Shown: positions 1 through 64,000, counted from the first letter of the stretch. The stretch: DNA of 64,000 nucleotides from an uncultured Desulfovibrionaceae bacterium (GCA_949741925.1 CATJOY010000029.1:4185-68184); one strand, 5' to 3'. Numbers and translations: made by a program. Notes: generated by a model from the sequence alone, not told the origin.

Positions 1-588
1 CGCTGCACAGGCCGCCGGGTAGCGGGCCAGAGCCTCCCGCCCTTCGTTTTCGAGAACGGAAAGGCCTACCCGGGCCAGCCCGGGAATTCCGTAGAGAAAC
101 AGCACGTCGCCCGGCCTGACCGGACCGCGCCGTAAAAAACGCTGCGCAGCCAGCCTGCCCCAGATGGTAATGCATACCCCCAGGCTATCAGCCCGCGAAA
201 TATCGCCGCCTGTCAAGGGCAGGGCATAGCGCCCGGCCAGCTCCGCCATGCCCCGGAACAGACGGCGGGCATAATCACGGCGTAGGGGCGTGGGGGTCAT
301 AAGCCCCAGAGAAAAGCCCAAAGGGCGGGCCCCCGCGGCCGCAAGATCGCTGAGGTTCACGGCCAGGGCCTTGTGCCCTATCTCTTCAGGAGTAAAGTAA
401 CGCCGCCTGAAATGGGCGTCCTCCAGAAACAAATCCGTGGAGAGCGCTATCTCTCCCGAAAGAGAGAGCTCGGCGCAGTCGTCGCCCCGGCCGCGGATAA
501 CGCCGGGGGCGGGGGTGTTGGGAAAGAATGCATCCACCAGGGCCAGGAGATCGGCTTCGGAATGGATATACTCATCCTGATCGGCCAT
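1..588 (-). CDS. thiL: thiamine-monophosphate kinase ThiL, N-terminal 196 codons; the 3' end runs off the window
   Basis: Own translation from ATG (complement of 586-588): MADQDEYIHSEADLLALVDAFFPNTPAPGVIRGRGDDCAELSL...TDLFLEDAHFRRRYFTPEEIGHKALAVNLSDLAAAGARP. The GDDCA, ExxHF and NLSDLAA motifs fit the ThiL/AIR-synthase-like family. The frame is open to position 1, which is why it is absent from the ORF track. Confidence 0.8.
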   Translation of the reverse strand, partial: MADQDEYIHSEADLLALVDAFFPNTPAPGVIRGRGDDCAELSLSGEIALSTDLFLEDAHFRRRYFTPEEIGHKALAVNLSDLAAAGARPLGFSLGLMTPTPLRRDYARRLFRGMAELAGRYALPLTGGDISRADSLGVCITIWGRLAAQRFLRRGPVRPGDVLFLYGIPGLARVGLSVLENEGREALARYPAACAA

Positions 589-591
589 GAT

Positions 592-2958
592 TTACTCCTC
601 TCTCACCAGGTACGCGCCCATGATGACCTTGAGGCCGACGCCGGGAAAGTTGACTCGGTACTTATCCGGCGGCAGCTTCTGGATAATTTTGCCTCGGCCG
701 AAAATGCGGTGGGTGCAATAGCCCAACGACTCCGGCGCGGCAGTGGGGGCGCCCAGGGATGAACAGGTTTCCTCGGGTTCTTCCTCCTGGTGCCCCGGCC
801 TTGCCGCGGGAGCGCCGTTCCGTTCCGCCGCAGCCCTTGCATACGCCTCCGGCGGCATCTCCGCCATGGCCGGGTCCGGATCTGTTTCCCAGTCCGGCAG
901 AGCAAACGGGGATCGGCTCCTGCCTTCAGGCCGCGCTGTTGCTTCCGGAGCGGTTGTTCCCGGCCATCCCCGGTTGCCAAAGCCATTCGGAAGCTGATAG
1001 GCAACTTCCCGTTTTGTCAGCTTGCCGTTGTAGCCTTCCCGCCATTCTTCATAGAGGGTGGGGGGCATCTCGCAAAGAAAGGGGCTTGGTTTTGAGGGGC
1101 TGGTACAGCCCATGCCCCGGTCATAGAGGGTAGCAGGCGCGCACATTTCCAGGCGGTCTTTGGCCCTGGTGCATGCCACGTACATAAGGCGGCGTTCTTC
1201 CTCGAAATCATCGGGGCGGGTCATGGCATGGCGGGAGGGAAAGCGGTCTTCCACCAGATCCAGAAGGATCACCGCGCCCCATTCCAGACCTTTGGCCGAA
1301 TGGATGGTTGAAAGGGTAATGCCGCTGCGCTCTTCTTCCTCCTGGAGCGGTTCTTCCAGGGCCAGATCCGCTACCAGCAGATCGAGGTCCGTATACAGCG
1401 CGGCGATAAGCCCCAACTGGTCCAGCCCCTGTTTTCTTCTGGGGTAGTCATCCGGGTACTGCTCCGCCAATCGCGGCTCATAGTGGGCCAGGGCCTCCCC
1501 GTAGAGAAGGCGCGGTTCAGCTTCCAGGGTCCGGAGCGTATCGAGAAAGGCCATGTCCTCTCCGAAGACCGGGTATTTTTTCCGGGCTTTGTCCAGGGCG
1601 GCCGTGTCGCCACGCTGGATATCCCGGTACAGCTTTACCACAGTTTTCGGGCCGATGCCCCGGCTCATCATGGCCATTCTTTGGAACGCCGGGAAATCTA
1701 AGGGGTTCAGCACGAGGCGCAGGTAGGCCATGATATCCTTGACGTGGGCTGCCTCACTGTAGCGAATGCCGCCGAATTTCCGGAAGGGCAAGGCGTTTTT
1801 GGCCAGTTGCATCTCTACATGGTAGGATTGGTAGCCTGCCCGAAACAACACGGCGATTTCCTGCGGCGGGAAGGAGCGAAGAAGTTCCATGACGCGGCCG
1901 GAGACCACGCTTGCCTGCGTCAGATCCGAAAGCGGACGGATCACCAGGGGCTTTTCGCCGCCCTCGCGCGCGGTGAACAGGGTTTTGCCGTAGCCTTCCG
2001 GAGCGTGGATCAGAATGTTGTTGGCCAGATCAAGCACAGGCTGGACAGAACGATAGTTTTCCTCCAGCCGGATGATGCGGGCGCCGGGGAAAATTTTGGG
2101 AAATTCCAGAATGTTTCTGACCGTGGCCCCGCGAAAGGCATAAATGGATTGCGCGTCATCCCCTACAGCCATAATGTTGCCGCACCCCCCGAGGGAACAG
2201 GCGGCATCGTTATCCGTGCCCGCCAGCAAGGCTGCAATTCGGGCCTGGACCAAGTTGGTATCCTGGTATTCGTCCACCATGATATGGCTGTGCCGGCTCC
2301 GGCAAAAGCGCAGTACCTCAGGCCGTTCGCGTAGGGATTCCTCCAGGCGGAATAACAGGTCGTCATAATCCAGCAGTGATTGTTCCTTCTTAAGCGCTGC
2401 ATAGGCCTCGGCAATGCGTTCGATATGCCTGGCGTGGGGCAAAAGATGCTGGGCATCGCGGGACAAGGTTTCCTCAACCGTCATTTCCTTGTTCCGGCAT
2501 TTGCTGATCAGCCCTAGGATAGTCTGGGTCTTGGGAAAGGAATGGTCTCCCCGGGGCAACTTCAGCTCTTCCTTGCAGTGTTGCAGCGCTGCCAGCGAAT
2601 CCGCCGTATCCATGACCGTGGCCTCTCGCTCAAAGCCCACAGGCTTGAACATGCGCAATACGGAATAGGCGTAGGCATGGAAGGTGCCGCCCTGAATCGC
2701 GTCCAGCCCCTGGCTGTGATCCGCCTCTCTCCCCAGAAGCAGCCCTGCCCTGTAAGTCATTTCCCGGGCGGCCTTCCGGGTGAAGGTCAGCAGCAGGATT
2801 GATGCTGCGGGCACGCCGCTTTCCACCAGACGGGCCAGCCGATAGACAATCGTTCGGGTTTTGCCCGTGCCCGCCCCTGCAATGACCAGAACCGGGCCAT
2901 CAAGCGTTGTTGCGGCCTCGTACTGCGCTGCATTAAGTTCCTTTGCGTAATCAATCAT
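592..2958 (-). CDS. uvrD: UvrD/PcrA/Rep-family ATP-dependent DNA helicase (788 aa)
   Basis: Walker A GAGTGKTRT, DEYQDTN (motif II), VGDDAQSIYAFRGA, TIHSAKGLEW, plus a Tudor-like C-terminal tail. The stop lies 3 nt from the thiL start, so an operon is likely. Confidence 0.9.
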   Translation of the reverse strand: MIDYAKELNAAQYEAATTLDGPVLVIAGAGTGKTRTIVYRLARLVESGVPAASILLLTFTRKAAREMTYRAGLLLGREADHSQGLDAIQGGTFHAYAYSVLRMFKPVGFEREATVMDTADSLAALQHCKEELKLPRGDHSFPKTQTILGLISKCRNKEMTVEETLSRDAQHLLPHARHIERIAEAYAALKKEQSLLDYDDLLFRLEESLRERPEVLRFCRSRHSHIMVDEYQDTNLVQARIAALLAGTDNDAACSLGGCGNIMAVGDDAQSIYAFRGATVRNILEFPKIFPGARIIRLEENYRSVQPVLDLANNILIHAPEGYGKTLFTAREGGEKPLVIRPLSDLTQASVVSGRVMELLRSFPPQEIAVLFRAGYQSYHVEMQLAKNALPFRKFGGIRYSEAAHVKDIMAYLRLVLNPLDFPAFQRMAMMSRGIGPKTVVKLYRDIQRGDTAALDKARKKYPVFGEDMAFLDTLRTLEAEPRLLYGEALAHYEPRLAEQYPDDYPRRKQGLDQLGLIAALYTDLDLLVADLALEEPLQEEEERSGITLSTIHSAKGLEWGAVILLDLVEDRFPSRHAMTRPDDFEEERRLMYVACTRAKDRLEMCAPATLYDRGMGCTSPSKPSPFLCEMPPTLYEEWREGYNGKLTKREVAYQLPNGFGNRGWPGTTAPEATARPEGRSRSPFALPDWETDPDPAMAEMPPEAYARAAAERNGAPAARPGHQEEEPEETCSSLGAPTAAPESLGYCTHRIFGRGKIIQKLPPDKYRVNFPGVGLKVIMGAYLVREE

Positions 2959-3029
2959 GATGGTGGGGTAGTCCGCCGGTTAGGTATGTGTGGAAGAAAA
3001 GGCAAGAGGTCGAAGCCAACCAAAAAAGA

Positions 3030-3078
3030 GCGGGGCGCTGCCCCGCACCCCGCAAGGGGGATGATCCCCCTTGACCCC
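3030..3078 (+). repeat. GC-rich multi-hairpin element, copy A
   Basis: gcggggc-gct-gccccgc a cccc-gcaa-ggggg-atga-tccccc ttgacccc. There are three potential stems, two of which share the G-run. Confidence 0.8.
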
Positions 3079-3316
3079 GCATAAGGCAGGCGCGGTTGAA
3101 AATGGTCTGCCATGCCGCGCCGGATGTGCTGCCGGTATTGTTAGCTTCAGAGCAAGTGCCTGTTCCGTCCCGCACCTCTGTGCATATTCCGGTGCCTCCG
3201 GATAGTGCCGGAACGTTCCGCGTTATCGTACCACAACCAGTCATACCGTTATGTGAGAAGGGAAGCAACTGTGAGGCGTTGTCGTTTCTCCTATGGTCGC
3301 AGCCAACCAAAAAAGA

Positions 3317-3365
3317 GCGGGGCGTTGCCCCGCACCCCGCAAGGGGGATGATCCCCCTTGACCCT
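3317..3365 (+). repeat. GC-rich multi-hairpin element, copy B
   Basis: Same 49-nt string as copy A with 2 substitutions, offset by exactly 287 bp. Confidence 0.8.
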
Positions 3366-3677
3366 GCATAAGGCAGGCGCGGTTGAAAATGGTCTGCCAT
3401 CCCGCGTTAGATGTGCCGTCGGTATCGTTAGCTCAGAACAAGCGTCTGTTTCGCCCCGTGCCTATTCCGGCGCCGTTGGATGCTGACGGAGGCTCTGTAA
3501 TGTGCCGGTTTTGTGGCCTCAGGAACGGCTATACTTTGGGGAGGGAAATGGTCATGAGAGGGAAATTCAAGGGGGACAATGCGTTGACTTGATGTGGTGT
3601 TAGGGAGGGAAGAATTATGCCGGCCGATCCCTTGAAGGCAGCGAACGATGAGAGTTCTTTGGGAAAGGGAAGGGGGT

Positions 3678-3729
3678 CCGGGGGAAGGGGAAGCCCTTTC
3701 TTGCAAGAAAGGGCTTCCCCTTCCCCCGG
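3678..3729 (-). terminator. perfect 52-bp palindrome 16 bp downstream of the fadD stop; probable transcript-end hairpin or REP-like element
   Basis: ccgggggaaggggaagccctttcttg|caagaaagggcttccccttcccccgg with 26-bp arms. No clear U-tract follows on the minus strand, so it is not a canonical intrinsic terminator. Confidence 0.4.
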
Positions 3730-3744
3730 CTCTGGTATGGCAGA

Positions 3745-5436
3745 TCACAGACCTGTGTACAGATAGCGTTTGATTTTCTGGGTGGGGGTTTTTTCAAAGG
3801 GTTCGGGTTGAATAAGGATGCGCTGGATACGGATAAAGGAGGAAACCCGGCTGTTGACTTCCGTGCGGAGCGCTTCAAGGATACAGGTACGTTTTTCCTG
3901 CATGGCCTCTTCATCGAGATTGGGGAATTCTTCATCGAGGCGCGCCTGGTTCAGGTGAACCTTGGCAATGAGGCGGCCTTCGTGTTGCAGGACAATGGAT
4001 TCAAGAACGTAAGGGGATTGGCCGATAATGGCTTCCACTTCTTCGGGATAGATGTTTTCGCCGCTGGGGCCGAGAATGAGGTTTTTAGAGCGTCCCTTGA
4101 TATACAGGTAGCCGTCGGCGTCGATTTTCCCGAGATCGCCGGTACGGAGCCAGCCGTCTTCGGTGAGGGTTTCGAGGGTGCTGCCGGGGGATTTGTAGTA
4201 TTCCCGCATGACGTTGGGGCCTTTAACCAGCACTTCGCCTTCGCCGTTTTCATCCGGGGAGTCAATCCGCAGGCTGACCCCTTGCAGGGCGTATCCGGTA
4301 GAGAGGTAGCGGGTATTTTCCAGGCGGCTGGCGGCGCAGAGCGGGGCGGCTTCCGTCAGGCCGTACCCGACAAGGTAGGGGAAATCCGCTTCGCGGAGAA
4401 AGAGTTCCACGTCCGGGGCCAGGGCCGCCCCGCCGATGGCGCAAACCCGCAGTTTTCCGCCAAAGGTCTGGCGCAGTTTTTTCCCGGCCAGGCGGTGCAG
4501 GATGCGCCGGATAGGGGAACAGGAGTAGAGGAAACGGCGCAGACCGGTTTTGGTGAGCTTCGGCAAAATAGCGTTGCGGAAGATCTTTTCGATGAGCAAG
4601 GGCACGATCAGAATGCCCGTAGGCTTGACCTGCGCCAAGGCAGGCAGGAGGACACGGGCCGTAGGGGGCTTATCAAGGTAGTGGACATGGCAGCCCCGGA
4701 GCATCGGCAGAATAAGGCCGATGGTGCATTCGTACGTATGCGGCATGGGCAGCACCGAAAGGATTCTATCCCCCGGCCCGAGCTCGAAGAAACAGCGGAT
4801 GGCCTCGGCGTTGGAAACAATATTCTTGTGCGTCAGCACCACGCCCTTGGAGTAACCGGTTGTGCCGGAGGTGTAGATAATGGCTGCAACATCATCCTCA
4901 GCGGGCTCTTTGGGCGGCGTGGGAGGGAGGCGGAGTACGGTTTCCCGAAATTTGCGGAACTGCTGGAGGCCGGCGCTTTTGAGTTCCCGGAGCCGGTCAC
5001 GGGTCGCCCCCTGCTCAATGGGCAAAAAGGTCTCCAGGTTCACGAACAGCGGGGCTTGGTCGAATTCGGCATCCTCTATTTTACTGTAGAGTTTTTCCGA
5101 GACGAAAACAACCTTAGCTTCGCTGTGGCGAAGAATATACTGGATGGCTTCCGGATGGAATTCGGTCAGGATGGGCACAGCCACGGCGCCCATGGCGGTA
5201 ACGGCAAAATAGGCTACGCCCCAGTGGGGGCCGTTTTCGGCCAGAATGGCCACGGTATCCCCAAAGCCCACGCCCTGGTCGGCCAGCCAGAGAGAGAGGG
5301 CCCTGGCGGAATCATAAAGATCTTTAAAGCTCAAGGGCTCCTGGCCAACCCAGGAAAGAGCCGGATGGGCGGCGTAGCGTTCGGCGCTGGTCTCCAGGAG
5401 ACAGCGCAACGTATGGGTGGAAAGATTTTCGGCCAT
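3745..5436 (-). CDS. fadD: AMP-dependent long-chain fatty-acid--CoA ligase (563 aa)
   Basis: AMP-binding signature IIYTSGTTGYSKGVVLTHKN, then GYGLTE, TGDLG and IKGRSK motifs. Confidence 0.85.
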   Translation of the reverse strand: MAENLSTHTLRCLLETSAERYAAHPALSWVGQEPLSFKDLYDSARALSLWLADQGVGFGDTVAILAENGPHWGVAYFAVTAMGAVAVPILTEFHPEAIQYILRHSEAKVVFVSEKLYSKIEDAEFDQAPLFVNLETFLPIEQGATRDRLRELKSAGLQQFRKFRETVLRLPPTPPKEPAEDDVAAIIYTSGTTGYSKGVVLTHKNIVSNAEAIRCFFELGPGDRILSVLPMPHTYECTIGLILPMLRGCHVHYLDKPPTARVLLPALAQVKPTGILIVPLLIEKIFRNAILPKLTKTGLRRFLYSCSPIRRILHRLAGKKLRQTFGGKLRVCAIGGAALAPDVELFLREADFPYLVGYGLTEAAPLCAASRLENTRYLSTGYALQGVSLRIDSPDENGEGEVLVKGPNVMREYYKSPGSTLETLTEDGWLRTGDLGKIDADGYLYIKGRSKNLILGPSGENIYPEEVEAIIGQSPYVLESIVLQHEGRLIAKVHLNQARLDEEFPNLDEEAMQEKRTCILEALRTEVNSRVSSFIRIQRILIQPEPFEKTPTQKIKRYLYTGL

Positions 5437-5869
5437 AGCTGCTCCACAGTACTGCGAAATTATAATTGTAAGTCAAAAAGCGTCGTTGCGCAAGAACGAT
5501 AGCAAAAAATTTTAGGGAAGAGGCAGAGGCCTGTAATTTTTTTTGTGGATTATCCCTCGTTTTCGCGCTATCGGAGGCTTGCCCCCAAAGGCTGTGCCCA
5601 GGCAAGAAAGGGAAAGGCCGCCTGAAGATAGGCCCGATTCCCTTGTAAGGGGTTGTTCGCGCAACGGCTCTTTTGCCCGCCGGCGACATCAAAAAAGCTT
5701 TTTATTCCGGTAACATAAAAATAACTTCCCGCTATAAAAAAGCTCTTTTTCCTGTCCGCTGATACCTTATGTTGTGAACAACCCTCTGTGCGTGCCCGCT
5801 TGAATGGCGTGGGCAGCTCAGGCGCCGGAAAAAACGATGGGATAAGATCTGCTCGAGGCGGAGAACTGC

Positions 5870-6553
5870 ATGACCGATTTTAGCTTCATAACCATGTTTA
5901 CCGAGGCGACCCTTGTCGCCCAGCTTGTGCTGTTGCTGCTGCTGACGTTATCCGTGATCAGCTGGAGCCTGATGATTTATAAGTTTTTTTTCCTGAATGC
6001 CGCGCTGCACAAGGCGAAAAGGGGCATACTCCGGTTTACGGATGCCCGCGATCTGCGCGAGGCCGTGCGGGTTTTGGCCCTTGATTCCTCCTCGCCCTTA
6101 TACCATGTGGCTCAACAGGGCGTGGCGGAATTCAACCGATCCAAGGATGCGGGCAATGCCCCGGAGGTGGTGGCGGATAATGTGCGCCGGGCTCTGGATC
6201 AGGGCGTTAACGAGGCCATGGGCACGCTTTCTTCCTCGCTCTCCTTTCTGGCCACCACGGCGAATACCGCCCCGTTTATCGGCCTTTTCGGCACGGTTTG
6301 GGGCATCATGTATTCCTTCCACCGCATCAGCCAGATGAAAACGGCGGCTATTTCCACGGTTGCGCCGGGCATATCCGAAGCCCTGGTGGCTACTGCCGTA
6401 GGGCTGTTTGTGGCTATTCCGGCGACGGTCGGCTATAACACCTTTTTGAACGCCACCTCGCGCATACAGGCCGAACTGGTCGATTTTGCCGGGGTTTTTC
6501 TCAACCGGGTACAGCGCGAGATGCACGCCAAAGGCTCCGGCAACGATTCATAG
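5870..6553 (+). CDS. tolQ: Tol-Pal system protein TolQ (MotA/TolQ/ExbB proton channel)
   Basis: 227 aa with 3 TM segments and TAPFIGLFGTVWGIM...ISEALVATAVGLFVAIPA. It is followed by tolR, tolA, tolB and pal. Confidence 0.9.
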   Translation: MTDFSFITMFTEATLVAQLVLLLLLTLSVISWSLMIYKFFFLNAALHKAKRGILRFTDARDLREAVRVLALDSSSPLYHVAQQGVAEFNRSKDAGNAPEVVADNVRRALDQGVNEAMGTLSSSLSFLATTANTAPFIGLFGTVWGIMYSFHRISQMKTAAISTVAPGISEALVATAVGLFVAIPATVGYNTFLNATSRIQAELVDFAGVFLNRVQREMHAKGSGNDS

Positions 6554-6563
6554 GAGAGGAGCC

Positions 6564-7058
6564 ATGGGATTTTCTCCGGGTAAAAAAGGCTTTGTGGCAG
6601 AAATCAACGTGACGCCTTTTGTGGATGTCATGTTGGTGCTGCTTATCATATTTATGGTCACGGCTCCGCTGATGACCGAGGGGCTGGATGTGGACCTGCC
6701 TCAGACTGTGGCCGCCGACGCCCTGCCCACAGATAAAGATCATATTGTCCTCTCCATCCGGCGGGATGGGGCCGTCTATATTGATACATACCCCGTTCCG
6801 GATCTGGATGCCTTTGAGGCCCAACTGGCCACAGTGGCCGGAGAGCAAAAACGCCAGGTTTTCATTCAGGCGGATAAAGAAGTTCCTTACGGATTGGTGG
6901 TTGCTCTCATGGGGCGCATCCAGGCGGCCGGTATTTACAACATCGGCATTGTGGCTGAACGGCTGGAAAACACGCCGTTGACCCCGGCCGCGCCTCTTGG
7001 CGGCGCTGAGGCTTCCCCGGCGGCAGGACAGCCGAGGGCCACTACCAGGGGACGCTAG
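6564..7058 (+). CDS. tolR: Tol-Pal system protein TolR (ExbD/TolR family)
   Basis: ATG at 6564 preceded by aggagagga. Carries the EINVTPFVDVMLVLLIIFMVTAPL signature. The ORF-track start at 6486 overlaps the tolQ end and is unlikely. Confidence 0.9.
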   Translation: MGFSPGKKGFVAEINVTPFVDVMLVLLIIFMVTAPLMTEGLDVDLPQTVAADALPTDKDHIVLSIRRDGAVYIDTYPVPDLDAFEAQLATVAGEQKRQVFIQADKEVPYGLVVALMGRIQAAGIYNIGIVAERLENTPLTPAAPLGGAEASPAAGQPRATTRGR

Positions 7059-7972
7059 TGTTTTCACGGTCGGTGAGCTTTCTTGTTTCTCTGTGCCTGC
7101 ATGCAAGCATCCTTGTTGTAGCGCTTTATTGGCGTGATGAAAAAAAACTGTTTGTCGATCTGGAAAGCCCGGTTATTGATGTCAATCTCTATACCATTGG
7201 CAGCGCTCCCGCCATTTCCGCGCCTCCGGCAGTGATCGAGGAACCCGCGGCTCCTTCAGCCCCGGAGCCCACGCAAACCCGAACTCCCGAACCCGAGCCG
7301 CCCGTGGCGCCGCAAGTGACCCCTCCGCCCCCGGAGCAGCCCCGGGCGCCTTCTCCGGCTGTGCCGGAGCCCACTCAAATTCCTGTGGAAACACCGCCAA
7401 AGCCTGTGCCTGTGCCGCCTGTACCCGCGGAAGATGCTCCCAAGCCTCCGAAAAAGGAGCCTGAGCCGCCGCAGGATAAGCCCAAGCCGCCGGAAAAGCC
7501 GAAACCGCCGGAGCGTACCCCGCCGCGAACGCCTCGTGATCCGGTGGGCAGCGCCCTTAAGGATTTGGCAACGCCCCAACGAAAGCCCGCGAAAAAACCC
7601 TCCCGGAACTCCGTTGACCAGGCTTTGCGGGATTTAGCCAAGGGCAGCGGTCAGGGCGGCACGCCCGGCCTGGGGGGCGATGGCGTGGGCTTGCGCGGCT
7701 CCTACGAACAATCCATTATCTCGCGGGTGCACCGCTTTTGGGAAGCGCCTCCCCGGGCGGACCGGGTCAATGCGCTGGCCAGCGTGCGGATATATATCGA
7801 GCCGGATGGACTGATCAGCCGGGTAGAACTTGTCCAGAGTTCCGGCAACTCAGCCTTTGACGGCTCTGTACTCAAGGCTGTCAGGGATACCGAGCGGCTC
7901 GAGCCGCCGCCGGACCCCCGCCTCAGAGAGATGGTCATCGGCTTCGCCTATGAGGCGATGTCGGGAAGATAA
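7058..7972 (+). CDS. tolA: TolA-like protein: N-terminal TM anchor, long Pro/Glu/Lys-rich spacer, TonB/TolA C-terminal domain
   Basis: The GTG start overlaps the tolR stop (TAGTG). The spacer contains PEPEPP...KPKPPEKPKPPE. The C-terminal domain reads IISRVHRFWEAPP...VRIYIEPDGLISRVELVQSSGNSAFDGSVLKAV. It sits between tolR and tolB. Confidence 0.75.
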   Translation: MFSRSVSFLVSLCLHASILVVALYWRDEKKLFVDLESPVIDVNLYTIGSAPAISAPPAVIEEPAAPSAPEPTQTRTPEPEPPVAPQVTPPPPEQPRAPSPAVPEPTQIPVETPPKPVPVPPVPAEDAPKPPKKEPEPPQDKPKPPEKPKPPERTPPRTPRDPVGSALKDLATPQRKPAKKPSRNSVDQALRDLAKGSGQGGTPGLGGDGVGLRGSYEQSIISRVHRFWEAPPRADRVNALASVRIYIEPDGLISRVELVQSSGNSAFDGSVLKAVRDTERLEPPPDPRLREMVIGFAYEAMSGR

Positions 7973-7998
7973 CCTGCGTGGAATAATGAGGATTTTCT

Positions 7999-9303
7999 AT
8001 GCGAAGCAGCAGATATTGTGTTCAAATGGTTTTTTTGTTGTTGTTGCTGGCTGTGCCGGCCGGATATTCTTCGGCCGCCTCCAACACGGCCCTGGTGACC
8101 AACCCCCAACTTCGGGTACGCATTGCCATGGCCGAGCCGCTGGGGGCATCTAAAGGCCCGGCGGCTCAGGTGCAGCACTATATCAGCCAGGATTTGCGTT
8201 TTCTGCCCTTTGTCACGCTGGTTGATTCCGCCGGGGTTCCGGGAGGGGCGAACCTCTCCGTCGCCAACGGACCGGATCTGGATCTTCGGCGCTTTCAGCT
8301 TGCGGGAGCGCATATTCTGATTACTTCGTCCTGGAGCCGGGAAGGCGCTGCGCCGCGGGTGGAACTTCGCGCTTTTGATGTAACCACCGGCTCTTTTATT
8401 TTCGGACACGGCTATAACAACGCCGTGGAAGCCAATGCCGGCGAGGTGGCGGATAGGTTCTGCTCTGAGTTGATGAAAGCCCTGACCGGTCGGGGCGATT
8501 TTTTCCTTTCAACCATCGTCTTTATCAAAAGCGCAGGACCGGGCAAGAAGGATGTTTGGGCCGTCAAGCCTACCGGCCGGGATCTGCGCCGTTTGACCAA
8601 TCTCCCCGGCGACGCGCTCTCTCCCTCCTGGTCCCCGGACGGCCGTTTCGTTGTTTTCAGCCATGTTGATAGGCGTACGCACGGCTTGGGGGTATGGGAT
8701 AGCGCCACCGGCAGCACCCAGCGCATCAAGTTCCCCGGCAATACGGTTATCAGCCCGGTTTTTATGCCGGATAACACCGTAGCGGTCAGTCTTTCCGGCG
8801 GCAAAAACCCTAATATCTATCTTTTGAACCATCAGTTCAGGCGGGAGCGGGCCCTGGTGGAGAGCGGCGGCATTGATGTTTCCCCCTCTGTAGATTCCAG
8901 CGGAACGCTGATGGCCTTTGCCTCCAGCCGCATGGGCAACCCTCATATTTTCTTAAAAAATCTCTCCACCGGGGCGGTTTCTCGGATCACCTACGAGGGC
9001 AAATACAATACGGAACCCTCCATCAGCCCGGATGGTTCCATGATCGCATTTTCCCGGATGATCGGCGGCCAGCACCGGATTTTTGTTTACGATATTGCCA
9101 AAAAGACGGAAACCCAGATCAGCTTTGGGCCGGGGAGCGACGAACAGCCTTCCTTTGGCTCAGATAGCTATTTTATCGCCTTTACCTCCACCCGTTCGGG
9201 GCAGAAACAAATTTACCTGACCACGCGCAACGGCGGCGAAGCCCGGCATATTCCTACCGGCCAGGGCGATGCTTCTTTCCCGCGTTGGGGGCTGCCGCGA
9301 TAG
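7999..9303 (+). CDS. tolB: Tol-Pal system beta-propeller protein TolB (434 aa)
   Basis: Signal peptide followed by repeated SPSWSPDG / EPSISPDG / DEQPSFGSD propeller blades. Confidence 0.9.
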   Translation: MRSSRYCVQMVFLLLLLAVPAGYSSAASNTALVTNPQLRVRIAMAEPLGASKGPAAQVQHYISQDLRFLPFVTLVDSAGVPGGANLSVANGPDLDLRRFQLAGAHILITSSWSREGAAPRVELRAFDVTTGSFIFGHGYNNAVEANAGEVADRFCSELMKALTGRGDFFLSTIVFIKSAGPGKKDVWAVKPTGRDLRRLTNLPGDALSPSWSPDGRFVVFSHVDRRTHGLGVWDSATGSTQRIKFPGNTVISPVFMPDNTVAVSLSGGKNPNIYLLNHQFRRERALVESGGIDVSPSVDSSGTLMAFASSRMGNPHIFLKNLSTGAVSRITYEGKYNTEPSISPDGSMIAFSRMIGGQHRIFVYDIAKKTETQISFGPGSDEQPSFGSDSYFIAFTSTRSGQKQIYLTTRNGGEARHIPTGQGDASFPRWGLPR

Positions 9304-9811
9304 CCCCCTATAATGGAGAAGCGGGAATGGAGATATATTCTCCGGAGCCGCGGGGTGTTTCATAAGACAGTGTAGTCGCTGCCTTTCCTTCTTGAAAAGG
9401 CGCATGGTTTTGTTCGGCAAAGAAGCCGGGAAAAGCGAGCAAAAGCAGAGATGTGTCGCTTCGGTTTTTCCCGGCTACGGTCGCCGGAGGAAAAGGCTGC
9501 TTGGGAGCAGAGCGAATCCGGCTGCTTCGTGCCTCTGCCATAAATTTTTTTCTCTTGTTTTTCTCTCCACGGCATACGCCGCCCTTCTGCCTTCTCCGCT
9601 TTGCCTTGTATTCTCAATTTTCCATTCTCGATTCTCTATTGTAAGGGGGAGCCGGAAGTTTTTTTCGGAGCGCGCAGCAAGGCCCCGAAAGCTATTGTGG
9701 GCAGATACCGAAAAAGGAGGACTTGTTTATTTTCTTTTTTGTGATAGCTCCGTTTTTTCTCGCGGTGTTCTTCGCGAGGGAACGTATTTTTTATTTGGAA
9801 GGAGTGGAACG

Positions 9812-10219
9812 ATGAAAAAACTTTTGTTTGCTGTGGCCATGGTGCTGGCGTTTGCGGTTTCCGCTGTCGCCGCTGTAAAGGAAGTTGGTCAGGTGACGGT
9901 TGATGTGCCCGCGGGCTGGACGACCCAGGTACAAGGCCCTGCCTCAATAGTGATTGCTCCTGATCAGAAAGCGGTGGTCACTGTGGCGCTTGCTCCCGCA
10001 TCGGGCGCCACGGCGCAGACTCTTGCCGAAACCGCTGCCAAGGGCATGAACGGCAAGGATCTTAAGGCTGATGGCGATGGCTGGGTATTTGCCTTTTCCC
10101 ACAGCGGCGCCACGGGCTCTGTCCGGACGAGCGTTCAGAATGATCAAGCTGTGATATGCACCATGATCGGGGAGAATCCCGAACTGATAAAGATCGCCAG
10201 GAGCGTGAAGCTGAAATAG
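9812..10219 (+). CDS. secreted hypothetical protein (135 aa) inserted between tolB and pal
   Basis: ATG at 9812 follows ggaaggagtgg. Sec signal MKKLLFAVAMVLAFAVSAVAA|V. No motif recognised. The longer ORF-track start at 9392 gives an implausible Arg/Cys-rich leader. Confidence 0.5.
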   Translation: MKKLLFAVAMVLAFAVSAVAAVKEVGQVTVDVPAGWTTQVQGPASIVIAPDQKAVVTVALAPASGATAQTLAETAAKGMNGKDLKADGDGWVFAFSHSGATGSVRTSVQNDQAVICTMIGENPELIKIARSVKLK

Positions 10220-10244
10220 GCGGTGTTTTGATCTGTTTTCATGT

Positions 10245-10286
10245 GAAAACCCTCGGTGGCATATGCCCCGGGGGTTTTCTTCTTTG
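10245..10286 (+). terminator. intrinsic terminator after the secreted ORF
   Basis: gaaaaccctcgg-tggcatatgcc-ccgggggttttc stem followed by the T-rich ttctttggg. Confidence 0.6.
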
Positions 10287-10524
10287 GGCGCAGCGCTTGG
10301 CGTTAGGTAGAGAGCGAGAGGTATTTTCGCGGTAACAGTTGCGTTCACAGAAAAGAGGAGAGATCCGCCATGATAAAGTGAATGCCGATCCAGCGGCTAT
10401 CGCTTGACAAATTTCCGGTCTTCAGTACACAGAAACAGCTTGCGCTGCCGGAAAAGCGCTTTCCGCCGTACCGGAACGCGAAAACATACTCCTGCAACGG
10501 CAGGATAATTTGGAGGTTCCGTTT

Positions 10525-11043
10525 ATGGTTAAAATTTTCAAACTCCTTGTGGTGAGTCTGGCCGTTCTGACCATCATGGCCGGCGCTGGCTGTTCCACGA
10601 AGGAAATCAAACCCGTTGAAGTTCCCCCGGCATATGATGACGGCTATACCGATTCCGGCTTGCCTGCGCTGACCGGTGAAGCGTTGGTTGCGGCTGATGA
10701 AATCACCAACGCCAGGATTTTCTTTGCTTTTGATAGCTTTGACATCCATCCTGATTCACGGCAGGTGCTGGCCCGCAAAGCGGAGCTTTTGAAGCGGCAT
10801 CCCCAAATCCGCGTGAGCATTCAAGGCCATTGCGACGAACGCGGCACCGAAGAGTACAACCTGGCTCTTGGTGAGCGCCGTGCCCGTGCAGCTTACGAAT
10901 TCCTGACCTTCAGCGGCGTTAATCCCGCCCAACTGGAGATGATCAGCAAGGGCAAGCTTGAGCCTGCCGTGCCCGGCCACAACGAAGCGGCCTGGGCGCA
11001 GAACCGGCGCGATGAATTTATTGTGCTCAATCCCCGCGGCTGA
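10525..11043 (+). CDS. pal: peptidoglycan-associated lipoprotein Pal (OmpA-like domain)
   Basis: ATG at 10525 lies 7 nt after ggagg. Signal with Cys (LTIMAGAGC|S). FDSFDIHPDS...HCDERGTEEYNLALGERRA...NRRDEF OmpA_C motifs. Confidence 0.9.
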   Translation: MVKIFKLLVVSLAVLTIMAGAGCSTKEIKPVEVPPAYDDGYTDSGLPALTGEALVAADEITNARIFFAFDSFDIHPDSRQVLARKAELLKRHPQIRVSIQGHCDERGTEEYNLALGERRARAAYEFLTFSGVNPAQLEMISKGKLEPAVPGHNEAAWAQNRRDEFIVLNPRG

Positions 11044-11072
11044 TTGAGATTATCCTTCAGAGATTACAATTC

Positions 11073-11103
11073 CCGGCGTCGATTTGACGCCGGTTTTTTT
11101 TTT
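11073..11103 (+). terminator. rho-independent terminator of pal
   Basis: ccggcgtc-gattt-gacgccgg followed by a run of 10 T. Confidence 0.85.
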
Positions 11104-11292
11104 GCAACAGAAAGGCTTGCCGGCGGGGAGGAAGGGAAGCCGGGGCGAGCTCCGGGAACAGGTAAAGACGATTCCCGGCGGCGTTCGCTCCGGCTGAAGC
11201 CGGGATAGCCTGCCCCTCAGGAGTTGAGAGCAGCATTACTGCGCCGTTGCCTCCTGCTGTTTAGGCCGGGCTGGCCCGCGCGATCGGGATGC

Positions 11293-12306
11293 TCAGGGTC
11301 TGATGCCGGAAACCAAGCCATCAAGCTTAGTCAGGAGCATATCCACTACAAAGCGGAGTTTTTGCGGCGGCAGGCCGAGGGCATCCCAGGCGGCCGGGCA
11401 CAAGGCGCCCAGGCAAGCCCCGGGGTCCAGAGTCAAGCCCAAACTGTTGGTCAGGAGGTCGGCAATATGTACCGCCGCGGCCTCCGGGTAGCGAACCGCA
11501 TCTTCTACATGGTGATGCCGGAGAATACTCATGACCAGGGGCTGCGGCATGTTCCAGCGGTGCATAAGCATGCCGCCGAGATGGGCGTGGTCGGATTGCA
11601 TCAGCTCTTTTTCCGCCTCATACTCGGGCTGATCGCAGGAGAGGCCGGAACGGTGCAGATACTGGCTGACCTTGGGCGCCGCGTAGGCGATGGCCAGCTT
11701 GCCGCAGTCGTGCAGCAGCCCGCAGACAAAGAGTTGTTCGCTTTCGGCCCGGCCTGTGTGCTTCCAGAGTTCCTGAGCGACGATGCCGGTGGCAATGCTG
11801 TGCCGCCAGAACCGGTTCATGTTGATGACCCCTTTGGGCAGCAGCACGGCCAGGGAATTGAGGCCGCCGGCCATGGCCAAAAGCTGGATTTGCTTGATTC
11901 CCACGAGAGAGATCGCCCGGGAGATCGTGGAAACCTTGGCGGAAAAACCATAGTAGGGGCTGTTGACCAGCTTGAGCACCCAGGCGGTCAACCCGGGGGC
12001 TTTGCCGATAACCCTGCCGATGTGCCGGGCGGAAGTGTTTTGGGCGTGGATGATTTCTTTCAGCTCCAGCAGGATGGCAGGCATGGGCGGCAAGCGTACC
12101 TCCATCTGGATGATATCCATGGGGTCGGGCGGCAAGGCTTTGAACGCGACGGGCTCTCCAGGGCGTCGGCAGGGTTCCTGAATGCCCCACTCGGAAGCCA
12201 GGGTAAACATGGCGTCAACAGCGGGGTGCCCCCGGCCCGCAAAACGGAAACGCTCTTCCAGCAGCTCCGTTTTCTGATCCGGAGAGAGGTCCTCAGCGTT
12301 CAGCAT
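11293..12306 (-). CDS. HDOD domain signalling protein
   Basis: VNSPYYGF...ISLVGIKQIQLLAMA...FWRHSIATGIVAQEL...FVCGLLHDCGKLAIA...DHAHLGGMLMHRWNMP is the HDOD pattern. Probable start is MLNAEDL (12306). Confidence 0.75.
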   Translation of the reverse strand: MLNAEDLSPDQKTELLEERFRFAGRGHPAVDAMFTLASEWGIQEPCRRPGEPVAFKALPPDPMDIIQMEVRLPPMPAILLELKEIIHAQNTSARHIGRVIGKAPGLTAWVLKLVNSPYYGFSAKVSTISRAISLVGIKQIQLLAMAGGLNSLAVLLPKGVINMNRFWRHSIATGIVAQELWKHTGRAESEQLFVCGLLHDCGKLAIAYAAPKVSQYLHRSGLSCDQPEYEAEKELMQSDHAHLGGMLMHRWNMPQPLVMSILRHHHVEDAVRYPEAAAVHIADLLTNSLGLTLDPGACLGALCPAAWDALGLPPQKLRFVVDMLLTKLDGLVSGIRP

Positions 12307-12391
12307 GATCAAAGATCTCCATAAAACGTTGGCGTCAGCGCAGCAGGCCCGGCAGGCCATATAGCACGGCCGGCCCTGTGCGAACGGCTTA

Positions 12392-12862
12392 TTACCAGAG
12401 TTCTTTCAGGCGGCGGATATCCTCCTCGGGCAGCTCCGGGGCCAGGTATTCCACGCGTACCGTGATGGCTGTGCCGCCGCGTACGTTGAAGATACCTTCC
12501 AGGCTGAGCCGGCGGGGCAACAGAACCTTGATCAGGTCATCGGCAATTTTGTTGGTGATACTTTCCATGAACGAGCCATGGTTCCGGTAGGCGGCCAAAT
12601 ACAGCTTGAAGGATTTTGATTCCACGCACCATTTGCCCGGGGCATAGCGCAGCTTGATGGTGGCAAAATCCGGCTGTCCTGTTTTGGGGCAGAGGCTGGT
12701 AAATTCAGGATGGAGGAATTCGATCAGGTAATCACGATCCGGGTACCTGTTCTCAAAAGCTTCCAGGATAGAGGCCGTGGGGTTTTCAAACACGAAGGAT
12801 GTCGGAGAGCCCAAGGTTTTCAACCCCCCGGCCTCCGAATTGAAAGTTTGATTTTTGGTCAT
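12392..12862 (-). CDS. queF: NADPH-dependent 7-cyano-7-deazaguanine reductase (type I QueF)
   Basis: EFTSLCPKTGQPDFATI and ESKSFKLYL...RNHG motifs, nearly identical in pattern to B. subtilis QueF. Confidence 0.9.
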   Translation of the reverse strand: MTKNQTFNSEAGGLKTLGSPTSFVFENPTASILEAFENRYPDRDYLIEFLHPEFTSLCPKTGQPDFATIKLRYAPGKWCVESKSFKLYLAAYRNHGSFMESITNKIADDLIKVLLPRRLSLEGIFNVRGGTAITVRVEYLAPELPEEDIRRLKELW

Positions 12863-13132
12863 GTATAGTTCCTTTAGGGGCTATTTAGACGAAAAGAATG
12901 CCGCGGCTGAGAAGACGGCCAGGCGAGGCAAACGGTTATAGGGCCCTTTCTCCAGTACAACAGCATTTCGGAAATGACCAGAGGCTCTTTGCCGGAGCGC
13001 GCCCCGGAGAGCGCTCCCCGCTCTTGGGGCAGATCCCGGTTTTGCGCGCCAGTTGATAGGAAAATTCTGAAAATAAAACGGGTTACAATAGCGCGTGGTA
13101 TTCTTGTAGGTAAGCCGAAATTTTATGCAAAA

Positions 13133-13161
13133 TAGACTTGGCCTTGCCTGCGGCTTATAGT
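13133..13161 (+). promoter_or_regulatory. candidate sigma-70-type promoter of por
   Basis: TAGACT (13133-13138), 17 bp spacer, TATAGT (13156-13161). This lies about 115 nt upstream of the por ATG. Found by eye only. Confidence 0.3.
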
Positions 13162-13227
13162 ATACGTATAGAGATTTATGCCTGAAGGGCATAAACATGC
13201 CCATGATGGTTGCGGCTCCTCATGTAA

Positions 13228-16833
<3,606 letters not shown>

Positions 16834-16840
16834 GGTGTGC

Positions 16841-16870
16841 GCCCCGGCGGTCTTCTGCCGGGGCTTTTTT
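16841..16870 (+). terminator. rho-independent terminator 8 bp after the por stop
   Basis: gccccggc-ggtcttct-gccggggc followed by tttttt. Confidence 0.75.
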
Positions 16871-16880
16871 ACAATCACGG

Positions 16881-16914
16881 CCGGGGGAAGGGGGTAAACG
16901 CTCCCTTCCCCCGG
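16881..16914. repeat. CCGGGGGAAGGG palindromic hairpin, related to the 3678-3729 palindrome
   Basis: ccgggggaaggg-ggtaaacgct-cccttcccccgg. The 12-nt arms are identical to the outer arms of the fadD-distal palindrome. Confidence 0.6.
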
Positions 16915-16956
16915 ACGCCCTTTCTTTTTCAAAAATTTTCCCGCAGGAGGAAACAG

Positions 16957-18645
16957 ATGGCACAATCCGTCTATATCATCGCCAGCGAATGCGGAAACGG
17001 TCTGTCCATGGTGGCCCTCGGCCTGATGCAGGCCATGGGCAAAAACGGCGGCACCGCGTTCTTCCGCCCGGTTATTGAAGACCCCAAGGCCGGACAGCCC
17101 GACCCCGCCATTGACCTGATCCGCAAGCACTTCGCTCTGGAACAATCCTATGAGGATTCTTTTGCCTTCACCATGTCCCAAGCCAGGGAACTGCTGGAAG
17201 GCGGCAAGCAGGAAACCTTTATCGATACCGTGTTGGATAAGTGCAAGGGGCTGCAAAAGAAGTACGGCTCTGTTCTCTGCCTGGGCACCAAGAATGACGA
17301 GGACTGCCTTTTTGAATTTGATTTGAACGCCCGTTTGGCCGCTGATCTCGGCGCTTCAGCCTTTCTGCTGTTGGGCGGCAAAACTGCAGACGGCATTGTC
17401 AAGGCGGGCGGTTACCGCCTGGCACAGTTGAGGGAGAAGGCCGTGGACGTTCTGGGCTGCTTCCTGAATTCCGCCGGTCTTGACGATGCCGGGCAACGAA
17501 AGGTGGCCGCAGGGCTTGCCCCCTGCCCGGTACGCGCGCTGCCTGTTGACGCCTCGCTGGCTCCGGATAAGGCGGTAGCGCTTTTTGCAAGCAACATGGA
17601 TCTGCAGGAACTCGCCCGGAGCATCGCAGAGCACCATTCGAGCATCGTTACCCCTAAGATGTTCGAGTACAGCCTTGTGGAGCGGGCCCAAAAGCATGCC
17701 ATGCGGATCGTTCTGCCGGAAGGTCAGGAAGAGCGTATTCTCAGAGCGGCGGAAATCCTCTGCCAGCGGCATGTTGCCCAAATAACCCTGCTTGGCGATG
17801 TGCCTGCTATTGAAGCCAAGATCAAAGACCTCGGTTTGACGATCGACGCGACTCTCATCGATCCTGAAAAGAGCGCCGATTTTGAAGACTATGTGGCCAC
17901 GTATGCGGAGCTGCGCAAGGCCAAGGGCGTAACCCTGGAAAAAGCCCGTGAGATCATGCGCGACGCTACCTACTATGGAACGATGATGGTCCACAAAAAC
18001 GCGGCGGACGGCATGGTTTCGGGCTCCATCAACACCACTGCCCACACTATCCGCCCCTCCTTTGAATTTATCAAGACCAAGCCCGGCGTATCCATCGTCT
18101 CCTCAACCTTTTTCGTCTGCCTCAAAGACAAGGTCATGGTCTTTGCGGATTGCGCCGTAAATCCCAACCCTACGGCGGAACAATTGGCTTCCATCGCTAT
18201 AAGCTCCGCCGAAACGGCCCAGATCTTCGGCGTTGATCCGAAAATTGCCATGCTTTCGTATTCCACCGGCACCTCGGGCAAGGGCCCGGATGTGGATATG
18301 GTGGTTGAAGCCGTGGCCATAGCCCGAGAGAAGGCTCCCGAGCTGCTTCTCGAAGGCCCCCTGCAATACGACGCTGCTGTGGATATGGGTGTTGCCGGCA
18401 CCAAGCTGCCGGGGAGTAAGGTTGCGGGCAAGGCTACTGTGCTTATCTTCCCGGATCTCAACACAGGCAACAACACCTATAAGGCGGTGCAGCGCTCGGC
18501 CAATGCCCTGGCCATCGGCCCTGTGCTTCAGGGGCTGAATAAGCCCGTCAACGATCTCTCCCGCGGGGCAACCGTGGCCGATATCGTCAATACCGTGGCT
18601 ATCACCGCCATTCAGGCCCAGGCGGAAAAAGGCCTGCTGGCGTAA
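16957..18645 (+). CDS. pta: phosphate acetyltransferase (long form with N-terminal regulatory domain)
   Basis: ATG at 16957 follows gcaggagga. C-terminal PTA_PTB domain: RIVLPEGQEERILRAAEIL, MVSGSINTTAHTIRP, FADCAVNPNP, NTGNNTYKAVQR. Confidence 0.9.
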   Translation: MAQSVYIIASECGNGLSMVALGLMQAMGKNGGTAFFRPVIEDPKAGQPDPAIDLIRKHFALEQSYEDSFAFTMSQARELLEGGKQETFIDTVLDKCKGLQKKYGSVLCLGTKNDEDCLFEFDLNARLAADLGASAFLLLGGKTADGIVKAGGYRLAQLREKAVDVLGCFLNSAGLDDAGQRKVAAGLAPCPVRALPVDASLAPDKAVALFASNMDLQELARSIAEHHSSIVTPKMFEYSLVERAQKHAMRIVLPEGQEERILRAAEILCQRHVAQITLLGDVPAIEAKIKDLGLTIDATLIDPEKSADFEDYVATYAELRKAKGVTLEKAREIMRDATYYGTMMVHKNAADGMVSGSINTTAHTIRPSFEFIKTKPGVSIVSSTFFVCLKDKVMVFADCAVNPNPTAEQLASIAISSAETAQIFGVDPKIAMLSYSTGTSGKGPDVDMVVEAVAIAREKAPELLLEGPLQYDAAVDMGVAGTKLPGSKVAGKATVLIFPDLNTGNNTYKAVQRSANALAIGPVLQGLNKPVNDLSRGATVADIVNTVAITAIQAQAEKGLLA

Positions 18646-18871
18646 GAGCATACTGATGAGTGGGAACGCCTATCGCAAGCGTTCCGCAGAGTCATGCCCC
18701 CTCTGTCATGCCGGGGCGTTTCGCGGCCCGCTCCCGAGGCCGCACGGCGGTAAGGATTGCCGCCTGTGCTCGGGGGCGGACTGCCTGTAAAAAAGCGTTG
18801 CAAACAGCTATGGTAAAGCCGCGTTACGGGCTTTCCCGCCGGAATTTGGTTTTACCGTAGGCGCACTTGCC

Positions 18872-18907
18872 ATGCCCCCGTCTTTACAAAAGGCGGGGGC
18901 ATTTTTA
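18872..18907 (+). terminator. intrinsic terminator 226 bp downstream of the pta stop
   Basis: atgcccccg-...-cgggggcat followed by tttttaa. Confidence 0.6.
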
Positions 18908-18987
18908 AGCCTTTGGCATCCAATATATTTTTACTTGAGTATCAACGGGCTTGCCGCAGCGTTCCCGGGTATTCTTCGCCCGACCTC

Positions 18988-19827
18988 TTATCCCACAACA
19001 AATAACAGCAGGGAGAAGGCCATAAGAGCCATGCCTCCACAAAAGCCGTAGATGCACAGGTGGTGTTCTCCGTACTCCTCTGCTGTGGGCAACAGTTCGT
19101 CAATGGAAATATAGACCATAATACCGGCAACTCCGGCGAACAAGAGGCCGAAGACCGCCGGAGAAAAGAAGGGCAGGATCAGCAGATACCCGACCAGCGC
19201 GCCCACAGGTTCAGCCAGGCCCGAGGCAAAGGAGTAGATAAAGGCTTTTCGGCGGCTGCCCGTGGCATAATAGATCGGGGCGGAGACCGCAATGCCTTCA
19301 GGAATATTGTGGATGGCAATGGCTATGGCAATGGCAAGGCCAAGCTGGGGTTCGGAAATGGCTGCCGTGAAGGTGGCCAGCCCTTCAGGAAAGTTGTGGA
19401 TGGCCAAGGCCAGCGCGGTAAAGATTCCCGTGCGCTTCAGGCTTTCCGGGTCGTGCTCCTTGCCGTGCACGACAAGATGCCGGGGCGCGTTCTCCATTTC
19501 TTCGATCAGCTTGGGTTCGTGAGGGTTCTCTCCCTCCGGCACGAACGTATCAATCAAGGCGATCAATGCGATGCCCGCAAAGAACGCCGCTGCTGCGGCC
19601 CAACTGCCGGGAACGAGGCCCCAGGCGTTGACCAGACTCTCGCGCCCCTGAGGCAAAATTTCCATAAAGGAGACATAGGTCATAACCCCGGCGGAAAAGC
19701 CGAGGCTGATGCACAAAAACCGGGTATTTGTCCGTTTGGCAAAAAAAGCCAGGAGCGAGCCTATGCCCGTGGCCAAACCGGCCAAGAGGGTGAGCATAAA
19801 AGCGAAAGCAAGCGTAGAAATATTCAT
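18988..19827 (-). CDS. zupT: ZIP-family zinc transporter ZupT (279 aa)
   Basis: Start MNISTLAF (19827). LAIHNFPEGLATF and AIAIHNIPEGIAVSAPIYYATGSRRKA match E. coli ZupT closely. The ORF-track start at 20217 adds a non-membrane Arg-rich leader and is rejected. Confidence 0.85.
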   Translation of the reverse strand: MNISTLAFAFMLTLLAGLATGIGSLLAFFAKRTNTRFLCISLGFSAGVMTYVSFMEILPQGRESLVNAWGLVPGSWAAAAAFFAGIALIALIDTFVPEGENPHEPKLIEEMENAPRHLVVHGKEHDPESLKRTGIFTALALAIHNFPEGLATFTAAISEPQLGLAIAIAIAIHNIPEGIAVSAPIYYATGSRRKAFIYSFASGLAEPVGALVGYLLILPFFSPAVFGLLFAGVAGIMVYISIDELLPTAEEYGEHHLCIYGFCGGMALMAFSLLLFVVG

Positions 19828-20232
19828 ATTCCGAAGATAGCGCTGCCGCCGGGTAAAGCCAAGTGAGAATGCAGGAAGCGCGCTGCATAATAAAATACCA
19901 ATCATTTTCTTACGGAGGGAGGGCCGCAGGGGGCTTTTGCTCGGAAAGAGTCCCCGGGCTAGGATGCTCTCTACTCGAGGCGTCGGAGGAACATTTTTGC
20001 CGTCAAGGAGTCTTTTTTCTCCTTCTTGCCTGAGAAACCAGTGGATATTTCGCAGAGAAAACAGCGTGGGAAACAGTCTTCGGAAACGGAGCGTTACGCA
20101 GGGAATTCTTGCATTATCTCCTAAGGTGTGCTTATTCTGCACAAAATTGACCAGCATAAGGCCGTGCAAAGGGCTGCCCCGGTGTGGTTGCCGGGCAGTT
20201 CCCCGGGCTCGGCGCAACCAGGCCGGGGGGGT

Positions 20233-21673
20233 TATGGCCGCGAATCGACCTGAAGAAGATGACGATATTTTTGATCTTGCCGCGGTTATGGCCGAGACTG
20301 GATCAGAAGATGATGATATTTTTGATCTTACCGACGTGGTAAATCAAGGAGCCGCATCCGGTCCAACCCCGGGGCCCGATGCCCCGCCCGCGGTGGGTGG
20401 TGGCTCCGGCGCTGATTTCGGCGCTGATCTGGACGCACTTCTAGATAGCCTGACCGGGGATACCTTGGCCCCGACTGAACCCGCCCCCGGGCAACCCGTG
20501 GCTCCTCCGCCGAGCGCCGCCCCCATTAAGGATCCGACGCCCGCGGATCACCCCGTGGATCCTCACGAAACCATTCCTGAAGCGGAAAGCTCCGATATAG
20601 ATTCTCTGTTGGCGGAACTCGGCATTGCGGAAAGCGATTCTCCCGCCCCCAAACCGGCCGCGGCGGCGGTTTCTCCCCAAGAGAGCAGGGATTCTGCCGC
20701 CAAACCCCGGCCCGTGCTTGATGATCTTCCTGAAGACCTGGCGGCGGTGATGGCGCCGCTCCCTCATCCGGCTTCTGATGGTTCGGAGGCGGGCCTCAAG
20801 GCCGCGGCGGCGAGGGCTCCCATTGCGATGGAGGAACTGCCTGATCTTTCGATGCCTCCCGCGGCCGCTTCGCGCGCCGGGGAAGCCGGGGCAGCCCCGG
20901 CCGCCTTTGAAGCGCCCGCGGCTTCTGCTCCTGCTTTTCCCGAGGATATTGCCGCTGCCTCTCCGGTCGCGCCCGGCGCGCCTCGCTCATCCGGCACAGA
21001 GGCTGAAAACATCGATTTGCACGGGCTGGATGCGCTGCTTGATACCATGCTTTCTTCCGCCCCGGCTTCGGGGCACGGCAGTGGCGCGGATGCTGAGAGC
21101 GAACACCGGGAGCCGCTCGCTCGAGCCGGAGGCCAGGACGCCGGGGGGGGAGGCAGACAGCCTGCCCTTGAGGCCGCTGCCGTGCCTTTGCCCGCCGCCG
21201 CGCAGGTCGGTACAGTCGGAACCTCTCCTGCTCCGGTTGCAGCGCCGCCCTTTGATCCGAGTGTTCTGGAAGGCAGGCTGGAGGTTCTGGATGAGGCCCT
21301 GAAAGCCGTGCGGGAGAATGTTACGGCTGTGCAGGGCAATGTAGGAGCTATACAGGAGAATATTAGGGCCGTTCAAGAAAATGTGGCGGAGGTCCAGGAA
21401 AACCTCAAAGGCGTCCAGGAGAACGTTACCGCCGCATCCCAGCGTTTCGTTCCCTCAGAAACGTTGGAGAAGAGGGTGGAAGCCCTGCTTGCCCCAGGTT
21501 CCCCGTTGCTGGCGGGCATCACTTCTGCCGTGCTTGGAGCCCTGGTTGAGGAGATACACAACGCCTCAGGCGGTGCGGGCAACGAATCCCTGCAAGCGGC
21601 TCTTGAAAAAATGACGGCTGCTGCCGCTGCGAAAATTATTCGTGAAGAATTGGTCAATCTAACCGAAAACTGA
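20233..21673 (+). CDS. acidic Pro/Ala-rich, probably disordered protein with a C-terminal heptad-repeat segment (480 aa)
   Basis: ATG at 20233 (MAANRPEEDDDIFDL). The DDDIFDL motif occurs twice and three D-x-D-(A/S)-LL motifs are present. Six 7-aa repeats run ENVTAVQ to ENVTAAS. No enzymatic motif was seen. Confidence 0.6.
21314..21439 (+). repeat. 6 x 21-bp imperfect tandem repeat inside the acidic protein gene
   Basis: gagaatgttacggctgtgcag / ggcaatgtaggagctatacag / gagaatattagggccgttcaa / gaaaatgtggcggaggtccag / gaaaacctcaaaggcgtccag / gagaacgttaccgccgcatcc. Confidence 0.9.
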
Positions 21674-22161
21674 AGGCGCTGCTTAGGTCTGTGCGCACAA
21701 AGGGCTTTTTGTTTCGCACAGACCGCGCCTGCTGCGTTACAAAGCGCTTTATTCCATCCTGCATTCGTGGATGCATCCTACAAAGAGTTTCTTTTCCTGC
21801 CGCTGCGCACAATGTTTTGAATGACCAGGCCGGGGACGCATTGCCGTCCCCAACGGCCTTTCCCCTGGAGCGCGTAAAACTTGCCCTTGCCATAGCGCAA
21901 GACAACTTTAGCCGCTCCCACTCTTGCGCTTCATAGTTTCCCAGGGGCGGCAGCCTCGACGAGTGTGCGCGGACATGATATACCCGAAAAAAAGGGGAGG
22001 GCTGAGCAGGTTTTTCCCTTTTTCCCGCCCGGTTTCCGCCACGGTGGCCGGGAGCCGTTCCCCAGGGCGGGTTTTTTCATTACGCCGCAACCTCTCGGTA
22101 ATAGCCTGCGGCGGAGCGCCGGACTCGGTCTGCTGCGGCGGGGCTTGTTTACGGGGGCTTC

Positions 22162-22365
22162 ATGGAAAAACTGGATAAGGAAGCACTGCAGGTCAGCAAG
22201 GAAATTGTGGTCAAGTTTATCGAGGCCGGGCGCGTCTCCCCCTCCAACTTTGCCGAGGTCTTTCCGGCTGTGCACAGGGTTGTGCGCGAAACACTGCTGG
22301 ATTCCCCGGCCTCCGCGCTTTCTCCGGAGCCCTCCGGAGGCGGCAACAACCCCGTATTGATCTGA
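22162..22365 (+). CDS. small protein (67 aa) resembling only the N-terminal oligomerisation domain of MucR/Ros regulators
   Basis: MEKLDKEALQVSKEIVVKFIEAGRVSPSNFAEVFPAVHRVVRETL compared with the MucR pattern LVELTAxIVxAYVSNNxVxxxELPxLIxxVHxAL. No Cys/His zinc-finger part is present. Confidence 0.4.
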   Translation: MEKLDKEALQVSKEIVVKFIEAGRVSPSNFAEVFPAVHRVVRETLLDSPASALSPEPSGGGNNPVLI

Positions 22366-22446
22366 CACAGGAGTTTTGTCACGTCACCTCAAGCAGAGAA
22401 TTCAAAAACATCGGCTCGCCCGGAGATACCTGCTTCAGCCGGTTCT

Positions 22447-23193
22447 TTGAGCGTAGCGGCCATGTTTGGGCGCATCGCCTGCGGCTATGATCGGGCCAAC
22501 CGCTTGCTTAGCGGTGGGCTGGATATTTTGTGGCGGCGGCGCATGGTTGCCGAAGTGATCCGGGCGCTTAACGATGCGCCGCCTTTCGCGGGCGGGGCTG
22601 CGGACCAGGGGAAGCGCCCGGCGGGGCATCGCGTGCTGGATCTTGCGGCAGGCACCATGGATGTTTCTCTGGGGTTGGCCGAGGCGTTGCCCGGCTCTGT
22701 TGTCCTGGCCGCTGATTTTTGCCTGCCCATGCTTTTGGCCGGGGAGGTCAAGCGGCAAAGGAGGCAGCCCTGTTCCTCCGCTGGCCGGGTCTTGCCGCTG
22801 GCGGCTGATGGTTTTGCCTTGCCCTTGCCCGCTCATGCCGTGCACGCCGTGACGTTGGCCTTTGGTTTGCGTAATATGCAGCCGCGTTCAGCAGCCCTGG
22901 CGGAAATTTTTCGCGTTTTGACGCCGGGCGGCCGTCTTTATGTTCTTGAATTTGGTTCAGCCGGAGGAAAGCTTTGGGGCGGCCTCTACAATATCTATTT
23001 GCGTCATCTGCTTCCCCGCGTCGGCGGACTGTTGGCCGGCGATCGGGCGGCGTATGATTACCTTGCCACAACCATTGAGGAATTTCCTCCGGCAGGGGAA
23101 TTGGGTCGGGAGATGCTTGCGGTCGGTTTTTGCAGCGTTCGACCTATCCGGCTCAGCGGTGGCATAGTTTTCTTGCATATCGCCGAGAAATAG
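22447..23193 (+). CDS. ubiE: demethylmenaquinone/ubiquinone methyltransferase (UbiE/MenG family)
   Basis: FGRIACGYDRANRLLSGGLDILWRR, SAM motif VLDLAAGT, and LTPGGRLYVLEF. The start is uncertain (TTG 22447 or ATG 22462). Confidence 0.85.
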   Translation: MSVAAMFGRIACGYDRANRLLSGGLDILWRRRMVAEVIRALNDAPPFAGGAADQGKRPAGHRVLDLAAGTMDVSLGLAEALPGSVVLAADFCLPMLLAGEVKRQRRQPCSSAGRVLPLAADGFALPLPAHAVHAVTLAFGLRNMQPRSAALAEIFRVLTPGGRLYVLEFGSAGGKLWGGLYNIYLRHLLPRVGGLLAGDRAAYDYLATTIEEFPPAGELGREMLAVGFCSVRPIRLSGGIVFLHIAEK

Positions 23194-23584
23194 GGAAATA
23201 TCCGGGACGCGCGCGGCAAGGGAGGGGCAGAGAGATTGAGATACGGAAGCTCCTCCCGGTGTTGCGGGCTTTGTGGGAGGAGGGCGGTTTTATCGCCGTT
23301 GCCGGATTGCCGTCCCCTTGCAGGCTACGCTGTATAATTTTTCAAACGTACTGCGCCCCGCAGTAGGATAAGTTGCGTCGGATTCATACGGAGTGCATCA
23401 AGAGTTCCTTTACCGGGTGGCTTCTTTTCCTCCGAGGAAAAGGACGTTGACACATCTGCAGAGCCGGCGAAATCCTCTTTTTCCCCTTGTGTCAGGGGGA
23501 ATTCGCGCGGTCTCCAGCCATCGGATAGCGGACTCAGCCGAAGGATGGGCCGACTGGTTGTAACATGCAGGAGTATATAAGCCT

Positions 23585-24898
23585 ATGCATCAGACAACAG
23601 ATAAATTACCCTCGTCTCCCCGTATTGCCGTAGTGGGACTCGGCTATGTGGGGTTGCCCCTGGCCGTGGCTCTGGCCCGTCATTTTCCCCTGACCGGCTT
23701 TGATATATCCCAGGAGAGGATCGCCGAGCTGCAAAGAGGGGAGGATCATACCCGAGAAGTAGCCTCCGCGGATCTCGCCGGATCCGGCGCGTTCTTTACC
23801 TGCGATCCTGCAAAGCTTGAGGATGCCAGGGTTATTATTGTTGCTGTGCCGACTCCGGTGGATGCTCATAATAATCCTAATCTTAAGCCGGTGAAGAACG
23901 CCTGCGTCACGGTAGGACGTCATATGCGCCCCGGTACTGTCGTCGTGTTTGAATCCACGGTGTACCCCGGCGTTACTGAGGATGTTTGCGTGCCCATTTT
24001 GGAAGAGGAGTCGGGCTTAGCATTTGGCCGGGATTTTTCAGTAGGCTATTCGCCGGAGCGGATCAACCCCGGCGATCGAGTTCATACCTTGGAGAATGTG
24101 GTCAAGATTGTTTCCGCCAGCGATGCCCGGAGCCTGGATCTGTTGGCTTCCATTTACGGCGCTGTTGTTGCGGCGGGCGTTCATAAGGCCCCTTCCATCA
24201 AAGTGGCGGAAGCAGCCAAGGTTATCGAAAACACCCAGCGGGATCTGAATATTGCTCTGATGAACGAATTGGCGGTGATTTTCCACAAACTCGGTATCGA
24301 TACCCTGGATGTACTGGAAGCCGCCGGCACCAAGTGGAATTTCTTGCCGTTTCGGCCGGGCTTGGTTGGCGGGCACTGCATCGGGGTAGATCCCTACTAC
24401 CTGACCTATAAGGCCGAAGAACAAGGCTATGCGCCGCAGGTGATCCTTGCGGGACGGCGCATTAACGACTTCATGGGCAAATATGTCGCCGAGCAAACTG
24501 TCAAAATGCTGATCGACCAGGGCAAGCAGGTCAAGGGAGCACGGGTAGGGCTTTTAGGGCTTACCTTTAAGGAGAATGTGCCGGATCTTCGGAATTCCAA
24601 AGTTGTGGATATCATCCACGAGCTGGAGACCTTTGGGGTGGAAGTTTTGGTAAACGATCCTCTGGCGGATCCTGCCGAAGCCCGGGCCGAGTATGGCTGC
24701 ACGCTTCAGCCCTTGGATGCTTTTGTTACCCTGGATGCCCTGGTGCTGACCGTGGGGCACCAGGAGTATGCTTCTCTTGGCCTGGCCGGATTAGCCTCCC
24801 GTTTCACCGCCGGAACAAAGCCTTTGCTTTTGGATGTGAAAAGCTTTTGGAACCGGGAAGAGGCGTCAGCCCTCGGCTATGAGTACTGGCGTCTGTGA
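23585..24898 (+). CDS. UDP-N-acetyl-hexosamine 6-dehydrogenase (TviB/WbpO-like nucleotide-sugar dehydrogenase)
   Basis: VVGLGYVGLPLAVALA, ESTVYPGVTEDVCVPILEE, SIKVAEAAKVIENTQRDLNIALMNELA and KWNFLPFRPGLVGGHCIGVDPYYL are near-collinear with S. Typhi TviB. Confidence 0.9.
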   Translation: MHQTTDKLPSSPRIAVVGLGYVGLPLAVALARHFPLTGFDISQERIAELQRGEDHTREVASADLAGSGAFFTCDPAKLEDARVIIVAVPTPVDAHNNPNLKPVKNACVTVGRHMRPGTVVVFESTVYPGVTEDVCVPILEEESGLAFGRDFSVGYSPERINPGDRVHTLENVVKIVSASDARSLDLLASIYGAVVAAGVHKAPSIKVAEAAKVIENTQRDLNIALMNELAVIFHKLGIDTLDVLEAAGTKWNFLPFRPGLVGGHCIGVDPYYLTYKAEEQGYAPQVILAGRRINDFMGKYVAEQTVKMLIDQGKQVKGARVGLLGLTFKENVPDLRNSKVVDIIHELETFGVEVLVNDPLADPAEARAEYGCTLQPLDAFVTLDALVLTVGHQEYASLGLAGLASRFTAGTKPLLLDVKSFWNREEASALGYEYWRL

Positions 24899-25024
24899 GC
24901 GGAGCGCGGCGGTGGAAAGCGCCGCGCGTCTGCCGAGAATCCCCTGTGCGGGCTTTTCTATGACTACAGGCAGAACCGCGCGCGGTCGGCTGTTCCAGCC
25001 GCCGCTCCACAGGAGAGACTTTGC

Positions 25025-25990
25025 ATGCGTGAGCTGAAACGTCAGTTGCAGGAAGAGCGGAAACGCATCAATGCCGTGTTGGAACGCGAGTGTTCCCTAC
25101 TGCCTCCGTTGGTCAGGCCGGTGGCCGAGCATATTCTCAATTCCGGGGGCAAACGTCTGCGTCCGCTGCTGACGGCCTTTATGGCTAAGGTCTTTGATTG
25201 TGATCATGCCGATATTTACGATCTCGGCGCGGCCGTTGAACTTTGCCATATGGCCACGCTTCTGCATGACGATATTTTTGACCATGCCGCGACCCGGCGG
25301 GGTAAAACCTCGGCTCACGCCATTTTCGGGGTTACCCCGGTCATGCTTGCGGGAGACGCTATGTTAGGGCAGGCCGCTCATTTGGCCTCCAGGCAGTGCA
25401 ACGGCGACATCGTTTCCTGCTTTGGCCAGGCCATTGTGCATACCGCTCAGGGCGAGGTTGCCGAGTTTCAGAGCCTTGGGCGGATCGATCTGCCTTACGA
25501 GGAATACTTGGAGATTATATCCGGCAAGACCGCCTGGGCCCTGCGCTCGGCCTGCGAAGTGGCCGCCATCCGCAGCGGCGCGGAGCCGGAAGCCGTTCAG
25601 GCCGCTGCCCGCTTCGGCATGGAGCTGGGCATAGCCTTCCAGATCATTGACGATGCTTTGGATATCGCTCCGGAAAAAATCATCGGCAAACCCGCCGGAG
25701 GCGATATCCGGGAGGGCAAGAGCACTCCGTTGATCCGCTTTTACTGGGAAAGCCTGCCTTCGGATCGGGCTGCCGCCTTTGCCGCAAAATTCAAGGAACG
25801 CAGTTTTGAGGAAAGTGAAGTGCAGGCGGCCATTGAGGCGATGCGCAAGGAGAAGCTGGATGTGCGGACCCGCCGTCTGGCCGCGCAGCATCTCCAAAAC
25901 GCTCTGGAGGCCCTGAAGGTTTTGCCTGAAGGCCCGGGCCGCGATACCCTGGTTAAAGTTTCCGAGTTCATCTGTTCCAGGAACAACTGA
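25025..25990 (+). CDS. long-chain trans-polyprenyl diphosphate synthase (IspB/HepT-like)
   Basis: GGKRLRPLL, first Asp-rich motif LLHDDIFDHAATRRG, second motif FQIIDDALD. Confidence 0.85.
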   Translation: MRELKRQLQEERKRINAVLERECSLLPPLVRPVAEHILNSGGKRLRPLLTAFMAKVFDCDHADIYDLGAAVELCHMATLLHDDIFDHAATRRGKTSAHAIFGVTPVMLAGDAMLGQAAHLASRQCNGDIVSCFGQAIVHTAQGEVAEFQSLGRIDLPYEEYLEIISGKTAWALRSACEVAAIRSGAEPEAVQAAARFGMELGIAFQIIDDALDIAPEKIIGKPAGGDIREGKSTPLIRFYWESLPSDRAAAFAAKFKERSFEESEVQAAIEAMRKEKLDVRTRRLAAQHLQNALEALKVLPEGPGRDTLVKVSEFICSRNN

Positions 25991-26064
25991 CGCAGTTCGG
26001 CGGCCGGGAGGGTTTCTGCACAGGGCGGGCCTGCGCCGCCCTGTGAGCAGAGGCCTCGCGCGCT

Positions 26065-29000
26065 GTGGTGACAGTACGCATCCAAAGTATGCTCGAGTAC
26101 CTGTATTATCTTTGCATTGCTCCCCTTGAAGGTCTGATGCGCTGGCTTCTTGAGGGAGGCTATTCTCTTACCGGATCCTGGGGCGCCTCTCTGGTGCTGC
26201 TCAGCCTGGCGGTCAATACGCTCCTCCTGCCTCTCTACCATCTGGCCGAATCCTGGCAGGAGGCGGAACGGGCCAAACAAGCGGCCATGGCCGCGAAGCT
26301 GGCAGAGATCAAGGCTGTTTTTAAAGGCAGAGAGCGCTATATGCTGGTGCGTACCTTGTACCGCCAGCATCGCTACCATCCGGTTATGGCCGTGCGGACC
26401 AGTTTTGGCTTTCTGATCCAGGTGCCTTTTTTCTTTGCGGCCTTTCATCTGCTGAACGACTTTGCGCCACTGCGCGGCGTGAGCCTTTGGGGCATCGCTG
26501 ATCTGGCCGCGCCAGATAGGCTGCTGCATGTGGGCCCTTACCATTTCAATGTGCTCCCTTTTGTGATGACCGGCGCCAACGTCCTTTCCGCCGCCGTGTA
26601 CACAACGCGCTTGACCCTTAGGGAGAAGCGGCGGCTCTGGCTGATCGCCGCATTGTTTTTGGCGCTGCTCTACACCTCTTCGGCGGCCCTGCTGCTTTAC
26701 TGGACTTGCAACAATATCTTTTCCCTGTTCAAAAATCTGGTTTACGCGCGCTGGGTTTACCGGGATGCACCCGGTCAAGCCGCTGCCGGTGCCGGTCTGT
26801 TCCATGCGGCGGAGTCGGTCGGCTCGCCGGGGCGCTTCGGTCGAGTAGAGCCCGCCGAGAGTAGCGGACAAAGGGACGCCGCTCCTCGAGCAGGAGCCGC
26901 CCCGGCCGAGAGCACCGGGAAGGGATACGCCTCGAAGGCGGCTTTGGGGATTGCCCCGGCTCCTTCCGCCGGAAGGACCGCCCTTTTGCTGACGCTGGTT
27001 TCTTTCTTGGCGGGACTGGCCTTTTTTATCTACGGCGATCTCTTGCGCAAGGCCACGAGCCTTGCCGCATATGAACCGCAGGCGATCTACGCCTTCGCGG
27101 CCTTGCTGTTTGCTGCAGCCTTGTTCTTCAGCACCCGCAGGCCGGGGCGGCAGTCCACCTTTTCTTTGATCCTGCCCGCTGTATTCCTTATCGGCAGTAT
27201 GGCAATGCTGTTGGTCTGGGGGCTTACCCCTGCCAAGAAAGTGCAAACCGCTGCCGGATGGATCTATTACCGGCTCATGGCTGTGAACACTGGACTTATG
27301 ACAGCGGTTATCCTGAGCGTTTCCCCTTTTTCCTCCCTCCTTGCCCGGTTGGCCCGCAAGGCCGCCTTGTTTATGGAGCCCGGTACGGCTTTCCGGTTGG
27401 GGGTGGCGTCTCTCGCAGCTTTTTGCGCTGTGAGCCTGCTCTATACCCCGGGGGTAGTCTTTTGTTCGGATCCGGAGTTCTTTTATGAGAGCGCCGCCCT
27501 TATTTTTGCCCGCCTGACCTTGATTTCCCTGGCCCTGCTGGCCGCCGGGATAAGCCTTCTGCGTTCGGCAACCGGCGAAGGAAAGCCCCTTCCGGCCATT
27601 TTGCTGGCTTGGATCGGTTTGCTGGCCTGCCTGTATACCTTTCTCGCGCCGGGCGATTACGGCAATATGGATGAATTTACGCTTTTGGATACCCACCTTT
27701 TAGAGAGTCTGTGGTTCCTTGTCCCAGATATACTGATCCCTGCGGGGGCTCTCCTCCTCCTTCTCCTGCTGCTCCGCAAAGGCTACGCCGCCGCCCTCAC
27801 CCGGACTCTGGCCGGGGTAGCTCTGGTTTTGACGCTGCTTACCGCCTTCCGCTTGGGCGTCATAGAGCAGCCGCCTTTGCCTACCCGAGGGGAAGTCTCC
27901 GCCCGGCTTCCGGATTATAACGACGCGCTCTTTGGGTTCAGTAAGACAGGCTCCAATATTCTGGTCATCATGTTGGATATGTTCAGCGGGGGCCACGTGG
28001 AGCGCATGTTTGCTGAAGACCCGGACCTCCTCCGCCGTTTTCGCGGGTTTACCTGGTATCCGGATACGCTGGCTCCCGGCGCGACGACCTTTCTCTCCCT
28101 GGCTTCCTTGTTTGGCGGCGAGGAGTATACGCCCTCGGCCGTCAATGCCCGGCGGACGGCATCGCTGGCCGAAGAACAGAACAAGGCCTATGCCCTGTTA
28201 CCCTCGATCCTGGCTGCTAGGGATTTTGCTGTTGCTCTTGCCGAGATCGAAGGTTTGCAACCGGATCTCTTTATGAAGCATTTTTCTTCTGATCGGCCAG
28301 TTACGTTGGTGGGCAGATCTATCCGGACTGCCTATGCCGGATACTGGCGGGCCAAGAAGGGCCTGCCGGGCCGTGAGCCGGATTCCCTGGCTCCGTTTCT
28401 TGCGGCCATGGGTATTTTCCGGGCTTCCCCTTGGCTGCTGCGCCGCGATATGTATAACGACGGCGCCTGGATGAACAGCATTGCTTATAAAAATAACCGC
28501 AGTGAAGGGCCCTATGCGCTGCTCGATGTTTTGCCGGATGTTGCCCATGCCGAAAGCCCGCGCAGTACCTTCAAGTTTATCACCAGCCAAATCAGCCATT
28601 ACCCGTGGCAGTTGGACGGTCTGACCTGCCTGCCCGCCGACAGTCACTCCTCGGCCCGCGAGGAGGATGGCATAATCACCCGGCACTACTACGCCGAGCG
28701 GTGCGCCATGCGGAGCCTGGGCCGTTTTTTTGACTGGATGCGCGAGCGGGGAATTTTTAATAACACCATGATCATTCTCGTCTCGGATCACGACGCCGAT
28801 GATAGCCCGGCTATCGGCCCTGCCTTTGACAGCTTGCGCAACGGTTCCGTTCCCTGGAAGCCTCACGCGCTGCTGATGGTCAAAAATCCGCAAGCCCAAG
28901 GGCCCTGGCGGGCAAATATGCAGCCTATGGCCTCAAGCGATCTGCCCGCGCTTATTTGCAATGAATTCGGCCCTTGCCCCGGTCTGGATGGTCCAGACCC

Positions 29001-29166
29001 CCTCGACCTTGACCCGGCGACACGGGTGCGCATCCACAGCTCCGGCTTGGCCGTGCCCGCCCGGCATAAACGGGATCGCTTTATCACCAGAGATTACGCT
29101 GTCACTGGTTCCATGTTTGAGCCTGAGAACTGGCGCGCGCTCCCCCCGGAAGGCAAGAACCAATGA
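26065..29166 (+). CDS. fusion protein: YidC/Oxa1-like core, Ala/Gly/Pro linker, about nine TM helices, periplasmic LtaS/sulfatase-type (alkaline-phosphatase superfamily) transferase domain (1033 aa)
   Basis: N-terminal part: LLLPLYHLAESWQEAERAKQAAMAAKLAEIKAVFKGRERYMLVRTLYRQHRYHPVMA...GFLIQVPFFFAAFHLL...LLLYWTCNNIFSLFKN. C-terminal part: NILVIMLDMFSGGH, GATTFLSLASLFGG, SHYPW, MIILVSDHD. The start is GTG 26065 or ATG 26089. Confidence 0.7.
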   Translation: MVTVRIQSMLEYLYYLCIAPLEGLMRWLLEGGYSLTGSWGASLVLLSLAVNTLLLPLYHLAESWQEAERAKQAAMAAKLAEIKAVFKGRERYMLVRTLYRQHRYHPVMAVRTSFGFLIQVPFFFAAFHLLNDFAPLRGVSLWGIADLAAPDRLLHVGPYHFNVLPFVMTGANVLSAAVYTTRLTLREKRRLWLIAALFLALLYTSSAALLLYWTCNNIFSLFKNLVYARWVYRDAPGQAAAGAGLFHAAESVGSPGRFGRVEPAESSGQRDAAPRAGAAPAESTGKGYASKAALGIAPAPSAGRTALLLTLVSFLAGLAFFIYGDLLRKATSLAAYEPQAIYAFAALLFAAALFFSTRRPGRQSTFSLILPAVFLIGSMAMLLVWGLTPAKKVQTAAGWIYYRLMAVNTGLMTAVILSVSPFSSLLARLARKAALFMEPGTAFRLGVASLAAFCAVSLLYTPGVVFCSDPEFFYESAALIFARLTLISLALLAAGISLLRSATGEGKPLPAILLAWIGLLACLYTFLAPGDYGNMDEFTLLDTHLLESLWFLVPDILIPAGALLLLLLLLRKGYAAALTRTLAGVALVLTLLTAFRLGVIEQPPLPTRGEVSARLPDYNDALFGFSKTGSNILVIMLDMFSGGHVERMFAEDPDLLRRFRGFTWYPDTLAPGATTFLSLASLFGGEEYTPSAVNARRTASLAEEQNKAYALLPSILAARDFAVALAEIEGLQPDLFMKHFSSDRPVTLVGRSIRTAYAGYWRAKKGLPGREPDSLAPFLAAMGIFRASPWLLRRDMYNDGAWMNSIAYKNNRSEGPYALLDVLPDVAHAESPRSTFKFITSQISHYPWQLDGLTCLPADSHSSAREEDGIITRHYYAERCAMRSLGRFFDWMRERGIFNNTMIILVSDHDADDSPAIGPAFDSLRNGSVPWKPHALLMVKNPQAQGPWRANMQPMASSDLPALICNEFGPCPGLDGPDPLDLDPATRVRIHSSGLAVPARHKRDRFITRDYAVTGSMFEPENWRALPPEGKNQ

Positions 29167-30581
29167 GCGCGGCGCGAATTCTTGGCCTGGTCGGCGTGTA
29201 TCTTCTGGCGTTGCCCTCTCCGGCCTTGGCCTATCTTGATCCGGGAACCGGCAGTATGCTGCTCTCTGCCCTGATCGGTCTTGTGGCCACGGTCTTCTTT
29301 ATGCTTAAGGCCCTGTGGTATAAAAGCGCCTCCTTTTGGTATCGTCTGCGCGGCCTTGAGGCCCCTTCTTCCCGGGGCGACATTGTTTTTTACTCGGAAG
29401 GCCGCCAGTATTGGGCCACCTTTAAGCCCATTGTCGAAGCCCTGGAAAAGCGTGGCGCACCGTTACTCTATCTCAGTTCAGATTCCGGGGATCCCGGCCT
29501 TGCGGACCGCGCTGCCTCCAGCCGGGCCCGCTGCATAGGCAAGGGCAGCCGAGCCTTTGCCTTGCTCAATCTCCTGGAGGCAGATATCTGCGTGCTGACC
29601 ACACCGGGGCTGGATGTTTTACAGATCCGTCGTTCTCCCGGCGTAGCCCATTACAGCCACATGGTTCATGCCATTACGGATATGGCTTTTTACAAGCTCT
29701 ATTCCTTTGATTACTTCGATAGTATCTTGCTTGGCGGTCCCCACCAGTCCCGATCCCTGCGTTGGCTGGAATCGCTTCGCGGCACGCCGCCCAAGATGCT
29801 TCTGGAAACCGGCTGCCCGTATATGGACGTGTTGGCCTCCGAGCGCGGGCATGAGGCGGAGGAAAAAACCGCCTGTGATCCCCCCCCGGAGCTGCACGGT
29901 CAGGCGGTAAGCTCGGAAAGGCAGCCGGAGGATCAGGCCGGGAAAGTGAGTGGGAAAGGCCCGGGCATGCGGCCTGCCCTTCTTGTGGCTCCCACCTGGG
30001 GCCGCAACGGGCTGCTGACCCGTTTCGGCTTGGAACTGCTGCAGCCCCTGGCCGATGCCGGTTTCAGGCTGTGCATTCGGCCGCATCCCCAAAGTTCCCT
30101 TGCCGAGCCCGGGTTACTGCGGGAGCTTCAAGCCGCCTTGGCAAAACACCAGGCCGTATCCTGGGATTTTGGTCCCAGCCCCTTTGCGGCTATGCAGCGG
30201 GCTGATGTGCTGCTATCTGATCTTTCAGGCATTGTGTTTGACTTTGCCTTGATTTTTGAAAAACCTGTTTTGACCATGGAATTCACGCCTGATCTTCGGG
30301 GGCAGGAAGCCAATGATCTGCCCTGGAGGGCTTGGGAACTGGAAATCTTGCCCCGTCTTGGCCAAACTCTTTGCCCGGCTGATATACCGCGCCTGCCGGA
30401 AATTATCGCCGGTCTTCCTCCTGCGGAGGTCTTTGTTCCGGCTATGCGAAGCCTGCGCGCCGCAAGCCTGTATAACTTCAAGCGCAGCGGCGAGGTGGCC
30501 GCGGGGCAGCTCCTGGCGATTCAGGCCGGTATCAGGGCGCGTCGGGAGGAGGGAAGGCTACCCGGCGCCGCTGCGGTGTGA
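29163..30581 (+). CDS. CDP-glycerol glycerophosphotransferase-like enzyme (TagB/TagF family) with N-terminal membrane anchor
   Basis: The start overlaps the upstream stop as ATGA. N-terminus AYLDPGTGSMLLSALIGLVATVFFML. C-terminal half carries LLVAPTWGRNGL, LCIRPHPQS and DVLLSDLSGIVFDFALIFEKPVL. Confidence 0.7.
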   Translation: MSAARILGLVGVYLLALPSPALAYLDPGTGSMLLSALIGLVATVFFMLKALWYKSASFWYRLRGLEAPSSRGDIVFYSEGRQYWATFKPIVEALEKRGAPLLYLSSDSGDPGLADRAASSRARCIGKGSRAFALLNLLEADICVLTTPGLDVLQIRRSPGVAHYSHMVHAITDMAFYKLYSFDYFDSILLGGPHQSRSLRWLESLRGTPPKMLLETGCPYMDVLASERGHEAEEKTACDPPPELHGQAVSSERQPEDQAGKVSGKGPGMRPALLVAPTWGRNGLLTRFGLELLQPLADAGFRLCIRPHPQSSLAEPGLLRELQAALAKHQAVSWDFGPSPFAAMQRADVLLSDLSGIVFDFALIFEKPVLTMEFTPDLRGQEANDLPWRAWELEILPRLGQTLCPADIPRLPEIIAGLPPAEVFVPAMRSLRAASLYNFKRSGEVAAGQLLAIQAGIRARREEGRLPGAAAV

Positions 30582-30696
30582 ACCAGCGGTCGAGCACGGG
30601 CAACAAACCGTTCGTGAACCGTTGGCTTCGGCTGTGTTAGGGCGACGGCGTGCCGGTATCAGGCCTGAATGAGGTTGTATCAAAGGAAGGAAGAGA

Positions 30697-31173
30697 GTGA
30701 GCAAAAAACGTATTTTGGTGGATCTTTCCGCCACCTTGTTGCACCACGGTCACATCCGTCTGCTGCAAAAAGCTGCTGAACTTGGCTCCGTGGTTGTCGG
30801 GTTGACCACCGATGATGAGGTGTTGGGCAAAAAGGGCTACACGCCGGAGCTGCCTTTTGCGGCCCGCAAGGAAATCCTGGAGAGCATCCGCTACGTGGAT
30901 GAAGTCCTACCCAGCCCCTGGCTCATCGACGATGCGTATCTGGAACGGCACAACATTGATCTTTTGGTGCACGGCGACGATAATTCCAACCATGTGGCCA
31001 GGGAAAAACTGGTTATCTTCCCCCGGACCGAAGGCATCAGCAGCTCCGAAATGCGCGAGCGCGTCCTTGATACCATCATTGCCCTTAACCTGGGCAACAA
31101 CCCCGGCTTGACCTCGGAAAAGTTGGCGGATCTTTTGATCCGTACCATAAAAAAGGAATTCCGGCTCGATTGA
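30697..31173 (+). CDS. tagD: glycerol-3-phosphate cytidylyltransferase-like enzyme (TagD family)
   Basis: LLHHGHIRLLQKAAELG (HxGH), IRYVDEVLP, HNIDLLVHGDD and FPRTEGISSSEMRERV are collinear with B. subtilis TagD. GTG start. Substrate is not provable from sequence. Confidence 0.75.
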   Translation: MSKKRILVDLSATLLHHGHIRLLQKAAELGSVVVGLTTDDEVLGKKGYTPELPFAARKEILESIRYVDEVLPSPWLIDDAYLERHNIDLLVHGDDNSNHVAREKLVIFPRTEGISSSEMRERVLDTIIALNLGNNPGLTSEKLADLLIRTIKKEFRLD

Positions 31174-31344
31174 GCGGTTTAGCAATTTTCCGAAGCTTGG
31201 CGGTGATTTGCCCTCGACCTTCACGCCGGGAGAACCCAACCCGTCCGTTCGTAAGGGCGAGGGCATTCGATAGGGCGGCTCTCGGGCCTACAACCTTCTC
31301 TCCGGTAACGAGGCAATGCCCTAAGGGCTTTGTTCTTTTTCTTG

Positions 31345-33843
31345 CTACAGCATGTTTACCGGGTCCGGGTCCAGAGCGATGCGCATTCGGGAATGCCCTG
31401 CCGCCCGTGCGGCCGTGAGGTAGAGTTCCCGGATATGCAGCCAGCTTGCGCTTTTGATCAGGCAGTGAAAGCGCTTGTACCCGCGCAGCATGGCCAGCGG
31501 AGCCGGAGCCGGGCCGAGAACTGTGGCCGTGATGCGCCTGCCGTGTTCCCGGAGGGCTGCTGTTATGGCTTCAAGCCGGGCCATGCCCCCGGTCCAGTCA
31601 GCCGGGAAACTCAGGCGGATGAGGCCCAGGCGGACAAACGGCGGGTAGAGCCGTTTTTCACGTAAGGCAATCTCGTGCTCAAAAAAGCCGACATAATCGT
31701 TGGCCCGCACGTATTCCCAGCAGTAGTGGTCGGGATCGCGGGTTTGGATGATGACCTGCCCCGGCTTCTCTCCTCTGCCCGAACGCCCTGCCGCCTGGAG
31801 GATAAGCTGGAAGCTTTTCTCGGCGGCGCGGTAATCGGGGAGATTGAGACCCAGATCAGCATCCGCCGCCACAACCAGGGTGACGTTGGGGAAATGGTGT
31901 CCTTTGGAGAGCATCTGGGTGCCCACCAGAACAGCAGCGTCACCCCGGGCAAAAGAGGCCAGGATTTCTTCCATCCGCCCGGGCCTGCGGGTGCTATCCC
32001 GGTCCAGCCTGAGGATGCCGCTGTTTGGAGGGAGGTGCGGCAACAGCGTTTCTTCAAGTTTTTCCGTGCCTTCCCCCATGGGGAGATAATGAAGGCTGCC
32101 GCAGGAAGGGCAGGGGCAGGGGAAAGAAAGGCTGAAGCCGCAATAGTGGCAGAGCATTTTTTCCCGGCCCTTGTGGTAGGTCAGGCTGATGTCGCAGTGA
32201 GGGCAGCGCAGGGTTTCCCGGCAGTTGAGGCAGTACATGAAGGGAGCGTAACCCCTGCGGTTGAGCAGAATGATAGCTTGGTTCCCTTGACGCGCGCACT
32301 CCCCGAGTGCTTCCAGGCTTTCTCGGGCCAGGATGCTGCCGGAAACATCCGCGCCGGAAGGGCCTAGCGCGCCTGGGCGCACGAAGCGCAGTTCGGGCAG
32401 GGAGACTTCACCAACCCGGCGGGGCAGCTCGTGCAGGGTAATGCGTCCCTGGCGGGCTGCGTAGTAGCTTTTCACATCCGGCGTGGCTGAGCCGAGCAGC
32501 AACAGGGCCTCATGCTGTCCGGCCTTGTACCAGGCCAATTCCTTGGCCTGGTAAGTGAGGCCTTCATCCTGTTTGAAGGAGGAATCGTGTTCCTCATCCA
32601 GGATGATCAGGCCAATGTTTTGTAACGGCAAAAACAGGGCCGAGCGGGTGCCTATGACCAGCACCGGGCGATTGCGCGTCGCGGCATCCCGGAAAATGGC
32701 CTCCCGTTCTCTAAGGCCCAGGTACCCATGGTAGAGCACAGTATCCACTCCGGCCAACTGTGCCGCGGCATCCTGTTGCAGTTTTAGGGCCAGGGCCACC
32801 TCGGGCGCGAGGAGCAGCACATTTTTTCCTCCGGCCAGACAACGGGCCGCCAGGGCCATATATAGAGCTGTCTTGCCGCTGCCGGTGATGCCGTGGAGCA
32901 GGTGGATTCCGGCCCTTGGGGCCGCGCCGCGGGCCTGCCGGAGCGCTTGGCCGGGGGAGGGGGCATTTTCATGGTGCAGGTCGCGGCTCAGGGCCTCTAC
33001 GATGGCTGTTTGGGCGGGATTGAGGCTGAATTTTGCATTCCAGCGGGGCTGGCCGAGGCTTTTTTCCGGGGGAGGGGGGAGGGAAACGGCAGCTCTCTCC
33101 ACACGGAGAAGTTTTCTTGCGGTCAACAGAGTCAGCGTGGCCGAGCTGCTCGGGCCGAGGGCTTCAAACAAGCGCCGTTTGCTCAGGCTCCCTTTGGCCA
33201 GCAGGTACTCGAGCATTTGCATCTGGCGTGTCGCCCGAGGACGGACCGGCCAAGGAGGATCTTGAGCCAAGGAAACAATATCCGTATCAAGGGGGCTGTC
33301 TCCTGCGGCGCTCCAATCGCCCCGGCCTGCCGCCCAGGCCGCTCCCAGGCGTTCGAGTTCTTTGGCCGCGGGCCAGACCAGGGGCATTTCAGAGTGTTTC
33401 TCTGCTGTAATGTTCTGCGGCACTTCAAGACGCCCGGCCAAGGCCGCTACCTCTTGCAGAGCCAATTCCCGGGGAAGGGCATCGCCAAAAAAGCGCAACT
33501 TTCCCTTGATCAAGCGCAAGGGCGCGGGAAGAACCGTGCCCAGGATGCGCCCGGGCGGCAGGCAGTGCCTGAGCCCGGTGTTCCGGGCCAGTTCAAGGTA
33601 CCCCGCATCGAGCAGCGGCTGATGTTCCAGAGGCCAAAGGGCGAATTTCAAGCCCTGTGGCCTGTCTTCCCGCGCAGGCTCAATGCCCAAGACCACGGCC
33701 GCGCGGCAGCTTTTGCCCAAGGGCACGGCAACACGCATCCCCGGGCACCAGGCGGAGAGGGGCAACCAGGGGGGGAGGGCATAGGTCAGGGTAGTGTACG
33801 GAGGGCTGAGGAGAGCCGCTTCGAGGAGCAAGTGGAGGTCCAT
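31345..33843 (-). CDS. priA: primosomal replication-restart helicase PriA (832 aa)
   Basis: HGITGSGKT, ILDEEHD, Cys-rich zinc module CLNCRETLRCPHCDISLTYHKGREKMLCHYCG...CPSCGS, and VLVGTQMLSKGHHFPNVTLV. Confidence 0.95.
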   Translation of the reverse strand: MDLHLLLEAALLSPPYTTLTYALPPWLPLSAWCPGMRVAVPLGKSCRAAVVLGIEPAREDRPQGLKFALWPLEHQPLLDAGYLELARNTGLRHCLPPGRILGTVLPAPLRLIKGKLRFFGDALPRELALQEVAALAGRLEVPQNITAEKHSEMPLVWPAAKELERLGAAWAAGRGDWSAAGDSPLDTDIVSLAQDPPWPVRPRATRQMQMLEYLLAKGSLSKRRLFEALGPSSSATLTLLTARKLLRVERAAVSLPPPPEKSLGQPRWNAKFSLNPAQTAIVEALSRDLHHENAPSPGQALRQARGAAPRAGIHLLHGITGSGKTALYMALAARCLAGGKNVLLLAPEVALALKLQQDAAAQLAGVDTVLYHGYLGLREREAIFRDAATRNRPVLVIGTRSALFLPLQNIGLIILDEEHDSSFKQDEGLTYQAKELAWYKAGQHEALLLLGSATPDVKSYYAARQGRITLHELPRRVGEVSLPELRFVRPGALGPSGADVSGSILARESLEALGECARQGNQAIILLNRRGYAPFMYCLNCRETLRCPHCDISLTYHKGREKMLCHYCGFSLSFPCPCPSCGSLHYLPMGEGTEKLEETLLPHLPPNSGILRLDRDSTRRPGRMEEILASFARGDAAVLVGTQMLSKGHHFPNVTLVVAADADLGLNLPDYRAAEKSFQLILQAAGRSGRGEKPGQVIIQTRDPDHYCWEYVRANDYVGFFEHEIALREKRLYPPFVRLGLIRLSFPADWTGGMARLEAITAALREHGRRITATVLGPAPAPLAMLRGYKRFHCLIKSASWLHIRELYLTAARAAGHSRMRIALDPDPVNML

Positions 33844-33909
33844 GACACAGTCAGTACAGCGGCAACGGCGGGAGAGCCCGGAAAACAGACTCCCCCGCCG
33901 GATGAAACA

Positions 33910-34779
33910 TCAGGCGTGCAGAAGCTTTTGCAGGCGGGCGCGAAGGCCTTCTCGGAGATCTTCATCCTGAAGGGCGAAATAGATGTTGGCGGTCAGGTAA
34001 TCCACCCAGTCTCCGGCGTCAAAGCGCACGCCGTTCATTTTTACCGCGATCATGCCCTTGGCTGTGCACAGTTCCTGCATAGCGTCGGTCAACTGGATTT
34101 CCCCGCCATGACCGGGTTTTCCGGCGGCCAGAAAATCGAAAAGCTCCGGGGTCAGCACATAGCGGCCGACAATAGCCAGGTTGGAAGGGGCTTTGTCGAT
34201 ATCCGGTTTTTCCACAAGCTGGCTGACCTCATAAATGCCAGGAGAGGTTTCCTTCCCGGCTACAATGCCGTAACGGTTAACTTTATCCCGCGGCACTTCC
34301 ATGACGCCCACAGTGGGCAGGCCGGTTGCCCGGGTGATATCCAGAAGCTGGGAAAGACCGGCGTTTTCGCCGAAAATGAGGTCATCGCCAACCATAATGC
34401 CAAAGGCATCATCCCCGGCAACGGCCTCCCGGGCGCAAAGTACGGCGTGGCCGAGGCCAAGCTGGCGTTTCTGGCGGATGGAGATGACGTTGACCATTTC
34501 CGCAACGGCCCGGATTTCCTCCAGGAGTTTGGTCTTGCCGCCCCGCTCAAGCACGGCTTCGAGTTGGAGGTTGTAATCGAAGTGGTCTTCGATGGCGTTT
34601 TTATCGCGGTTGGTGATAAAAACCACATCCTTAATGCCGCCGCGCATGGCTTCTTCAACCACGTACTGGACCACCGGCTTTTTGTAGATGGGCAGCATTT
34701 CCTTGGGAATGTTTTTTGATGCCGGGAGCGAACGAGTGCCCCAGCCCGCCACGGGAATTATGACTTTGCGGATGTTCAT
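33910..34779 (-). CDS. galU: UTP--glucose-1-phosphate uridylyltransferase
   Basis: Start MNIRKVIIPVAGWGTRSLPASKNIPKEMLPI follows aaggagg. VEKP motif (LVEKPDIDKAPSNLAIVGRYVL). Confidence 0.93.
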   Translation of the reverse strand: MNIRKVIIPVAGWGTRSLPASKNIPKEMLPIYKKPVVQYVVEEAMRGGIKDVVFITNRDKNAIEDHFDYNLQLEAVLERGGKTKLLEEIRAVAEMVNVISIRQKRQLGLGHAVLCAREAVAGDDAFGIMVGDDLIFGENAGLSQLLDITRATGLPTVGVMEVPRDKVNRYGIVAGKETSPGIYEVSQLVEKPDIDKAPSNLAIVGRYVLTPELFDFLAAGKPGHGGEIQLTDAMQELCTAKGMIAVKMNGVRFDAGDWVDYLTANIYFALQDEDLREGLRARLQKLLHA

Positions 34780-34920
34780 GCAGCCTCCTTTGTGCATAAG
34801 GGTGCCTTGAGGTTCCTGGATGCGCCGGGCGCTTTATCACATACCGTTATCCCTGTCTCTTCAGGGCGAAAAGTAGATTATCCATAGCAACGGAACTTCT
34901 GCCGATCCAGGGCATCCGGC

Positions 34921-36270
34921 TTACAGTGCGTTCCTGATGGCTTCGGCCAGCTCTTCGGCCACGATGCCCACCCGATCCGGGTTTTCTCCTTCGACCATAA
35001 CCCGAGCCAGGGGCTCTGTTCCGGAATAGCGCAACAGCACCCGCCCCCTGTCGCCGAGTTCCTGTTCGGCAGCAGCCACGGCGGCGGCCACGGCCGGGCA
35101 TTCCGCAAAGGGTTGCTTGCGGCTGACCGGTACGTTGATCAGTTTTTGTGGGAAAAGCTCGAGCAGGTGAGCCAGTTCCGAGAGCTTTTTGCCGGATTCG
35201 CGCATAATGCGCAGAAGTTGCAAGGCCGCCAGCAAACCATCGCCGGTGGTGTTGTGCTCCATGAAGATAAGGTGCCCTGATTGCTCGCCCCCCAGCGTCG
35301 CTCCGACCTTGCGCATGGCCTCTACGACATAGCGGTCGCCAACGTCCGTACGGATCAGTTCCCCGCCGTGTTCGCGCATAAAGATTTCCAAGGCCATATT
35401 GCTCATGACGGTACTGACCAACTTCCTTCCGGGAAGCTTATCCCGCCGCATCAGATCCAGGGCGCAGATAGCCATGATTTGATCTCCATCCAGCACCCGG
35501 CCCGTTTCGTCTACGACAATCAGGCGGTCTGCGTCGCCATCCAGGGCCAGGCCGATATCAGCCCGGGATTCAAGCACTTTGGCCGCGGCCACCTCGGGAT
35601 GGAGAGAGCCGCAGCCGTGGTTGATGTTCAGGCCATCAGGCGAGGCGCCAAGGCGCAGCACTTCCGCGCCGAGTTCCTCCAAGGCCAAGGGCGCAACCTT
35701 GTAGTTGGCTCCGTTGGCGCAATCGATGACCACGCGCAGGCCATCCAGATTGATGTGCGGGGGAATGCTGGCCTTGATGGCCACAATATACCGTCCCGGA
35801 GCATCGGTGATTCGGAAGGCGCGGCCGACCTTTTCCGGCGCCGGATAGGGCCACTCACGATCCGCATCCAGAGCCATGGCGGCAATGTCATCTTCTACGG
35901 AATCCGGCAGTTTAAAGCCCCGGTTGTCGAAAAATTTGATGCCGTTGTCATGAAAGGGGTTATGGGAAGCGGAAATAACAATGCCGCAGTCGGCCCGCAT
36001 GTTGCGGGTCAGAAAAGCGATGGCCGGGGTGGGCAGAGGGCCCACTTGAAACACGTCCATACCGGCCGCGCAGAGCCCGGCGGTAAGGGCCGCCTCGTAA
36101 ATATAGCCGGAAAGCCGGGTATCTTTGCCGATAACAACCCGGTGGCGGCGGTTGCCCTCCCGAAACTGAACTCCGGCGGCAAGCCCCAGGCGCAAAGCCG
36201 TCTCCGGCAGCATGGGATAACGGTTGACCCTGCCCCGGACGCCATCGGTGCCAAAAAGACGTTTTTTCAT
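34921..36270 (-). CDS. glmM: phosphoglucosamine mutase
   Basis: Start [13 protein letters not shown] (36270). Phosphoserine loop [15 protein letters not shown], then DGDADR and GGEQSGH. Confidence 0.95.
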
Positions 36271-36443
36271 ACACGGTCCCCCGTTCTGGAGCGTTATACG
36301 CTGAGGGCTATCTACAACACGCGCTTTCCCCGCTTCAGGAACCATAAGCCCGGCAAGACGATGGGACAAAAGCCCCTGCCATGCGCCGGCACACAGCGCC
36401 GTCGCCGCGAGAGCCTCTTACCGCCCCGAAGACTAATACAGCC

Positions 36444-36929
36444 TCAGGCGACGCGGGCAAGCTGTTCGCGTTTCCGGGCCAGCAAGTAGACGATAATTGC
36501 GCCAAGCATTTTGCTGGCGGTCATCATCAATACCCCCGGCACGGAGAAAAGCCCCAGCATAGCCAAAAATACGGCGCTGTCCACCGGCGTGCTGAAGGCG
36601 CTGGAGAGTAGGATACGCTGGGAAAAGGGCCTGCCGGTAAAACTGTATACGCCCCAATCCAACATTTCGCCGATGAGAAAAGCGCAGATACTGGCAAAGG
36701 CCACGCCCGGATCAGCCATCAGGCCACTGATGACCCCGCCGGCCAGCATGGCTAACAACACTTTGTGGCCGATTTCTCGCTGGGCGTAATCCCGAATGAC
36801 AAAAACAAAGCCCACAATAAGACTGACCGGCGACCAACTGTCGCCGCCGGGCAAGGTCAACGGCGCAACTACGGAGAAGGCCAGATTGATAAACACAACG
36901 CTCGCTATATACAACACAGCGTATTTCAT
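36444..36929 (-). CDS. VUT-family (YhhQ/DUF165-like) membrane transporter, probable queuosine-precursor transporter (161 aa)
   Basis: Polytopic protein with FVFVIRDYAQREIG...FLIGEMLDWGVYSF...STPVDSAVF, typical of DUF165. Confidence 0.7.
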   Translation of the reverse strand: MKYAVLYIASVVFINLAFSVVAPLTLPGGDSWSPVSLIVGFVFVIRDYAQREIGHKVLLAMLAGGVISGLMADPGVAFASICAFLIGEMLDWGVYSFTGRPFSQRILLSSAFSTPVDSAVFLAMLGLFSVPGVLMMTASKMLGAIIVYLLARKREQLARVA

Positions 36930-37172
36930 AAACTCTCCCTTGTCAGTGCCCTACACCCGAAATCCACTCTAGCGCTCCCCTTGAGAGCAGTGGAGCGTTT
37001 TCAACACAATAACGCCCCGGCAGCAGGAAACCCTACCCCGCAGGCAAACTGCATTTCGTTGCCACGCGCCGGAGAAAGCTACGACGATACCCTCCAGGAC
37101 AATCTTTGCGTAAGCCTGGGCATGTGTCAAGGCGGCTTCATAGCCTCTGGAGGCAAAAAGGTAAAGTCTTAG

Positions 37173-37721
37173 ATCAGGGCGGGGCTCCGCCCCGCGCCCC
37201 GCAAGGGGATGATCCCCTTGACCCCAATAACGGAGAAGCCCTAACATCGGGAAAGATATTCCGGCCCCCTGCGCATTGCAACGTATCCAACTATTTTTTA
37301 TTTCTATTGATGGTATGTTCAGTCCCCGCCACTCCCTAAACCGGCACGCCTCCTTCAAGAACCGTTCCGCTCGCTCTCCCGAGCTCGCAGGACTTCACAT
37401 TTCCTATCCCCATAGGAAAACTGCATACCCTTCAAAATAGAAACAAGTCTTCTTCATCTGTGTTTACACGTCGTTGCAACAAAACTTTGGAGGCGGAACA
37501 ACATGAGTCCAGCGAGCTCGGGAGAGCGAGCGGAACGGTTATCGAAGGAAGACTTTTGCGCAAGAGCCGATGTATTCAGACACACCATAAATCCTGGGAG
37601 CACGTAACCGACCCTACGGTATGCAGATGATTCTCCTAGGCTCCGTAACCTCAGAAATCTCAACGATTGGGGTCAAGGGGATCATCCCCTTGCGGGGTGC
37701 GGGGCGGAGCCCCGCCCTGAT
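37173..37721. mobile_element. 549-bp MITE-like non-coding unit bounded by 53-bp terminal inverted repeats (hairpin-element copies C and D)
   Basis: 37173-37225 atcagggcggggctccgccccgcgccccgcaaggggatgatccccttgacccc is the reverse complement of 37669-37721 with 1 mismatch. The interior is visibly AT-richer and has no credible ORF. Confidence 0.4.
37361..37539. repeat. inner inverted repeat (about 35-bp arms, 28 bp perfect) nested inside the MITE-like unit
   Basis: 37361-37395 accgttccgctcgctctcccgagctcgcaggactt pairs with 37505-37539 gagtccagcgagctcgggagagcgagcggaacggt. The loop is about 109 nt. Confidence 0.85.
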
Positions 37722-37781
37722 GCCTTGGGTTGATACGAAGCCCGACCTTGGGCATCCGCCAAGGAGGCGGGGCTGCTTGTT

Positions 37782-40700
37782 CTACTTTGCTGCTGAAGGT
37801 GTTTCATCGTTCCAAGTGGTGTGCTGGAACAAACGGGAAAGTTTTTGTTGGAGAGCTTCCAGGTAAATGAAGTAGACCGGAGTAAAGTAGAGGGTCAGGA
37901 GTTGGGAGACCAGCAGGCCGCCGACGACGGCGAGCCCGAGGGGCTGGCGTGATTCGGCGCCTGCTCCGTGGCCGAGGGCGATGGGGAGGGTTCCCATGAT
38001 GGCGGCCATGGTGGTCATCATGATGGGGCGGAAGCGTACTATAGCGCCGTCAAAGATGGCTTTAGCCGGGCTGAGGCCGTGGTTGCGGCGGGCTTCAAGA
38101 GCGAAGTCGATCATCATGATGGCGTTTTTTTTGACAATGCCGATGAGCATGATGATGCCCACGAAGGCGTAGATATCCAGGTCTTTGCCGAAGAGGAGTA
38201 GTGTCAGCAGCGCGCCGAGGCCTGCCGAGGGGAGGCCTGAGAGGATGGTCAGGGGGTGAATGAAGCTTTCGTAGAGGATGCCGAGAACGATGTAGATGAC
38301 CAAGATGGCCATGACCAGAAGCAGCCAGAGGTTGGAGAAGGAATCCCGGAAGGCTTGGGCCGTGCCCATGAAACTGGTGCTGACCGAGGCGGGGAGCATG
38401 TTGTCCGCCAGGGTTTGGACTGCATCCACGGCTTGGCCGAGTGACCAACCCGGGGCAAGGTTGAAGGAAACTGTGACCGAGGGCAACTGACCGCTGTGGT
38501 TCATGGCCATGGGGCCGACGCCGGTTTCAGCCTTCACCAGGGTAGAGAGCGGAACCAGGGCATCGCCGCCGGGGCTGCGTACATAGAGCAGGGAAAGGGC
38601 TGAGAGATCCTGCTGGAAGGAGGGCTCTACAGTGAGGATAACTGGGTAATCGTTGGTGGCGGCGCGAATGGTGGTTACTTCGCGCGTGCCGTAGGCCCAG
38701 GCCAGGGCATCTTCGAGCTGTTCCGCGGTAATACCCAGGGAGGAGGCTTTATCCCGATCAATGGTGATGCGCACTTCGGGGTTGCGTACCTGGAGATCTG
38801 TAGCCACATCCTGTACCTGCGGCAGACGGCTGACGGCTTCGGTAAAGGCGGCGGCGCTGGAATAGAGAGCGTCGCTGTTCAGGCTTTGCAAGGTGAATTG
38901 ATAGAGACTGCGGCTGGAGGAACCGCCGATGCGAATGGGCGGAGGGATGACCGGGTAGGCCCGGATGCCCGGCACCTGAGCGAACTGACGGCGCAGGCGG
39001 GCGACGACTTCGGTGGCGTGGTCGCGTTGGGCGAGATCCTTGAGACGCACCATAAAGGAGCCTGCATTGCCGAAGGGCTGCGCGCCCGAGGGGCCGACGG
39101 AGGTCATGAAATGTTCAACGGCCGGGTCGGCGGCGATGATTTTGGCCAGCTTCATTTGATGTTCAACCATGTTTTCAAAGGAGCTGCCCTGGATGCCTTC
39201 GGTGTTGATGTTGATCTGGCCGGTATCTTCGGTGGGGAGGAAGCCCTTGGGGGCGATGATGAATAGCCAGGCCGTGACGCCCAAGAGGGCGAACGAGAAG
39301 ATCAGGGTGATGAAGCTGTGGCGAAGCACGAATTCCAGACTGAGGCGGTAGAGATGCAAGCCGCCGTCAAAGAGGCGCTCCATGAATCCGGAGAAACCGG
39401 CCTGCTGGTTATTATGGTGGCCGGGCCGCAAAAAGCGGGCGCTGAGCATCGGGGTCAGGGTTAGGGAGACAAAGCCCGAAATCAGGATGGAAGCGGTAAT
39501 GGTCACCGCAAATTCGTGAAAGAGCCTGCCCACGATGCCGCCCATGAAGAGGACCGGGATGAACACGGCGGCCAGGGAGATGGTCATGGAGATGATGGTA
39601 AAGCCGATTTCCTTGGAGCCGTCCAGGGCGGCCTGGAGAGGGGATTTTCCCTGTTCCATGTGCCGGACGATGTTTTCCAGCATGACAATGGCGTCATCCA
39701 CCACAAAGCCCACGGCTAAGGTTAAGGCCATGAGTGAGAGGTTGTTCATGGAGAATCCGGCCAGGTGCATAACCGCAAAGGCGCCGACTACCGAGAGGGG
39801 CAGGGCCAGACTGGGAATGACCGTTGCCGAAAGGTTGCGTAGAAAGAGGAAAATAACCAGGATGACCAGGCAGACTGTCAGCACCATGGTGAACTTTACG
39901 TCGGCCACGGATTCGCGGATGGATACGGAGCGATCATAGAAGGGCTCCATGATGATGGAACCGGGGATCTGCTCGCGCAATGAGGGCAATACTTCCTTAA
40001 CAGCGTCCACCACGGCCACGGTATTGGTGCCAGGCTGGCGCTGCACAGCCAGGGTGACGCCGGGCCGGCCGTCGAACCAGCTCATGCGTCGGGTATTTTC
40101 CACACTATCGATAACCTTGGCGATTTCCTGCAACCGCACCGGCGCGCCGTTGCGCCAGGCCACGATGAGCGGCCGGTAATCCGCGGCGTTCATCAGTTTG
40201 CCTGAGCTTTGCAAGGTATATTCCATGTACGGGCCTTCCATGGTGCCCACAGGAAGGTTGACGTTGCCGGAGCGCAAGGCTTTGCCGACATCATCTATGC
40301 CTATGCCGCGCGCGGCCATGGCCTGAGGATCAACCTGCACGCGCACGGCGTATTTCCGGGAACCGTAGACCATAACTTGGGCCACGCCGTTCACCATGGA
40401 AAGGCGCTGGGCAATGAAGTTTTCGGCGTATTCGTTAACGTCGGAAAGGCGTAGGGTGGGGGAGGAAACGGAAATGAAGTAGACGGGGAAATCCGCCGGA
40501 TTAACCTTGCGGAAGCTGGGGGGCGAGGTCATATCGCTGGGCAGGCGGCGTTGGACCCTGGAAAGGGCGGATTGCACATCCTGGGCGGCGGAGTCGATAT
40601 CCCGGCTGAGGTCGAACTGCAAGGTGATTCGGGTGGTGCCTAAGCTGTTGGAAGAGGTCATGGAATCCAGACCGGCGATGGTCGAGAATTCTTTTTCCAA

Positions 40701-40898
40701 GGGCGTGGCCACGGAAGCGGCCATGGTTTCCGGGCTGGCTCCGGAGAGCGTGGCCGTGACCGAGATGGTAGGGAAATCTACTGTGGGCAGATCCGCAACG
40801 GGCAGGAGGCGATACCCCATGACGCCGGCCAGAAGGATACCAAACATGATCAAGATGGTAGCCACCGGCCGTTTGATGAACAGAGCGGAAACGTTCAT
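37782..40898 (-). CDS. RND efflux transporter permease (AcrB/MdtB/MdtC family, 1038 aa)
   Basis: Starts MNVSALFIKRPVATILIM. Has the 12-TM, two-large-loop architecture and VVDDAIVMLENIVRH. Confidence 0.95.
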   Translation of the reverse strand: MNVSALFIKRPVATILIMFGILLAGVMGYRLLPVADLPTVDFPTISVTATLSGASPETMAASVATPLEKEFSTIAGLDSMTSSNSLGTTRITLQFDLSRDIDSAAQDVQSALSRVQRRLPSDMTSPPSFRKVNPADFPVYFISVSSPTLRLSDVNEYAENFIAQRLSMVNGVAQVMVYGSRKYAVRVQVDPQAMAARGIGIDDVGKALRSGNVNLPVGTMEGPYMEYTLQSSGKLMNAADYRPLIVAWRNGAPVRLQEIAKVIDSVENTRRMSWFDGRPGVTLAVQRQPGTNTVAVVDAVKEVLPSLREQIPGSIIMEPFYDRSVSIRESVADVKFTMVLTVCLVILVIFLFLRNLSATVIPSLALPLSVVGAFAVMHLAGFSMNNLSLMALTLAVGFVVDDAIVMLENIVRHMEQGKSPLQAALDGSKEIGFTIISMTISLAAVFIPVLFMGGIVGRLFHEFAVTITASILISGFVSLTLTPMLSARFLRPGHHNNQQAGFSGFMERLFDGGLHLYRLSLEFVLRHSFITLIFSFALLGVTAWLFIIAPKGFLPTEDTGQININTEGIQGSSFENMVEHQMKLAKIIAADPAVEHFMTSVGPSGAQPFGNAGSFMVRLKDLAQRDHATEVVARLRRQFAQVPGIRAYPVIPPPIRIGGSSSRSLYQFTLQSLNSDALYSSAAAFTEAVSRLPQVQDVATDLQVRNPEVRITIDRDKASSLGITAEQLEDALAWAYGTREVTTIRAATNDYPVILTVEPSFQQDLSALSLLYVRSPGGDALVPLSTLVKAETGVGPMAMNHSGQLPSVTVSFNLAPGWSLGQAVDAVQTLADNMLPASVSTSFMGTAQAFRDSFSNLWLLLVMAILVIYIVLGILYESFIHPLTILSGLPSAGLGALLTLLLFGKDLDIYAFVGIIMLIGIVKKNAIMMIDFALEARRNHGLSPAKAIFDGAIVRFRPIMMTTMAAIMGTLPIALGHGAGAESRQPLGLAVVGGLLVSQLLTLYFTPVYFIYLEALQQKLSRLFQHTTWNDETPSAAK

Positions 40899-42034
40899 GG
40901 GGCGGGCCTGGCCGCTTCGGCCCCGGCCTGGGGATTTCTGAGCGTTACGGAAGCGCCGGGGGCAAGATTGATCTGGCCGTCGATGACCACGGTTTCCCCT
41001 TCGGCAAGCCCTTTTTCAATCATCAGTCGTCCTTGGCCGAGCTGTTGCACGGCAACGTCGCGCGCCTCCACGGTGAGATCATCTTTGACAACATAGGCAT
41101 AGGGACCGGAAATGCCTTCCAGCACAGCCGAAGAGGGGAGAACCAGGGCCCCCCGCACTTCAGCAAGATCAAGGGTGATACGGGTGAACTGGCCCGGCCA
41201 AAGGCGTTGGTCCTCGTTGGGAAAGGTAGCTTCAAGACGGATGGTGCCGGTGGCGATATCTACGGTGTTGTCTATGCTGGTCAGCTTGCCTTTGGCGGGG
41301 GGCTTGGCGTCGCCTTCGGGGCTGGCGCTGACGGTCATGCCCCGGGTACCGAAGTATTCGCGGATTTCGGGAAGGTAGCGTTCAGGCACGGCAAAACCGA
41401 TTTTGGCCGGGGAAAGGGTTTTGATGGTCAGCAGCGAGCGTTCATCGTTGGCTTTGACCACATTGCCTGTATCTACAAAAATCTCGCCGACCCGGCCGGA
41501 AACCGGCGCTTTGATAGTGGCATACTCCAGTTGCAACATGGCCGAGGCCAACGCGGATTCATCCTGGGCCACGGCAGCCTTTTGGGATTGGGCGTCGGTT
41601 ACGGCCTGATCGTATTGTTCCCGGCTGACGGCATCCTGTTTGACCAGCCTGGCGAAGCGGGCCATATCTTCTTCGGCCTTTTTGAGGAGAACTTGGTTTT
41701 TGTTGAGCCGGGCCTTGACTTCGTTGACCACGGCTTCAAAAGGGCGGGGGTCAAGGCGAAAGAGGATGTCTCCTTCGTGTACATCTTGGCCGGCCCGCAC
41801 GCGGGTTTCAATGATCTGCCCGCCAACCTGGGGGGTGACAGCCACGCTGGCGGCCGGCTGTACGTTGCCCACTGCAGAGAGGGTCCGGGCGATATCCTCG
41901 CGTATGACTTTGGCCGTGAGCACCGGGGTGGCCCTGCGTTCAGCCGGGCCGGTCTGCTTGCTGTCGGAACAGGCAACGAGCGAAAAAATCAGACAGAGTA
42001 TCAAGAAGAGCCGGAAAAGATCGCGTATGTTCAT
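40895..42034 (-). CDS. RND efflux periplasmic adaptor (membrane fusion protein), lipoprotein
   Basis: Lipobox LVAC|S with biotinyl-lipoyl-like and beta-barrel segments. The stop overlaps the RND start (ATGA). Confidence 0.9.
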   Translation of the reverse strand: MNIRDLFRLFLILCLIFSLVACSDSKQTGPAERRATPVLTAKVIREDIARTLSAVGNVQPAASVAVTPQVGGQIIETRVRAGQDVHEGDILFRLDPRPFEAVVNEVKARLNKNQVLLKKAEEDMARFARLVKQDAVSREQYDQAVTDAQSQKAAVAQDESALASAMLQLEYATIKAPVSGRVGEIFVDTGNVVKANDERSLLTIKTLSPAKIGFAVPERYLPEIREYFGTRGMTVSASPEGDAKPPAKGKLTSIDNTVDIATGTIRLEATFPNEDQRLWPGQFTRITLDLAEVRGALVLPSSAVLEGISGPYAYVVKDDLTVEARDVAVQQLGQGRLMIEKGLAEGETVVIDGQINLAPGASVTLRNPQAGAEAARPAP

Positions 42035-42595
42035 GCTGTGCTGTAACCTTATCTGAAAACAAAAAATATCGTTCTGGCCTTATGGGCTGCCTTAGGTAAC
42101 CCGTCGAGATTTGCGCTGCCGGGTCGGGAAAAACTTTTCCCGAGCGGTTTTTATCCGGTATGCCGGACGGTGTGCCACGTGCCGCCCGCCGCCGCGGGCC
42201 GGGGGAACGTTGAGGAATCGTGCGCGCAGCCTGCCGGGCAACGAGCAGGAGGATTAAGGGGAAAGCCTCCGGGCGCTTACCGTATTGCAGAGTGCAAAGT
42301 CGTATCGCGGAAGGGTGTTTGATGCACTGTTCCCGGAGATTCCACTTTGAAAAAACGGCCGCGGCGCACCATCGGGCACAACGCCGTAGTGGCAACCGGC
42401 AAGCTCGGGATCGTATCTCTTTAAACTGGAAAAGTACACTGGATCAGGCAGATTTTCCAGTGCAAAAAACTATGGTCGGGGGCTTCTTTGAAAGAGATGT
42501 CTTTGGATGCGGGGTGTTGCCCACACTTCGCCGGGGGATGCTGCCCCAGCCCTCCGGACCGGCGTCCGGAAGGCTTAGGGGAACGGGCTCTTTCA

Positions 42596-43669
42596 TCAAA
42601 AGCGCTTGACCGGCAGATGGCAGGGCCTGCCGGGATGTTTGGCAAGGAAGTCCTGGTGGTATTCTTCAGCCGGATAAAAATCCGTTGCCGGAAGGAGTTC
42701 AGTAACTACGTCGTAGCCTTTGGCTCGTAAAAGGTCGATGAGCTTTTCCGCCGTCTTTTTTTCTGTTTCGTCTCCGTAAAAGATCACGGATCGGTACTGA
42801 CTGCCCACATCGGGCCCTTGGCGGTCGCGCTGGGTGGGATCATGGAGTTCAAAGAACAGCTTGGCCAACTGTTCGTAACTCACCTTGGAAGGATCGTAGC
42901 GAACCCGCACTGCTTCGGCGTGTCCCGTGCCGCCTGTACAAACTTGCTCGTAGCTCGGGTTGGGCACGCTTCCGCCGCTGTAGCCGGATTCCGCATCGAG
43001 CACGCCGGGAGTCAGGCTCAAGATGTGCTCCACGCCCCAGAAGCAACCTCCGGCAAAAATCGCCGTAGCGGTCTTTTGGGGTTGCGGGGGCTGTTCGCTT
43101 TGGTCTTCCGCGTTGCGGGAAGCCGGAGAGGAAGCAGGGTGGTCATCCCCGGGCACAAAGCGCATGGAAAGGGAATTGACGCAATGGCGGGTATTTTTCG
43201 GCGTAAAGCCCTCTCCCTTGAAGACATGGCCCAGATGGCCGCCACAGGAGGCGCAGGTTATTTCTATCCGGTGCCCGTCGGCATCGGGTTGTTCGCGCAC
43301 GGCCTTGGGCAGGGCGTCATCAAAGGACGGCCAGCCGCAACCTGAATTGAACTTGTCTTTCGAGGTATAGAGGGGGGCTCCGCAGGCCCGGCAGATATAG
43401 ATTCCGGCAGCCTTTTGATCAAGATAGGCGCCGCTGTAAGGCGGTTCGGTCCCCTTGCGCAGGATGACGGCTTCTTCGGCCGGGCTGAGCGGGGGCATGG
43501 TTTGGTGGTGCATAATGGCCTCCAGGACCGCGTTTTTGCCGTCCGGCCCCGCAGGGGCTTCGGCGGCGGCCGCGTCGCTCAAAAGCAGCAACGCCGCGGC
43601 CAAGGCGCAAACGCGGGCAAGCATTGTGGTTAGGCTTCGATAATGGCGTATGCCGGTAGAGATAACCAT
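42596..43669 (-). CDS. msrAB: exported bifunctional methionine sulfoxide reductase MsrB-MsrA
   Basis: Signal MLARVCALAAALLLLSDAAAA|E. MsrB part: GIYICRACGAPLYTSKDKFNSGCGWPSF...HLGHVF...RHCVNS. MsrA part: AIFAGGCFWGVEH...GHAEAVRV...YHQDFL. Start is 43669 or 43624. Confidence 0.9.
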   Translation of the reverse strand: MVISTGIRHYRSLTTMLARVCALAAALLLLSDAAAAEAPAGPDGKNAVLEAIMHHQTMPPLSPAEEAVILRKGTEPPYSGAYLDQKAAGIYICRACGAPLYTSKDKFNSGCGWPSFDDALPKAVREQPDADGHRIEITCASCGGHLGHVFKGEGFTPKNTRHCVNSLSMRFVPGDDHPASSPASRNAEDQSEQPPQPQKTATAIFAGGCFWGVEHILSLTPGVLDAESGYSGGSVPNPSYEQVCTGGTGHAEAVRVRYDPSKVSYEQLAKLFFELHDPTQRDRQGPDVGSQYRSVIFYGDETEKKTAEKLIDLLRAKGYDVVTELLPATDFYPAEEYHQDFLAKHPGRPCHLPVKRF

Positions 43670-43706
43670 GATTCTCCTGTATTCTTGCGGCGAGGGCTTG
43701 AGGCGG

Positions 43707-45488
43707 TCAGCTAAGGGTTCGGGCGATTTTATCGACGTTAAGGCTGCGGGCCATGGCGTCGAAGATTTTTTTATAGCTGCCGTTGTTATGATACAGCTCT
43801 TCATGGGCGCCCGATTCCACAATACGCCCGCTCTCCATTACATAAATGCAGTCTGCGTCAATGATCTGGGAAATGCTGTGGGAGATGACGACCACGGTTC
43901 TTCCTTTTTTGATGGCGTCCATGCTGTTTTTGATCTGTTCTGTGGCCACGGCGTCCAGGCTGGCCGTGGGTTCATCCAAGAAAATGACGGGCGGATTTTT
44001 GAGAAACATTCTGGCAATGGCGATTTTTTGTTGCTGCCCGCCGGAAAGGGTCATGGCCGGGGTGGCGTAGCTCTGGGGCAGGGCCATGATCTGCTCATGA
44101 AGAAAGGCGCGTTTGGCGGCTTCCTCAATAGCTTCGGGCCGGGCTGAAGGATCACCGTAGCGGATATTCTCTTCCACGCTGCCGTTGAAGATATGGTTTT
44201 TTTGCAGCACAAGGCCGATATTGGCGCGCACAAAAGCCGTATTGTAGTCCTGAAGGGGAACGCCGTCTAAGAGAATGCTCCCGGAATCCGGGCGGTAGAA
44301 TGTATCCAGCAAATTGATCAGCGTGCTTTTGCCCGCTCCGGAGAGGCCCACCAGGGCCGTAATCGTGCCCGGCTCGATATCCAGATTGATATCGTGCAAG
44401 GTGGGGGCAGTGTTTTCCGGGTAAGTAAAGTTCACAGCCCTGAGTTGGAAACGGCCTTTGAGCTGCGCGGGGGCATAGGAGCCGGATTCTTCCACCTGGT
44501 GGCGGGCATCCAGAATTTCAAAAAAGCCTTCGGAATAAACCAGTGCGTCGTTCATTTGGTCGTAGATCAGATGCAAACGGCGGATGGGCGCGGAGACGTT
44601 GTTAAAGAGCAGGAGGTGGAACATAATGGCCCCGATGCTCATTTGACCGGTCAAGACAAAATAGGTGGTCAGGAGGATGATGCCCACGACTCCGATCTGT
44701 TCAACGAAGCTCTTGAGACCGTCAAAGAAAAAGTTGGTTTTGCGAATGCGCAGTTGAGCGCCGGTCAGATCGCTTTGCAAATGCATTTGCTTGGTTTCTT
44801 CAATATCTTCACGCAAAAATGATTTGATGACGGGGATGGATTCGAGAATACTTAAAATTCCCTGGCTTTTGCTTTCTCGAAGGGCTCTGATGGTTCGGCG
44901 GGAGCCCAAGAGCTTTTTGGCCTGTATCCGGCTGATAGAATAGTAGATGGGCACGGTACAGAAGGCCAGGAGGCCGACATAGATATTGGCGTTGAACATG
45001 ATGGCGAGGGCCACAAGGGAATTGGCGAAAAGCGGCAGGATATCGATGAAAAAATTCTGCACCAGGCGGGTCAAGCTTTCTATGCCCCGATCAATGCGGG
45101 TCTGGAGCTTGCCGGGCTGATTGCCGCTGGAACTGTAAAACGCCAGTTTGTAGGTTAAAATTTTTTCGATAACGGTTTGAGCCAGATCCCTGGAGATCAG
45201 GATGCGCAGCCGCTCGCCGTAATATTTCTGGCCAAACTGGATAACGACGTTGAGCAGTTCTTTACTGACGAGGATGCCGGTAATGAGAAAGAGGAGGCCC
45301 AGACCATCGATCAGCGATTTATGTTCATCTAACAGGGTGCTGATGGAATCCACAGTGTAACGGAGAACCCAGGCGTTGACCTGGGCCGTTAGGGAACCGA
45401 GGAAGGTTAAGCCCAGGGCCAGCGCCACCAGGCGGCGGTAAGGGCGGACATACGGCCTGAGGTTCCGGAAAAGCCGAGCCAGGGTCAT
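43707..45488 (-). CDS. fused permease/ATPase ABC exporter (type I exporter, MsbA/CydDC-like, 593 aa)
   Basis: Six N-terminal TM helices, Walker A GLSGAGKST, signature LSGGQQQKIAIAR, Walker B IFLDEPTASLD. Confidence 0.9.
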   Translation of the reverse strand: MTLARLFRNLRPYVRPYRRLVALALGLTFLGSLTAQVNAWVLRYTVDSISTLLDEHKSLIDGLGLLFLITGILVSKELLNVVIQFGQKYYGERLRILISRDLAQTVIEKILTYKLAFYSSSGNQPGKLQTRIDRGIESLTRLVQNFFIDILPLFANSLVALAIMFNANIYVGLLAFCTVPIYYSISRIQAKKLLGSRRTIRALRESKSQGILSILESIPVIKSFLREDIEETKQMHLQSDLTGAQLRIRKTNFFFDGLKSFVEQIGVVGIILLTTYFVLTGQMSIGAIMFHLLLFNNVSAPIRRLHLIYDQMNDALVYSEGFFEILDARHQVEESGSYAPAQLKGRFQLRAVNFTYPENTAPTLHDINLDIEPGTITALVGLSGAGKSTLINLLDTFYRPDSGSILLDGVPLQDYNTAFVRANIGLVLQKNHIFNGSVEENIRYGDPSARPEAIEEAAKRAFLHEQIMALPQSYATPAMTLSGGQQQKIAIARMFLKNPPVIFLDEPTASLDAVATEQIKNSMDAIKKGRTVVVISHSISQIIDADCIYVMESGRIVESGAHEELYHNNGSYKKIFDAMARSLNVDKIARTLS

Positions 45489-45857
45489 GGCCTTATCCTG
45501 GCCGTGATGTGCTCCCCTGCCGGGGGGTGGTGGGCAAGCCGTTTCCTTCGTAAAAAGCCGAAGGGATTCCCCCGGTAGAGAAGAGGGAAAAAAGCGGATG
45601 GAGGCGTATCAGGCATACGCCGGGCTCGTTTTGTTTCGGCTGATGCCGCCGGGAGAAAAAGGGCGGCTTGACGGCAGGAACGTCGTGAGAAACAGCACGT
45701 GGACTCTGCTCCAACGCCGCAAGATAAGATACTGTTCATTGTGCGCGCCCTCGCAAAGAGCTTTCCGCCCGTTATGCGCCCCTTACGCAGACACGGCGCA
45801 TGGTCGGATCCTCAAGCGATAGCAAATTGCCTTTGGAGAGGCCATTCTTTTTGCAAC

Positions 45858-45890
45858 GAAAAAGGGCACAGGAACATTATTCCTGTGCCC
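45858..45890 (-). terminator. intrinsic terminator of the MCP gene
   Basis: gggcacagga-acattat-tcctgtgccc, followed on the minus strand by ttttt. Confidence 0.7.
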
Positions 45891-45972
45891 CGTAGGGATG
45901 GCCTGAGGCAGACATTTCCGGGTTTCGCCGGCCTCCAAGAGGGAAGCGGGCGTCGGCAATAATTACACAGGC

Positions 45973-48093
45973 CTAGCCCCGCTTCATGGCCTGGATCAAG
46001 TCCGTAAGCGCCTGGGCCTGTTGGCCGAGGTCGGAAATAGCTTGCGAAGCCTCATTCATAGCCCTGGCCACTTCACCCGCAATGGAACTCACTTCACCCA
46101 CGGAACGGTTGATTTCTTCGGAGGTTGCGGATTGTTGTTCGGCGGCGGTGGCGATTCCCCGGATCTGGTCGGCGGTTTGATCAGCCATGGATACGATTTC
46201 CTGAAGGGCTTCACCGGATTGCGCCGAATAGGCCGTGGTTTCTTCGATTACCTGGACGGCCTTATCCACCTGGATCACGCTTTTATCGGCGCTCTCCTGA
46301 ATTGCCTTGATGGCGTTGCCTACATCGGTGGTGGAAGCCATGGTTTTTTCCGCCAGCTTGCGCACTTCGTCGGCCACAACAGCGAAGCCTCTGCCGGCTT
46401 CGCCGGCTCGGGCCGCCTCAATAGCCGCGTTGAGTGCCAACAGGTTGGTTTGATCGGCGATATCCGAAATAACGCCCATGATTTGGCTGATAGATTGCGC
46501 ATGATGCGAGAGATCGGCCATATCCGACTTGAGCGCGAGCGATTCTTCCTGCACCTGGCGGATGCTTTCGATAGATTTGTGGACAATGGCCGCGCCTTCT
46601 TCGGCCTTGTGGCGCGTTTGGGAAGAAACTTCAGAGGTGACGCTCGCGTTTTTGGCAACTTCCAGCACGGTGGCGTTCATCTCTTCCATGGCTGTGGCTG
46701 TTTCCGATGCCACGGTAGCTTGCTGCTCAGCGCCTTTGCCGGATTGTTCGATCTGGGCCGAGAGTTCGCTGGAGGCGGAGGAAATGATGTTCACCACGCT
46801 TTCCAATTGTTCGGCGGCGGCCAGCATACCTTCTCGTTTGGCGTTTTCAGCGCGCCTGCCAGCTTCCTCAGCCCGGGCCATGGCTTCCTTGGCCTCCTCA
46901 GTGGCCTTTTGCGCTTCAGCGGAATTGCGGTGGGCTTCGGCGATATTTTCTTTCAAGCTGGCCACCATGCTACGCAGATCGTCGGCCAGCAGGCCGGTTT
47001 CATCATTGGTATGCACATCCAGTTCCCGCTCCAGGTCTCCCTGAGCTACGGCCTGGGCGAACATCTGGGTTTTTTTCAGGGGCCGGACTACCATGCGGGT
47101 GATGAGCGTTGAGAAAGCAATGCCTAAAAGCAGAACTACACCGAGGAGAATAGTATCTACCCGGGAGGAGGCGGCTAAGAATTTTTCCGCGCCGTTGACT
47201 GAGGTGACGCCGTTTTGAGTGGCAACTTGCGCCGCATCCTCGGCTTGATGGAAGAGATCCATATATAACCGGGTCCGCTCGTTCATCACCTGCACGCTAT
47301 CTAACTGCAAGGTGGCCAATGTATCCGCCAGCTTCGTAAAATTGTTGAAGGCGTTGCTGGCGTCGTCAAACATGTCGCGGCATTCCTGGCGGGCCAAATT
47401 GGCGCGAATGGGCTGAGCGGATTCCCTGAGGGCGGGCAGGCCTTTGAGCACAGAGGTGAACAGTTCAAGATCATTGTTGCGGTCGGCCACCAGGAGCTGC
47501 TCCAACACCATAGCCAGGCGGGCGTATAGATCGGCCGTGTCGCTCATATTTTTGCTGTATTGACGTACCCTGACCATATCGCCGGCAACCAGGAAGTCCA
47601 TTTGGGTCCGTCCCATGGTAGCGATCATAGTATTGAGTTTATGCAGGGCTGTGTTGGCGGCGGTAATAGCTTCGTTGGAAGTGCTGTTTATCTGATCGAT
47701 ATATTTTTTCCCTTCGCTGATGGCTTTTTCGTAGGCGCTCAGGTCTGCGTTGAAGCGGTCGAGAAAACGGTTGCTGTCGGCGTTGTGCCGGATCTGGTTC
47801 AAGGCCGCGAGGCCGGAAAGATCCTTCTTGAGAGCTGCCAGGTATTCCTGGCCTTGTTTGAAGGCGGTCTGGTCTGCGGTTTCAAAATAGACCCGCATGT
47901 TATAGGCCGCGAGCAGAAGATCGCTTTGGATATCGCTGTAGTAGACCATGCGCGGTACTTGATCCGAGGCAATGGTGGCAGAAACCTCAACCCCGTGGTT
48001 CATGGCCCGAATGGCTACAAAACCGACTATAAGAGTGAGCAAAAGAACAATGGAAAAGCCCACGCCGACTTTTTTCCCTAAGGTCAAATGCAT
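45973..48093 (-). CDS. methyl-accepting chemotaxis protein with large periplasmic sensor and HAMP domain
   Basis: Start MHLTLGKK (48093) follows aaggag. Signalling hairpin [41 protein letters not shown]. Confidence 0.93.
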
Positions 48094-48744
48094 CGCGTTT
48101 CTCCTTGACTGAACGCATGAACATGGCCGAACCTTCATTACCGGCCCGGTTATTTTTACAAAGGAAGGCCCCTCCGAAAGATGGGCAGCCCCTGGAATCC
48201 ACTATGACGAGCTATCGGCAACTTTACTCGAAACCTTAGATTACTTCGATTTTTTCAGACAAACCGTGCAGCGAACTTCCGGAACCGCCGGACAGCACGC
48301 CACTCCCCCTTGCACTCCCGCCCGCCGGGGGGCACGGGATGATAACGTTCTCTTCCTGATACGCTTTGTTATAAAAATTGCTGAATACTATGCCGGATCA
48401 TTTTTATTTTCAACAGATATAGGGTGAACAGTTTGTTTTCATTCTTGTCTGGCGCTGTGCTCGGAGGCCGGTTCGGCGCGCTGGCAGGCCCGACCCGGGG
48501 GCTATTTTCTCAAAGGGGTTTACTGCTAAGCCGCCTTTTCCCCTGGAGAGGCATAGCCGAAAAAACGAGTGCGGCGTAGCGTTATGAACACCTTTGCTAA
48601 CTTTTTCCGGCATTCTTGCCAAGGAAAACCATTTTTGTAGGAAAATGGCATGTACGGTTCATGAATACGCCGTCTGGAAAGAAAAATCATCCTGTAATAG
48701 CATAATAGGCGCACTATTTTGGGGAGGAACCTGCACAACATCGG

Positions 48745-48776
48745 TAAAAAAAGAGGCCTGCCCGAAGAGCAGGCCT
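48745..48776 (-). terminator. intrinsic terminator of kbp
   Basis: aggcctgc-ccgaaga-gcaggcct with the A-run aaaaaaag on the plus strand, which reads as a U-tract on the minus strand. Confidence 0.75.
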
Positions 48777-48802
48777 TCAAAAACCATGAGGGCATATCGT
48801 CC

Positions 48803-49243
48803 TTATTTCAGGGGCGGTATACGCAGAACCTGGCCCGGATAAATTTTATCCGGATGTTTGAGCATCGGGGTATTGGCTTCAAAGATGATATTGTATTGAT
48901 CGCCCTTGCCTTTGCCGTAGTTTGCTTCGGCAATTTTCCAGAGCGTGTCGCCTGATTTAACGGTATAAAATACCGATTCTTCGGCAGGGGAACTGACCGT
49001 GATGTCGTCGGTTTTGACTCCCGCAACGCCTGCATTGTTGCCAACGGCCAAGATGGCTTTTTCCAAGGTTGCCTGGTCTTTGACCGAGCCTTTCAGCACC
49101 ACTTGATCGCCTTCAACCTGGACCTGGATATCTTTGGTATCCAGCCCGTGTGAATCAAGGCTTTTTTTCAGCTCATCAGCTTTGGCCTCCCCGGTACCGA
49201 ATAGTTTTTCGCCAACATCTTTAAGAAAAGTAAATAGCCCCAT
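48803..49243 (-). CDS. kbp: BON-LysM potassium-binding protein Kbp/YgaU (146 aa)
   Basis: MGLFTFLKDVGEKLFG...YTVKSGDTLWKIAEANYG...IFEANTPMLKHPDKIYPGQVLRIP is collinear with E. coli YgaU. Confidence 0.9.
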   Translation of the reverse strand: MGLFTFLKDVGEKLFGTGEAKADELKKSLDSHGLDTKDIQVQVEGDQVVLKGSVKDQATLEKAILAVGNNAGVAGVKTDDITVSSPAEESVFYTVKSGDTLWKIAEANYGKGKGDQYNIIFEANTPMLKHPDKIYPGQVLRIPPLK

Positions 49244-49511
49244 AGTCGTCTCCTGTTGTGTAGCTTGATCGAGCAGTCCGCTGAACCACGCCTTCCATCG
49301 CGCGTTTCCCTTAGAATTTTCGGGTGCGGAGCCTGCCGGACACGGATAACGTAAAAACTATACCGCATGGGGACAAGGCTGGCAATGATAGGGAACGTGC
49401 GGCACTAAGAGAAGATGCACGGGCGAAGGCTTGGTTTTTGCTTTTTCAGTTTACAGGCCATGGTTGCTTTTCATACTATTGGTTATTGCTGAAACTGTAC
49501 AGGAGGCTGCT

Positions 49512-49841
49512 ATGTCGGAAGATAAATGGGAAATCTATCAGGATAAGAAAGGGGAATGGCGCTGGAGAAGAACCGCCTCAAACGGGAATATCGTGGGAGC
49601 GGCTACCGAAGGGTATGTAAAGGAGGCCGATTGTATTAAAAACGCCGAACGGTATGGGTATAACGGCAAATATAATCCCGCTGGATCTTGGGAATTTTAT
49701 GAGGATAAACGCGGCGAGTGGCGCTGGCGACATAAGGCGGTCAACACACAGATCATTATCGGCGCTTCCTCCGAAGGCTACAAGGGCAAGGCGGCCGCCG
49801 TGGCTAACGCGGAAAGGCATGGTTACAAAGCAACCGCCTAA
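49512..49841 (+). CDS. YegP/DUF1508 protein with two tandem DUF1508 repeats (109 aa)
   Basis: ATG at 49512 follows aggagg. WEIYQDKKGEWRWRRTASNGNIVGAATEGY and WEFYEDKRGEWRWRHKAVNTQIIIGASSEGY are the two repeats. Confidence 0.8.
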   Translation: MSEDKWEIYQDKKGEWRWRRTASNGNIVGAATEGYVKEADCIKNAERYGYNGKYNPAGSWEFYEDKRGEWRWRHKAVNTQIIIGASSEGYKGKAAAVANAERHGYKATA

Positions 49842-50006
49842 TGTCCGCGGCTGGAACGCGGCGTGGAGCCTGCGTTTTTCCTTGTTGTTGGCCGAGGATC
49901 GCCGGATTGTCACCAGACCTGATCCTGGTTTTTTTCAAAAAAATTGCGATCCGTTGAAAAGGGTGTTGACAAAGACAGAGGTTTGAGGCAGAAGGGGTTC
50001 TCCCGT

Positions 50007-50082
<76 letters not shown>

Positions 50083-50092
50083 GATTTTCACG

Positions 50093-50130
50093 AAGGCCCA
50101 TACTTTTTGTATGGGCCTTTTTCATTTTTT
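50093..50130 (+). terminator. intrinsic terminator after tRNA-Ala
   Basis: aaggcccata-ctttttg-tatgggcctt followed by tttcatttttt. Confidence 0.8.
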
Positions 50131-50822
50131 ACGCGACCATGTTTACGATGCTTTTTGAGCGGAATCCGCCTCTACGCTGCAACAGTTTGACGAGCCCTTT
50201 CGCGGGGATGGCGCTACGGTGCTTGCCGGGAGAGACCGTGATTTTCCGATTTCAAGCAGTTCACTTGTCCAATCCGCATTGTGCATCCAGTTTTTCAAAA
50301 ATTCTTTTTAGTCTTAGGAAATAGAGAGATTCCCCGATTTTTTTCTCCTATCTCTGGAGGAAATAGTGAGGCACGCAAACAGCATAAAAAAGGCTCCTCC
50401 AAAGAGGGGTACGGCTCTAAATAGGGCATACTGAAAGTTTTATTCTCTTAGATTTCCACAATTTTCATTATTTTATAAGTAGTTATGCCTATTTGAGGGG
50501 ATACTGCAAATAGAGCGTATTCACTGTGGCGCAAGAAACCGCTTGCCGCCTTCCGTCGGAATACCGTTTCAGCCTCTTTTCCGGGAGCGCGCTTTCCCGG
50601 CGTTTCACCTGAGATCGCTCAAGCCCGTACGCGATCGGCTGTTCAGCACGGTATGCCTAAGGGGGGGCGCCCTCTCCCTTTCCGAGTGTGTTGCCAAGGC
50701 GCTGCTTTCATAGGCATAAAATTTTTCATTTTTAAGGAAAATACATGGTTTTTTCCTGACATTGCTTTTTTAAAAATGCCCGAGTATAAATCCGTTTTTA
50801 TCAGTCTTTTTTAGGTAACAAT

Positions 50823-51878
50823 GTGATGAAATTCGGGAATGTTGTCATCATCGATGATAGCCGTTTGAAACGGCAATTTTTAGGCACGATTCTGCAAGAT
50901 CAGTTTACGGTCCATGCTTTCAGCAGTAGCCGGGAAGCCCTGCCCCGGCTGGCTGAAATTATGCCCCAGTGTATTCTTTTGGATATGGAAAGGCCGGGAG
51001 AAGACGGCTTTGAGGATATGCGCCGGATCAAGGAAAATCCTGCCATTGCCGATATCCCGGTTATTTTTATCACTACGTTCGTCGATCATGATTTTGAACT
51101 TCAGGCCCTGGAAAGCGGAGCCGTGGATTTCCTGGGCAATAACTTTTCCCCGGAGGTTATCCGCGCCCGGGTTATGCATCATGCGGAACTTTACATCTAC
51201 CGCTGCCATCTCGAAGAGCGAGTCCGCGATAACACGCGAACTATTTTTGAGCTGCAAGATGCTATTATGATGGCCCTTTCCGATCTGGTAGAGTGCCGTG
51301 ATACCAATACAGCCGGCCATTCCCAGCGCACCCGGGCTTATGTGGAACGATTGATACAACAACTCTTAGCCGACGGCAGCTATATGAAAGAGCTGACCAG
51401 AGGGTTTGTGCGCGATGTCATCCGGGCTGCCCCTTTGCATGACATCGGCAAGGTGGGCATTAGGGATGCCGTGCTCAATAAACCCGGCCTCCTGACTCCG
51501 GAAGAATATGGGGAAATTAAGCAGCACACGATTTTTGGGGCATCTTCCATCAACAGGGCGATGAAGGCTGTGCATGACGCTCCCTTTCTTAGCGTCTTAC
51601 GCGATCTCTCCCTGAGCCATCACGAGCGTTGGGATGGCTTGGGGTATCCGCTGGGCCTTGCCGGAACAGATATTCCTCTATGCGGCCGGATCGTGGCCGT
51701 AGCGGATGTTTACGATGCCCTGGTCAGTTGGCGTCCCTACAAAGAACCTGTTTCTCATGAAAAAGCGGTGGAGATAATCCGGCAGGGAGTGGAAACGCAG
51801 TTTGACCCTCTGGTGGGTGCGGCTTTCTTAGCCTGTGCGGATGATTTCCGAGAAATATCACAGCGTTACCACGAATAA
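50823..51878 (+). CDS. response regulator with HD-GYP c-di-GMP phosphodiesterase output (RpfG family)
   Basis: REC domain (VIIDDS...LLDMERPGEDGF...PVIFIT) plus HD-GYP domain (GHSQRT...PLHDIGKVG...HHERWDGLGYP). Visibly lower GC than its neighbours. Confidence 0.9.
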   Translation: MMKFGNVVIIDDSRLKRQFLGTILQDQFTVHAFSSSREALPRLAEIMPQCILLDMERPGEDGFEDMRRIKENPAIADIPVIFITTFVDHDFELQALESGAVDFLGNNFSPEVIRARVMHHAELYIYRCHLEERVRDNTRTIFELQDAIMMALSDLVECRDTNTAGHSQRTRAYVERLIQQLLADGSYMKELTRGFVRDVIRAAPLHDIGKVGIRDAVLNKPGLLTPEEYGEIKQHTIFGASSINRAMKAVHDAPFLSVLRDLSLSHHERWDGLGYPLGLAGTDIPLCGRIVAVADVYDALVSWRPYKEPVSHEKAVEIIRQGVETQFDPLVGAAFLACADDFREISQRYHE

Positions 51879-52199
51879 TTTTGTCCTTCCCCGCCATCGG
51901 CGCTGTTGCTCTTGGCCCTGCTGCCTTTGAGAGGACAAACCTTATAAGGCGCAGATTTCCCTCATTTTAAGAGCCCGCAAGCATGCGCTTGCGGACTCTC
52001 TGTGTATATTTCGCTCCCTGAAGCCGGGGGTATCTGATTTTGGCTGTTCTCCCCAACAGCGTTTGAACTTACGGTTTGGATCCACCTAGCCGGAGAAGAT
52101 AAAGCGGGTCGCGGGCAAGGCCTCATTGGGGGCGCGGCCCTTCCCGGAGATAGAGAACGAACGCTGTTTGCCCTTCCGGAAAATCCTTCGCGGTCGGGT

Positions 52200-52520
52200 T
52201 CAGGCTTCTTCGATGCGTTCAAGTTTATAGAGGACCGGGTGCAGCCCGTCGGCGCAGCAGAAGATTTCGGTGCCTTTCTGTTTGATCCAGGGGTAGTCGT
52301 TGCCCAGAGCCAGGTAAACGACCTTGTCCTGGATGCCGGCCCAAGCCCAACTGCAAAAGCCTTCGGGCTTATTACAGCGTTTGGAGATATATTCGTGGCC
52401 TTCCTTGTAGCGCGCGCAGACGCAGCTTGTGCCTTCTACGCCGTATTCTTCGCGGATAGCCCCGACATCAAGCTTTTTGAGAACGGTAATGCGGACATCG
52501 GCATACCTGGTTGCAGACAT
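52200..52520 (-). CDS. small Cys-rich protein (106 aa), resembles the TIGR04076 family
   Basis: CARYKEGHEY...KPEGFCSWAWAGI...CCADGLHPVLYKLERI pattern recalled from that family. Not verified by search. Confidence 0.45.
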   Translation of the reverse strand: MSATRYADVRITVLKKLDVGAIREEYGVEGTSCVCARYKEGHEYISKRCNKPEGFCSWAWAGIQDKVVYLALGNDYPWIKQKGTEIFCCADGLHPVLYKLERIEEA

Positions 52521-52594
52521 ATTTTTCCCCTGTTTGCTGGAATACAGCGGGGTTACGGTTGCGGAGCGTCTTCATTCGGATAGGTGGTTGTTGC

Positions 52595-53521
52595 CTACGG
52601 GCCCAGGGCAAGGCAGAGAGTTGCCATGCAGGTATGCAACAAGGCGGTGCTCAGGACGGTGTTTTTTAGGCGCCGGTAAAGACAGGCGGTATCGTTGTTG
52701 TGGCGGCTGGTTAGGTAGCCGACGCGAAGCAGCGGCAGCGCAAAAAGGAGCGCCGGCAGACAGGCCGGACGTAGTGTCAGCAAGAATATGCACCAGCAGA
52801 GCAGCGTCAGCAGGGTAAGCACGGCATGGTAGCATCCGGCCTTTTTAAGCCCCAGGCGCACGGCCACGGTTTTTTTGCCCGCCTTGGCGTCAGTTTCGAT
52901 ATCACGCATATTGTTGGCGTTCAGAACCATAGCGCTGCAAAGGCCTGCCGCGATGCCCGGAAAGAGGGCCGGGAACGTCAGTTCCCCACCGCAGAGGATG
53001 AGCGTGCCCCAGACAGGCGCCGGGCCGAAAAAAATACCTGCCATCAGATCGCCCAGACCCAGGTATCCGTAAGGATGCCTGCCCACGGTGTAGGCTATAG
53101 CCGCTGCAATGCTGGCCGCCCCCAGGCCGAGAAAGAAAAAGAGCTTGGCCCATTCGCCCCAGGCGGCGGTTAGAACCAGAGCCAAGCCCGAGCACAGCGC
53201 CAGGGCCGCAGCCAGGAGCACGGCCCGGAACATACTGTCCGGGCTGGTCAGGCCGCTGACGACCATGCGCAGAGGCCCGGTTCTCTCGTCGGTATCCGCC
53301 CCGGCTACAGCATCGCCGTAGTCATTGGCCAGGTTGGAGAGAACCTGGAGCAGAACGGCAGTGAGCAAGGCCAGGAGAAAAACCGTTTGGTCGGCTTTTC
53401 CTTGGAGACCGGCTAGGCCATAGCCCAAAAAAATGGCTGCCGCGGAAAGGGGGAGGGTCCGGGGCCTGATGGCCCAAAGCCAGATGCGCACGGACGAGGG
53501 CTTTTGTCGTCTGGAATGCAT
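52595..53521 (-). CDS. menA: 1,4-dihydroxy-2-naphthoate polyprenyltransferase
   Basis: UbiA-family polytopic protein with the NDYGD motif (LANDYGDAVAGADT) and a second Asp-rich region (NNMRDIETD). Confidence 0.85.
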   Translation of the reverse strand: MHSRRQKPSSVRIWLWAIRPRTLPLSAAAIFLGYGLAGLQGKADQTVFLLALLTAVLLQVLSNLANDYGDAVAGADTDERTGPLRMVVSGLTSPDSMFRAVLLAAALALCSGLALVLTAAWGEWAKLFFFLGLGAASIAAAIAYTVGRHPYGYLGLGDLMAGIFFGPAPVWGTLILCGGELTFPALFPGIAAGLCSAMVLNANNMRDIETDAKAGKKTVAVRLGLKKAGCYHAVLTLLTLLCWCIFLLTLRPACLPALLFALPLLRVGYLTSRHNNDTACLYRRLKNTVLSTALLHTCMATLCLALGP

Positions 53522-53673
53522 GCCGTCGATCTGCCTGTTTTTCGTGAAAAGTCAAGAAAAAGGGCGAGAGAAGGCGCGCAAATTGTGTGGGGGGCCACCT
53601 CCAAGCTCGCGGCAGAGGGTATTTTCCCTGCCCTCACAAGAGGGCGCTCAGTGCTGTATGACCAATGCCGACC

Positions 53674-53716
53674 GGGGGGATCATATCCCCAACGAGGCAT
53701 GGGGCAGAGCCCCCAT
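53674..53716 (-). repeat. degenerate copy of the GC-rich multi-hairpin element
   Basis: ggggggatcatatcccc-aacgaggc-atggggcagagccccat has the same two-hairpin layout and gatcat core as copy D (37669-37715), but the sequence has diverged. Confidence 0.35.
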
Positions 53717-53872
53717 CCGGGTGAAGACGTGGGGGCTGCTCGCTTTCAAGCTCCACAGTGAGGAAACGATTCCCCCTGCCCCGATACGCGGCCCTGTACT
53801 CCATCATGGTCCAGGGCCGCGCAGGGAAGCAAGAGGGAAGCCCGCCGCGCCATGAGCGATTGAGGCTGGCTG

Positions 53873-54277
53873 TTATTTACCCCAATAGTTCTTGGCGGCG
53901 AGCAGCGCCAGGATGCGTTTCATTTCGTTGTGCACGATCATGTAGCCTTCATCCACACCCATACCGGGCTTGTTGTAGACCATGTCCGCGCGGGTAGCCA
54001 TGGCCGCGTTGACCGTGGAGCGGGAAGAAATATCTGTGCCGTTGCAGGTGCCGCCAAAGAAGGCTTTGAGCCCTTTCTCGTGGCAGTAGAGCACCGCTTC
54101 AACGGAGTTGTGTATACCGCCGAGATCAGGAGCCTTTACCTGGATCATGTCGGCGGCTTTGTTATTCGCAACGTGCTTGATATCTTCCAGAGTGTTGCGC
54201 CAGTCGTCGGCGGTGCTATCTACCTTATACGTATTTCCCCATGAGCAAGCCGTATGCCAGAGAAAAGTTCTGAAAAA
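53873..54277 (-). pseudogene. 3'-terminal remnant (about 120 of about 413 codons) of methylaspartate ammonia-lyase
   Basis: Translation ...YKVDSTADDWRNTLEDIKHVANNKAADMIQVKAPDLGGIHNSVEAVLYCHEKGLKAFFGGTCNGTDISSRSTVNAAMATRADMVYNKPGMGVDEGYMIVHNEMKRILALL is collinear with the C-terminus of C. tetanomorphum MAL (...KIVADEWCNT..HMVQIKTPDLGG..GGTCNETE..KPGMGFDEG..NEMNRTIALL). Homology starts near 54235, and the upstream two-thirds of the gene are absent. Confidence 0.75.
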
Positions 54278-54477
54278 TCAAAGGGCGGATACGAAGCGCG
54301 CTTTAAAATTGAGCGTTTCTGGTGCGCTATAACAGCGCTCTGCTTTATTATTGGGCAGTAGCGTATGCCGGCCTGTTTGCGGCTGGCTCCGGCGACCGGG
54401 CGTTGCCGGTCCTCCACGCCAGCGACGCGCCAAGGGAGCAGGTTGCAAGGCGGCCGGCGCCGCCTGGCTCCGGGGGC

Positions 54478-55357
54478 TCAGTCGGCCGGGCTATCTTTGA
54501 TAATTCTGCTCAGGGTATTGCGGCTGATGCCCGGAAAGGAGGTTAGCCTATTTTTGTTGCCGTTGAAGCATTGGAGCATTTGCCGCAGCAATTGTTGCTG
54601 CATGGAGCGGTAGGGGCCGTATTCAAGGTATAAGCCCTTTGCCGTCTCCATCCTGGCCGCTCGGCGTTTCTGCTCCGCAGGATTTGCCGGAAGCAGAGGA
54701 AAAGGCGGCTGCCTCGGCTATCCCCAGCCTGTCGGGAGGCTGCGGAAGAGGCGTTCTCTCCGGTTGCGTGTCGAAAAGTTCCGGAAAATATGTGCGGATG
54801 TTCTCGTTCCGGATTTTGGACATCGTTGGGATGATGTAGAGCAAGGTCAGGTTTTCCAGCTCCAGTACGTTGCCGGGTCAATCATAGCGCATCAGGGCGT
54901 CTCGCACGGCGGGGCTGAAAATGGCGGCCGGCACCGACGGCGTATGCCGTCTGCAGAAGGCGGCAACCAAAAGCATGATGCCGTTTTTGCGTTCGCGTAG
55001 GGGAGGCACATGAATATTAAGGATATTCAAGCGGAAATAGAGATCTACCAGGAAGAGGTTCTCCCGGGGCAAGCTGCGCAGGTTTCTGTTGGTCGCAGTG
55101 ATGATCCGGGTATCCACGGGCACCATCCGGCTGCCGCCTACCGGGCGGACCTGCTTTTCCTGGAGCACCCTGAGGATCTTGACCTGAAGATTCATGGGCA
55201 TTTTGTCGATTTCATCCAGAAAGACCGTGCCGCCGTGGGCCAGCTCCATCAGGCCGACCTTAATAGATTTGACTGTGACGCGGTGGCCGCGCTCGCGCAT
55301 GATCTCAAGGGCAGCCCCGGTAAAATCGGGTGGGGGGAGGTGATCAGGATCATGAAT
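54478..55357 (-). pseudogene. degraded sigma-54-dependent transcriptional activator (EBP): N-terminus missing, nonsense codon, frameshift
   Basis: AAA+ core pieces GGTVFLDEIDKM, QVKILRVLQEKQVRPVGG, VDTRIITATN, DLYFRLNILNIHVPPLRER. The WPGNV motif reads TGA-PGNVLELEN (TGA at 54878-54880). The Fis-type HTH (NGNKNRLTSFPGISRNTLSRIIK) is in another frame. The Walker A and sensory domain are absent, and the frame begins directly after the cls stop. Confidence 0.8.
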
Positions 55358-56899
55358 CTACAAATAAGGGCTGAATATCCAGAAAAAGGCATCGCGGATG
55401 CGGGTAGGCAGGGAGCGGGCGTCGAGATCCGCCAGGGTGTATTCGTGAGAGGCTTCCAGCAGGCTGAGGGCGTGCCGGGTGAGCTGCCGGTTGAGGGCCG
55501 CGTCAAAAACCTCCATGGTCAGCTCAAAGTTGAGCCGGTAGCTGCGCGGGTCCAGGTTGGCCGAGCCGAGGTGGGTATAGGTATCGTCTACCAGAAGAAG
55601 CTTGGTGTGGTTAAAGGGGGGCGGCTGGAAAAAGATGCGCACGCCGCGTTCTAAAAGATCGCGGAAGGTGTTGTAGGAAGCCCATTTGACCATGGCGTGG
55701 TTGTTCATGGCCGGCAGGATGATATTGACCGCCACGCCGCGCAAGGCGGCGCTCTGCATGGCCGAGGTCAGGGCGGCTTGGGGGAGGAAATAGGGGGTGA
55801 TAACGGTCACCCGCTGCCGGGCGGCCGAGATGGCGGCGACAAGCACGGTGTAAAAACGGTCGTAAAAATCATCGGGGCCATCTAAAATGGTCCGGCAGCA
55901 AGAGGGGCCGGCGGCAGCGGCACGGGCCGGGTCCGGGAGGCACGGGCTGAGTTTTTCGTGGGTCGTGAACTGCCAATCACGGGCAAAGGTGTACTGAAGA
56001 TGCCTGACCACAGGCCCTTGAATCTGAAAGTGCATATCCTGGACAGCGGCGGGCGGGCGATGGAAAAAGGAGGGTTGAAAGCCGGGAATGCCTTTGACCA
56101 GATGGCGGGAGGAGATGTTCATGCCGCCGGTGAAGGCCGTAAGGCCATCCACAACCAGCACCTTGCGGTGGTTGCGCAAGTTGATGGAGAATTGCGGCGG
56201 GAACAGTTGGGGCGGGATGAACCGGGCTGCCCTGAGGCCGCGCCGTTGTAACACCTTGTCGATGCGCGGCCGGGTCAAGAAGGTGCCGAGGCCGTCCACC
56301 AGAACCCGAACATGGACTCCGCGTTGCTTGGCCCGATCCAGGGCGTCTATGAACTGCCCGCCGATTTCATCGTTGTCAAAAATAAAGGAAGAAAGCCAAA
56401 CTTCCCGGCGCGCCTCCTCAATGGCCTGCATCATGGCGGGGTAGGCTTCCTCGCCGCCGGAGAGCGGGGTGACTGTATTGCCTTCCAGCAGCGGCAGACC
56501 GGTCAGGCGGTAGCCGATGCCGGCCATGCCGGGATTGCTGAAAGAGGTATCCCCGGCGGGCGGAATGAAGGATTTCGCGGGTTGACCGGGTTCTTGCACT
56601 ATAATGGTCCTATCGCAAGCGGCCGGAAGCAGGGCCGCATCCGCGGCCAGCGTCGGCGCCGAGAGGGTCCCCGGGCCGTCGTGGTTCAGACTGTCGTCAA
56701 GAAGACGCTGGGCATGGCGGCTGATGCGGTTCAAGCCGAAGATGACGTACAGCAGCGAACCCGCCAAGGGCAACAGCAAACAGAGGGTAGACCAGATCAA
56801 GGCCGAACTGGGATCGCGCTTGTTCAGCAGAGCGTGTACGGCACAGAGGATTCCGGTTACGGTAATGGTGATGATGCAAAGCCAGTGGAATATGGTCAT
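55358..56899 (-). CDS. cls: cardiolipin synthase (PLD superfamily)
   Basis: Start MTIFHWLCIITITV (56899). Two N-terminal TM helices. Two HKD motifs, NHRKVLVVDG...GGMNIS and FNHTKLLLVDD...GSANLDPRS. Confidence 0.9.
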   Translation of the reverse strand: MTIFHWLCIITITVTGILCAVHALLNKRDPSSALIWSTLCLLLPLAGSLLYVIFGLNRISRHAQRLLDDSLNHDGPGTLSAPTLAADAALLPAACDRTIIVQEPGQPAKSFIPPAGDTSFSNPGMAGIGYRLTGLPLLEGNTVTPLSGGEEAYPAMMQAIEEARREVWLSSFIFDNDEIGGQFIDALDRAKQRGVHVRVLVDGLGTFLTRPRIDKVLQRRGLRAARFIPPQLFPPQFSINLRNHRKVLVVDGLTAFTGGMNISSRHLVKGIPGFQPSFFHRPPAAVQDMHFQIQGPVVRHLQYTFARDWQFTTHEKLSPCLPDPARAAAAGPSCCRTILDGPDDFYDRFYTVLVAAISAARQRVTVITPYFLPQAALTSAMQSAALRGVAVNIILPAMNNHAMVKWASYNTFRDLLERGVRIFFQPPPFNHTKLLLVDDTYTHLGSANLDPRSYRLNFELTMEVFDAALNRQLTRHALSLLEASHEYTLADLDARSLPTRIRDAFFWIFSPYL

Positions 56900-57393
56900 G
56901 GAATTCCCTTCCAGTGTTGACGGGAGCAGGTAAAGTATCGGGCATTCGGCAGCGTCATGCAAGCTCTTTGCGCTGTTTTGTCAGGATTATCATAGTCTCC
57001 GGGGGAGAGACGCTTTGAATGTTCTTTGGAGAGGATTTTTTCGGGAAAAGAACCCGAGCGCCCAAGGCAGGAAGCAGCGCTCGCTTTGAAGGTAACACTC
57101 TTTCAGAAACCAGATGAACGGGCGATGAAGAGCCGTGCCTTTACAGGATGAGCTGGGAATGTGCCGCAGCAGATCGTCTTTGCCCGTTATGCTGCGGGAG
57201 GGGCAAAACAGACGCCCCGAGAGAAGGCCGGGGATACCAGAACGTTACAGCGCGAAACGCCACAATGCCGCCCACGGGCACGGCCTTCGCGGGATGCCGT
57301 GCTGGCGACAGCGGCAGGCGATCTGGCCGGCGCTCTCTAGGCGCAAGACTGGTCAGAGCCGGTCTTCGGGGAGCGGACTTTGCCGCAGCCCTT

Positions 57394-58065
57394 TCAGGAG
57401 AGTATTTTTACCCCGGCGCTGGCTCCCAGACGGTTTGCCCCGGCCCGAAGCATCGCTAAGGCCGTTTGTTTATCCCCAATGCCGCCGGAGGCCTTGACTC
57501 CCATATTCGGGCCCACTGTTTCCCGCATCAGCGCGACATCGTGTTCCGTGGCCCCGCCTGTGCCAAAGCCGGTGCTGGTTTTGACGAAATCCGCGCCGGC
57601 CTCCCGGGCAGCCAGGCAGGCCCGACGTTTTTCCCGGTCCTCGAGGTAGCAGGTTTCAATGATTACCTTGACTGTAACCGCTTCGCCCGTTGCCGCCTCG
57701 GTCTCGCGGGCCGCCCTGACCACCGCGCGTATATCCTCCTGAACGGTTTGCCAGTCACCGTTTATGGCCGCCCCCACGTTGATAACCATATCCAGCTCGC
57801 GGGCTCCATCGGCAAGCGCCTGCCGGGCCTCAAAGGCTTTGACGGAACTCGCAGCGGCTCCCAGCGGAAAGCCGATGACCGTGCAGGTCCTGACCGAACT
57901 TCCCGCCAGCAGGGAGGCCGTCAAGGGGACATAGACCGGGTTGACGCACACCGCGGCAAAGCCGTTGGCTTTGGCCTCGGCGCAGAGTCTTTCCACATCG
58001 TTCGGCGTGACGGTGGCTTTGAGAGCGGTGTGGTCGATGTAGGCGGCAAGTTCTTGCTTGTTCAT
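57394..58065 (-). CDS. deoC: deoxyribose-phosphate aldolase
   Basis: [11 protein letters not shown]...AAVCVNP...VIGFPLGA...FVKTSTGF...VKASGGI, with the Schiff-base Lys context. Confidence 0.9.
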
Positions 58066-58554
58066 GGCTCTTCATCTCCAGGGCGTTGGGCTGCGTATGA
58101 CCGGAGGGCCGTAGATGCTCTGTGCCCCACGAAGCGCGCCACCGTCAAGGCATTTTCCGGAAAGAGACGCAGGGCAGCTTTCCACATCCTGGTGAAGCGT
58201 TGGGAGCCCGCCCCCAAGCTTTTGGCAGGAGCGTCACGCCCCGAGCCGTCGGAAGCCTTCGGAGCAGGGGGCGGGCTTGTTACGAGAAATAAATAATGTT
58301 GGCCGAAAAGGCTGTTGGCTACGCAGGATTCAGGCTGATTTCCGGTTGAGGAGGCCATACGCGGCACTTCAATATAATTAAGAATTTCCGCCGCTCCTGT
58401 AAGCTCTGATCACATTGGATCATCAGGATAGGGCATAGGGGAATTTTACCTCCCCCTACATCGCGTCTGCTACAGGGCTTTTTTGTCGATTTTGCGCCTT
58501 CCCCCGAAGCTCCTGTTCTGACCGCAACCCACATTGAACAAAAGGAACAACACC

Positions 58555-60168
58555 ATGGATACGACCATCGATCTAAAACAGGTGGCTGATCTCAGCCCTT
58601 TTGAGCTGAAGGATTTTCTCATTAAAACGGCTTCGCGCAAGTGCGAGTGCTACATGCTGAACGCCGGTCGGGGTAACCCGAATTTCCTGGCTACAGAACC
58701 TCGTTATGGTTTCCTTCGTTTTCTGGAGTTTGCTCTGGCGGAATCCGAACGCTCCTTCAGCTATATGCCTGAAGGCGTAGGCGGTTTTCCGGATAAAGAG
58801 GAGATCGAGCGGCGCTTTGATATTTTCACCGACGGCCGCATGGGGCAACCGGGCATCGCGTTTATCCGCAATGCGGTATCCTACGTGCGGGATCAGCTCG
58901 GTCTTCCGGCAGGAGAGTTTATTTATGAGATGAGCGAAGGCATTCTCGGCTGCATGTACCCTGTGCCGGATAGGATGTTGCGGCTTTCTGAAAAAATAGT
59001 GGCCCAGTATATTCGTAAAGAAATGATCGCCTCCGAACCATTTACGGGGGGGTTTGATCTCTTTGCCGTTGAAGGCGGCACGGCGGCCATGAGCTATATC
59101 TTTACTACTCTCAAGGAAAACAAGCTCCTGCGCCCCGGGGATTCCATAGCCTTGGGCATGCCCATCTTCTCGCCGTATATCGATATTCCGAAGCTTCACG
59201 ATTACGATCTTAAGGAAGTGGCGATAAATGCGGACCGGGACCGGGGCTGGCAATACCCGGATAAGGAACTGGATAAACTTCTGGACCCTTCGGTTAAGGC
59301 CTTTTTCTTGGTCAACCCCAGCAATCCCCCCTCGGTGCGTATGTCTGATAAAAGCCTGCGCCATTTGGGGGAAATCGTGAAGAAACGTCCCGATCTAATC
59401 ATTTTGACCGATGATGTCTACGGGACATTTGCCGATAACTTCACCTCCATTTTTGCGGTTTGCCCCCAAAATACTATTCTTGTGTACTCCTTCTCTAAGT
59501 ATTTTGGAGCCACCGGCTGGCGTCTCGGCGTCATTGCAACCCATGAGGACAACATTCTTGATAGAGCCATAGCCGCGCTGCCCGAGGAAAGCCTCAAGGA
59601 ACTGGATCAGCGCTACACCTCCATTTCTACAGACCCCCGGCACATGAAATTTATCGACCGCCTGGTGGCGGATAGCCGGACCGTTGCCTTGAACCATACA
59701 GCCGGGCTGAGCACTCCAGCCCAGGTGCAGATGGTTTTGTTGGCGCTCTTCGCCCTCATGGATGAGGCCGAGGCCTACAAGACGGCTATGAAACGGGTTA
59801 TCCGACGGCGCAAGGCCGCGCTGTACCGGCATGTTCCGGTTCGTCCGACGCAAAGCCCCGAGGATGTGGATTACTACCATGTGCTGGATATGGAGGTTCT
59901 CGGCAGGCAGATGTATGAGCAGGCCTTCATTGATTGGCTCATCGCCAAATTGAAGCCCAACGAGTTTCTTTTTGCCCTGGCTGAGAAGGCCCAAGTAGTT
60001 CTGTTGCCGGAGGCCGGGTTCGGTGATCCGCACCATGCCGCTCGCGTGTCCCTCGCCAATCTCAAGGAGACCGATTACGCAAGGATTGGTTGTTCTCTCT
60101 ATGATCTGATGCAGGATTACTACGAGGAATACAAAAAGAGCGGCAAAGAAGCGGGGACGGCGGAATAA
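58555..60168 (+). CDS. asdA: aspartate 4-decarboxylase (PLP-dependent; bifunctional aspartate aminotransferase/decarboxylase)
   Basis: LSPFELKDFLIK...MLNAGRGNPNFLATEPRYGF...VYSFSKYFGATGWRLGV...RLVADSRTVALNHTAGLSTPAQVQM is collinear with Pseudomonas AsdA. ATG at 58555; an upstream TTG at 58534 is possible. Confidence 0.9.
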   Translation: MDTTIDLKQVADLSPFELKDFLIKTASRKCECYMLNAGRGNPNFLATEPRYGFLRFLEFALAESERSFSYMPEGVGGFPDKEEIERRFDIFTDGRMGQPGIAFIRNAVSYVRDQLGLPAGEFIYEMSEGILGCMYPVPDRMLRLSEKIVAQYIRKEMIASEPFTGGFDLFAVEGGTAAMSYIFTTLKENKLLRPGDSIALGMPIFSPYIDIPKLHDYDLKEVAINADRDRGWQYPDKELDKLLDPSVKAFFLVNPSNPPSVRMSDKSLRHLGEIVKKRPDLIILTDDVYGTFADNFTSIFAVCPQNTILVYSFSKYFGATGWRLGVIATHEDNILDRAIAALPEESLKELDQRYTSISTDPRHMKFIDRLVADSRTVALNHTAGLSTPAQVQMVLLALFALMDEAEAYKTAMKRVIRRRKAALYRHVPVRPTQSPEDVDYYHVLDMEVLGRQMYEQAFIDWLIAKLKPNEFLFALAEKAQVVLLPEAGFGDPHHAARVSLANLKETDYARIGCSLYDLMQDYYEEYKKSGKEAGTAE

Positions 60169-60293
60169 ACGCCGGCCGGTCCCGCGAGCGGCGCCTTGTG
60201 AAAACCGCTGTTTCTCTCGGGAAATGATAATACTATCGTACTCATTTCCGGCATGGGATATTCAAGGCAACGTAGATTACAAGGAGGTTGCCT

Positions 60294-60461
60294 ATGTTTT
60301 CATGGGGTATTTGGGCACTCGTCGTCGCCATTATCGCGGGTATTCTCGGCTTTACCGGGATAGCCGGAACGGCGGTGGATTTTGCCTATATCGTTTTCGG
60401 CATTGGTTTGGTTCTTTTTGTCGTCTCTCTGTTTATGGGGAGAAGAAAAACTGTAGTTTAA
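60294..60461 (+). CDS. DUF1328 (UPF0391/YtjA-like) small membrane protein, 55 aa; not in the ORF track
   Basis: Own translation after the aaggagg RBS: [55 protein letters not shown]. The LGFxGIAG motif is typical of DUF1328. Confidence 0.7.
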
Positions 60462-60487
60462 CCCGGCGGACTGGTATCCGCCACCCT

Positions 60488-60513
60488 GAAAACGGCCCGC
60501 AAGGGCCGTTTTC
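60488..60513. terminator. bidirectional hairpin terminator between the DUF1328 gene and tolC
   Basis: gaaaacggccc-gcaa-gggccgttttc, with an A/T run on both sides. Confidence 0.8.
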
Positions 60514-60527
60514 ATATCCTGCGCGCG

Positions 60528-61871
60528 CTATAGGGGCGGGAACAGATCCGGGTTCTCAAGGCCCATGGCCGAGTAAACATAGGCCAGAGCAATCAGCTGG
60601 TCTGCCTGAGCGCCTGTCAAGGCCACCTCGGCGGCGGTCAGCTTGGCCTGGGCATCCAAAACATCCAAAAAGATACCTGCCTGGGATTGGTAGCGGGCCA
60701 CGGCCATGCGGTAGGCCTCCTTAGCCTGTTCAAGGCCTTTTTGCGCTACCTTGATGCGTTTTTCGGCCTCATCCAGGTCGAGCAGGCGCGAGGTGATCTC
60801 ATAGGCGATTTCCTGACGCAGGTTGTTTGCTTCGGCTTGGAGGCGGAGTTTGGTTTGTTTGGCGGCTTCCACAGTATAGCGGGTGCTGCCCCATGACCAG
60901 AGCTGCCATTCCCCGGTCACGCCCACGGTCCAATTGCTGAAGCGTGTAGAATCTAGGGTGCTGCCGGAAACATGCGGTCTGTCTCCCTGTGTGGCCCATC
61001 TGCCCTCGGCGTTGATTTGAGGAAACAGCCCGCTGCGGGCTATGGAGACATCTTTATCAGCAATTTCTATGGATTTTTGGGCCATAATCAAATCGGGCCG
61101 TTTGGCATAGGCCGTGGCCAAGCAATTTTCCAGAGCGCCGGCAAAGGGGATATGCTCAAGGCTGCCGGTGTAGGTCGCCGGGGTTGCGGCGTCGATGACC
61201 AGCAGGGTGTTCAGCCGGGCTACTTTGGTTTCATAGTCGTTGGTGGCCTGGAGCAACCGGTTTTCCGCCGTGGCCACGTCAACCTCAGCCTGGAGCACGT
61301 CCAGGCGGGGCGAGAGGCCTACGTCATAAAAAGCCTTGGTGGATTGCAGCTGCGAGACCAAGCGATCTAGGGAATCCCGGGCGCTGCGTACATTTTCCCG
61401 GGCCTGGAGCAGCAGGAAAAAGTTTTCCTGCACGGTCCTGATCAATTCAAGGCGGGCCCGGGCCATGCCCGCGGCAGTGTTTTCTTTTTCCAGTGCCGAT
61501 TTTTGATAGGTGGATAAGGTGGCAAAGCCGGCAAAGACGTTTTGCCGGAGGGATACGCTCCAGGCATAAAGATCGTCGTCCTGTTCGCGTCCCCCCGAGA
61601 GCGTTTTGTGCTGGCGTTTTTGATAGCCGTATTCCGTGCTCAGAACCGGACCAAAGGAACCGCGCGCCGCCTTACGGGAATTTTCGGCGGCCTGCATGGA
61701 GTGGGCGGCGGCGGTAATAGTGAAGTTTTCCTTGAGCGCGCGCTCTACGGCTTTGGCCAGGTCATACGCTTCGGCTCGAGCAAGGCCGACGGACACCAAA
61801 ACCAGAAAGGCCGCAACAACGGCGGAAGCCGCCCGAAATGAATCCCGCCGGGCGGGGCACAGCAGCAGCAT
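60528..61871 (-). CDS. tolC: TolC-family outer-membrane efflux channel
   Basis: Start MLLLCPARR (61871) follows aaggag. Signal peptide ends ...VGLARA|EAY. Two internally repeated coiled-coil/beta-barrel halves typical of OEP proteins. Confidence 0.85.
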   Translation of the reverse strand: MLLLCPARRDSFRAASAVVAAFLVLVSVGLARAEAYDLAKAVERALKENFTITAAAHSMQAAENSRKAARGSFGPVLSTEYGYQKRQHKTLSGGREQDDDLYAWSVSLRQNVFAGFATLSTYQKSALEKENTAAGMARARLELIRTVQENFFLLLQARENVRSARDSLDRLVSQLQSTKAFYDVGLSPRLDVLQAEVDVATAENRLLQATNDYETKVARLNTLLVIDAATPATYTGSLEHIPFAGALENCLATAYAKRPDLIMAQKSIEIADKDVSIARSGLFPQINAEGRWATQGDRPHVSGSTLDSTRFSNWTVGVTGEWQLWSWGSTRYTVEAAKQTKLRLQAEANNLRQEIAYEITSRLLDLDEAEKRIKVAQKGLEQAKEAYRMAVARYQSQAGIFLDVLDAQAKLTAAEVALTGAQADQLIALAYVYSAMGLENPDLFPPL

Positions 61872-62218
61872 GGAGCATCTCCTTGGTCGGAGCGTTTTGC
61901 CATGAGACCTTCGTGGTAGAAAAAGTCTTCCGGCGGGGTAACGCCGTTGCGTCCGCGGCACGGCCGTCTTTGGGCCTTGCCTTGATGGGGCGGCTGCCGC
62001 GGGCGCACGGACGGCATGGAACAACGACTATCAAGAACGACGGGAGCTTGTCCAGCAGCAGAAGGAGTGTGCCGACGAAGGAAGGCGCGCCGGGCATCAT
62101 CAGCGGCGCCCGCGCGCACGTATCCGTAGCACAGAACAGGCCAGCCTGGATGCCCCATGGCATAGCCGGAGTGCTCCATTGGATACGGCCGTTTAATCGA
62201 AGCGGGGGCCGGCGGCGT

Positions 62219-63061
62219 TCAGGCTTTTTGGCAGCCCGGGCAAAAGACGGTGGTTCGGCCTGCAACAACGCATTTCCGCAGTTTTTTCCCGCAGACGCGG
62301 CAGCTCTCTCCGCTTCTTCCGTACACCATGAAGGTATTCTGAAAAGCCCCGGCATTCCCCTCGGCATCGCGGTAATCTCTGATGGAACTGCCGCATTGGC
62401 GGATAGATTCGCGGAGTACTTCCTGCAAGGCGTTTCCAAGAGCAGTGAGGCGCGGCAGGCCCAGACGGTCCGCCTGGACATCCGGCCGGATGCCGGCTTT
62501 GTACAGGGATTCATCGGCATAGATATTACCGATGCCCGCGATGACCTCCTGGTTCAGCAAAAGCGCTTTGATGCGGCCACGCCGTGAAACGAGACGCTCA
62601 GCAATGGCTGAGGGAGGCGTCTCCAGTGGTTCCGGACCAAGTGCCGCCCAAAAGGACCAGTGGGCGAACTCCTCCGGCCGCATGACGCGGCAATAGCCGA
62701 AACGCCGGACGTCGTCGAAAAAGAGCAAACGCTCTTCATCCTCCGGTTCGGATTGTAAACAAAAGGTCAGCCTGGTATGTTTGTGGGATTCGGTTCCGGC
62801 GGGATGCACAAAGAGCCGACCAGTCATTTTCAGATGAAAAGCCAGGCTCAGCGGCTCATTGTCCGCGCAGGCCGCATTGATGAGCAGCAGTTTAGCCCGT
62901 CTCCGGACAGCCTCTATCCGGGCTCCTTCAAGGCGCGGTAGAAGCTCGCGGCCAGCCTGGATGGCTTTGGGGTCCAGTATCCGCGGGGCACTGATACGAC
63001 GGCCGAGTACCTGGGGGGCCAGGGTTCGGGCGACTGTTTCTACTTCCGGCAATTCAGGCAT
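62219..63061 (-). CDS. mutM: formamidopyrimidine-DNA glycosylase
   Basis: MPELPEVETV N-terminus (start 63061). H2TH segment GIGNIYADESLYKAGI. C-terminal zinc finger CRVCGKKL...CPGCQK. Confidence 0.93.
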   Translation of the reverse strand: MPELPEVETVARTLAPQVLGRRISAPRILDPKAIQAGRELLPRLEGARIEAVRRRAKLLLINAACADNEPLSLAFHLKMTGRLFVHPAGTESHKHTRLTFCLQSEPEDEERLLFFDDVRRFGYCRVMRPEEFAHWSFWAALGPEPLETPPSAIAERLVSRRGRIKALLLNQEVIAGIGNIYADESLYKAGIRPDVQADRLGLPRLTALGNALQEVLRESIRQCGSSIRDYRDAEGNAGAFQNTFMVYGRSGESCRVCGKKLRKCVVAGRTTVFCPGCQKA

Positions 63062-63193
63062 AGGAAAATTCTCATCCCTGGGGGTAGATACCCCGGAATC
63101 GGGCATCCCGGGGTATCGTCACGGGCCATTCGTTGTGTTTGCGCCCGGTTCCCGTTGGCAGAAGCAGACGAGAGCCGGGGCAAAAACCGTTTC

Positions 63194-64000
63194 TTAATCC
63201 CAGACCCGTTTATCTTCGATGAGCTTCAGTTGCGCGGGCAGGGTGCCGGGGCTGAGCACCTTCAGTTCCGGCCGCAGCTTGATGCGTTCCCGGAAAAGAT
63301 GCAACAGTTCGTCCTCGCGTTTGAAGTTGTTGGCTTCGATGAACAGGACCATTTCATCAATGCCGTTGGGGTTGGTGACCTCAATTTGCCAGCGTTTGAT
63401 TTCCTCGAAGCGGGCGATAACCTGTTCCACCTGGTGGGGGTAGACGAACATGCCCTTAATGCGGGCCGTGGTATCCACCCGGCCGACAATGGAGTGCAGG
63501 CGGGGGCTGGTTCGGCCGCAGGCGCAGGGAGCGCGGTCAATATAGGAGATGTCGCCCGTGGCCAGGCGAATCAGCGGATAGGTCTTGTTGAAGGCCGTGA
63601 CCACGATCTCGCCCACTTCTCCATCCTTTAGGGGAATGCCCGTATCCGGATGGCAGATTTCTACATAGGCCCGGTTGGCGATGTGCAGGCCGTTCTTGTG
63701 GAAGCATTCGTAGCCGATGCAGCCCACGTCGGCGGTGCCGTACCCTTGGCGCATAATCAGGTCGAACTTTTTCTCTAACTGGTTACGCATCTTTTCAGAG
63801 AATTTTTCGCCGGTGACAAAGGCAACTTCCAGGAACAGATCCTTGCGCAGGTTGAGGCCCTTTTCTTCGCCTTTCTGGGCCAGGTGCAGCAGGTAGCTTG
63901 GCGTGCCCACATAGCCGGAAACACGCAGTTTCTGCATAATTTCTATCTGGGTGGCGGCGTTGCCGGGACCGGCGGGCACCACGGCGCAACCGAGATTCCG
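63194..64000 (-). CDS. paaK: phenylacetate--CoA ligase family enzyme (PaaK/F390-synthetase-like), C-terminal part; the 5' end lies beyond the window
   Basis: The frame is open to 64000 (...RNLGCAVVPAGPGNAATQIEIMQKL). GYGTADVG, GEIVVTAF...PLIRLATGDI, and GRVDTTARIKGMFVYPHQVEQV. Confidence 0.8.
   Translation of the reverse strand, partial: RNLGCAVVPAGPGNAATQIEIMQKLRVSGYVGTPSYLLHLAQKGEEKGLNLRKDLFLEVAFVTGEKFSEKMRNQLEKKFDLIMRQGYGTADVGCIGYECFHKNGLHIANRAYVEICHPDTGIPLKDGEVGEIVVTAFNKTYPLIRLATGDISYIDRAPCACGRTSPRLHSIVGRVDTTARIKGMFVYPHQVEQVIARFEEIKRWQIEVTNPNGIDEMVLFIEANNFKREDELLHLFRERIKLRPELKVLSPGTLPAQLKLIEDKRVWD

Follow-up and report, generated by a model that had tools for sequence, protein, structure and literature searches.

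A YidC-like module at the head of a periplasmic transferase

What does a YidC/Oxa1-like module do when it is joined to a periplasmic transferase? The question is raised by an open reading frame in a 64,000-nucleotide stretch of DNA (the window) from an uncultured Desulfovibrionaceae bacterium. The original prediction had read this frame as a YidC/Oxa1 core followed by a low-complexity linker, about nine hydrophobic helices and a C-terminal LtaS/EptA-type domain. The features that bear on the question all lie on the plus strand:

26065-29166, +: whole fusion ORF, 1033 aa; translation stop-free, identical ORF in an independent assembly
26089-26769, +: YidC/Oxa1-like module (aa 9-235); PF02096 at 71 bits, Foldseek matches to 3wo6 and 6al2
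26215-26217, +: codon of Asn51, which replaces the canonical groove arginine
26788-26955, +: predicted disordered, Ala/Gly/Pro/Arg-rich cytoplasmic linker (aa 242-297); pLDDT <50
26965-27861, +: nine-helix membrane domain (aa 301-599), from hydropathy and model
27922-29154, +: predicted periplasmic alkaline-phosphatase (AP)-superfamily transferase domain (aa 620-1030); LtaS profile match, Foldseek, invariant residues
27976-27978 (D638), 28087-28089 (T675), 28597-28599 (H845) and 28786-28791 (D908-H909), +: predicted AP-domain active-site residues
29163-30581, +: TagF-like (PF04464-type) transferase, 472 aa; its start overlaps the fusion stop codon by 4 nt
29163-29306, +: N-terminal anchor of the TagF-like protein; signal-peptide-like segment ending ALA, YLDPGTGS, TM helix, K/R
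29232-29255, +: invariant YLDPGTGS of that anchor
30697-31173, +: PF01467 cytidylyltransferase, 158 aa; not a TagD equivalog

The translation of 26065-29166 was open over all 1033 aa and contained every peptide quoted in the prediction. Translation probably begins with the ATG at 26089 (Met9) rather than with the GTG at 26065, since the family consensus N-terminus in the homologue alignment is MxxxLYxLxIxPLE. A sequencing or assembly error could in principle have merged two genes, a yidC paralogue and one for a transferase, a possibility the prediction itself had raised and one that the low-complexity, poorly conserved linker would suit. It was refuted by the identical ORF, with the same neighbours, in the independent Logan assembly SRR9924476, and by hundreds of full-length homologues of the same architecture from many phyla and many assemblers; we give it a negligible probability. 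The taxa with full-length homologues include Desulfovibrionaceae, Sutterella, Photobacterium, Treponema/Spirochaetia, Bacteroidales and Verrucomicrobia. The prediction had left room for the architecture to be a common, already characterised family. Common it is: a module-only query (E<=1e-30) gave 1021 clusters at 50% identity for the N-terminal module, and the architecture is not rare. As to its characterisation, a full-text literature search found no paper describing a fusion of a YidC-like module to an LtaS/EptA-type domain, in line with the prediction, and homologues that are named in source databases are called 'YidC/Oxa1 family membrane protein insertase'. The fusion is a real, widespread and unstudied membrane protein.

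It has four parts: the N-terminal YidC fold is joined by a disordered linker in the cytoplasm to nine TM helices, and a periplasmic AP-superfamily domain forms the C-terminus. Hydropathy and the AlphaFold model (pLDDT 90.2, pTM 0.85) both show the nine TM helices in aa 301-599, out of 14 overall. The linker averages 13% identity among homologues and holds 7 K+R residues. Across the fusion, predicted cytoplasmic loops carry 25 K+R residues vs 6 in periplasmic loops, which places the linker on the cytoplasmic side of the membrane and the AP domain on the periplasmic side. Together with the TM count, these loop counts put an extracytoplasmic AP domain behind a polytopic membrane domain. A separate model of aa 1-616 reached pLDDT 88.6 and, despite the 55-aa disordered linker, pTM 0.81, which suggests that the YidC-like module packs against the nine-TM domain.

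The module has the YidC fold but a different groove

The predicted YidC/Oxa1 core was borne out by both profile and structure. PF02096 (60KD_IMP) matched aa 39-227 with 71.1 bits against a gathering score of 35 (E=1.4e-19), spanning profile positions 1-161 of 163. In Foldseek, the aa 1-616 model superposed on Bacillus halodurans YidC (3wo6) with a TM-score (TMt) of 0.76 and an rmsd of 3.5 A over 229 columns, and on 6al2 with an rmsd of 3.9 A. Besides its five TM helices, the module has an interfacial helix and a coiled coil in the cytoplasm; the model places a cytoplasmic helical hairpin between TM1 and TM2 of the five-TM core. As in YidC/Oxa1/Alb3 proteins, Q-x-P in TM2 and Y...N in TM5 are conserved.

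Unlike those proteins, the module lacks the groove arginine. In the alignment of 66 members on which residue conservation was scored, E. coli R366, whose B. halodurans equivalent we take to be R72, aligns to a family Asn. The column holds N in 54, T in 7, S in 3 (Asn/Thr/Ser in 64/66) and G and V in one each, with Arg or Lys in none. Further differences are extra invariant Asn/Thr residues in TM3 and TM5, a position outside the usual yidC gene context, and the fact that the module always either heads a larger enzyme or is encoded next to a TagF-like one. It also scores far under the YidC equivalogs: no housekeeping YidC model in NCBIfam reached its cut-off (best, 72.2 bits vs 891), and TIGR03592 gave 67.7 bits, under its cut-off of 84.3.

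With more than 20 invariant residues, the module is by far the best conserved part of the fusion. Mean identity to the window protein is 54% in the module, 20% in the nine-TM domain and 32% in the AP domain, and paralogues within one genome share 82-95% identity in the module vs 31-64% elsewhere. Leptospirales and metagenome loci carry it as a stand-alone gene next to that of the TagF-like protein, and one protein (P0202), from a CMP-AEP operon, joins it to a VanW-G5 C-terminus. The loss of the arginine, the conservation and these stand-alone and VanW-G5 forms support a specialised role, as we infer it. They fit the original proposal that the groove serves the attached transferase rather than general protein insertion, a reading that is partly supported.

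A dedicated insertase or chaperone would account for the same fold and Pfam membership, which are those of YidC. The module would then insert the fusion's own nine-helix domain and export its periplasmic domain, or insert the anchor of the TagF-like protein, and would handle no lipid; the rest of the pathway proposed below would stand, with flipping done by something else or unneeded. Many TM helices followed by a large periplasmic domain make a demanding client for insertion, and the TagF-like N-terminus, an archetypal YidC-only substrate (short Asp tail, one TM helix, positive inside), fits equally well. However, the groove arginine is missing in 66/66 members, the equivalog scores are far too low, and every tandem paralogue keeps its own highly conserved module when one insertase per cell would be enough. 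EptA, LtaS and PbgA, moreover, are not known to require a private insertase. Finally, the module is found alone or with a non-AP C-terminus, yet still beside TagF-like and CMP-AEP genes; the pathway, rather than any one client, is thus what it is always paired with. We consider a dedicated insertase unlikely.

A periplasmic domain of the EptA/LtaS type

Of the two Pfam matches expected by the prediction, PF02096 was found at the N-terminus, while PF00884 (Sulfatase) stayed under threshold at the C-terminus (15.9 bits vs a cut-off of 25). The AP-superfamily assignment, made from profiles and models, nevertheless holds because PF00884 has precomputed matches on many fusion homologues, the fusion family profile matches LtaS (2w5q, E=6e-8), and the AlphaFold model matches PbgA (6xlp), MCR-1 (9nww) and LtaS (4uor) with Foldseek probability 1.0. 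D638, T675, D908 and H909 were invariant in 66/66 sequences and H845 was kept in 65/66. In the model, D638 follows strand 631-637, T675 starts helix 675-688, and D908-H909 follow strand 901-906; the D-H region was aligned residue by residue to LtaS, and the Asp and Thr were assigned by model position.

The domain order of the fusion, a polytopic membrane domain and then a periplasmic AP fold, is that of EptA/LptA/MCR-1 and LtaS/OpgB, as are the metal-binding acidic residue after strand 1, the Thr nucleophile at a helix N-terminus and the D-H pair. Those families transfer a head group from a lipid donor by a ping-pong mechanism, with phosphatidylethanolamine as the donor for EptA and phosphatidylglycerol for LtaS. 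The known enzymes, however, have five TM helices and no YidC module, whereas the fusion has a YidC fold and nine TM helices unmatched in the PDB, besides its sub-threshold PF00884 score. For the nine-helix domain, Foldseek returned no PDB structural relative, all hits besides YidC chains having E>1. Two conserved motifs of this domain face the periplasm, Y-x-P...SDP-x-x-F after TM10 and DYG-x-x-D-x-F between TM12 and TM13. A last difference is that EptA/LtaS-type enzymes use bulk phospholipids, whereas the fusion is coupled to a CTP-dependent pair of cytoplasmic enzymes.

The fusion gene is coupled to that of a TagF-like enzyme with a predicted membrane anchor

The prediction read the architecture correctly but missed the TagF-like coupling, the cytidylyltransferase and the phosphonate context, and gene context proved decisive for reading the fusion. 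The TagF-like gene was adjacent and on the same strand in 41/48 well-flanked fusion loci, most commonly with the 4-nt overlap seen here, and this start/stop overlap recurs across phyla. A reciprocal search from the TagF-like side found a YidC-like ORF in 34/40 loci, adjacent in 30 of those. By this gene layout, the fusion gene is translationally coupled to the TagF-like gene. Many fusion loci also hold glycosyltransferases, epimerases and initiating sugar transferases.

The window's TagF-like protein matches PF04464 weakly (19.3 bits vs a cut-off of 22.1). Its homologues have precomputed PF04464 matches, and its family profile finds Cps3D (8qoy, E=2e-8), TagF (3l7i, 1e-5) and TarL (3e-5). Similarity to the CDP-glycerol or CDP-ribitol phosphotransferases of the TagF/TagB/TarL and Cps3D type appears to extend over the C-terminal GT-B half and the region of the R-x-H motif, where RPHPQ of the family aligns to RMH of TagF. 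It is set apart from them by a gene context that points to CMP-phosphonate donors and not to CDP-glycerol, and by an N-terminal tail with invariant Y-x-DPGTGS and a TM helix, together forming a predicted single-pass, N-out anchor. The motif occurred 64 times in the loci, exclusively in TagF-like ORFs and in 59/65 clustered members among them, and the tail with its TM helix was found in no other gene family among the 83 genome-set loci. With its single TM helix and its short, acidic tail on the N-out side, the anchor is shaped like a classic YidC substrate.

Quite likely, the fusion and the TagF-like protein are partners in one CTP-dependent pathway for head-group decoration. Alternatively, the two could modify the same polysaccharide separately and lie side by side simply as parts of surface-glycan loci, the YidC-like module being an evolutionary leftover that now serves as a membrane anchor. 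The sugar genes in many loci would agree with this, and pathway clustering is common. Yet the 4-nt overlap is kept across phyla and the pairing is seen from both search directions. A leftover anchor is not expected to be the most conserved part of a protein, with so many invariant residues, and in Leptospirales the TagF-like gene sits between separate YidC-like and TM-AP genes. Independent action is thus quite improbable.

Related loci point to phosphonate head groups

Across lineages, the cassette of fusion, TagF-like gene and cytidylyltransferase travels with genes for phosphonate biosynthesis or import. The closest relatives of the window's cytidylyltransferase (E 1e-63 to 1e-80) adjoin PhnS2/T2/U2-type importers or Ppd, Fe-ADH or AEPT genes. 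In proteobacterial loci a stand-alone cytidylyltransferase lies beside PhnS2/T2/U2 (TIGR03261, 420.9 bits vs a cut-off of 392.75), a putative 2-aminoethylphosphonate importer. Related operons contain PF01467-PEP mutase fusions, phosphonopyruvate decarboxylase (Ppd), Fe-ADH and PntC-AEPT. One such PntC-AEPT (locus L059) is an orthologue of Treponema denticola Tde1415 (6pd1, E=1e-265), which makes CMP-AEP (PMC6697681); the same work described the steps after nucleotidyl activation as still enigmatic. PntC-AEPT and Ppm-Ppd genes like those of the proposed phosphonyl tailoring (Pnt) pathway (PntC; Rice et al. 2019) are present in operons of related loci. From this context, the head group in related loci would be a phosphonate, 2-aminoethylphosphonate or 2-hydroxyethylphosphonate.

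In many related loci, Ppm and Ppd lie together with a phosphonate cytidylyltransferase. The window has the PF01467 cytidylyltransferase only: genes for PEP mutase, Ppd, AEPT and PhnS2T2U2 are all missing from its 64 kb. Here the head group is thus read from the orthology of the cytidylyltransferase, and we slightly favour a phosphonate. An activating gene was absent from 36/83 genome-set loci, many of them short contigs, and from roughly a third of the loci of at least 12 kb in the TagF-centred set. Some loci carry an HTH-nucleotidyltransferase-choline kinase gene instead, which points to a phosphate ester head group there.

A teichoic-acid-like system based on glycerol phosphate would need no phosphonates here. 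The cytidylyltransferase would be TagD and make CDP-glycerol, the TagF-like enzyme would prime with glycerol phosphate or polymerise it, and the fusion would act like LtaS/OpgB, adding or polymerising glycerol phosphate on the periplasmic side. Several matches lean this way: TagD is the best solved relative of the cytidylyltransferase (1coz, E=1e-17) and TIGR01518, the TagD equivalog, its best NCBIfam model; the partner enzyme is TagF-like; no sequence matches the AP domain better than that of LtaS; and phosphonate genes are absent from the window. However, TIGR01518 gave only 73.9 bits, under its cut-off of 165.4, and ethanolamine-phosphate cytidylyltransferase and the Fom1 CyTase domain scored almost equal to TagD, so that the sequence fits all three substrate types about equally closely. 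The nearest relatives of the cytidylyltransferase keep the phosphonate company described above, and neighbour-gene clustering found no recurrent gene for glycerol-3-phosphate supply. We regard a glycerol-phosphate system as improbable.

A proposed relay for decorating the envelope

Our main reading, to which we give a probability of about 0.5 as a whole, is a two-protein trans-membrane pathway that decorates the envelope with a CTP-activated small head group, the fusion being its membrane-spanning and periplasmic arm. Going by its family and orthologues, the cytidylyltransferase (30697-31173) would first make a CMP- or CDP-activated head group in the cytoplasm. The membrane-anchored TagF-like enzyme (29163-30581) would then move the phosphonyl or phosphoryl head group onto the hydroxyl of an inner-leaflet lipid; diacylglycerol is the simplest candidate, though the carrier is a guess. 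In a third step, the YidC-like module would bind the TagF-like anchor, and its arginine-free, re-lined polar groove would let the lipid-linked head group cross the bilayer. The analogy is with E. coli YidC, which does likewise for phospholipids in vitro, the purified protein scrambling NBD-PE in liposomes (PMC11047089). Finally, the nine-helix domain would present the lipid donor to the AP-superfamily domain, where the head group may be bound covalently to Thr675, next to a metal site of D638, D908 and H909, before it is passed to an envelope acceptor, probably a glycan. Within this scheme, the role of the YidC-like module as a dock and head-group conduit rather than a protein insertase is held tentatively, at somewhat less than even odds.

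The proposed logic has precedents. GtrA/GtrB/GtrC, ArnC/ArnEF/ArnT and CsbB/GtcA/YfhO make a lipid-linked donor, flip it and transfer its group outside. The relay would share their division of labour between a synthase in the cytoplasm, a small module for flipping and a transferase in the periplasm, as well as the multiplication of periplasmic transferases for different acceptors. All three protein folds differ from those of the relay, however, and the link between the relay's parts is physical, through fusion and translational coupling. The Lic (phosphocholine; LicA/C/D) and proposed Pnt pathways likewise activate a head group with CTP and then transfer it to a surface glycan, but theirs is a cytoplasmic LicD-type transferase; in the literature searched, we found no assignment of a YidC-like, TagF-like or AP-type component to them.

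Because it lies beside the TagF-like gene, and often beside phosphonate-activating genes, the fusion is probably the missing machinery for placing phosphonate-type groups on bacterial surfaces. A bolder possibility, to which we give clearly less than even odds, is that a branch of the YidC/Oxa1 family turned from an insertase into a trans-bilayer conduit for a lipid-linked phosphonate, clamping the TagF-like anchor and serving the fused transferase. If true, this would be the first natural member of the Oxa1 superfamily with a lipid as its physiological substrate, and it would identify the transferase machinery of bacterial phosphonate surface tailoring.

The fusion ORF is genuine and not rare

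We found the uninterrupted reading frame of the original prediction on the forward strand (1033 codons), with all of the peptides previously read from it present in the translation. The genes of interest, which together we call the cassette, are as follows.

26065–29166, forward strand: fusion ORF, consisting of a YidC-like module, a linker (aa 242–297), a nine-helix membrane domain and an alkaline-phosphatase-superfamily (AP) domain
29163–30581, forward strand: TagF-like gene, overlapping the fusion stop codon by 4 nt, with a weak Pfam match to PF04464
29232–29255: anchor motif, aa 24–31 of the TagF-like ORF
30697–31173, forward strand: third gene, a cytidylyltransferase (PF01467)

The proposed YidC/Oxa1 N-terminus was borne out by Pfam, with PF02096 (60KD_IMP) matching aa 39–227 (71.1 bits; gathering score 35). 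NCBIfam returned YidC models only, every one far under its equivalog cut-off (e.g., 72 bits vs 891). The C-terminal AP-superfamily assignment stood at the level of fold, with Foldseek matches to PbgA/YejM, MCR-1 and LtaS, but the expected PF00884 (Sulfatase) hit reached 15.9 bits against a cut-off of 25. Hydropathy placed nine helices between residues 301 and 600, as had been counted by eye, plus five in the first 235 residues. The concern that an assembly or frameshift error had joined two genes was ruled out by an identical ORF (100%) with the same neighbours in an independent Logan assembly, SRR9924476, and by many full-length relatives. Because the family consensus begins MxxxLYxLxIxPLE, translation probably starts at the ATG at 26089. 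Across the first half of the fusion gene runs an opposite-strand ORF of 651 aa (25741–27696, reverse strand), probably a shadow of the GC-rich coding sequence. Scanning 22.3–31.5 kb for promoters and terminators gave two promoter-like sites, vs 3.1 expected, and no convincing terminator.

A protein search with the fusion recovered 138 relatives at E≤0.001 from Desulfovibrionaceae, Photobacterium, Treponema/Leadbettera, Nitrospiraceae and others. The 120 listed of these are 764–1068 aa long and all contain PF02096, many also PF00884; those named in their source are annotated as 'YidC/Oxa1 family membrane protein insertase'. With one genome scanned per species, confirmed matches numbered at least 587 and extended the range to Sutterella, Bacteroidales, Verrucomicrobia, Helicobacteraceae and Leptospirales. 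Searched alone against 1.84 billion cluster representatives, the N-terminal module matched 1021 clusters at E≤1e-30; in the 150 clusters listed, the module begins no later than residue 35, and protein lengths are mostly 800–1100 aa. The architecture is thus not rare.

Predicted structure and catalytic residues

An AlphaFold2 model of the fusion, built on a 66-sequence alignment, reached pLDDT 90.2 and pTM 0.85, with disorder in the linker only. Foldseek with this full model matched the AP-superfamily membrane enzymes and also sulfatases. A second model covered aa 1–616 (pLDDT 88.6, pTM 0.81), chosen over the nine-helix domain by itself because MAFFT smeared that fragment across the YidC columns of its full-length homologues. 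This model matched Bacillus halodurans YidC (3wo6; TMt 0.76, rmsd 3.5 Å) and E. coli YidC (6al2; rmsd 3.9 Å), so that YidC and LtaS/MCR-1 structures were both recovered from the models, in line with the architecture first proposed. For the nine-helix domain, the aa 1–616 model gave no significant match, YidC chains being the only hits; no known flippase and no LtaS/EptA membrane domain was returned. That pTM stays high across a disordered tether of 55 residues suggests packing of the YidC-like module on the nine-helix domain in the model. Lysine and arginine are biased toward the predicted cytoplasmic loops (25, vs 6 in the periplasmic loops), which places the linker in the cytoplasm and the C-terminal domain in the periplasm.

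In the AP domain, D638, T675, D908 and H909 are invariant in 66/66 sequences and H845 is kept in 65/66. The model puts D638 after strand 631–637, T675 at the opening of helix 675–688 and D908–H909 after strand 901–906, positions that we take to be those of the metal ligands and Thr nucleophile of LtaS and EptA-type enzymes. The family profile aligned the VSDH region to GDH of Staphylococcus aureus LtaS (E=6e-8). Having a Thr nucleophile, not the Cys/Ser that becomes formylglycine, points to a phosphotransferase rather than a sulfatase.

A TagF-like partner with a conserved N-terminal motif

The profile of 31 orthologues of the TagF-like protein matched Cps3D (a TagF-like polymerase, E=2e-8), TagF (1e-5) and TarL (3e-5), and its invariant RPHPQ aligned to RMH of TagF. 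The gene also follows the fusion in Photobacterium, Leadbettera and an uncultured Desulfovibrionaceae genome. Where at least 2 kb of flank was present on either side (48 genome loci), it lies within 300 nt of the fusion in 41, on the same strand each time and most commonly with the 4-nt overlap; in a further four it lies within 4.3 kb. The reverse search, in which the TagF-like alignment was run against metagenomes, found a YidC-like ORF in 34 of 40 adequately flanked loci, adjacent in 30 of the 34. That the two proteins act independently is hard to square with gene coupling found from both search directions.

All TagF-like orthologues share an invariant motif, Y-[IL]-D-P-G-[TS]-G-S, with a hydrophobic helix next and Lys/Arg after it; the motif occurs 64 times in the related loci, in TagF-like ORFs only. 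Proteobacterial members, that of the window among them, have a signal-peptide-like segment with an A-x-A end before it (MSAARILGLVGVYLLALPSPALA / YLDPGTGS...), and in Treponema it lies 3–8 residues past the Met. Both forms imply a predicted topology of a short N-out tail, one transmembrane helix and a cytoplasmic catalytic domain, in which the conserved Ser/Thr of the motif would face the periplasm near the AP domain. Such an anchor is shaped like a classic YidC-only substrate, which speaks for a rival, less likely view of the fusion: its module could be a private insertase serving its own polypeptide or the TagF-like anchor.

In many genomes, each TagF-like gene is accompanied by two to five fusion paralogues in tandem. 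Related loci L014:437–13066, L058:6987–20857 and L043:3349–16879 hold arrays of four to five. The L014 array has one TagF-like gene; the L058 stretch has none within it and stops partway through the fifth copy; in T. putidum (L043), four fusion paralogues are found with two TagF-like genes. In Leadbettera azotonutricia (L003:8224–8916 and 19886–22658), an oppositely oriented second fusion lies ~7 kb downstream with its own TagF-like gene, and a weak CDP-alcohol phosphatidyltransferase gene is found two genes upstream of the first copy.

Specialised sequence of the YidC-like module

The profile alignment pairs E. coli R366, the conserved groove arginine, with Asn51. Of 66 sequences, 54 have Asn at this column, 7 Thr, 3 Ser, 1 Gly and 1 Val, and none has Arg/Lys. 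N162, N172 and T214 are invariant in the same alignment and N216 is present in 65/66; E. coli has Phe, Ile and Ser at three of these four positions, N162 falling at an alignment gap. Q119 (E. coli Q429) and N217 are retained. Candidate residues for mutation are N51, Q119, N162, N172, T214, N216 and N217. Judged by mean identity to the window protein, the YidC-like module is the best conserved portion of the fusion (54%), ahead of the AP domain (32%) and the nine-helix domain (20%). Tandem paralogues of the same genome show this difference more sharply, the module being 89% identical vs 31% for the rest at L052, and 95% vs 43% at L028. The private-insertase view must contend with the lost groove arginine and with each paralogue keeping one highly conserved copy of the module. 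Selection on the YidC fold here appears to have favoured a role outside general protein insertion. Near-identical modules with diverging outer parts would make sense if the paralogues share a TagF-like partner, and this pattern is expected if each paralogue has a different acceptor.

Natural variants separate constant from variable parts

Three Leptospirales genomes encode the YidC-like module on its own, as a protein of 230–235 aa (PF02096, E=8e-22), followed by the TagF-like gene and one or two proteins of 592–597 aa with a polytopic N-terminus and the AP-type motifs LLIVFEAY, GAPTT and AGDHGP. Split systems, in which a stand-alone YidC-like gene (230–255 aa) lies next to a TagF-like gene, are located as follows.

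L045:1437–5259
L047:1494–7207
L049:10001–14055
L108, L111 and L135: metagenome loci, also with PntC-AEPT (nucleotidyltransferase-aminotransferase fusion) genes beside the pair

Protein P0202 (L085:8001–9857) joins the YidC-like module to VanW and G5 in place of the nine-helix/AP part, and its gene is the last in an operon of TagF-like, cytidylyltransferase-PEP mutase, phosphonopyruvate decarboxylase and PntC-AEPT genes. That the module remains with the pathway when the C-terminal domain is swapped also speaks against the private-insertase view. A homologue of the fusion, P0164 (1247 aa), has an additional C-terminal NPCBM glycan-binding domain, a hint that its acceptor is a glycan. Across these variants, then, three elements stay constant (YidC-like module, TagF-like enzyme and CTP-dependent activation), and the periplasmic module is variable.

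The head group and the cassette's neighbours

The window's cytidylyltransferase (158 aa) scored 73.9 bits against the TagD equivalog (cut-off 165.4) and is about as close to TagD as to ethanolamine-phosphate cytidylyltransferase and the Fom1 CyTase domain. Close relatives of the enzyme in Photobacterium, Sutterella and Desulfovibrionaceae (E 1e-63 to 1e-80) adjoin an ABC importer whose binding protein passes the TIGR03261 'putative 2-aminoethylphosphonate' threshold (420.9 bits vs 392.75). In Spirochaetes, Leptospirales, Neptunomonas and Bacteroidales, phosphonate biosynthesis genes accompany the cassette: a cytidylyltransferase-PEP mutase fusion, phosphonopyruvate decarboxylase and, as last member, either an Fe-alcohol dehydrogenase (2-hydroxyethylphosphonate route) or a nucleotidyltransferase-aminotransferase fusion. 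The latter, at L059, is a full-length orthologue of Treponema denticola Tde1415 (PDB 6pd1, E=1e-265), shown by Rice et al. to produce 2-aminoethylphosphonate (AEP) and CMP-AEP (PMC6697681). A glycerol-phosphate system instead of a phosphonate one would agree with the best database names, TagD, TagF and LtaS, yet the TagD cut-off is missed and the orthologues' neighbours are left unaccounted for.

The head group may vary between systems, because at a few loci the gene beside the cassette is instead a fusion of HTH, nucleotidyltransferase and choline/ethanolamine kinase (L063:4992–6767, L017:5307–7196). The kinase suggests a phosphate ester head group there, phosphocholine or phosphoethanolamine, in place of a phosphonate. 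At L015:4176–5069, an HTH-nucleotidyltransferase without the kinase lies beside the cassette. In the 64-kb window, neither PEP mutase nor the importer was found; the rest is typical of a Desulfovibrionaceae-like chromosome (PFOR, Pta, AcrAB, an MCP, cardiolipin synthase). The nearer neighbours are as follows.

22447–23193: UbiE-type methyltransferase, just upstream of the fusion
23585–24898: TviB-like UDP-GlcNAc 6-dehydrogenase (454 bits, under the equivalog cut-off of 592)
25025–25990: long-chain polyprenyl diphosphate synthase, just upstream of the fusion
33910–34797: NTP_transferase, flanking the cassette
34921–36369: phosphoglucomutase, flanking the cassette

The flanking sugar-nucleotide genes fit a glycan acceptor without proving it. 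Neither the methyltransferase nor the polyprenyl synthase is recurrent around the fusion elsewhere, and both are probably part of quinone synthesis. As a source of carrier lipid, the synthase was rejected: it does not recur in the 83 related genome-set loci and sits with the UbiE methyltransferase. The ORF at 19937–21673 (578 aa) matches no Pfam domain significantly; in the independent assembly, the gene called there has 479 aa and no Pfam record.

A proposed relay for surface tailoring

We propose a four-step relay. The head group would be activated in the cytoplasm, and the TagF-like enzyme would then move it onto the hydroxyl of an inner-leaflet lipid; if this carrier were diacylglycerol, as we guess, the cycle would be closed. 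Next, the polar head group would cross the membrane along the YidC-like groove, which would also hold the TagF-like anchor. Finally, Thr675 would capture the head group and deliver it to an envelope acceptor, a step like those of EptA, LtaS and OpgB, whose donors are known to be bulk phospholipids. All three folds and the logic of 'make, flip, transfer' are already known. New would be a pathway of this kind that employs a YidC fold. So would a TagF-type enzyme with a putative dedicated N-out anchor, a modelled nine-helix membrane domain without a solved relative, and the link that gene neighbourhoods suggest between these three and phosphonate surface tailoring. Full-text literature searches turned up no account of these features, nor of a YidC-transferase fusion or a CMP-AEP transferase.

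The crossing step has a precedent in the in-vitro scrambling of NBD-PE by purified E. coli YidC (PMC11047089), and if the relay is true, lipid scrambling by insertases gains a natural case. More than 1000 database clusters labelled just 'YidC/Oxa1 family insertase' are probably mis-described. The 'phosphonyl tailoring' steps after activation are described as enigmatic in PMC6697681, and the cassette is a concrete, widespread candidate for them. It occurs in Treponema, Sutterella, Desulfovibrionaceae and Photobacterium, and may shape surface presentation there.
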